Shown here: piece after piece, positions 1-32,000 of the stretch | How the letters are laid out: each line of letters opens with the position of its first letter | How positions within the stretch are numbered: position 1 is the stretch's first letter | Source of the DNA: Candidatus Heimdallarchaeota archaeon B3_Heim | GTDB lineage: Archaea; Asgardarchaeota; Heimdallarchaeia; Hodarchaeales; Hodarchaeaceae | Reading direction: 5' to 3' | DNA length: 32,000 bases | Assembly (NCBI GenBank): GCA_003144275.1 | Contig: NJBF01000007.1 | Location: 9,994 to 41,993, forward strand | Position numbers and translations under genes: made by a program | The notes under the pieces: generated by a model | What the model was told of the DNA's origin: nothing | What the model saw: the letters and a program-made list of their open reading frames with translations, nothing else | Database searches by the model: none

Positions 1-1655
1 TCCAAGAACGTCTTATCTGGAATAAATTGGAGATTGGCAAGAATTTACTTGAATTAACTACTTATGAGGGGATTTCCTTCTGGTGGAATATCGACCATCT
101 TTTCTATCACTTCTTATTATCCACCCTAGAGAGTAATGGAAAAGTCCCTAGTGTAACTAGAAGGAATTTCCTTACCGTTAGACTATTTGGAACGAGAATA
201 GGATTATTAATTTTCTTAATACTTGATATCCTTTTATTTTTGTTCGGTAAACTAATCATTTTAATTGCTAAGGTAAGTAAAAACGAAAAAAAATTAGACT
301 ATAGAAAAAAACCTATTTTCCTTGTTATTAGCTATGATGCAGCTTGGGTTGCAACACCTAGTTATTTATCTGGATTAATAAGAAAGTCAGATCATCTTAA
401 AGACTCTGTGATGGAGACACTTCAGCACAAAGCAGATTTTTTGGGAACTTCATCATTTCGATACCGCAAAGCAAGCTTTAAAATTGCACTAGAACGATCC
501 CTTTTCTGGAATCATTCTTATAACTTACTGAACGTATACTGGTCACCAAAGAGCTGGTTAAAACAGGTTTATGCTTTTAACTTCTTTAAAAGAAAATTGA
601 AAATGATAAAAAATGATTCTAAATTTCGTAAACAATGTCAACAAAATAATAACGATTTCTACGACATTCTTATTCAGGAATTTGATTATTATTTTTGTTT
701 CTTATTACCACTTTGCGTCAGCTGGGTAGAGACATTCACATCTCTAATTGACAAAATAAAACCCTCTCTTGCACTTATCTCAAATGAAACTGGACATTCG
801 GAAAAGAGTCTGATTATTGCTTCAAAAAAACATAAGGTTCCTGTATTAGCAATGCAACATGGGGTTATTGACCCCACAAATCGTGGATATATTTTTTCTA
901 AAAAGGATATTAGTAAAAGTGGATCAATTCACTCACCATATAATCCAATTACTGATAGAACCGCAGTATTTGGTACTAAGTACAAGAATTTCATTGATAA
1001 AAACAGTAATTTCCCTGAAGGCAGTGTGGTAGTAACTGGCAACCCAAAATTTGATAAATTATTTCAAATGGTTAACAAATTTAAAAATCGGGGCCATATT
1101 CGACGTTGGTTGAACATTCCAGAGGATAAACCCATTCTGCTCTGGACCACACAAACGCATTGGCTTTCTACCGAAGAAAACCGTAAGAACGTTGATGCAG
1201 TCTATTCTGCTCTGGAAGAATTGAATGATGACATTACACTAATTGTGAAACTTCATCCTAATGAGGACCAAAGAGCTCCTTTTTATCAAGAAGATTCTCG
1301 CATTAAACCTATCTATCTGGGAAAAGAAGTTGATATCCTCCAACTGATTTACGTTTCAAATATTATATTAACGAAACACTCAATGACGGCAACCGAAGCT
1401 GTTGCACTTGACAAACCTGTTATAATTTTAAATCTCAGTGGAAATCCAGATATTATTGACTGCGTTGATGAAGGAGTAGCTGTTGGAGTTTATAAGAAAG
1501 ATGATCTAAAACAAGCTATCCTTTCACTACTAGTTGATGATTCTAGAATCGCTAAAAATCGGTCTCGATATGTGGAAGCTGAATACTATTTAATTGACGG
1601 AAAATCTTCAGAAAGAATGGCCCGTCTGATGGAATCAATGATCAAAAAAAATTAA
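1..1655 (+). CDS. GT-B fold, capsule/CDP-glycerol-glycerophosphotransferase-like surface glycan transferase (5'-truncated by window edge)
   Basis: ORF; reading frame stays open upstream of the called TTG at 27 (..QERLIWNK-LEIGKN..). Motifs: PVLAMQHGVIDPTNRGYIF, VVTGNPKFDKL, LIVKLHPNED, LTKHSMTATEAVALDKPVIIL. Confidence 0.75.
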   Translation, partial: QERLIWNKLEIGKNLLELTTYEGISFWWNIDHLFYHFLLSTLESNGKVPSVTRRNFLTVRLFGTRIGLLIFLILDILLFLFGKLIILIAKVSKNEKKLDYRKKPIFLVISYDAAWVATPSYLSGLIRKSDHLKDSVMETLQHKADFLGTSSFRYRKASFKIALERSLFWNHSYNLLNVYWSPKSWLKQVYAFNFFKRKLKMIKNDSKFRKQCQQNNNDFYDILIQEFDYYFCFLLPLCVSWVETFTSLIDKIKPSLALISNETGHSEKSLIIASKKHKVPVLAMQHGVIDPTNRGYIFSKKDISKSGSIHSPYNPITDRTAVFGTKYKNFIDKNSNFPEGSVVVTGNPKFDKLFQMVNKFKNRGHIRRWLNIPEDKPILLWTTQTHWLSTEENRKNVDAVYSALEELNDDITLIVKLHPNEDQRAPFYQEDSRIKPIYLGKEVDILQLIYVSNIILTKHSMTATEAVALDKPVIILNLSGNPDIIDCVDEGVAVGVYKKDDLKQAILSLLVDDSRIAKNRSRYVEAEYYLIDGKSSERMARLMESMIKKN

Positions 1656-1670
1656 GAAAAATAGCTGATA

Positions 1671-2861
1671 GTGAATTCAATGGGAAATAATTCAATTATC
1701 TTCTTGGCGACATATGCTTACTTAGCAATTCCTCAGTACCTCTCAATAACTCCTAACCTAACAAATTACACAAAAATATTGTTTAACACAAGAGATCTAC
1801 TCTCTACGAAATACGACAGCAAATTTATTACCCAAGACATTAAAAAGAATTATTTTGATGATTTTTTTGAACTAAAAGATTTTTCTTTCAATGTAAAAGG
1901 TCCATGGAAAAAGTATCAAGCTTTCAGAAGATGGAAACGAGCAATAATCTTATATATGAACCAGATTTTCCCCCAAGTCGTTGTTAGCTGTTCAGATCAG
2001 TCAATGACTGATAAAATTATCAGTTCTTGGTGTAAAAAGAATAAAAAAGCATTCATTGTCTTGCAACCCTCGTTTATTAGTGGGATGCATTATAAAAAAT
2101 ATGGAATCAGTCACAAAATTAGGTATCTCATTTTTAATAAACTTTTAAATCTGCCTAGGTATCGTAAACAGCATTTATTTGGTAATGAAGAACATTGGAC
2201 TCACTTACTTCTTTGGAGTCAGTATTTTATTGAAGATCCTAAAAGACCGAACATGTATTTCGTTGGCAATCCTGCTTTTGATGTGCTTTTTAGTCAATTT
2301 ACTAGCAAACGAACACTGAAAAACAATGTTTTAATATGTACACAAAATATTAAGGCAATGGTGGGAAAAGAAGCGTTTGATCAAGTTATCGATATGTACA
2401 TTCAAGCAATTAATGCAAAACCTGATCTTACATTCTACATCAAAGTCCATCCAAGAGAATCAATTGAGAAGTATGAATTATTATTCCCCAAAGACCATTT
2501 TCCAAATGCTAAAGTGGTTCAAGAGGATAACTTGTATGATCTCTTCAGAATTAGTGATGTTCAGATATCAGTATCTTCTTATACTTCCTTTGAAGCAGTA
2601 GCAACGGGATTACCAATTATTATTGTGAATCCTAATAATATGTTCGATTTTATTGATCATTTTAGGCAAGAAATAGAGATAAAGGTTACAGATCTGGAGA
2701 AAATCGCAAAGGCTATTGATTTAGCTAGGTCTGAACATTATTGGATGGAGTTTGTCAAAAAGAGGGAAAAATATTTTGACTATATGGTCCATTCCACTGA
2801 TGGAAAGAGCGGAAAGCGAGCTGCAGAGAAAATGGAAGAGATTATCAATTTTAGTGGATAA
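1671..2861 (+). CDS. Second GT-B/CDP-glycerol-transferase-like surface glycan transferase
   Basis: ORF; FVGNPAFDVLFSQF, FYIKVHPRESIEKYE, VSSYTSFEAVATGLPIIIVNPNN; same architecture as upstream ORF. Start GTG 1671 or ATG 1680. Confidence 0.7.
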   Translation: MNSMGNNSIIFLATYAYLAIPQYLSITPNLTNYTKILFNTRDLLSTKYDSKFITQDIKKNYFDDFFELKDFSFNVKGPWKKYQAFRRWKRAIILYMNQIFPQVVVSCSDQSMTDKIISSWCKKNKKAFIVLQPSFISGMHYKKYGISHKIRYLIFNKLLNLPRYRKQHLFGNEEHWTHLLLWSQYFIEDPKRPNMYFVGNPAFDVLFSQFTSKRTLKNNVLICTQNIKAMVGKEAFDQVIDMYIQAINAKPDLTFYIKVHPRESIEKYELLFPKDHFPNAKVVQEDNLYDLFRISDVQISVSSYTSFEAVATGLPIIIVNPNNMFDFIDHFRQEIEIKVTDLEKIAKAIDLARSEHYWMEFVKKREKYFDYMVHSTDGKSGKRAAEKMEEIINFSG

Positions 2862-2916
2862 TGTGTCAATTATAAAATATGTTATCTGTTAAACAAACAA
2901 TTATGGACGTTAAAAA

Positions 2917-3669
2917 ATGAAAACAGGATTTCTAATAACTGCACGAATGAAATCAACTAGACTACCCAAGAAATTGACCCTAAAAATCAATGATCGTGAA
3001 ATAATTGCCTGGTTGATTGATAGATTGAAACAATGCCAGAACTTGAACGAAATTGTAATAACCACCTCTTCAAATCCACAAGATAAAATACTCTGTCAGA
3101 TAGCAAAACGGGAGAATGTTAAATGTTTTGAAGGGAGTGAAATTGATGTTCTTGAACGATTATACATGGCTGCAAAAAAATATGAATTAGATTATATTAT
3201 TAATATTACTGGTGATTGTCCTTTAGTTTCTTTCGATTTTATTGACCAAATTCTAGCAGCATATGAAAAAACCAATGCTGATCTAATTACGACGTTTAAA
3301 TTACCCCATGGCTTCTATATTTATGGGATAAAGATCTCTGCATTAGAAAAAGTGTTAGAAATTAAAAATGAGGTTGATACTGAAATTTGGGGAGCATATT
3401 TCACCGAAACAGGACTATTCAATGTTGTAGATTTAGATATTCCTTCTGATTTGCACCGGAAAGACTATCGCTTAACCCTTGATTATCCAGAGGATTTTGA
3501 TTTCTTCAAAGCTATTTTTGCGGGGCTTGGAAGAGACACATTTAAGAAATCGACAAAAGAGATTATCGAATTCCTAGATACTCATCCTGAAATTGTACAT
3601 CTCAACTCGCATTGCGAAGAGCTTTATCAAAAACGATATGATCAGCAAAGGAAATTAGAGCTAAAATGA
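2917..3669 (+). CDS. Cytidylyltransferase family protein (SpsF / acylneuraminate cytidylyltransferase-like)
   Basis: N-terminal ITARMKSTRLPKKLTLKINDREIIAWLIDRL and ITGDCPLVS motifs typical of NeuA/KdsB/SpsF-type nucleotidyltransferases. Confidence 0.85.
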   Translation: MKTGFLITARMKSTRLPKKLTLKINDREIIAWLIDRLKQCQNLNEIVITTSSNPQDKILCQIAKRENVKCFEGSEIDVLERLYMAAKKYELDYIINITGDCPLVSFDFIDQILAAYEKTNADLITTFKLPHGFYIYGIKISALEKVLEIKNEVDTEIWGAYFTETGLFNVVDLDIPSDLHRKDYRLTLDYPEDFDFFKAIFAGLGRDTFKKSTKEIIEFLDTHPEIVHLNSHCEELYQKRYDQQRKLELK

Positions 3670-4649
3670 AGATTGGAATCATAGGTTTAGGATCAATTGG
3701 TCGACGACATGCACGATGCCTTCACAAAATTGGAGTTACCGACATTGTTGCCTTAAGAACAGGGAAGGGTACGAAAAAGGAACTATCTGAAGACCTAAAA
3801 AACATTAAAGAAGTTTTTGATAGAGAGGATTTCTATTCTTTGAACCTAGATGGACTTATTATTTCAAATCCCACATCATTTCATGTAGAGTCTATGAAAA
3901 CTGCTTTAGAATATGAAATCCCAATTTTGATTGAAAAACCGATAGCCTCATCCCTAGAATCGATTGAAAAATTAAAAATTCATGATTTATCTAAAATTTT
4001 GGTAGGTTACTGTCTTCGATATGATGAAATAATAAATGTGGTAAAAGAGTTCATTGATTCCAACAGATTGGGGAGAATTTTCAAAGCTCACCTTTTTTGT
4101 GGACAGTATCTACCTTTATGGCACCCATATGCTGAATATAGAACAGAATATTATTCCCGTAAGGATTTAGGGGGTGGAGCCCTTCGTACGCTTTCTCACG
4201 AGATTGACCTGATGCATTATTTTTTTGGTAATGTTGACGAACTCTTTGCTAGCGTAGAGAAACTTTCTAACTTAGAAATCGATGTAGATGATAATGTTCA
4301 CATTTTTTGCAGGATGAAAGGGGGTTCAAGGATTCATGTTGAATTAGATTACCTAAACCCGACATATCAGAGAACAGGAAGAATTCTAGGCGAGGTAGGA
4401 GAATTAACATATTCCTTTTCAAATAAGAAGGTATCTTTTACTGATTTTAAAGGTAAAACAGAAATAGTCTACGAAAATCTTGTGTTAGATCCAAATGGAA
4501 TGTATCTCAACCAAATTAAAGACTTTATCAATTTAATTAAAGACCAAGTCAGAGTTCGTTGCACATTTAATGATGGGGTAGAAGTGATGAAAATTATTAA
4601 AACTTCCGAAGATTCATCGCGATTGAAATCGTGGCAAAAAATTGAGTAG
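3666..4649 (+). CDS. Gfo/Idh/MocA family oxidoreductase (PtmF-like in context)
   Basis: MKIGIIGLGSIGRRHARCL Rossmann motif, PILIEKPIASS, GGGALRTLSHEIDLMHYFFG. ATGA 4-nt overlap with upstream CDS. Confidence 0.9.
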   Translation: MKIGIIGLGSIGRRHARCLHKIGVTDIVALRTGKGTKKELSEDLKNIKEVFDREDFYSLNLDGLIISNPTSFHVESMKTALEYEIPILIEKPIASSLESIEKLKIHDLSKILVGYCLRYDEIINVVKEFIDSNRLGRIFKAHLFCGQYLPLWHPYAEYRTEYYSRKDLGGGALRTLSHEIDLMHYFFGNVDELFASVEKLSNLEIDVDDNVHIFCRMKGGSRIHVELDYLNPTYQRTGRILGEVGELTYSFSNKKVSFTDFKGKTEIVYENLVLDPNGMYLNQIKDFINLIKDQVRVRCTFNDGVEVMKIIKTSEDSSRLKSWQKIE

Positions 4650-4657
4650 GGTTAATT

Positions 4658-5485
4658 ATGAGAGATCTGTTTAATTTAGATTCAAAAGTCGCAGTAGTAA
4701 TTGGTGGTAATGGGTATTTAGGAATTGAATTTTGTAAAACTTTATTAGAATATGGAGCAGTGGTCTATTGCTGTGATGCAAGTATTCAAGAATCAGAAGA
4801 AACAAACGCAATTAAGAAGAAATTTCCTGATAAATTTAAGATGATAAAAACTGATGCGACTAATAAAGAAAGTCTTGAAACCCTGAGAAATGATATATTA
4901 GGAACAGAAAAAACGGTTGATATCCTGGTCAACACAGCAACAATGAAAGGTAATGATTTCTACTTACCTTTCGAAGAAGTCTCACTGGAAGGATGGAATA
5001 TTGGTATTTTGGGAAATCTAACCATACCATTTCTAACAATACAAACATTCATTCCTTTGATGAAAACACAGAGAAAAGGCTCTATTATTAACATTTCCTC
5101 GCACTATGGAATAGTTGGAAATGATCAACGGATCTATGTTGGTAGCAATTTACACGAACTCTATGTGAAGGACTCCCCTAACATTGAACAAGTATACTCA
5201 CATGGAGTTTATAATGCTTCAAAAGGTGGGATTATTAACTTCACCCGATATCTAGCCGCTTATTATGGTGAGTACAACATTCGAGTGAATTGTATCTCAC
5301 CAGGAGGAATTCATTATGAGGATGAGAATGAGACTTTTGTACAAAAGTATTCAGAGAAAGTCCCACTTGCAAGAAAAGCCAGGAAAGCCGAAATCAATGG
5401 AGCGCTGATCTTTCTAGCATCTAATGCATCTTCATATGTTACTGGTCATAATCTTGTTGTAGATGGGGGATTTACAATCTGGTGA
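4658..5485 (+). CDS. SDR family oxidoreductase (PtmA-like in context)
   Basis: VAVVIGGNGYLGIEFCKTL, YNASKGGIINFTRYLA (YxxxK), NCISPGGI, ASSYVTGHNLVVDGGFT. Confidence 0.92.
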   Translation: MRDLFNLDSKVAVVIGGNGYLGIEFCKTLLEYGAVVYCCDASIQESEETNAIKKKFPDKFKMIKTDATNKESLETLRNDILGTEKTVDILVNTATMKGNDFYLPFEEVSLEGWNIGILGNLTIPFLTIQTFIPLMKTQRKGSIINISSHYGIVGNDQRIYVGSNLHELYVKDSPNIEQVYSHGVYNASKGGIINFTRYLAAYYGEYNIRVNCISPGGIHYEDENETFVQKYSEKVPLARKARKAEINGALIFLASNASSYVTGHNLVVDGGFTIW

Positions 5486-5652
5486 TAATCTTCTTAGCCA
5501 GAAATTACAGAAGTAAAAATGCTGGGCTATATCACATTTCAAACTGAATTAACTATTCAATCTTCTTCTCAAAATCACAACACATCAATTATAATATAGT
5601 TTAGATAATTTGAAATCATTGAATTTACCCTCTGGAACATGGAAGAAAAAAC

Positions 5653-6762
5653 ATGAGATATTGTAAAAAATGCGTAATGCCTGACACAAGGCCTTACATG
5701 AAATTTAATGAAGAAGGGGTTTGTTATCCCTGTATCCATTATGAAAACAGGAAAAATGTTGATTGGGACGCAAGATGGAAAGAGTTAGAAGCTCTTGCTG
5801 ACAAACATCGCGGTCGGAATGGGAACTATTACGATGTTATTATAACTGCCAGTGGTGGTAAAGATAGTCATTACCAAGTAGATGTATTTAAAGAAAAATT
5901 GAACATGAATCCTTTGTTGGTGTCTATTGATAACTTTAGCTGGACCAAAACTGGTCGAGAAAACTACGAGAATTTGGGGGATAGATACGGTGTGGATATT
6001 CACCTGATTACCTTAAATCGTAAGGTTGCCAGAAGAATGCTCAGTAAGGGTCTTGATAAAGGTCTTTATCCAACATGGATATGGGATAGAGCAGTCTATG
6101 CTTATCCCTTACAAATGGCCATTAAATTAAACATTCCCCTAGTTATTTGGGGTGAAAATACAGCCTATGAACGCGGAGGCCCTATACTTGAGGACACTCC
6201 TGATGCAATGGTTCAATTGAAGAATGATGTTGTTAAACCGATTCCATTAGAAGAATGGGTAGATGAGGAAATTACCTTGAAAGATTTAAATCCCATTATC
6301 TATCCATCAATGGAGGAAATTGAAAAAGCGGGAGTTGAAGCTAGATTTTTGAGTTATTATGATCCTTGGAGTGACCATGGACATTACGAATACGCCATCA
6401 AGAACGGTTGGAAGACATTGGAGGAAGAATGGGTACGAGAGGGGCTTCCAGGCTTGCATTACTTACAAGTTGATACCATTGGATATCTTGTCCATAATTG
6501 GGTTAAATTCGTGAAAATGGGTCATTGGGCTTTGACAGATTACTGTAGTTTAGATATTCGTGAAGGAAGAATGACCCGGGAAGAAGCCGTGAAGCTAATC
6601 AATCAGGAAGAGTATAAATTGGACCCAAAAATGCTCAAGGATTTTCTAGATTTTACAGGTGTTTCTGAAGAAAGATTTTGGGCTCTTGTTGATAAATTTG
6701 CCAATAAAGATATTGTTGAGAAGCGCAACGGTATATGGAGATTAAAACAACCTCTGATGTAG
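5653..6762 (+). CDS. N-acetyl sugar amidotransferase (WbuX/WbpG/PseA family)
   Basis: MRYCKKCVMPDTRPYMKFNEEGVCYPC, ASGGKDSHYQV PP-loop, WGENTAYERGGP. Confidence 0.92.
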   Translation: MRYCKKCVMPDTRPYMKFNEEGVCYPCIHYENRKNVDWDARWKELEALADKHRGRNGNYYDVIITASGGKDSHYQVDVFKEKLNMNPLLVSIDNFSWTKTGRENYENLGDRYGVDIHLITLNRKVARRMLSKGLDKGLYPTWIWDRAVYAYPLQMAIKLNIPLVIWGENTAYERGGPILEDTPDAMVQLKNDVVKPIPLEEWVDEEITLKDLNPIIYPSMEEIEKAGVEARFLSYYDPWSDHGHYEYAIKNGWKTLEEEWVREGLPGLHYLQVDTIGYLVHNWVKFVKMGHWALTDYCSLDIREGRMTREEAVKLINQEEYKLDPKMLKDFLDFTGVSEERFWALVDKFANKDIVEKRNGIWRLKQPLM

Positions 6763-6821
6763 GTTTACTTCCCTCTCCCTTATTTTTCTCTCTTTCTAAT
6801 ATTTCAGTAAAGACTATTTTC

Positions 6822-7907
6822 TTATTTGAATTCCAGTTGTATTCCCAAGAGATCTTGAATTACTTCTTGAATTAACACCTTTATTTGTTCTTTAGTCAAG
6901 ATTGAAGCATTTTCTGATGAGTATAACGCTTCATTATTTTTTGGTTCTATCTTGACTGCTAGATTATCATAATAATTTATCAGATTTTCAACTAATTCAG
7001 GATGATAAAAGGGATTATTGGGAACTAAAATGAAGATCTTGTCCTTTTTGTAGATGTTTGAAGTTTGCGTTTCATAATCGCTTAATAATTCCTCGTATTT
7101 CTTTTCTCCAATGCGATCTCCAATAGTCTTGATCTGTATTTCTTTTGGCTCGAGTTTAAAATATGGAGCTACAACTTCAATCATAGCTTCAACTAGGTCG
7201 CCTGTATAGATCGCTGGCATTTCTAGAATGAAAATCTCTCCACCTTTCGCAAATGTTGCTGTGTTTAAAACCAGACTGACGGCCTCTTCCATTTTCATAA
7301 TGAATCGAGTCATTTTGGGATCAGTAACTGTAACTGGTTCTCCTTTTTGTATCTGCTTGAAAAAAATTGGGATAACCGAACCTCGTGAACCTAGCACATT
7401 CCCAAATCGAACGGCAGAAAAGGAAATGTCTTTTAAACCAACATATAAATTGGCTGCAATGGTTAGCCTTTCCGCGAGTAGTTTAGTAGCACCCATAACA
7501 TTTGTAGGGTTAATAGCTTTATCTGTACTAATAGTAATGAATTTCTTCACATTATTGGTCAGTGAAGCTTGGATTAGATTTTGTGTACCTACTATATTTG
7601 TTTTTATTGCCTCAAATGGGTTATACTCGCATAAAGGAACATGTTTCAATGCACCAGCATGGAAAACTATATCTACATTTTCTAAAGCAAATTTCACTCT
7701 TTTCGAATCACGAATATCTCCAATAAGTACTCTTAATCTTTCTGATTCAATCAGCTGGTCTAAATAGAACAAACCAGTTTCATCTATATCTAAAGCTCTA
7801 ACTACTTCTGCTTCTAGGTTAATAAGCTGCCTTACGAGTTCTTTTCCAATCGATCCTGCAGCTCCAGTTACTAAAACGGTTTTATCTTTAAAGTAATCAG
7901 TATCCAC
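6822..7907 (-). CDS. Polysaccharide biosynthesis SDR, UDP-N-acetylhexosamine 4,6-dehydratase-like (CapD/PseB/LegB type)
   Basis: VLVTGAAGSIGKELVRQL, HAGALKHVPLCEYNPFEAIKTNIVGTQN, FITISTDKAINPTNVMGATKLLAER, SAVRFGNVLGSRGSVIPIFFKQI. Confidence 0.93.
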   Translation of the reverse strand: MDTDYFKDKTVLVTGAAGSIGKELVRQLINLEAEVVRALDIDETGLFYLDQLIESERLRVLIGDIRDSKRVKFALENVDIVFHAGALKHVPLCEYNPFEAIKTNIVGTQNLIQASLTNNVKKFITISTDKAINPTNVMGATKLLAERLTIAANLYVGLKDISFSAVRFGNVLGSRGSVIPIFFKQIQKGEPVTVTDPKMTRFIMKMEEAVSLVLNTATFAKGGEIFILEMPAIYTGDLVEAMIEVVAPYFKLEPKEIQIKTIGDRIGEKKYEELLSDYETQTSNIYKKDKIFILVPNNPFYHPELVENLINYYDNLAVKIEPKNNEALYSSENASILTKEQIKVLIQEVIQDLLGIQLEFK

Positions 7908-7918
7908 TTGTCTTCACC

Positions 7919-9052
7919 TTATTTTTTTGATTCAAAAAATTCATAGATTTTCTTAATGACATATTCTTGTTCTTCTTGAGTCATCGTTGGATAAATCGGT
8001 ATGCTCAGTATTTCCTGAGAAATATTCTCGGTTACGGGTAGATGTATGCTATACTTCATTTGTTCTTTGTAGAAGTAAGTGAGGTGGATAGGAAAGAAAT
8101 ATACTTTAGAAGAAATTCCATTTCGCTTAAGAAAATCTACAAGTTCATCTCGAAAACCATGTTTAATTCTGATGGAAAACAGTTGAAACACATGCCTTCC
8201 ATCTGGAGGTGTAAAAGGGAGTATAAGTCCGTCTATCCCTTTTAATTTTTTAATGTAGTTATTTGCAACCCTTAAACGTTTTTTAATAATTGTTTCTACC
8301 TTTTCTATCTGTGAAACTCCTAAGGATGCATTAATATTAGATAAACGTAAATTATACCCAAGTTTCACATAATTACTAGAAAAAGCGTCTGTAAAATAAC
8401 CTTTGTCATCTTTTCTCCCATGGGATCGTATAAGCAATAATTTTTCATAGATTTCTTTGGAATCGGTGACAATAGCTCCACCTTCTCCAGTCGAGATTAC
8501 TTTGTTTTGACAAAAACTCAGCATTCCACTATGACCAAAAGATCCTGTCATTTGGTCTCCTAGCTTTGCCCCAAAAGATTCTGCAGCATCTTCAATGAGT
8601 ATTAGATTATGATCAGTAGCAATTTCTTTTAAGGCACGAATTTGAGCAGGGCAACCTCCATAATGGACTGGCATAATTAATTTTGTTTTTGAAGAAATCT
8701 TTTCTTTTACATCTTCAGGAGCTAACCCCAATGTTTTTTCTTCGATATCAGCAAATATAGGTTTTCCCTGCACGAATAATGGTGCATTAGCAGTAGCAAT
8801 AAACGTCAAAGAAGGTACTATTACCTCATCATTTTTTCGAACATCATAAGCAACCATAATGGCATGCAATGCGGACGTTCCTGAATTAAAGACAGCACAA
8901 TAACGAGTTCCGATGTACTCAGCAATCTTCTGTTCAAATGTACTTACTTCTGAACCAATTGCCCAATTCATCCCAGATGTAATGACTTTTTTTATTGCCT
9001 CAACATCTTGGTCATCGGAATAGATCTTGAATAGAGGTACATTGGGTGCCAT
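7919..9052 (-). CDS. DegT/DnrJ/EryC1/StrS family PLP-dependent sugar aminotransferase (LegC/PseC-like)
   Basis: FNSGTSALHAIMVAY, LILIEDAAESFGA, GSFGHSGMLSFCQNKVISTGEGGAI. Confidence 0.94.
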   Translation of the reverse strand: MAPNVPLFKIYSDDQDVEAIKKVITSGMNWAIGSEVSTFEQKIAEYIGTRYCAVFNSGTSALHAIMVAYDVRKNDEVIVPSLTFIATANAPLFVQGKPIFADIEEKTLGLAPEDVKEKISSKTKLIMPVHYGGCPAQIRALKEIATDHNLILIEDAAESFGAKLGDQMTGSFGHSGMLSFCQNKVISTGEGGAIVTDSKEIYEKLLLIRSHGRKDDKGYFTDAFSSNYVKLGYNLRLSNINASLGVSQIEKVETIIKKRLRVANNYIKKLKGIDGLILPFTPPDGRHVFQLFSIRIKHGFRDELVDFLKRNGISSKVYFFPIHLTYFYKEQMKYSIHLPVTENISQEILSIPIYPTMTQEEQEYVIKKIYEFFESKK

Positions 9053-9114
9053 TTTCTCAATACCTACCGTAGAATTTCAATTCTGTTTCTGTTATCTATC
9101 TTTATATTTTATTG

Positions 9115-9582
9115 TTAAAATCCTTCTGTCTCTGCTTCCATATTTTCTATTTCTTCCTGAGACAAATTCCTCTTTACCTCAACTGGAACACCAAACGCGA
9201 CAACATTACTTGATACATCTTTGTTCACCAGGCTGAATGCTCCAATTATTGTATTTTCCCCTATTGTTACGCCTGGCATTACAAGAGAATGGCTCCCTAT
9301 TCTGGCGTTTCTTTTAATTTCTACTTTTCCAGATTTCCCATCGATAGTCGATTCGGAATAGATAGAACAATGAGAACCGACCTGGACAAAATCTTCGATT
9401 TCTACACCAAATTTAGCATTGATATAGGTAAAAGCGCCTAAATCTGTATATTTTCCTAATTTGAGTGTGTCTGGATATTGAACTAACCAATTCCATTGTG
9501 TTAATTGTCCATGTTGAATTTCAGGGGTCTTCCAATCTTTGAAGTTTTCTCTTTTCATTAACTTGTAACCATCCTGAATCAT
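9115..9582 (-). CDS. Left-handed beta-helix acyltransferase
   Basis: Hexapeptide repeat pattern (VEIKRNARIGSHSLVMPGVTIGENTIIGAFSLVNKDVSSNVVAFGVPVEVKR). Confidence 0.88.
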   Translation of the reverse strand: MIQDGYKLMKRENFKDWKTPEIQHGQLTQWNWLVQYPDTLKLGKYTDLGAFTYINAKFGVEIEDFVQVGSHCSIYSESTIDGKSGKVEIKRNARIGSHSLVMPGVTIGENTIIGAFSLVNKDVSSNVVAFGVPVEVKRNLSQEEIENMEAETEGF

Positions 9583-9790
9583 AAAATTCCAGAGAGACTA
9601 ATCAGTATGAACTACGGCTCATTCACAAGAATGATAGTGCAAATAACCAATCATGAGAGCCTATTTAGAACTTCGACTAATACTTTTTGTCTTGAAGAAT
9701 ATTACTTCAAATAAATATAGTTTGGTACACTTTTAACTAAATTAATGAATACGTACATGAATATGTCTTAAATGTGGAGAACTGATACTA

Positions 9791-10879
9791 TTGCAAATTA
9801 ATGATCCTAAAAGGAATATTCCGTATATAATTGGCGAAACAGCCTATAATCATGAAGGTGATATCAATTATTTATTTAGAATGATTGATGAGATAGCAGA
9901 GTTACAATTAAATGCTGTAAAGTTTCATTTATTACTAAATTTAGAAAGTTATATTCAAAAAAATCATCCACTCATTGCAACTTTAAAAAAATGGATTTTT
10001 AATCAGTCCCAATGGGATGAAATTATCGATTATTCTATTGAAAAAGGGTTGGACGTCATTGCTCTTTGTGATGATGTTGAAAGTTGTGAATATCTTATAA
10101 ATACTGGAAAAAAGATCGATTCGCTCGAACTACATCCAGTAAGCATTAATGATCACTTCTTGCTGGATTCTATTTCAAATTTCGATGGTCGAATCATTCT
10201 CGGAGTGGGAGGGGCATCCTTAGAGGAAATACGATATGCAATAGATTTTCTGACGAATCGAGGGAGGAATAACATTCTCTTGATGTTTGGCTTCCAGAGC
10301 TATCCTACAAATTATCAAGAAATAAATTTATCAAAAATGATTAAAATTAGAGATCTTTTCGATCTTCCAGTTGGATATGCAGATCATACAGCGTACAATG
10401 ACCCTGATAATACGTTTATTAGTATTTTAGGGGCTGCCATGGGCTTTGAAATTCTTGAAAAGCATTATACTCTCAATGTCGGACAGGAGAGAATTGATTA
10501 TCATGCAGCGATTGGGAAGAAACAGATGAAAGAGATAAATCGATTAATGAAGCTCGTTCTAGATGTGTACGGGATTGGATCAATAGAAATGAGTAAAGCA
10601 GAGCTAAATTATGGGAATATTGGGCCTATGAAGAAAGCTATCGTGGCAAAAACGGATATTTCTAAGGGAACACAATTATCTCTTGATAATTTATGGTTTA
10701 AAAGAACTCAAGAGGAGAGCTACATTGAACAAAATCAATTTCTTAAATTATTAGGATTAGAAACCACTGTTAATATTAATAGTGATGAGATAATAGATTA
10801 TTCTAAGATCAAATATCAGTTTCAGAAGATGAGTGAAAAGGACTTTACAAATATAGGTAAGAATGAAGAGAAAGATTAA
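9791..10879 (+). CDS. Divergent NeuB-family nonulosonate (sialic/legionaminic-type) synthase with C-terminal SAF-like domain
   Basis: GETAYNHEGDINYLFRMIDE, NAVKFHLL, GVGGASLEEIRYAI, LPVGYADHTAYND, ILEKHYTLNVGQERIDYHAAIG, and C-terminal VAKTDISKGTQLSLDNLWFKR. TTG start. Confidence 0.82.
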   Translation: MQINDPKRNIPYIIGETAYNHEGDINYLFRMIDEIAELQLNAVKFHLLLNLESYIQKNHPLIATLKKWIFNQSQWDEIIDYSIEKGLDVIALCDDVESCEYLINTGKKIDSLELHPVSINDHFLLDSISNFDGRIILGVGGASLEEIRYAIDFLTNRGRNNILLMFGFQSYPTNYQEINLSKMIKIRDLFDLPVGYADHTAYNDPDNTFISILGAAMGFEILEKHYTLNVGQERIDYHAAIGKKQMKEINRLMKLVLDVYGIGSIEMSKAELNYGNIGPMKKAIVAKTDISKGTQLSLDNLWFKRTQEESYIEQNQFLKLLGLETTVNINSDEIIDYSKIKYQFQKMSEKDFTNIGKNEEKD

Positions 10880-11382
10880 GTCTGTTTTCTCTGTTTTGGA
10901 GAAGAAAATTCCCAGATATGATCACAGTAAGCACTCCCTGTTACGATCTCATGATTTCTAGAAAATTGAACGCCTGGGAGAACATTTTCCGTAAAAGTTT
11001 GATCTGAGATACAGTATGCATAGGCCAAGTCAGCTAATCCTTCATCGGTTAGAATTTCATAGAATGGACAGCGAGTGAATTTCACCTTCAAAATTGTTGA
11101 TGCAGACTCTATAATTTCACAATATGGTGTTTCGCTTGCAAATTGTACATATGACTCACGAAAACGATTAAAACGTTCTTGAGAACCAGGTTCGAAATCT
11201 GAGAGTATGTTCCTGTAATAGGTGGTCATGAATTTGCCAAACGCATCTGAAGCCACCTTAAATGCCATTTCTTTGTTTAGATTTTCATTTATCGATGTTA
11301 AAAATGAAACAGTGGCTAAAGACTGCAGTTTTTTTTGCGTGTAAATTCGATCTTTTTGAGGCGATTTCCTGTTCTTTCTCAA
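10876..11382 (-). CDS. L-2-amino-thiazoline-4-carboxylic acid hydrolase-like protein
   Basis: FEVRFTRCPFYE-like block (VKFTRCPFYEILTDEGLADLAYAYCISDQTF) and HEIVTGSAYCDHIWEF C-terminal motif. Confidence 0.65.
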   Translation of the reverse strand: MRKNRKSPQKDRIYTQKKLQSLATVSFLTSINENLNKEMAFKVASDAFGKFMTTYYRNILSDFEPGSQERFNRFRESYVQFASETPYCEIIESASTILKVKFTRCPFYEILTDEGLADLAYAYCISDQTFTENVLPGVQFSRNHEIVTGSAYCDHIWEFSSPKQRKQT

Positions 11383-11420
11383 GTGAATTTATCTCCTAAA
11401 TTTAGAAAAATATTTTTCTT

Positions 11421-12287
11421 CTAAAAATGAAGAAAGAATTTCCAACCAAAATAAGCTCTAACCTCTTTGTCTTTTAATTTCCACTTCTCTTTCCGGGCAC
11501 TCCAATAGCCCTTTAAAATTTTAATCCCATTAAATCCCGCAAGAATTGTTTTTAATAGCAATAGGATCGGATTGTAGCCAAAGTGGTATGTTAACCGTCC
11601 ATTTCGAAATAAATCCTTCTTAGCAACTCTTGTAGTAGGTCGTTCTTGGATCATATAAACCTCTGATAGTTCACGAGCTTTCATTTTTCTTATTTTTGCC
11701 CGAGTATTAATCCAAGTATCCCAATCAACCTCTGGGAAATATTCCGAAGGCGTTGACTCAAGGAGTGAGCTCCGGATGACTTTACCGGATCCCCGTGCAT
11801 CTTTTCTGCCAAATTTCGCGCCAACATTAATTTGCTCTACATATTCGTTCAATTGATCCTTTACTACAATAATCCCCGACACACACCCTAAAGAAGGAGT
11901 GTTACCCATTGTTGTAATGATTTTTTCATAATAATAAGGTTCTAGACGGGTGTCTGCATCAAGAGTCGCGACATAGTCATATCTTGCGGCTTTTGCTAAT
12001 TCAAACCAAGCAGTATTAAATGTACGTCCAACCGTGTCCAAATTTGGTACTGTTTTTATTGATAATTGGAGCAATTTCAAATTTAAACTCGGATATTTGT
12101 TAATCAGTCTTTCAATTTCAACTCTAACGTTTGGATCAGGAGACCCATCATCAATAATTATCACTTCATCAGGTACTAAAGTCTGTTCTAATAATGATTT
12201 TACTAATTCTTCCAACATTTCATACTCATTATAGACCTTTACGAATACACAGAATTTTGTACGCAAGCTCTGATCCTTTTCAATCAT
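11421..12287 (-). CDS. Glycosyltransferase family 2
   Basis: VKVYNEYEMLEELVKSLLEQTLVPDEVIIIDDGSPD, YDYVATLDADTRLEPYYYEK (DxD). Confidence 0.9.
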   Translation of the reverse strand: MIEKDQSLRTKFCVFVKVYNEYEMLEELVKSLLEQTLVPDEVIIIDDGSPDPNVRVEIERLINKYPSLNLKLLQLSIKTVPNLDTVGRTFNTAWFELAKAARYDYVATLDADTRLEPYYYEKIITTMGNTPSLGCVSGIIVVKDQLNEYVEQINVGAKFGRKDARGSGKVIRSSLLESTPSEYFPEVDWDTWINTRAKIRKMKARELSEVYMIQERPTTRVAKKDLFRNGRLTYHFGYNPILLLLKTILAGFNGIKILKGYWSARKEKWKLKDKEVRAYFGWKFFLHF

Positions 12288-12417
12288 GATTCTTACCTTT
12301 CAGGAAATAACATCTTATGATTGCCCAATGCCACGATATTTAATACCTAATTCTTTAATTTTTTCACTATCCAATATGCCCTATATACCCTAACCCGATT
12401 ATTGCTACTTTTTTCAT

Positions 12418-13419
12418 TTAATTATTTCCTTTATGTATTCTCTCATGATTTCCTGTAAGTTCCCGTGTTGTCCATAACAAGAAGAGCAATCCAAGGCCCA
12501 CTCCAAACCATAGAGTTGTGAAACGAATAACTAAGGTCAAAGCAACTGATTTTGTATATTTTACGTTAAGAAGATCGATAACCAGGAATTCTAACCCGCC
12601 TTCCATTAATCCTAACCCGCCTGGTAGGAATGAAATAGCACCTATAATGGAGGAAGTGGCATAAATAAACATAGCCATTTGGAAACTCATTTGTATGCCC
12701 AAGCTTTGCGCCACCAGCATAAAAGCTAAGCATTCACAGGCCCAACCTACCATTCCGAGGAGGAGTGCTCCAGTGAATACTGGTAAGCGAAAGGTGACAA
12801 TGACATCTGCACGAAAATTATCAACATATCCACCTAATTTCCGCCATGGTCCAAAGATAAGAATTCGTGAAAAAAAGTGATAGAGAGGATCGAATAAAAA
12901 TGTGATCACACCAATCATTACCAGAAAAAGAATTATTAGAAGGATAAAAAGATAATCTGAACTGAAACCCATTATAATAATACCAATTATTGATAATAGT
13001 GTGACGGCCAGTAAATCTATCAATCGTTCAGAGAAAGTTGATGCAAGCCCCTTTGAAATATCTATATTACTCCTTTTTTTCAGTAGTAAAGCACGGATTG
13101 CTTCTCCAGCTTTTGCGGGAGTTATTGCCAAAGCTAAACCAGCCATAAAGACTTTGAAGTTATATAGAGGGGGAATTTCTAATTTTAAACTCCTTGTAAA
13201 TAGAACCCATTTTAGAAATCTACATAGATAATTGAGAAAACTTAGGCCAAGTGCAATGAAAACTACTTCAACTGGAATCCCAGCTAAGTAGATAAGAAGT
13301 TGGTTCCGATTACTGATAAATATCAGAACTAAATAAACTCCTGCTCCCAAAATTAACCCAAATACAAAATTACGGAATGTAAAGATCTTACTATAAAAAG
13401 ATTCACTCTTTAATTCCAT
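12418..13419 (-). CDS. Lysylphosphatidylglycerol synthase TM-region / UPF0104 (flippase-like) membrane protein
   Basis: Multiple TM segments; FVFMAGLALAITPAKAGEAIRALLLKKR-type motif, SSIIGAISFLPGGLGLMEGGLEFL. Confidence 0.85.
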   Translation of the reverse strand: MELKSESFYSKIFTFRNFVFGLILGAGVYLVLIFISNRNQLLIYLAGIPVEVVFIALGLSFLNYLCRFLKWVLFTRSLKLEIPPLYNFKVFMAGLALAITPAKAGEAIRALLLKKRSNIDISKGLASTFSERLIDLLAVTLLSIIGIIIMGFSSDYLFILLIILFLVMIGVITFLFDPLYHFFSRILIFGPWRKLGGYVDNFRADVIVTFRLPVFTGALLLGMVGWACECLAFMLVAQSLGIQMSFQMAMFIYATSSIIGAISFLPGGLGLMEGGLEFLVIDLLNVKYTKSVALTLVIRFTTLWFGVGLGLLFLLWTTRELTGNHERIHKGNN

Positions 13420-13426
13420 AAGCTTC

Positions 13427-13615
13427 CCGTTCTGAAAGACTTACCCAAATCGGACATTTAGGGACAATTAAGATTTTTATGTTAATGATGCTAATTATCA
13501 CCAGTCGGTATTGGTGCTATTCTTCCTGCTTCCTCGACGCGTGCCTGTTGGTACACAGGTCTTACCGCCTCTCCACAGGCATTTAAGGTCTCCGCGGAAC
13601 TCTCGGCGACAGGAA
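13427..13615 (-). repeat. Right-end copy A: second, divergent copy of the tnpB 3' end / putative omegaRNA region
   Basis: Begins/ends with the same blocks as copy B: 24-nt CCGTTCTGAAAGACTTACCCAAAT (13427-13450) and cctctccacaggc[a/g]tttaaggtctccgcggaactctcggcgac[a/c]ggaa (13568-13615); encodes PVAESSAETLNACGEAVRPVYQQARVEEAGRIAP. Confidence 0.9.
13427..13615 (-). ncRNA. Putative second TnpB guide scaffold (omegaRNA-like), copy A, adjacent to the UPF0104 gene start
   Basis: Conserves the same hairpins with pair-preserving changes: TGCCT-GTGGAG-AGGCG (13566-13581), CCTGT-GTACCA-ACAGG (13544-13559). Confidence 0.5.
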
Positions 13616-13649
13616 TTATTAGGGGTTCCTTCTTTATAAAATCATCAAA

Positions 13650-13821
13650 CCGTTCTGAAAGACTTACCCAAATAAGACAGTTAAAAATAATTAGGAACAA
13701 TTATTACAAACCGTCCTTGGAGCTGTTCTTCCTGATTCATCGACGCGAGCCTGCTCAGATGCAGGTTTTACCACCTCTCCACAGGCGTTTAAGGTCTCCG
13801 CGGAACTCTCGGCGACCGGAA
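13650..13821 (-). repeat. Right-end copy B: 3' end of tnpB plus terminal region, tandem with copy A
   Basis: 24-nt CCGTTCTGAAAGACTTACCCAAAT at 13650-13673; core block 13774-13821; encodes PVAESSAETLNACGEVVKPASEQARVDESGRTAP. Confidence 0.9.
13650..13821 (-). ncRNA. Putative TnpB guide scaffold (omegaRNA/reRNA), copy B
   Basis: Position at the 3' end of tnpB; hairpins CGCCT-GTGGAG-AGGTG (13772-13787), CCTGC-ATCTGA-GCAGG (13750-13765), AATAATT-GTTCCT-AATTATT (13686-13705). Boundaries inferred only. Confidence 0.6.
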
Positions 13822-14971
13822 ATAGTCGGAACCGATAGATAACATAATAATTGGCTACATTGCACGCAGCATTCTGATCACGATCTAATACCAACCCACA
13901 TAACGGGCAATGAAAAACCCGATCAGCTAACGTTAGATCCTGCTGGTAATACAGGCAATTAGAGCATAATTTCGAGGAAGGAAACCAGCGATCGATCTCA
14001 ATCAACGTAGAACCATAGAAAGGTGCCTTATATGCGAGGAAACGCTGAAACAGACCATGTGAAAGATCGGCCCAATATTTACTCAGCTTCTTATTTTGCA
14101 TTAATCCTTTGACATATAAATCCTCGGTAACTATCACGCTGTGGTTTTTAGCCAGATAGGTAGAGGTTTGATGCAAAAAATTATGCCGTTGGTTTGTAAT
14201 TCGACGATAGAATTGCGCTAAGCGGAGGGCAGACTTTCGTTTATTATTTGAGCCGTTCTCTTTCCGTGAATGAGCTTTTGATAATCGACACTGTTTCCGA
14301 GCTTGACGGAGGAGGAAATTAGGTCGTGCGATGGGGATTCCAGAAGATAAGGCGGCAAAGACGGATAATCCTTTATCCAACGCAACGAGTGGGCCACCGT
14401 TTGGTTTACGATCCGGTTGTTCCTCTTTCACGGTAAGAGCCACAGACCAGCGATCCGCAGTCCGAGAGATCGTGGCACTCAGTATCCGTGCCGATACAGG
14501 TAAATTTGGCGTTTCTTTTAGCCGTAATTTCCCCAAACGAGGTAATTGGACCTGTTTTACCGCTGGAAAAAGGCGAACCACTCCCGTCAATCGAAAGCTG
14601 TCCTTACACTTGCCTTTTTTCTTGAATCTGGGCAATCCGACATAGCGGATGGTTCGGTTCTTTTTTCTTTGTTGATGATTGGTGAAGAAATTCTGATAGC
14701 CACGATCTAAGTCGCGGAGGGCCTCTTGCGGGACACATTTCGAGACCTCATACATCCAGGGAAAATCAGTGTTTTTCAAGCGATTTAATTCTTTATGTTG
14801 TTTTATAGCATCGGTATAACGAGCTGTACCTGTTTGCGTGCGATAACGTTGTTTTCGACTGGCTAATCCCCAGTTCCAGGTAAATCGTGATATACCTGCA
14901 CATTTGGTCAGTAGCGTCCGTTCCTTGTTATTTACACATAATTCGTACTTATATCCTCGTGTACGGAGCAT
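13691..14971 (-). CDS. tnpB: RNA-guided endonuclease TnpB (IS1341-type, OrfB_IS605 family)
   Basis: GPLVALDKGLSVFAAL (RuvC D), VIVTEDLYVKGL (E), zinc finger CSNC...CPLC, LDRDQNAACN (D), C-terminal SAETLNACGE motif. No tnpA in window. Confidence 0.95.
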   Translation of the reverse strand: MLRTRGYKYELCVNNKERTLLTKCAGISRFTWNWGLASRKQRYRTQTGTARYTDAIKQHKELNRLKNTDFPWMYEVSKCVPQEALRDLDRGYQNFFTNHQQRKKNRTIRYVGLPRFKKKGKCKDSFRLTGVVRLFPAVKQVQLPRLGKLRLKETPNLPVSARILSATISRTADRWSVALTVKEEQPDRKPNGGPLVALDKGLSVFAALSSGIPIARPNFLLRQARKQCRLSKAHSRKENGSNNKRKSALRLAQFYRRITNQRHNFLHQTSTYLAKNHSVIVTEDLYVKGLMQNKKLSKYWADLSHGLFQRFLAYKAPFYGSTLIEIDRWFPSSKLCSNCLYYQQDLTLADRVFHCPLCGLVLDRDQNAACNVANYYVIYRFRLFPVAESSAETLNACGEVVKPASEQARVDESGRTAPRTVCNNCS

Positions 14972-15699
14972 CCCTGACCATCCTTACTAGCACTCACTAA
15001 CATAACATAGCAATACTGATTGATTACGCGCTTTTCTTCTTATAAACCTACGAGGCCACGTGATCTAAATCAAAATTGCTAATATTCCGTTATTTTATTG
15101 TTAAAAGGTTAATTAGGTCATCACTGGAACTATAATCTCATGAGATCTGTTTATTTCTCTATTAATTATATCTTTTAGTCTCTCCTCCCTCTTCCTAAGT
15201 TCCATTGCTTTTTGTTTCCCTTTTCCCCTTGAAATTCACTTTTCCTATTTGTCTATAAATGTCTATATTTGGCTATTATTCAATAGATAGTTTACAACCC
15301 TACATTCCAGATCAAACGGGGTTCCTTTCCCTCATTTTAGCGTTAATAGGTTAACTAGCCCATCGTTTTATCTATAATCCAATGAGACAAATTAAATCCC
15401 CAGTCATTATTATAATTCATGTTCTGTCCCCGTTTCTTTCGTTGTTCTGTATGCTGTCTTAAACTTCCTCTTCGTCCTGTGTGTCCATAAATGTCGATAT
15501 CTATCCATTGATTCGCTAGCTATTATCAACCCTTTGAGTATCACTTTTAAAATGCAGATCAATGAATCACCATCAATAACCACTAAAAAATCCCTTCTGA
15601 GTTCTACCAGTGCATCATTTAGAAAGGATTTCTCTGACCTAGCAAATTTTTTTACCACAACCTACATCAAACATCATTTTTTTTGTCTCCTGATCGTCT

Positions 15700-16080
15700 T
15701 TGTTGCGAGAAAAAGAATGTCTTGAATGTAAACAACATTTTCCTGTACCGTCTATGATTAGAGGTGTAAAGACTAACCAATATGGGGATAAGGAAAAATA
15801 TGGTTATCTCTGCGGAAGATGTTATCGGAATAGCGTGGAAAAACGATCAAAAATCCTCCTCTTTTTCACTGTGGGTTCTGGGGTTATAGGATTTATTTTC
15901 TTTAGTCTAATCTTGTATATGTATCTATTTGTCAAAACTCTTTTAGCTGATCAGTTCATATCTACAGTAGAAACTTTTTCATCCTTGGGTATTATTTTCA
16001 TTTTATTTTCTTTGGTCTTGTTTTACATGCGTCACAAAGAGTTGTCTAAAATGCGGAAGCAAATTAAAACTCTTCGTTAG
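15700..16080 (+). CDS. Small membrane protein with N-terminal Cys pairs (CLEC...CGRC) and two predicted TM helices
   Basis: ORF; ECLECKQHFPVPSMIRG...YLCGRCYRN followed by two hydrophobic segments. TTG start. Confidence 0.5.
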   Translation: MLREKECLECKQHFPVPSMIRGVKTNQYGDKEKYGYLCGRCYRNSVEKRSKILLFFTVGSGVIGFIFFSLILYMYLFVKTLLADQFISTVETFSSLGIIFILFSLVLFYMRHKELSKMRKQIKTLR

Positions 16081-16095
16081 TTTTTTATCCGTACA

Positions 16096-17163
16096 TTATG
16101 AGGAGAAATCATTATAATTAAGAAGCTTATTCATAGTTGGATGTTCTTCAAGTTTAGTAATTATTTTCTTTATTTCGTGAGCTCTCCCCTTTTTACACAC
16201 AAAAATGCAATCATTTGTATCAATTATGACCAAATCTTCAATACCCAGTCCGACGATTGGTTTTTCTCCGAATATTATACTATTTTTCACATCGACACCT
16301 AGGAAATCTGATTGAATTATATTACCTTCATTATCTCTGTCCATGATTCTGTCTAGAGAATCCCAAGTTCCAATATCATCCCATTCAAAATCTCCTTTAA
16401 CGACTACCAGATCACTTGACTTTTCCATAATTCCATAATCTATCGAAACTTTCGATAACGGTTCAAATACTTTTTTTGCTACCTGTGGATCAAAATTTTC
16501 TTTTCGAATTGTTTCTAATCCCTCATAAAGAGTTGGCATGAATTTTTTATAGCTCAGATATAGAAAAGAGGGTTTTACAATGAACATTCCTGAATTCCAC
16601 AGATATCCAAGACGTATATACTCTCGGGCTGTAGAAGATGTGGGTTTTTCTTTGAAAGAATTCACTTCAAATGTATTTTCTGTTGTAGCAGTCAATCTAT
16701 TTCCTGGTTCGATATATCCAAAGCGGGTTTCAGCTCTACGTGGTTTTATACCTATTAGTGCAATCTTATTTTGTTCAGCTAATTTGACGGCGGGGTTTAT
16801 CGCAAGTTTAAATTTTGTTAAATCTGGTATAAAATAATCTGCTCCCATAAAAATGGTTACATCATTCTGATCATCATTCAATAAGTGTGAACAAGCATAA
16901 CCAATGCCTGCGGCTGAATCTCGACCTAAAGGTTCGACGATTAGATTTACATCTGGCAATTGTTCTCGAATTAGCTGTTTAAGACTATCCCGCGTCGAAA
17001 TATGAATTTTTTTTGAATCAACAATCTTACAGGCATTATGATACGTCTGTTGGATCAATGAAACGCCTCTATCAAGGGAAATACATTGTTTAGGTTTGTT
17101 TTTACGTGATTTTGGCCATAAGCGTTCCCCTCCGCCTCCTGCTAATATCACAATATTGACCAT
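16096..17163 (-). CDS. manC: Mannose-1-phosphate guanylyltransferase
   Basis: VNIVILAGGGGERLWPKSRKNKPKQCISL, FMGADYFIPD, VEKPTSSTAREYIRLGYLWNSGMF-type, VKGDFEWDDIGTWDSL. Nucleotidyltransferase domain only. Confidence 0.88.
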   Translation of the reverse strand: MVNIVILAGGGGERLWPKSRKNKPKQCISLDRGVSLIQQTYHNACKIVDSKKIHISTRDSLKQLIREQLPDVNLIVEPLGRDSAAGIGYACSHLLNDDQNDVTIFMGADYFIPDLTKFKLAINPAVKLAEQNKIALIGIKPRRAETRFGYIEPGNRLTATTENTFEVNSFKEKPTSSTAREYIRLGYLWNSGMFIVKPSFLYLSYKKFMPTLYEGLETIRKENFDPQVAKKVFEPLSKVSIDYGIMEKSSDLVVVKGDFEWDDIGTWDSLDRIMDRDNEGNIIQSDFLGVDVKNSIIFGEKPIVGLGIEDLVIIDTNDCIFVCKKGRAHEIKKIITKLEEHPTMNKLLNYNDFSS

Positions 17164-17250
17164 CCTAGTTTCCTCTAAATTTACCCTGCGTGTTATTTCA
17201 ATTGAAAATTTCTATGGACCAAGAATAAAAAGCTTACTCGAATATTCGAA

Positions 17251-17655
17251 TTAATTTTTATGCAAATATTTCCCGATTATTCGAAGTAATTCCGCAGAAC
17301 TGAATGGCTTTGTCACATACTCTTCCGCCCCTGCTTGAAACCCCTCTTCGATATGATGATCAAGAACCTTTGCTGAGAAGATGATAATAGGAATAGATTT
17401 ATGTATAGGATCGGTTTTTAATCGTTTACAAACCTCTATACCATTTAATTCTCCAGGCATTCTGATATCAAGAAGAATTAAATCGGGTTTCTGCTTAACT
17501 TCCTCTAAGGCTTCCGAACCATTTAGGGCCTTGAGTACATCGTAACCTTCATGTCTTAAGATTGTCTGCATTAATTCAAGAGTATCAGGTTCGTCATCAA
17601 CTACTAAAATACTTTTTTTCTCCGAAACCATTCGAAAAACCCGTGGATAATGCAA
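17251..17655 (-). CDS. Stand-alone response-regulator receiver (CheY-like)
   Basis: SILVVDDEPDTLELMQTIL, PDLILLDIRMPG, IIIFSAK, GAEEYVTKPFSSAEL. Confidence 0.93.
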   Translation of the reverse strand: MHYPRVFRMVSEKKSILVVDDEPDTLELMQTILRHEGYDVLKALNGSEALEEVKQKPDLILLDIRMPGELNGIEVCKRLKTDPIHKSIPIIIFSAKVLDHHIEEGFQAGAEEYVTKPFSSAELLRIIGKYLHKN

Positions 17656-17783
17656 TATAAGCAGAATTTGTAACTTTTTACAGGCTAACTTAGTTAGTTT
17701 AATAATTTTATTTCAGAGTCTATCGGCTTGTAAGATTCTTACTCTTATTTCTGATGAATTATATTGAATAGACCATCCTTTAT

Positions 17784-18436
17784 TTAATTAAAGATCTGTT
17801 CAAGAAATTTTTTATAATTTTCAGGTTCATTCACAGATGACAGATGATTTTGGAGATACTTAACATCGGTGGGAGTGTCTAAATCTCTTGCGCATGGATC
17901 TAAATCTAATATTTCAAATTCTATATGATTCATTTGTGCAGATTGGACATATCTATTTTTACTCTTCAACCCAAAACTGAATGGAAGTAATTCAGGATGT
18001 CTCATATAAAGCATAGCAGTCCCCTTTTTCTCTCCTATCCCCGAAATTGAGGGAACTATCAATAATTCTACATTCTGAGCGCGTTTCAATAATACGTGAA
18101 GACATTTGACAGAAAAAAACGGAAGATCTGGCATTATAATAAGTACTGCTTGTGTCGGGGGTAGTTTTTTACTTGCTTGAGAAAGGGCCTTGTTTAAATC
18201 TGTGCCTTCATCAATATAAGTGAAGTCAGCCCCTAGTTCCAAGCTAAGATCTATTATTTCCTGTGATGGGGAAATTACGCCGAAAGATATACCCCTCCTT
18301 TGAACGACTCTCATTGTCTGCTTGAATATAGCTTTTACTAAGCTTTCAATCGCGTGATTTCGTGTTGAGGCCAGCGTGGATTTAATACGCATTTTTGTTC
18401 TTGTAATTTCCTTAATGGGAATTAAAACTAAAACAT
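17784..18436 (-). CDS. cofC: 2-phospho-L-lactate guanylyltransferase-like (CofC); called ORF 17784..18392 lacks the conserved N-terminus
   Basis: VLIIMPDLPFF, GEKKGTAMLY, HPELLPFSFG; in-frame upstream translation gives DVLVLIPIKEITRTK-MRIKSTL, matching the family N-terminus. Neighbour of cofD. Confidence 0.75.
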
Positions 18437-18496
18437 CTGAAGCCGTTTGCTACTCAACACCTATTATCTGTTGATTTGGGAGAATCGAATAGATTC

Positions 18497-19252
18497 CTAA
18501 AAATCTTTTACCAAGGAGCAAAAAAAACTATTGTTCTTTGTTGCAGCTCGAGCTACTGAAAAATAATCGGCACCTGTTTTTAAAATAGCCTCAGCACTCT
18601 CTAGGTCAACTACTGAATTATTACCAATCACTTCAGTTTGGCTGAATCGCACAAAGCTGGTTAGAAGATTTAAATCTGTACCGGCCATTCCAGTTTGATA
18701 AGAATCTACGTGCAAGTAATCTACTCCCCAATTATTAACCAATTGAGCGAATGAACGGGGATCTACAGTATTCCCACGAATTTTTAAAGAAATAGTAAAA
18801 TCCTTGGATTTAAAAATTGATAGAACGTGAGATAATATTTCAGGCCGATAAATCAAACTTTGGCCTCCTCCGTTTTCTACAAATTCTTGTTGTCTACAAT
18901 GAGCATTTACTTCGATAATTGGACTGGAGGAAATTCTTTCTGAGAGCTCTCTAGCAAAAGATTTAGTGTCTTCTGGATCATTTATCCTTACATTTACAAT
19001 TGTATTAGATATTGATGTAAGATTTTCTAATTCATGAGCAATGTAATCTGCCTCTTCTCCCAATTGCATCATAAATTCAGTACGTCCCCGTTGAGTTGAT
19101 TTAACTGCAGCATTTATCATTTCTTTACCGATTGAATATCCCCCAATTGTCACCTTTCCTAAACAGCCTGTGTCATAAAACCTAGCGGCAAACTCTCCAT
19201 TTGTAATCCCAGCCATTCCTGCTAATATCACTTGTGAAGGGGAAATTTTCAT
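18497..19252 (-). CDS. Dihydrouridine-synthase-like FMN TIM-barrel protein (archaeal branch)
   Basis: ILAGMAGITNGEFAARF, IIEVNAHCRQQEFVENGGGQSL, FTISLKIRGNTVDPRSFAQLV, GADYFSVARAA. Confidence 0.75.
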   Translation of the reverse strand: MKISPSQVILAGMAGITNGEFAARFYDTGCLGKVTIGGYSIGKEMINAAVKSTQRGRTEFMMQLGEEADYIAHELENLTSISNTIVNVRINDPEDTKSFARELSERISSSPIIEVNAHCRQQEFVENGGGQSLIYRPEILSHVLSIFKSKDFTISLKIRGNTVDPRSFAQLVNNWGVDYLHVDSYQTGMAGTDLNLLTSFVRFSQTEVIGNNSVVDLESAEAILKTGADYFSVARAATKNNSFFCSLVKDF

Positions 19253-19253
19253 T

Positions 19254-20186
19254 CTAAAACTCTTCCAATAAGATGTTTAGAATTTGCTGTGCATCAGTTT
19301 GAGTTTTAATGATAATATTGCCAAATAAGGCTTTAACTCCTAATTTTTGGGTCGCACTTTCAAGATTACGGTCAGATTCATGTAAGAGAATGCCATCTAA
19401 AAAGTCGTGAAAAAGTTTAACGACTACAATCGGAGAAGTTTCATAATTCCATGCATGAAGAAATTTGGCAGTAGGGCCAGAAAGGGCCGCATTTCCAATA
19501 ATTGGGCTAATCGCAAATTTTTGGGCTTTTGAGGTTCGGAGGGCATCACGAATAGGGGAGATTGCAACAATTGGTCCTAGGGAAGAAACGGGATTGCTAG
19601 GGCCTAAAATTATGCAATCAGCTGATTCAATTGCAGTAATGACTTCAGAAGTAGTAATGCTCAAATCACCCTCAAAAAAGACATTGAGTACATCTAAATC
19701 TCCCTTGTGTCTTACCCAGTATTCTTGAAGATGTAAAATCTCATTTTCAGTACGAATAATTGTTCTAATTGGCTGGTTAGCCATTGGAAGAATTCTTGAT
19801 TTGATATTCAAACGGTTTGCAAGTTGTTTTGTTGCCTCAGTCAAAGACAAACCTTGGTTTAATAACCACGTCCGAAATAGACATAGACCTGCATCCTGAT
19901 CTCCAAGATTGAACCAAACATCCTCTTTTAAGTTATTTTGTAACATTTTTACCATATTAAATGTATCATTATGAATACCCCACCACTTTGTTGAATCTAT
20001 CAGGTTTGCCAAGGTAAATAATATACTGTCAATATCAGGAGAGACATAAAGACCATAATATCGCCAATCATCCCCTGTATTTCCAATAACTGTAATATCT
20101 CGAGGATCAATAAGAGAATTGATACCTTGTAGTAATTTTGGGGTACCAGTCCCACCTGATAAAAAAACAATCTTTAATGAGCCCAT
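19254..20186 (-). CDS. cofD: 2-phospho-L-lactate transferase (LPPG:FO), F420 biosynthesis
   Basis: IVFLSGGTGTPKLLQGI, TVIGNTGDDWRYYGLYVSPDIDSILFTL, WFNLGDQDAGLCLFR, CIILGPSNPVSSLGPIVAI, AISPIIGNAALSGP. Confidence 0.97.
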   Translation of the reverse strand: MGSLKIVFLSGGTGTPKLLQGINSLIDPRDITVIGNTGDDWRYYGLYVSPDIDSILFTLANLIDSTKWWGIHNDTFNMVKMLQNNLKEDVWFNLGDQDAGLCLFRTWLLNQGLSLTEATKQLANRLNIKSRILPMANQPIRTIIRTENEILHLQEYWVRHKGDLDVLNVFFEGDLSITTSEVITAIESADCIILGPSNPVSSLGPIVAISPIRDALRTSKAQKFAISPIIGNAALSGPTAKFLHAWNYETSPIVVVKLFHDFLDGILLHESDRNLESATQKLGVKALFGNIIIKTQTDAQQILNILLEEF

Positions 20187-20274
20187 ATTGTCCCACTTTT
20201 ATCACAAAGTCTTTACCTCATAAATTCCTAATGACATTTAACTTGATTGTATGAAGTACATTATCTGACCTGTA

Positions 20275-21390
20275 ATGAATCAAACTATTCCAGAATGGGA
20301 CTTAATAATCCTTAGAGAGAATGATAGCTTAAATACACAAGTAGTTTGGCATGCTGCTGCATTAGCTAGAAGTCGGGGGATACAAACTCGTGATCTTATC
20401 ATTATCGATTGGCCCACTGATCCAATCGTGGTATGTGGGTTTCATCAAGTTATTGAGCGTGTGGTTGATATTGATTATTGTAAGAAACATGGAATTCCTA
20501 TTAGTCGCCGTGCTTGTGGAGGAGGGGCTGTTCTTTTAGATTCAAATCAGCTTTTTTATAATATCATTTCCCATATTGATTCCACGATTATTCCCAGGAA
20601 TATAACTAAGTTCTTCGAAAGAACACTTGAACCAGTGGCTCAAACCTACCGCCATTTCGGTATAGATGCGGAGTACAAACCTGTTAACGATATAATTGTC
20701 AATAATCGTAAAATTTCTGGTAATGGTGCCGGCTTACTTGAAAATGCTCAAATCTTAGTTGGTAATTTTATCTTAGACTTTCCTCGGAAAGAAATGGCCC
20801 AAATTTTAAAAGTTCCCAATGAGAAATTCCGCGATAAAGTAATTAAATCTTTGGAAGCAGGTATTAGCTCATTTCAAGACGAATTAGGATATATTCCCCC
20901 TCGTGATTCGATCATTAAGGAATATATCAAACAGGTTGAAACAGCTTTTAATATTCGTCTTGTTGAAACTCAGTTTGAACCAGGCACTCTTGAGCTTATA
21001 GAGGATCTTAGAAAAACTTACTTAACCGATGATTGGCTTTACCAAGTGAAGGCCCGAGGAAAACAACTTACTAGTAAAGTAAAGATACACGGATCTGCAC
21101 ATGTGGTTGAGGGGATGTATAAATCTATGGGCGGGTTAATAACGGTGATTTGTGAGTTTAATGATACTATACTCACAGACATTCTCATTAGTGGTGATTT
21201 TTGGATTCTTCCAGACACGGTTCTGCCCAAGCTTGAAAAATCGTTATTAAATCATGATCTAAAAAAAGGAGATCTTATTGATCAGATTGGTTCTTTCTTG
21301 GATGACAATGAATGTGAAACTCCCGGTACATCTGCCTCCGATCTGGCTCAGGCTATTCAGAACGCATTTGACAGTATTTCTAAATTATAA
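20275..21390 (+). CDS. lplA: Lipoate-protein ligase A family (biotin/lipoate ligase fold plus C-terminal accessory domain)
   Basis: VVCGFHQVIERVVDIDYCKKHGIPISRRACGGGAVLLDSNQLFYNII, DIIVNNRKISGNGAG; C-terminal VKIHGSAHVVEGMYKSMGGLI. Confidence 0.88.
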   Translation: MNQTIPEWDLIILRENDSLNTQVVWHAAALARSRGIQTRDLIIIDWPTDPIVVCGFHQVIERVVDIDYCKKHGIPISRRACGGGAVLLDSNQLFYNIISHIDSTIIPRNITKFFERTLEPVAQTYRHFGIDAEYKPVNDIIVNNRKISGNGAGLLENAQILVGNFILDFPRKEMAQILKVPNEKFRDKVIKSLEAGISSFQDELGYIPPRDSIIKEYIKQVETAFNIRLVETQFEPGTLELIEDLRKTYLTDDWLYQVKARGKQLTSKVKIHGSAHVVEGMYKSMGGLITVICEFNDTILTDILISGDFWILPDTVLPKLEKSLLNHDLKKGDLIDQIGSFLDDNECETPGTSASDLAQAIQNAFDSISKL

Positions 21391-21469
21391 AAGTCAATGA
21401 CTTTTACAGATAATTTCATCCGTTTCCTTAAATATCTAAGTTCCATTTCACTCAATAACAAGATTTATC

Positions 21470-24382
21470 ATGTCTATATTGATCATTGAGTGCGTAAGAA
21501 CCATGAAATTTTCCAAGATAAATCCAAATCGTATCGGACACTATTCAGGGAGTGAAAGGTTAGAAGATCCAACCTTAGAGGAGCCTGATGAAGATACAGA
21601 GGAAGTTGCTCATCGTTGGCATGACGATCCTGAAACTAAAAATAAAATGATTAAGGAAATGAACAATAAACTCAAAAAATGGGATCAAGACATATTTGGA
21701 AAGTATCCTCATTCCAAAATGTCGTTTCATTTAGTGGGACAGTCACACATTGATATTGCATGGTTGTGGAGAATTGAACAAACAAGGAAAAAATCAATTG
21801 TAACCTTCAAAAAAGCGGTTTTTCATACTAATCGTTTTCCAAAATCATATTGCTTTGCTCTTAGTGAACCAATTCTACTTGAGTGGATTTTAGAAGATGA
21901 TCCTGTATTGTTCAAAGATATTCAAAGAAGTGTTGAGAAAGGAGGAATAGAATTAGTTGGTGGATCTTACGTCGAACCTGATTGTATGATGCCCTGTGGA
22001 GAGGCAATGACTAGAAGTCGACTATATGGACAAAGGTTTTTCTTTAAGCATTTCAACCGTCTTCCAAAAGTTGAATGGTTTTTAGATTCATTTGGGTATT
22101 CAGCTGGCCTACCTCAAATTCTTAAGAAGAGTGGAGCTGAATATATATGGACAACAAAGTTATCGTGGAACTTACAAACCGATTTTCCATTTTGCAACTT
22201 TTATTGGGAAGGTGTCGATCACTCACAAATTCAAACTGGAATTTTTCCTATGAGTTATGGTTCTTTTGACAAATGGGATAAATTTGAGGTTGGTCATCAT
22301 CCTCTTAAACCTAATGTAACATATCGGGGAAATTATGAAAGAGATTATACTGATCTTACCCAATGGGTAGAAAAGGATGAGATCATTCCCCATATCGGAT
22401 TATTCTTTGGTTTGAGTGACGGAGGCCATGGGCCTACTTATGAAGAAGTCGCTCGGGCCAACACATTGGTGGAATTAAGTAACACATTTCATTGGAGTCG
22501 AGTAGAAACATTCTTTCAGAAAATAGAACAATGGAAGGATCGTTTTCCTATTTGGGCCGATGAATTGTATTTGGAGAATCATAGAGGATGTTTTTCAGTC
22601 CATGCTGAGGTTAAAAAGAAGAATCGGGAATTTGAAAATAAACTCATTTCAACAGAAATCCTAAGTACGATAAACTCTATCATCAAAAGTAACTCAAATC
22701 AAACACACACAGAAGAACTCGAAATAATTTGGAAAACTCTCCTTAAAAATCAATTTCATGATATACTTCCTGGAACATCGATTCCTGAGGTATATGATGA
22801 TGTTCACGAGGATTGGCTGTCCTCTGATCAGAAAATACAGTTAATTAAGGATGATATTAGTAGGAAGTTGAAAGGCCCCACCGAAAAATGTCAATTTGTG
22901 ATGTTTAATTCCCTCTCTTGGGAGCGAAATGCTAGGGTTTTTCTCCCGATAGATATAGTTAAAGGAAAAATCCCTCTTGATAACGATGGGTGTCCTCCTA
23001 AGGCAACTCTTACATATTTTAATCCAACCAAAATGACTGAGCTTGTGCAGCCAGTCTCGGCAGAACCAGAGGAATGGCTTGATGCCCGATCTGCAGGTTG
23101 GTGGACAATCATACGACTCTCAGCAACAAGTCTTACCCCAGGATATCTTTCTCTGAATGTAGAGATGGATAATGGTAAAGCAATAAAATCCGAACAGTAT
23201 TGCTTAGATAACGAATTAGTTAGTATCATACTTGACTCCAATACTGGTGGTATCCTCTCTCTAACTAATGTTTCAGTTGCAGACAATGCAAATTTACTAA
23301 TGGGTTCAAATAGTAATTTGACGGAGGCTTATGAGGATATATCCGATATTTGGCCAGCTTGGAATCTCACCTCTGAATACTGGAACCACCCAATTGAACT
23401 ATCTAATTCACAAGATGTACAAATCTTTCTACGTGATGCAGGCCCCATTTTTGCTACTATTGAAGTACAAAGAACCTTAGGAAATCCAAAAAATTCAGTC
23501 ACACAGCGTTATACTCTTTTTAAGGGACGAAAGGAAATTTTTCTTGATTACATTGCCGAGTGGCAGCAACCCCAAGTTATGTTGAAAGTGGGATTACAAT
23601 CAGCAACTAATGCAAATCGTTGCACAACTGATGTGATGTTTGGGGCTATAGAACATAGTACAGTTCCAGAAACACCCGCTGATAAAGCACGATTTGAGAA
23701 AATTTGTCATAAATTTTATGATTTAAGTACGCTCTCGAATGAATGGGGGATTGCTACTCTTAGCCAAGATAAATATGCTTTTAGTGTCACAAATGGTGAT
23801 AGCTCCCTCACAATGCTACGTTCTCCACCTTATTTTCCAGCTTCACCAGAAGCCTGGGTTCATGAAGAACGAGCTAAAAGAAAGGAAAAATACGGCACAG
23901 AGGTACCTGAGTATTCGGGTCTTGGTCCACTTCGTAGTCAGTATGCTTATCTTTCACATAAGGGAGGTTCACTTCTTACTCAAGATGAAAAACCCAATCC
24001 TGTTGTTCGACGAGCTGCAGAAGAATTTAATCAACCTGTACAGCTTCTCAAAATAACTTCTGAAAGAGACGAAGAAAAAACACAAGTTGTAGGAAAATCC
24101 CTAATTGAAATTGATTCGGCTATAGCGATGCTCTCAGCTCTGAAAATGAATGAATGGAAAACGAATGGTAATCTAGTAATTAGAATAGTAGAAATATTAG
24201 GAGTCGGTGGCAAAATACAGGTAAAATTTAATTCAATTATTCAAAGTAAGATTAAATTAGTTCGAGAAGTAGACTTACTTGAACGACCCGTATCAGAAAC
24301 AACAATAGAAAAGGAAGATTCAGGATTTACAATTACTTTAACCCCATTTGAGGCAAAATCTATAGAATTAATTATCTATTAG
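21470..24382 (+). CDS. GH38 alpha-mannosidase, cytosolic Man2C1-like
   Basis: FHLVGQSHIDIAWLWRIEQTR, GGSYVEPDCMMPCGEAMTRSRLYGQRFF, WFLDSFGYSAGLPQI, TTKLSWNLQTDFPFCNFYWEG. No evident signal peptide. Start 21470 or 21503. Confidence 0.93.
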   Translation: MSILIIECVRTMKFSKINPNRIGHYSGSERLEDPTLEEPDEDTEEVAHRWHDDPETKNKMIKEMNNKLKKWDQDIFGKYPHSKMSFHLVGQSHIDIAWLWRIEQTRKKSIVTFKKAVFHTNRFPKSYCFALSEPILLEWILEDDPVLFKDIQRSVEKGGIELVGGSYVEPDCMMPCGEAMTRSRLYGQRFFFKHFNRLPKVEWFLDSFGYSAGLPQILKKSGAEYIWTTKLSWNLQTDFPFCNFYWEGVDHSQIQTGIFPMSYGSFDKWDKFEVGHHPLKPNVTYRGNYERDYTDLTQWVEKDEIIPHIGLFFGLSDGGHGPTYEEVARANTLVELSNTFHWSRVETFFQKIEQWKDRFPIWADELYLENHRGCFSVHAEVKKKNREFENKLISTEILSTINSIIKSNSNQTHTEELEIIWKTLLKNQFHDILPGTSIPEVYDDVHEDWLSSDQKIQLIKDDISRKLKGPTEKCQFVMFNSLSWERNARVFLPIDIVKGKIPLDNDGCPPKATLTYFNPTKMTELVQPVSAEPEEWLDARSAGWWTIIRLSATSLTPGYLSLNVEMDNGKAIKSEQYCLDNELVSIILDSNTGGILSLTNVSVADNANLLMGSNSNLTEAYEDISDIWPAWNLTSEYWNHPIELSNSQDVQIFLRDAGPIFATIEVQRTLGNPKNSVTQRYTLFKGRKEIFLDYIAEWQQPQVMLKVGLQSATNANRCTTDVMFGAIEHSTVPETPADKARFEKICHKFYDLSTLSNEWGIATLSQDKYAFSVTNGDSSLTMLRSPPYFPASPEAWVHEERAKRKEKYGTEVPEYSGLGPLRSQYAYLSHKGGSLLTQDEKPNPVVRRAAEEFNQPVQLLKITSERDEEKTQVVGKSLIEIDSAIAMLSALKMNEWKTNGNLVIRIVEILGVGGKIQVKFNSIIQSKIKLVREVDLLERPVSETTIEKEDSGFTITLTPFEAKSIELIIY

Positions 24383-24448
24383 GACAAGAAGTGCAAAAGT
24401 TCACTCATTCAATTATTTCCAAACCAAGAATGCCTGATGACATAATTA

Positions 24449-24673
24449 TCAGTGCACGAAGGAAATTATTGTTAATTTTGCCCTTTTTTCTTCTTTAATT
24501 ATCTTTTTCTCCTTTAAAACGTTCAGAGCTTGAAAAAAATATAAGTTGGCTAATTTTGATTCTTTCTTGAGAGCCAACAATGTCATAGATCTATTGTTTC
24601 TTTGTAATACAGCAATAATAATATTCTTATTTTCAGAAAGCTGTTGATTCATCGCCAAAAAAATACCCCACAA
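24449..24673 (-). CDS. Small winged-helix/HTH-like protein
   Basis: ORF immediately downstream of the GH130 gene; NIIIAVLQRNNRSMTLLALKKESKLANLYFFQALNVLKEKKIIKEE looks like a short wHTH. Start may be internal Met (MNQQ..). Confidence 0.35.
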   Translation of the reverse strand: MWGIFLAMNQQLSENKNIIIAVLQRNNRSMTLLALKKESKLANLYFFQALNVLKEKKIIKEEKRAKLTIISFVH

Positions 24674-24691
24674 ATATGTTTGGAAAAAACC

Positions 24692-25597
24692 CTAAAGAGC
24701 CTGCATTAGCTTAGATTTATCAATAGTGGCAACTCCAATGACTTTATCTGCGCCCCCATAATATACAAAATACTTGTTTTCCTTTTCCACCACTCCACAG
24801 GTGAAACAAACATTTGGTACATCGCCATGGATTTCGTAATCTTCTTCTGGACTTAAAATTGGCTCTTCTATTATAGATATAATCTTACTGGGCTCATTTA
24901 AATCTAATAACATTGCACCCAAACTATAATGTAGGTTTTTGTCAACACCATGGTAGAATTCTAGCCACCCTTCTTCTGTCTTGATTGGTGGCGCACCAGC
25001 TCCGACCTTGAAATCCTGCCAAGTATTCTCTATAGGTGCGAAAAATTTTGTATGATCTGTCCAATTTTTTAAATCTTTCGAATAAGCTATCCACATATCC
25101 GGTTCAGGAGCACGATGCATCAAGACATATCTCCCATTGATTTTTTCAGGAAAGAGAACTCCATCCTTATCACGATATTCATTAATTATTGTTCCATGCC
25201 TTTCATAGTTCTTAAAATCAAGGGTTGAGGCAATACCAATATGAAATTCTACATCACCCACAGGTATCAATGTTTTGACCGCAGTATAGGTAATATAGTA
25301 TTTTTCATCTAAAAACGTAATACGAGGATCTTCAATCCCGAATTTTTCATACTCTGCTTCAGGGATCATATTTGGTTCTGCAAACTGCTCGAAATTATAA
25401 CCGTCTTTACTCAGAGCCAGACCGAATGTCGAAATATATGTTTCATAATTCCCAATTGCACGATAAAGCAATGCTACTTGGTCATTGTACATAGTTGCAG
25501 CACAATTGAAAACTCCCCCTTTTTCCCAATCATGATTTTTATTGGGTACAATGATAGGATTTTTAGTATATCTTGTTAAAGAAACCATTATTGTCAA
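24692..25597 (-). CDS. GH130 family beta-mannoside phosphorylase/beta-mannosidase
   Basis: TRYTKNPIIVPNKNHDWEKGGVFNCAA, GIEDPRITFLDEKYYITYTA, WQDFKVGAGAPPIKTEEGWLEFYHG, YFVYYGGADKVIGVA. Confidence 0.92.
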   Translation of the reverse strand: MTIMVSLTRYTKNPIIVPNKNHDWEKGGVFNCAATMYNDQVALLYRAIGNYETYISTFGLALSKDGYNFEQFAEPNMIPEAEYEKFGIEDPRITFLDEKYYITYTAVKTLIPVGDVEFHIGIASTLDFKNYERHGTIINEYRDKDGVLFPEKINGRYVLMHRAPEPDMWIAYSKDLKNWTDHTKFFAPIENTWQDFKVGAGAPPIKTEEGWLEFYHGVDKNLHYSLGAMLLDLNEPSKIISIIEEPILSPEEDYEIHGDVPNVCFTCGVVEKENKYFVYYGGADKVIGVATIDKSKLMQAL

Positions 25598-25716
25598 CCT
25601 TTTTCGTAAGAATTAATGATCAGAAAATTGACCAAAGCATGAACAGAATGAATTTGTTGAGCCTTAATCAAAATTATTTAAAATTCTTCATTTTTCTTGG
25701 GTGTTTACCCCGATTA

Positions 25717-28164
25717 TTAACTCATTCTATTATCTGCCCAAGTACTAAAGAACTTAGAATCATCTTCTGGTAGGTTCTCAACCTTAATACTGTATGTTTC
25801 GTTTGGTAATAAATTGAAACAATTATCTTGAGGTCGTAGTTCCCACGAGATTGTTACTAAGAAAGTAAAAACATTAGAAATGAAAGTTATTGTGTTTTCA
25901 TCAGCATTAATATCAAATTTCACCTTGGGTTTACCAAATTTGAGATTCACAGGGTCATTTAACAAGAAAAAATTGTTAAAACTACCAATATTGGATTTAA
26001 AGTCCATTATTACAATATCATCTTTATTCTGTTCATTTAGCGGATATTCAAGCTGTATGGTACCATTTCCTTTAATCGACAGCTCATAATTCATGTTCTG
26101 AGTCATCCTTCCCGGTAACTTAATAGTAGATATTTTTAATACCCCTGATATCTTTGTAAATGTGTCATTTATTAAGATAATCTTCTGTTCATTCTTATTA
26201 TAAGAAACTAATACTGGAGAATATGCATTTTTGGTATACCAATATGCCATCTTCGGAACTCCATAATAATCAATTAATGACCAACAGATAGTAGGCCAAG
26301 GTTCATTAAATTGCCATATTAATGACCCACTATTTTTAAACTTCCGTGATCTCCAAATTTCAATGGCAAATTTCATTGCAAACGCTTGAGCTGTCTGTGA
26401 ATAGAGAATCCACTCATTAATAGTTTCAGGCTTTCCAAATTTACTAATATTTACATTTATTTTGTCTAAAACCAAATTATGAAATTTCCATATATCATTT
26501 GGCTGACTTTGGCTAGTTTTACTTAATATTTTTGAGAGGGTGGATTTTGAAGGAAAGCTCTGGATACCAAACTCAGACACAAATCTTGATTTAAATATCC
26601 CATACTGCTCATAAGTAGGAGGTTCTAAATTGGGTTGGTTCACTCCATGCCAAACTTCCCAATTATGAGAATTACCTTCTTCTTGAGAGTTGGGATCGAA
26701 CGTATACTCATTTTCAGCTGAAGGACTCCAAGGACTAGATCTCCAATACGGTCGAGAAGGATCTAAATTCGAACAAAGCCTTTTTTTCAAAAGATGTAAT
26801 TTTTCTCCGATTTTTTTCTCCTTCCTGTCCTTGAGCGGAATTTTTTGAAAGTCAATCCACTCATTTTCGTTGTTTCCACACCATAAGACAATCGAAGGGT
26901 GGTTTCTTAACCTTTTAATTATTTGTTGAACCTCTGCCTCTACTTGCGTCAGAAATTTATCAGTCTCAGGATATATACTACAAGCAAATTGGAAATCGTG
27001 CCAGATCATTATTCCTAGACTGTCACATAGTTCATAAAATTTCTCTCTCTCAACAACTCCACCTCCCCAAATCCTTAGCATATTAAAATTCGCCTTTTTT
27101 GCCATTTGGATTAAATTCGAGTATTTCTCATCTTCACAATAATTGAGCAACGCATCAGTTGGAACCCAATTTGCTCCCTTCGCATAAATCATTTCACTAT
27201 TTATCTCAAAAGTAAAACGATTCTCTAATTCATGGTTTAGGATTAGTTTAACCAATCTAATGCCAAACAAACGCTCCTTGCTCTCATTAATTCCTTCAAC
27301 TGTAAGTTTTATCTTATACAAATGTTGAGCGCCGCACCCATTTGGCCACCACAGTCTTGGGTCATTGAGTACAACTTTGGTCTGGTATTTATTCACACCT
27401 TTAGTTAGTGCATAAAGAGATTGATCGTTGTAGCATATTTTGTTATCTTCTGGTTCAAATACTTGTATCGTGATTGGTAATTCATCCTCAACTTCACTAT
27501 GTATTTCCCATTCAAGAAACTGCAAACAATTTTCTTTTTGGATTTCTAATGTATAGATAAAAATATCTGAAATTTCAATTAATCCCGTTCTAGTTAGCGT
27601 AACCTTTCCTATACCTTTTGTAAGTGACCGAGGGGCAAAATCCCATCCATAATTATAAGTAGGTTTTCGAAAGATAACCCTTTCATCAAGTTTCTGGGTA
27701 TAATCAGTTTTCTTTGTTTCAGGAAGAGGAGGATAAATAAAAAGACTTATTGAATTGATTCCCTTTTTCAAATACTCTAATGGGAGTTCAACTTTGATAA
27801 CCATGTGAGCACTTCTTGTTTGTTTAATCAAGTTACCATTTAGGTAAACATCACACACTGTATCGATATAGTCAAAGGTTAGTATGTTTCTCTCATCAAA
27901 GTACTCAATATTAACCTCAGTAAACAAAACTAAAATCATTTCCTCATATTTCTTGAAATTTTCCATATTTTTTTCATAATAAGGATCTAGACCCATGTGT
28001 CTTACGATATTCGACTGTAAAGTTCCTGGTACAGTAAATTTCAATAATTTCAATGGTAAGGAGGAGGGGGTGATATTTTTAGTGATTAAATTCAAAATAC
28101 TCTCTTTTTGAGTCCTATCTATTGGACTAAAGAGCCAATTTGAAATTACCGTTCTGTTTAGCAT
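25717..28164 (-). CDS. GH2 family beta-mannosidase
   Basis: CDVYLNGNLIKQTRSAH, GANWVPTDALL, NMLRIWGGGVVEREKFYELCDSLGIMIWHDFQFACSIYP, VLWCGNNENEW (acid/base NE), SEFGIQSFPS. Confidence 0.93.
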   Translation of the reverse strand: MLNRTVISNWLFSPIDRTQKESILNLITKNITPSSLPLKLLKFTVPGTLQSNIVRHMGLDPYYEKNMENFKKYEEMILVLFTEVNIEYFDERNILTFDYIDTVCDVYLNGNLIKQTRSAHMVIKVELPLEYLKKGINSISLFIYPPLPETKKTDYTQKLDERVIFRKPTYNYGWDFAPRSLTKGIGKVTLTRTGLIEISDIFIYTLEIQKENCLQFLEWEIHSEVEDELPITIQVFEPEDNKICYNDQSLYALTKGVNKYQTKVVLNDPRLWWPNGCGAQHLYKIKLTVEGINESKERLFGIRLVKLILNHELENRFTFEINSEMIYAKGANWVPTDALLNYCEDEKYSNLIQMAKKANFNMLRIWGGGVVEREKFYELCDSLGIMIWHDFQFACSIYPETDKFLTQVEAEVQQIIKRLRNHPSIVLWCGNNENEWIDFQKIPLKDRKEKKIGEKLHLLKKRLCSNLDPSRPYWRSSPWSPSAENEYTFDPNSQEEGNSHNWEVWHGVNQPNLEPPTYEQYGIFKSRFVSEFGIQSFPSKSTLSKILSKTSQSQPNDIWKFHNLVLDKINVNISKFGKPETINEWILYSQTAQAFAMKFAIEIWRSRKFKNSGSLIWQFNEPWPTICWSLIDYYGVPKMAYWYTKNAYSPVLVSYNKNEQKIILINDTFTKISGVLKISTIKLPGRMTQNMNYELSIKGNGTIQLEYPLNEQNKDDIVIMDFKSNIGSFNNFFLLNDPVNLKFGKPKVKFDINADENTITFISNVFTFLVTISWELRPQDNCFNLLPNETYSIKVENLPEDDSKFFSTWADNRMS

Positions 28165-28260
28165 AAAAAACTTACAAACTGCTTATTAATTATTAATTTA
28201 CTGGTTTGTACAATAATTAATGAGCATAAAATCTCAGTTATTTCAGTTAAGTGATCTCAA

Positions 28261-28725
28261 ATGGCATCATCCAAAAAATCATCTTTGGAAAAAACAAGTA
28301 AACTGGAGAAGAAAGTTCTTCATGTTACCAAAGAGGAATTTTTTTCATTAAAACCTATTCAAAGTACATTCCTCACTGTTTTAAAAGAAAAAGAAGATGG
28401 CTTATTATTAGAAGTTAATATTGCACAATTTAAGAAAAAATCGATAAGAAGAAGATTAATTCCTTCACCAAATTATAGGAAAATCCAATTAGATAAACTG
28501 GGTAAATTTACATTCGAATTATGTAATGGAAATAATACAGTTAAGCAGATCATTCGAAAATTTCAAGAAACATTTAAATTAACGCTAACTGAGACAGAAA
28601 CAGCAGTTGCAAAATACCTGACGTTACTTAACACACGACACTTAATTGGTTGGCAAATTCCTCAAGATATGATTGAAGGGACTGATTCGAAGGACAAAAA
28701 AGTTGACGAAATTTCTCTGGATTAG
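28261..28725 (+). CDS. PqqD-like (RRE-fold) domain protein
   Basis: LDKLGKFTFELCNGNNTVKQIIRKFQETFKLTLTETETAVAKYLTLLNTRHLIGW fits the PqqD pattern. Confidence 0.7.
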   Translation: MASSKKSSLEKTSKLEKKVLHVTKEEFFSLKPIQSTFLTVLKEKEDGLLLEVNIAQFKKKSIRRRLIPSPNYRKIQLDKLGKFTFELCNGNNTVKQIIRKFQETFKLTLTETETAVAKYLTLLNTRHLIGWQIPQDMIEGTDSKDKKVDEISLD

Positions 28726-28746
28726 CTTGTCTTACAGAGTAATCAT

Positions 28747-29715
28747 TCAATTCTTGGTGATTGCAAACTTTACTACATTCTCAATTATTCGTCTAATATG
28801 CTTATACGTTGAAGTCTGAGTTTTATACTTGAAAATTAAACAGTAGATATCATTTTTTTCTTCACTTTGCCAAAAATACCCTTGAAATTCGGATCCTGAC
28901 CTCAATGGGAGTTTTCTTTTCTGAATATTCTTGTTATACTGCCATAAAACTCCCTCTGTTTGCCCTATTTTCTTTTTGCTGAATTCACTTTCACTCGGTC
29001 TAAAACCTGAAGGGATCCTAGGGAGCTTTTTTGGATAATAATTCATGAACCACACTGGTAACTCATCAATAGAGTTAATTTTTTGGTTTGCTAAACCCAA
29101 TCTATAACAATACATATCTAGAGACTTATATCGAAGCTGGAAAAACGTTAATCCTACTAGAAAAGACTGTTTAACTAGGTTCATTGATCGTGGGGTCATA
29201 ACGGTCAGATTTGGTGCAATCCATTTACTCTCATAGTCTATTGGATGACAATTTATTGTTTCAAGGATTTGCATGATGTTAGCTTTAATTTTATTAGCTT
29301 GATCGCTTGAAAATTGGCTTTGCATTATGATTAATCTTTTTAGTACATCACAATTCCATACTACGATATAACCGTGTAGTGTCATATCCTCAGTTATCCA
29401 GTATAATGTTTTAGCCGAATGATCATTAACCTTAATTCCACTTTCGGTACGTTTCTTGATTTTCTTTCGCTCTTTCAGAATAGTCTTGAAATAATCATCA
29501 ATTACAACATCTAAATCAGGGGTTTTCCCCTTCTCAACTTCGACCCAGCGAAATTCCAATATTTTTTTTTCTGTAGTACGAAAACCAAAATAACCCGTCA
29601 TCTCTTTGCCTTTCCTCTTCTGTGTTTTCGTTGCAAACACCATTTCCCATTCATCTGGGACATTTAAGACTATATCCTGCCAACCGATGGTTTTAAAGTC
29701 CATATTAAGATCCAC
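28747..29715 (-). CDS. Protein of unknown function (322 aa)
   Basis: Long intact ORF starting ..FKTIGWQDIVLNVPDEWEMVFATKTQKRKGKEMTGYFGFRTTEKKILEFRWVEV; convergent with the PqqD-like gene. Confidence 0.75.
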   Translation of the reverse strand: MDLNMDFKTIGWQDIVLNVPDEWEMVFATKTQKRKGKEMTGYFGFRTTEKKILEFRWVEVEKGKTPDLDVVIDDYFKTILKERKKIKKRTESGIKVNDHSAKTLYWITEDMTLHGYIVVWNCDVLKRLIIMQSQFSSDQANKIKANIMQILETINCHPIDYESKWIAPNLTVMTPRSMNLVKQSFLVGLTFFQLRYKSLDMYCYRLGLANQKINSIDELPVWFMNYYPKKLPRIPSGFRPSESEFSKKKIGQTEGVLWQYNKNIQKRKLPLRSGSEFQGYFWQSEEKNDIYCLIFKYKTQTSTYKHIRRIIENVVKFAITKN

Positions 29716-29774
29716 TCCTATAAAGACTCTGAGGAAAGGTAACTATTGGAAGATGAAATAGAGGTTTATTAGGG

Positions 29775-30821
29775 TTGTTAAATAACGTTGCTCTATTTAC
29801 TGAGCCAAAAAGCATTAATCTTCAAACGATTGATATTCCCAAGATAAAAGAATCAGAAATTCTGGTAAAAACAGCATATTGTGGACTCTGTGGAACGGAT
29901 ATTCACCTTTATGATGGAAAAGTACCTTTTGCAAACTATCCATTAGTGCCTGGTCATGAATTTTCAGGAGAAATAATTAAGGTCGGTTCCAAGGTAAAGA
30001 ATGACCTGAAAATTGGTGATAGAGTAGCAATTAATCCGAATTTGTCCTGTTATGACTTACAGAAGAAATTATGTTATTATTGCGAAAAGAATCGAAAACA
30101 TTTCTGTGTGGCATGGGAAGCGATAGGAGTTACCTTGAATGGTGCTTTCGCAGAATATGTCATTTGCCCAAGCACCGTTGCTTATAAAATTCCCGATAAT
30201 GTCTCTTTAAAAGCTGCTGCGTTTATGGAACCACTTGCTTGCTGTTTACATGGCTTAAACAATATGACGATAATGGATTCAGATGTTGTCTTTATTATTG
30301 GCTGCGGACCCATTGGTTTATTGATGCTCTCTGTTATAAAAGCAACTACGTCTTGTAAGGTAATAGTAAGCGAGCCTGTAAATTCTCGAAGAAATTTAGC
30401 CAGAAAAATTGGAGCAGATGTGATATTAAATCCATTAAGCGATGAAATAGTCCCAATTATTAATTCCGAGACATGTGATAAAGGAGTGGATGTTGCGATA
30501 GAGTGTGTGGGATTATCAAATACTGCAAAGCAAGCGATTGGTAGCCTGAACAAAGGAGGAAAAGCATTGATTTTTGGGGTCGCTGATCCTTTATCAACTA
30601 TAGATTTGGATATTCACAGACTATATTCTAATGAAATTTCAATTTTTGGAAGTTTTACTAATCCCAATACAAACATGAGAGCTTTAGACTTACTATCTAA
30701 GGATATACTAACACCTATTCCAATTATTTCTCATGAATTCCCAATAAAGAGGATTGAAGAAGCCATTTCTCTTATAAAAAGCCATGTAGATAATGTGAAT
30801 AAGATTTTAATAAATCCCTAA
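29775..30821 (+). CDS. Zinc-dependent medium-chain alcohol/polyol dehydrogenase
   Basis: YCGLCGTDIHLYDG, YPLVPGHEFSGEIIKVGSKV, structural-Zn cysteines NLSCYDLQKKLCYYCEKNRKHFC, VVFIIGCGPIGLLMLSVIKA. Confidence 0.92.
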   Translation: MLNNVALFTEPKSINLQTIDIPKIKESEILVKTAYCGLCGTDIHLYDGKVPFANYPLVPGHEFSGEIIKVGSKVKNDLKIGDRVAINPNLSCYDLQKKLCYYCEKNRKHFCVAWEAIGVTLNGAFAEYVICPSTVAYKIPDNVSLKAAAFMEPLACCLHGLNNMTIMDSDVVFIIGCGPIGLLMLSVIKATTSCKVIVSEPVNSRRNLARKIGADVILNPLSDEIVPIINSETCDKGVDVAIECVGLSNTAKQAIGSLNKGGKALIFGVADPLSTIDLDIHRLYSNEISIFGSFTNPNTNMRALDLLSKDILTPIPIISHEFPIKRIEEAISLIKSHVDNVNKILINP

Positions 30822-30911
30822 AATTAACTTGGGAATTGAGATACTCCAAAAGTAAATTAACCCGTGAATTTAATAATAAACAAACTTCTTGAATAATCCA
30901 AGGAAAAGAAA

Positions 30912-31292
30912 ATGATGTCTGAAAGCACCATTCAATGTCCCTGTGGCCGAACAATCCATGATTATTCGGACTATTCTCTTCTGTATTTGAAAAAAGAATT
31001 TGGTGAAGGAGGAGAGATCGATATTCTATGTAAAAATGATTATTGCTATTTGAGAGAGCTAGGGTACTTGAAATTTAGTATTGACAAAGCCAAAAAAGTT
31101 ATTTTAGAAAAAGGTAAATTCTATGCCCCATATGTGACATGGAACGCGACAAGAATGTCCGAAGATAGGACTGTTGAAATTCTCAAACAGCATCTAGTTG
31201 ATATTACAGAAAAGCTAGTTCAATGGCAGAAAGTTATGAAAAGTACAGATGAAGAAAAGGTACAATCAATTTCTGAGGAAGTAATTACGTGA
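30912..31292 (+). CDS. Small conserved-looking protein with CxC and C...C residues, unknown function
   Basis: ORF IQCPCGRTIHDYSDYSLLYLKKEFGEGGEIDILCKNDYCYLREL; GTGA overlap with downstream permease ORF. Confidence 0.6.
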   Translation: MMSESTIQCPCGRTIHDYSDYSLLYLKKEFGEGGEIDILCKNDYCYLRELGYLKFSIDKAKKVILEKGKFYAPYVTWNATRMSEDRTVEILKQHLVDITEKLVQWQKVMKSTDEEKVQSISEEVIT

Positions 31293-31891
31293 GCTTAGAT
31301 TTACCAGAACCCAAATTTTCAATCTCTGAGGTTTTTTATTTATCTTATTCAAATATTAAAAGACGATTTTTCCGTTCTGTTATAACAGCCTTAGGAATTA
31401 TACTAGGAATCGCATTTATGGCTGCATTATTAACAAATTCACTTATTTTAGATTGGTTACAGACTGGATCAGGTGTAGAAGCATATCAATATTGGTTAGT
31501 AGGGATTTCATTAATAGTTGCTTTTGGAGGAATAACCAACTCAATGCTGATGGCTGTTAACGAAAGAGTAAAAGAAATTGGGGTTTACAAATGTATTGGA
31601 GGATTAGATAGTCACATTGTTCGGTTATTTATAGTAGAAGCCTTACTTTTAGGAATATTGGGAGGTTTCCTTGGAGGAATTATCGGCATAGGAATGGGAA
31701 TTGGAATTAATTTAAATCGAGCTTCATTACAGGAGTTATCCGTCCTCCTAGAGTCGAATATCACCTCTCTGATATTGCTTTTATTGGCTTGTATTGTCCT
31801 TGCAATAGTATTAACTTCACTCGCTACATTCATTCCTGCTCGTAGAGCTTCTAAACTATCACCAGCGGAAGCTTTAAGATACGAAAACTAG
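31289..31891 (+). CDS. Compact FtsX/MacB-family ABC transporter permease lacking a large extracytoplasmic domain
   Basis: SNIKRRFFRSVITALGIILGIAFMAAL; ITNSMLMAVNERVKEIGVYKCIGGLDSHIVRLFIVEALLLGILGGFLG; FIPARRASKLSPAEALRYE. Only 200 aa. Confidence 0.85.
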   Translation: MSLDLPEPKFSISEVFYLSYSNIKRRFFRSVITALGIILGIAFMAALLTNSLILDWLQTGSGVEAYQYWLVGISLIVAFGGITNSMLMAVNERVKEIGVYKCIGGLDSHIVRLFIVEALLLGILGGFLGGIIGIGMGIGINLNRASLQELSVLLESNITSLILLLLACIVLAIVLTSLATFIPARRASKLSPAEALRYEN

Positions 31892-31906
31892 TATGGCGGT
31901 TAATTT

Positions 31907-32000
31907 ATGAGTTTAGAAGAATTCGTCGTTGAAATAGATGATGTATACAAGGAATATACTTTAGGAAAGGTTATAATCCATGCTCTTCAGGGAGTTTCAT
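31907..32000 (+). CDS. Start of ABC transporter ATP-binding protein (LolD/MacB type), truncated by window edge
   Basis: Translation MSLEEFVVEIDDVYKEYTLGKVIIHALQGVS.. matches the N-terminus of this ATPase family; follows permease. Confidence 0.75.
   Translation, partial: MSLEEFVVEIDDVYKEYTLGKVIIHALQGVS

Follow-up and report, generated by a model that had tools for sequence, protein, structure and literature searches.

The DNA behind the tnpB gene of this Asgard archaeon is very probably a nested insertion, in which an element carrying tnpB (element B) lies inside the left end of a mini-element without tnpB (mini-element A), the two being related members of the IS607 family. Sequence comparison, within the window (the whole stretch of 32,000 nt that was analyzed) and with related loci elsewhere, establishes how the locus is built, in which order the events occurred, where the boundaries lie, and that the junctions have a GG core. 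All components are of known kinds, namely IS607-type TnpB elements, protein-less omegaRNA carriers, and nested insertion sequences; there is no new system here. An apparent oddity has become a resolved anatomy, with exact ends, a target site, a probable TAM (..GGG), and guide boundaries for an Asgard family of IS607-type TnpB.

The Repeat behind tnpB

An earlier note on this DNA had reported that the 3′ end of tnpB and the sequence following it occur twice in direct orientation. This is borne out, with coordinates that agree to within a few bases and an identity of 81%. A repeat search of the window returned two pairs of segments, 13493-13623 against 13699-13829 (131 nt, 81%) and 13427-13473 against 13650-13696 (47 nt, 83%), and pairwise alignment shows that they form a single continuous homology, interrupted by a 17-nt insertion in copy A. 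By global alignment the copies are 81.4% identical over 172 aligned bases, and their longest identical runs in the pairwise alignment are only 24-29 nt. Copy B (13829-13650, minus strand) is fused to the intact tnpB and overlaps the last ∼40 codons of its ORF; copy A (13623-13427, minus strand) is unattached to any tnpB.

Both copies end in the 24-mer ATTTGGGTAAGTCTTTCAGAACGG, which has exactly two matches in the window, both on the minus strand (13427-13450 and 13650-13673), where chance would provide none, even at up to three mismatches. Divergence is immediate after this point: GAAGCTTATGGAATTAAAGAG follows copy A and TTTGATGATTTTATAAAGAAG follows copy B, and the “guide” sequences that the earlier note had quoted are correct for both.

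Element B and Its TnpB

Element B and its gene occupy the following positions:

13650..15297, minus strand: element B, a tnpB-only, non-autonomous element assigned to the IS607 family, made of left end, tnpB, and right end; net insertion 1,648 nt
13691..14971, minus strand: tnpB, an intact ORF of 426 aa with the Pfam domains HTH_OrfB_IS605, OrfB_IS605, and Cas12f1-like_TNB

The encoded protein is a TnpB, with the OrfB_IS605 RuvC domain and the zinc-ribbon TNB domain above their curated thresholds; the Pfam bit scores, with cutoffs in parentheses, are 69.3 (30.5) for PF01385, 69.2 (26.3) for PF07282, and 45.4 (21) for PF12323. It matches the ISDra2 TnpB structures 8bf8, 8exa, and 8h1j from end to end (E 9e-47), and D199, E283, and D365 align with the catalytic D191, E278, and D361 of ISDra2, leaving the D-E-D triad of the RuvC domain intact. 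The CxxC...CxxC motif of the zinc ribbon is also kept, and the relatives of this TnpB are likewise 426 aa long.

As for its layout, element B starts with a non-coding left end of ∼326-330 nt, which is followed by tnpB and then by the right end. In eight full-length relatives this left end can be aligned over ∼330 nt upstream of the tnpB start, from GGGTTG (window 15300) onward.

Right Ends and Guide-RNA Scaffolds

Two guide-RNA scaffolds are predicted behind tnpB:

13650..13817, minus strand: predicted guide-RNA (omegaRNA/reRNA) scaffold B, from the conserved block, its pairing, and its RAGATH-18-like core; overlaps the last ∼40 tnpB codons
13427..13611, minus strand: predicted guide-RNA scaffold A, the right end of mini-element A, from invariant columns and a RAGATH-18-like core

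A TnpB protein scan of species-representative genomes gave seven close relatives (L001-L007, 77-88% amino acid identity), all of them from Asgard archaeal MAGs annotated as Heimdall-, Hod-, or Promethearchaeota, and 18 more right-end loci came from scanning metagenomes for the final 20 bases of the repeat. Together with the two copies in the window, these 25 external loci make 27 right ends; all terminate in ...TCAGAACGG (one has ACAG), and past ..CAGAACGG they have no mutual resemblance. Because 27 copies stop alike and then diverge, the 24-mer is well supported as the right-end boundary, as the earlier note had proposed from the two window copies.

When 23 right ends are aligned, sharp conservation sets in at GTCGCCGAGAG and extends over a block of ∼170-185 nt. 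The RNAalifold consensus for this alignment has 95.9% of its cells paired, versus 27-46% when the partners are slid, and four pairs with compensatory changes; its covariation score was reached in none of 500 shuffles. A structure modeled on RAGATH-18 does equally well, with 93.9% of cells paired and six compensatory pairs. The features that define this class of RNA are thus found at the 3′ end of tnpB: a conserved structured RNA that ends at the boundary and is followed by variable sequence.

The RAGATH-18 model (Rfam RF03064), searched in permissive mode, matches copy A with 24.2 bits at 13523-13579 and copy B with 24.0 bits at 13729-13785, both times over its full length. These matches lie below the gathering score (24 versus 44.9 bits), their E values of 0.014-0.016 refer to a small search space, and a search of the whole window at the Rfam gathering thresholds returned no matches. 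Scaffolds A and B both retain the RAGATH-18 signature CCUGUGGAG...CGAUGAAGCAGGAA, and what they have is a resemblance to RAGATH-18 that stops short of formal membership.

Are both scaffolds complete? Of the columns that do not vary across the other 22 sequences, scaffold A keeps all 70, and where conservation is ≥90% it keeps 100 of 103; on the same measure, scaffold B keeps 70 of 70 invariant and 101 of 102 near-invariant columns. The family has a hairpin of variable length, and the apical loop of this hairpin accommodates the 17 extra nucleotides of copy A. Both scaffolds look intact, and the claim stands that a single intact tnpB is followed by two complete, scaffold-like units that point the same way. 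Scaffold A retains an in-frame TnpB C-terminal tail (64% by tblastn over residues 383-424) without a tnpB gene. The two copies have different nearest relatives: the right end of copy B is 95% identical to that of L001, the right end of copy A is 86% identical to that of L097, and A and B are 81% identical to each other.

Mini-element A and the Nested Anatomy

Copy A has a left end of its own, which begins on the other side of tnpB and is divided into two parts:

15298..15532, minus strand: 5′ part of mini-element A (left end, 235 nt), starting GGGTTGATAATAGC at 15532, from left-end homology
13612..13649, minus strand: rest of the left end of A, with a TATA-like box and the internal deletion junction, from comparison of mini-elements

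The segment 15532-15306 aligns from its first base with the left end of B (positions 1-237), base for base, with a score of 116; shuffled sequences score 29.5 ± 4.6, with a maximum of 47. It follows that left ends, like right ends, are present twice at the locus. The last GGG of the 5′ part (15300-15298) is the target/core triplet, and it can be assigned equally to element B.

Within A, the left end passes directly into the TnpB tail at an internal deletion junction, ...CCTAATAA|TTCCTGTCGCC, which is common to all the mini-elements. The metagenome locus L097 holds an element of ∼468 nt that is colinear with the upstream piece of the window joined to the piece after copy B, including the left-end-to-TnpB-tail junction (..CCTAAT..TTCCTGTCGCC) and the 17-nt segment of copy A. 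When the small ORF at 13491-13700 was used as a probe of the protein database, it led to about a dozen ORFs of 53-91 aa that read ..IWNVGFDDFIKKE..LIIPVAESSAETLNACGEAVRPVYQQARV..; the peptide ..IWNVGFDDFIKKE.. corresponds to ..TGGAATGTAGGGTTTGATGATTTTATAAAG.., i.e., to the two halves in the window joined exactly. Three of these matches were examined as loci (L106, L107, and L108), which together with L097 makes four uninterrupted copies. Their flanks all differ, and they are colinear with the window halves across both the insertion point and the deletion junction.

The two halves in the window, 15532-15298 and 13649-13427, sum to 458 nt, the exact length of L106 and L107, to which the rejoined sequence is 89.5% and 90.8% identical, respectively, with 0 gaps. 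The five mini-elements (the window copy, L097, L106, L107, and L108) measure 458-468 nt and are 79-91% identical, and the small ORFs that they give as by-products point to ∼10-12 further A-type copies. Since the halves rejoin into copies that are uninterrupted elsewhere, copy A constitutes the right end of a mobile mini-element that is 458 nt long and lacks tnpB. This element has the attributes of a protein-less derivative (PATE or MITE-like, a standalone omegaRNA), namely both ends, no protein gene, and independent insertions. The earlier note had listed nested insertion and a retained guide-only unit as separate alternatives; jointly, they are the correct account.

The nested state itself appears to be singular, as it was seen only here among the relatives and proteins searched. 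The flanks of nine other full-length elements, compared with A-type sequence as a test for repeated homing, gave only noise-level scores. Around the 11 full-length relatives examined, the search for a second right end came up empty, L101 and L105 having a single right end each, and in a set of 5.8 billion proteins the nested-junction peptide MFLIIFNCLIWVSLSERF is matched by no other.

A few candidates were considered along the way and set aside. P0243 and P0250, which cover 88% of the 69-aa ORF, were taken up as further nested copies; their N-termini, MIWNxGFDD, are those of uninterrupted mini-elements. P0134 and P0135, each found on several contigs, were rejected as multiple insertions, being the same locus in related MAGs, and the second duplicated tnpB end in L006 is a scaffolding artefact around a run of N.

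Transposon Family, Junctions, and Target

The bacterial relatives of this TnpB, at ∼50% identity, often have an ORF of ∼190 aa that ends at the tnpB start, and in five of the five tested this upstream ORF contains a Resolvase domain (PF00239, E 1e-18 to 3e-21). A resolvase-type TnpA gene is absent both from the window, whose element thus departs from the usual IS607 arrangement of TnpA next to tnpB, and from the surroundings of the close archaeal relatives L001-L007. With no serine-recombinase tnpA alongside, unlike in their bacterial relatives, the archaeal elements are non-autonomous.

The junctions are regular. Left junctions read ..GGG in all 12 independent cases, mostly as AGGG, and right ends read ..ACGG in 26 of 27, so that the GG core of IS607 is found at both junctions, together with a GG-containing target. 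The vacant target of B can be seen in L106 and L107, where it reads ATGTGGGG|TTTGATGA..., i.e., GT(A/G)GGG|TTTGAT. Its occupied counterpart in the window is GTAGGG-(TTGTAAAC...CAGAACGG)-TTTGATGA, with the element in parentheses and GG at both junctions. The placement in IS607 rests on these GG junctions, on the AG-rich NGGG flanks, on the resolvase-type TnpA of the bacterial relatives, and on the RAGATH-18-like cores.

In a characterized IS607-family element, TnpA has a strict GG requirement and a 5′-TGGG target, and the same TGGG is the TAM of its TnpB (10.1101/2023.11.20.567912); guide RNAs of IS607 TnpBs have a RAGATH-18 core, with AGGAG or GAGGG as TAMs (PMC11061315). The present family conforms to this pattern, and the TAM of its TnpB is probably NGGG-like. 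TTGAT, the TAM of ISDra2, occurs inside GGGTTGAT at several left ends and was also considered; it was rejected, since GGG forms the last bases of the vacant site of B, with no TTGAT upstream.

The Host Locus

Mini-element A lies 7 nt upstream of the ATG of a host gene:

12418..13419, minus strand: host LPG_synthase_TM/YbhN-like membrane-protein gene (Pfam PF03706, E 9e-41)

The encoded protein is 100% identical to one of Ca. Heimdallarchaeota archaeon B3_Heim, located on a contig of 105 kb. In a related MAG (L099, 74% protein identity) the same order is found, i.e., response regulator, NTP-transferase, small ORF, and LPG-synthase-like gene, without the element. The intergenic spacer there is 175 nt long, and that of the window is 174 nt after removal of 15532-13427. 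The spacer of L099 is too diverged for a base-by-base alignment, and the comparison supports synteny and intergenic length only.

Alternative Explanations

The earlier note was headed by a tandem duplication, i.e., a local doubling of the tnpB 3′ end and right end followed by divergence. Adjacent copies in direct orientation, 81% identical and with the identical 24-mer at their ends, are what such an event would leave behind; nevertheless, this headline is wrong, and we give it next to no credence. The mini-element of which copy A is part is separate and older, carries no tnpB, and has a left end that lies upstream of the tnpB of B (15532-15298); once B is subtracted, the flanks form a complete 458-nt element that exists uninterrupted elsewhere. 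Copy A is also nearer to the mini-elements (86-91%) than to B (81%), while B is nearer to L001 (95%), and the 33 nt between the copies are left-end sequence, not repeated tnpB. Copy A might instead be what is left of a second full-length tnpB element, deleted in place before or after the arrival of B. It keeps an in-frame TnpB C-terminal tail, and the 458-nt form must ultimately stem from a full-length ancestor; however, the same junction and overall length recur in four independently inserted copies, each with its own flanks, and in some dozen cases known from small ORFs. As the junction is common to independent insertions, the deletion predates the insertion of A at this site and the mini-element moved as such. 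Decay of a second tnpB in place, which had also been listed in the earlier note, is unsupported, given the identical junction in all other copies, and is very improbable.

Could the nested structure be a product of assembly? The DNA comes from a MAG, repeats are well known to provoke misjoins, and the related locus L006 has a duplication that surrounds a run of N and is artefactual, so that an assembler might have joined reads of two elements via their common right-end sequence. Such a misjoin would merge the copies, though, and would not give two full right ends plus half of a left end; moreover, the pieces rebuild an exact 458-nt element with canonical GG junctions, the longest identical stretches are only 24-29 nt, and the contig runs over 105 kb with normal synteny on either side. 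An artefact is, on this evidence, highly unlikely. Equally doubtful is the idea that the locus is a selected two-guide unit, an incipient, proto-CRISPR-like omegaRNA array kept as one TnpB gains from two guides. The order scaffold-guide-scaffold-guide on one strand behind a nuclease gene, with both scaffolds intact, invites this thought, and CRISPR arrays have been proposed to come from repeated omegaRNA segments (PMC10691335). Against it, transposition fully explains the arrangement, which is unique among the 11 full-length relatives examined and whose nested peptide is unmatched elsewhere, and both “spacers” are just the flanks of each insertion.

Proposed History and Mechanism

In the proposed history, the 458-nt, tnpB-less mini-element A inserted first, at an ..AAAGGG site 7 nt upstream of the membrane-protein gene. 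By then it consisted of a left end with the TATA-like box and of the scaffold and right end, which an old internal deletion had brought into direct contact with that left end. The 1.65-kb, tnpB-only element B came afterward and inserted in the same orientation at GTAGGG within the left end of A, so that A now lies in two pieces, 15532-15298 and 13649-13427. Read along the minus strand, the locus consists of the 5′ part of the left end of A, the left end of B, tnpB, scaffold B, guide B (the rest of the left end of A, with the TATA box), scaffold A, and guide A (host-gene 5′ end). The two guides are placed as follows:

13630..13649, minus strand: putative guide B, TTTGATGATTTTATAAAGAA, adjoining right end B; continuation of the left end of A
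13407..13426, minus strand: putative guide A, GAAGCTTATGGAATTAAAGA, adjoining right end A; host sequence

Guide B is directed at another mobile element. It matches L107 at 20 of 20 positions, next to ATGTGGGG (TGGGG), L106 at 19 of 20, and both L097 and L108 at 17 of 20, and it has no second match in the window. Guide A occurs once in the window and covers the start codon of the downstream gene (13419-13417).

How might an RNA from A be produced? A TATA-like box, TTTTATAAA, is located at 13641-13633, ∼22 nt upstream of the first conserved base of scaffold A. TTTATAA does not vary among the eight full-length left ends, nor does TTTATAAAG among the five mini-elements. Archaeal promoters have their TATA element centered near -26. 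Given this spacing, and given that the internal deletion brings the box to ∼22 nt upstream, a transcript starting at scaffold A is predicted. Read-through from tnpB may be a second source of RNA A. The putative promoter-scaffold unit of A would be undisturbed by the nesting, since B, which ends at 13650, inserted upstream of the box.

According to the established model, TnpB cuts the vacant donor site and recombination restores the element (Meers et al. 10.1101/2023.03.14.532601; Zedaveinyte et al. 10.1101/2023.11.20.567912), and guide-only elements that rely on a TnpB encoded elsewhere have already been described (PMC10691335; Meers et al. 10.1101/2023.03.14.532601). Along these lines, the TnpB of B would be an active RNA-guided nuclease. 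When it is loaded with RNA B, its targets would be vacant A-type mini-elements (TAM ..GGG plus TTTGATGATTTTATAAAG), and their cutting would favor retention or homing of B; when it is loaded with RNA A, transcribed from the TATA box of A or by tnpB read-through, its target would be the host allele that lacks A, and this would favor retention of A. Mobility of both A and B would need a serine-recombinase TnpA in trans.

The loading of one TnpB with both RNAs is plausible. Going further, the TnpB of B could home by cut-and-repair into every vacant mini-element in the cell while also serving the guide of the mini-element, a two-guide, hitch-hiking partnership that could be a natural route to the first scaffold-guide arrays. 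This larger picture is a long shot, and all of its parts, i.e., dual loading, homing of B through the mini-element family, and a proto-array role, are speculative.

Relation to Known Systems

The closest known counterparts are the IS607 TnpBs with reRNAs derived from RAGATH-18, such as ISFba1 (PMC11061315) and the TnpA_S/TnpB of CboIStron (10.1101/2023.11.20.567912). The present element has the same TnpB domains and RuvC triad, a predicted guide RNA that runs from the tnpB 3′ end to the right-end boundary with a RAGATH-18-like core, GG at both junctions, an AG-rich ..GGG beside the left end, and a resolvase-type TnpA in its nearest bacterial relatives. It differs from them in its Asgard archaeal host, in having no tnpA in or near the element, and in its long (∼330 nt) non-coding left end. 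Moreover, the ISFba1 reRNA starts 13 nt downstream of the gene (PMC11061315), whereas here the scaffold overlaps the coding end of tnpB; the RAGATH-18 score is under the Rfam threshold.

Mini-element A, for its part, resembles standalone omegaRNAs and PATE-like derivatives (Altae-Tran et al. in PMC10691335; Meers et al. 10.1101/2023.03.14.532601): it has both ends and a full scaffold without a protein gene, it is present at many independent sites, and it would need TnpB and TnpA in trans. Unlike those, it is IS607-type and Asgard, its internal deletion sets a TATA-like box ∼22 nt before the scaffold, and the window copy has itself been invaded by a tnpB-carrying relative.

With the ISDra2 TnpB-omegaRNA system of the IS200/IS605 family (8EXA, 8H1J, and 8BF8), the likeness comprises end-to-end protein homology, the same catalytic residues, a guide RNA that overlaps the 3′ end of the gene, and a guide drawn from the flank past the right end. 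ISDra2, however, has a Y1 TnpA, a TTGAT TAM, and single-strand hairpin ends, whereas the present element has the GG-core junctions and ..GGG flanks typical of IS607.

Lastly, the two scaffold-plus-guide units in tandem downstream of a nuclease gene recall omegaRNA and CRISPR arrays (PMC10691335). An array of that kind has at least three regularly spaced, near-identical repeats with unrelated spacers, conserved beside an effector; here there are two units only, 81% identical, of separate origins, and unconserved in relatives, and they come from nested transposition, not from duplication or spacer acquisition.

Significance

What is notable in this locus is the completeness with which it can be reconstructed, together with a guide of B that is aimed at another mobile element. 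It offers a natural example of two scaffold-guide units placed in tandem behind one nuclease via nested transposition, not duplication; this bears on ideas about the origin of guide arrays, without showing that the pair is used or selected. On the practical side, the locus provides two natural scaffold variants with matched targets for testing an archaeal TnpB. Beyond the window, a widespread guide-RNA-only mini-element of 458 nt can now be recognized in Heimdall- and Hodarchaeales genomes, and small annotated “hypothetical proteins,” e.g., CEE45_04065, turn out to be by-products of these elements.

Other tnpB-Less Derivatives and a Possible Internal Promoter

The family to which the TnpB of the window belongs has left further tnpB-less derivatives at related loci from other genomes or metagenomes (L081, L083, L084, L085, L086, L092 and L094), and these differ in how much of the element persists. 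At L083, L084 and L092, only a tail of scaffold length and the right end are left (∼150–175 nt upstream of each right end); the deletions have endpoints clustered where the scaffold begins on its 5' side, around TnpB residues ∼371–388. L085 and L094 represent a distinct, shorter mini-element, consisting of ∼150 nt of left-end and ∼80 nt of right-end sequence. L081 and L086 retain no more than 50–80 nt of right end.

Compared with ISDra2 TnpB, the family carries eight extra amino acids just upstream of the scaffold start:

13830–13850, minus strand: insertion YYVIYRFR, TnpB residues ∼377–384.

The closest relatives conserve the AT-rich DNA encoding it (AATTATTATGTTATCTATC) at the nucleotide level, and in full-length elements this DNA could provide the guide RNA with an internal TATA-like promoter.

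Host Gene Downstream of Mini-Element A

Mini-element A, the tnpB-less element carrying a guide-RNA scaffold, has as its neighbor a host gene in the same orientation:

12418–13419, minus strand: LPG_synthase_TM/YbhN-like gene.

Only 7 nt separate the end of A from the ATG of this gene (13407–13427, minus strand); consequently, its native upstream region has been moved 2.1 kb away. The mRNA now probably starts inside A, with a TATA-like box at 13641–13633. If so, the guide-RNA scaffold would serve the host gene as a structured leader.

Annotation and By-Product ORFs

What is the status of these reading frames in the databases? In the assembly collection, no called gene is on record for the intact 426-aa tnpB ORF (13691–14971, minus strand), unlike the flanking 69-aa and 333-aa ORFs, both of which are recorded as called genes; the source record may leave the tnpB ORF unannotated or label it a pseudogene. 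One small annotated ORF is a by-product:

13491–13700, minus strand: CEE45_04065, hypothetical protein, 69 aa.

It stitches together the end of right end B (the 3' end of the nested tnpB element), left-end sequence of A and the frame of the TnpB tail. Likewise, similar “hypothetical proteins” of 53–91 aa from other Asgard MAGs (database proteins P0242–P0254) are by-products of uninterrupted mini-elements, i.e., A-type copies without a nested tnpB element.

Other Apparent Repeated Right Ends

A Promethearchaeota MAG (L006:4122–4460) was considered as a second case of tandem right ends and rejected: what looks like a duplicated tnpB 3' end lies around a run of N, and is a scaffolding artefact. 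At L082, a second short motif ending in GGTATCAGAACGG occurs ∼20 nt past the right end (CGG|CGTGCAATAAAAGCCTAGGTATCAGAACGG), and this may be the leftover of an older right-end tip.
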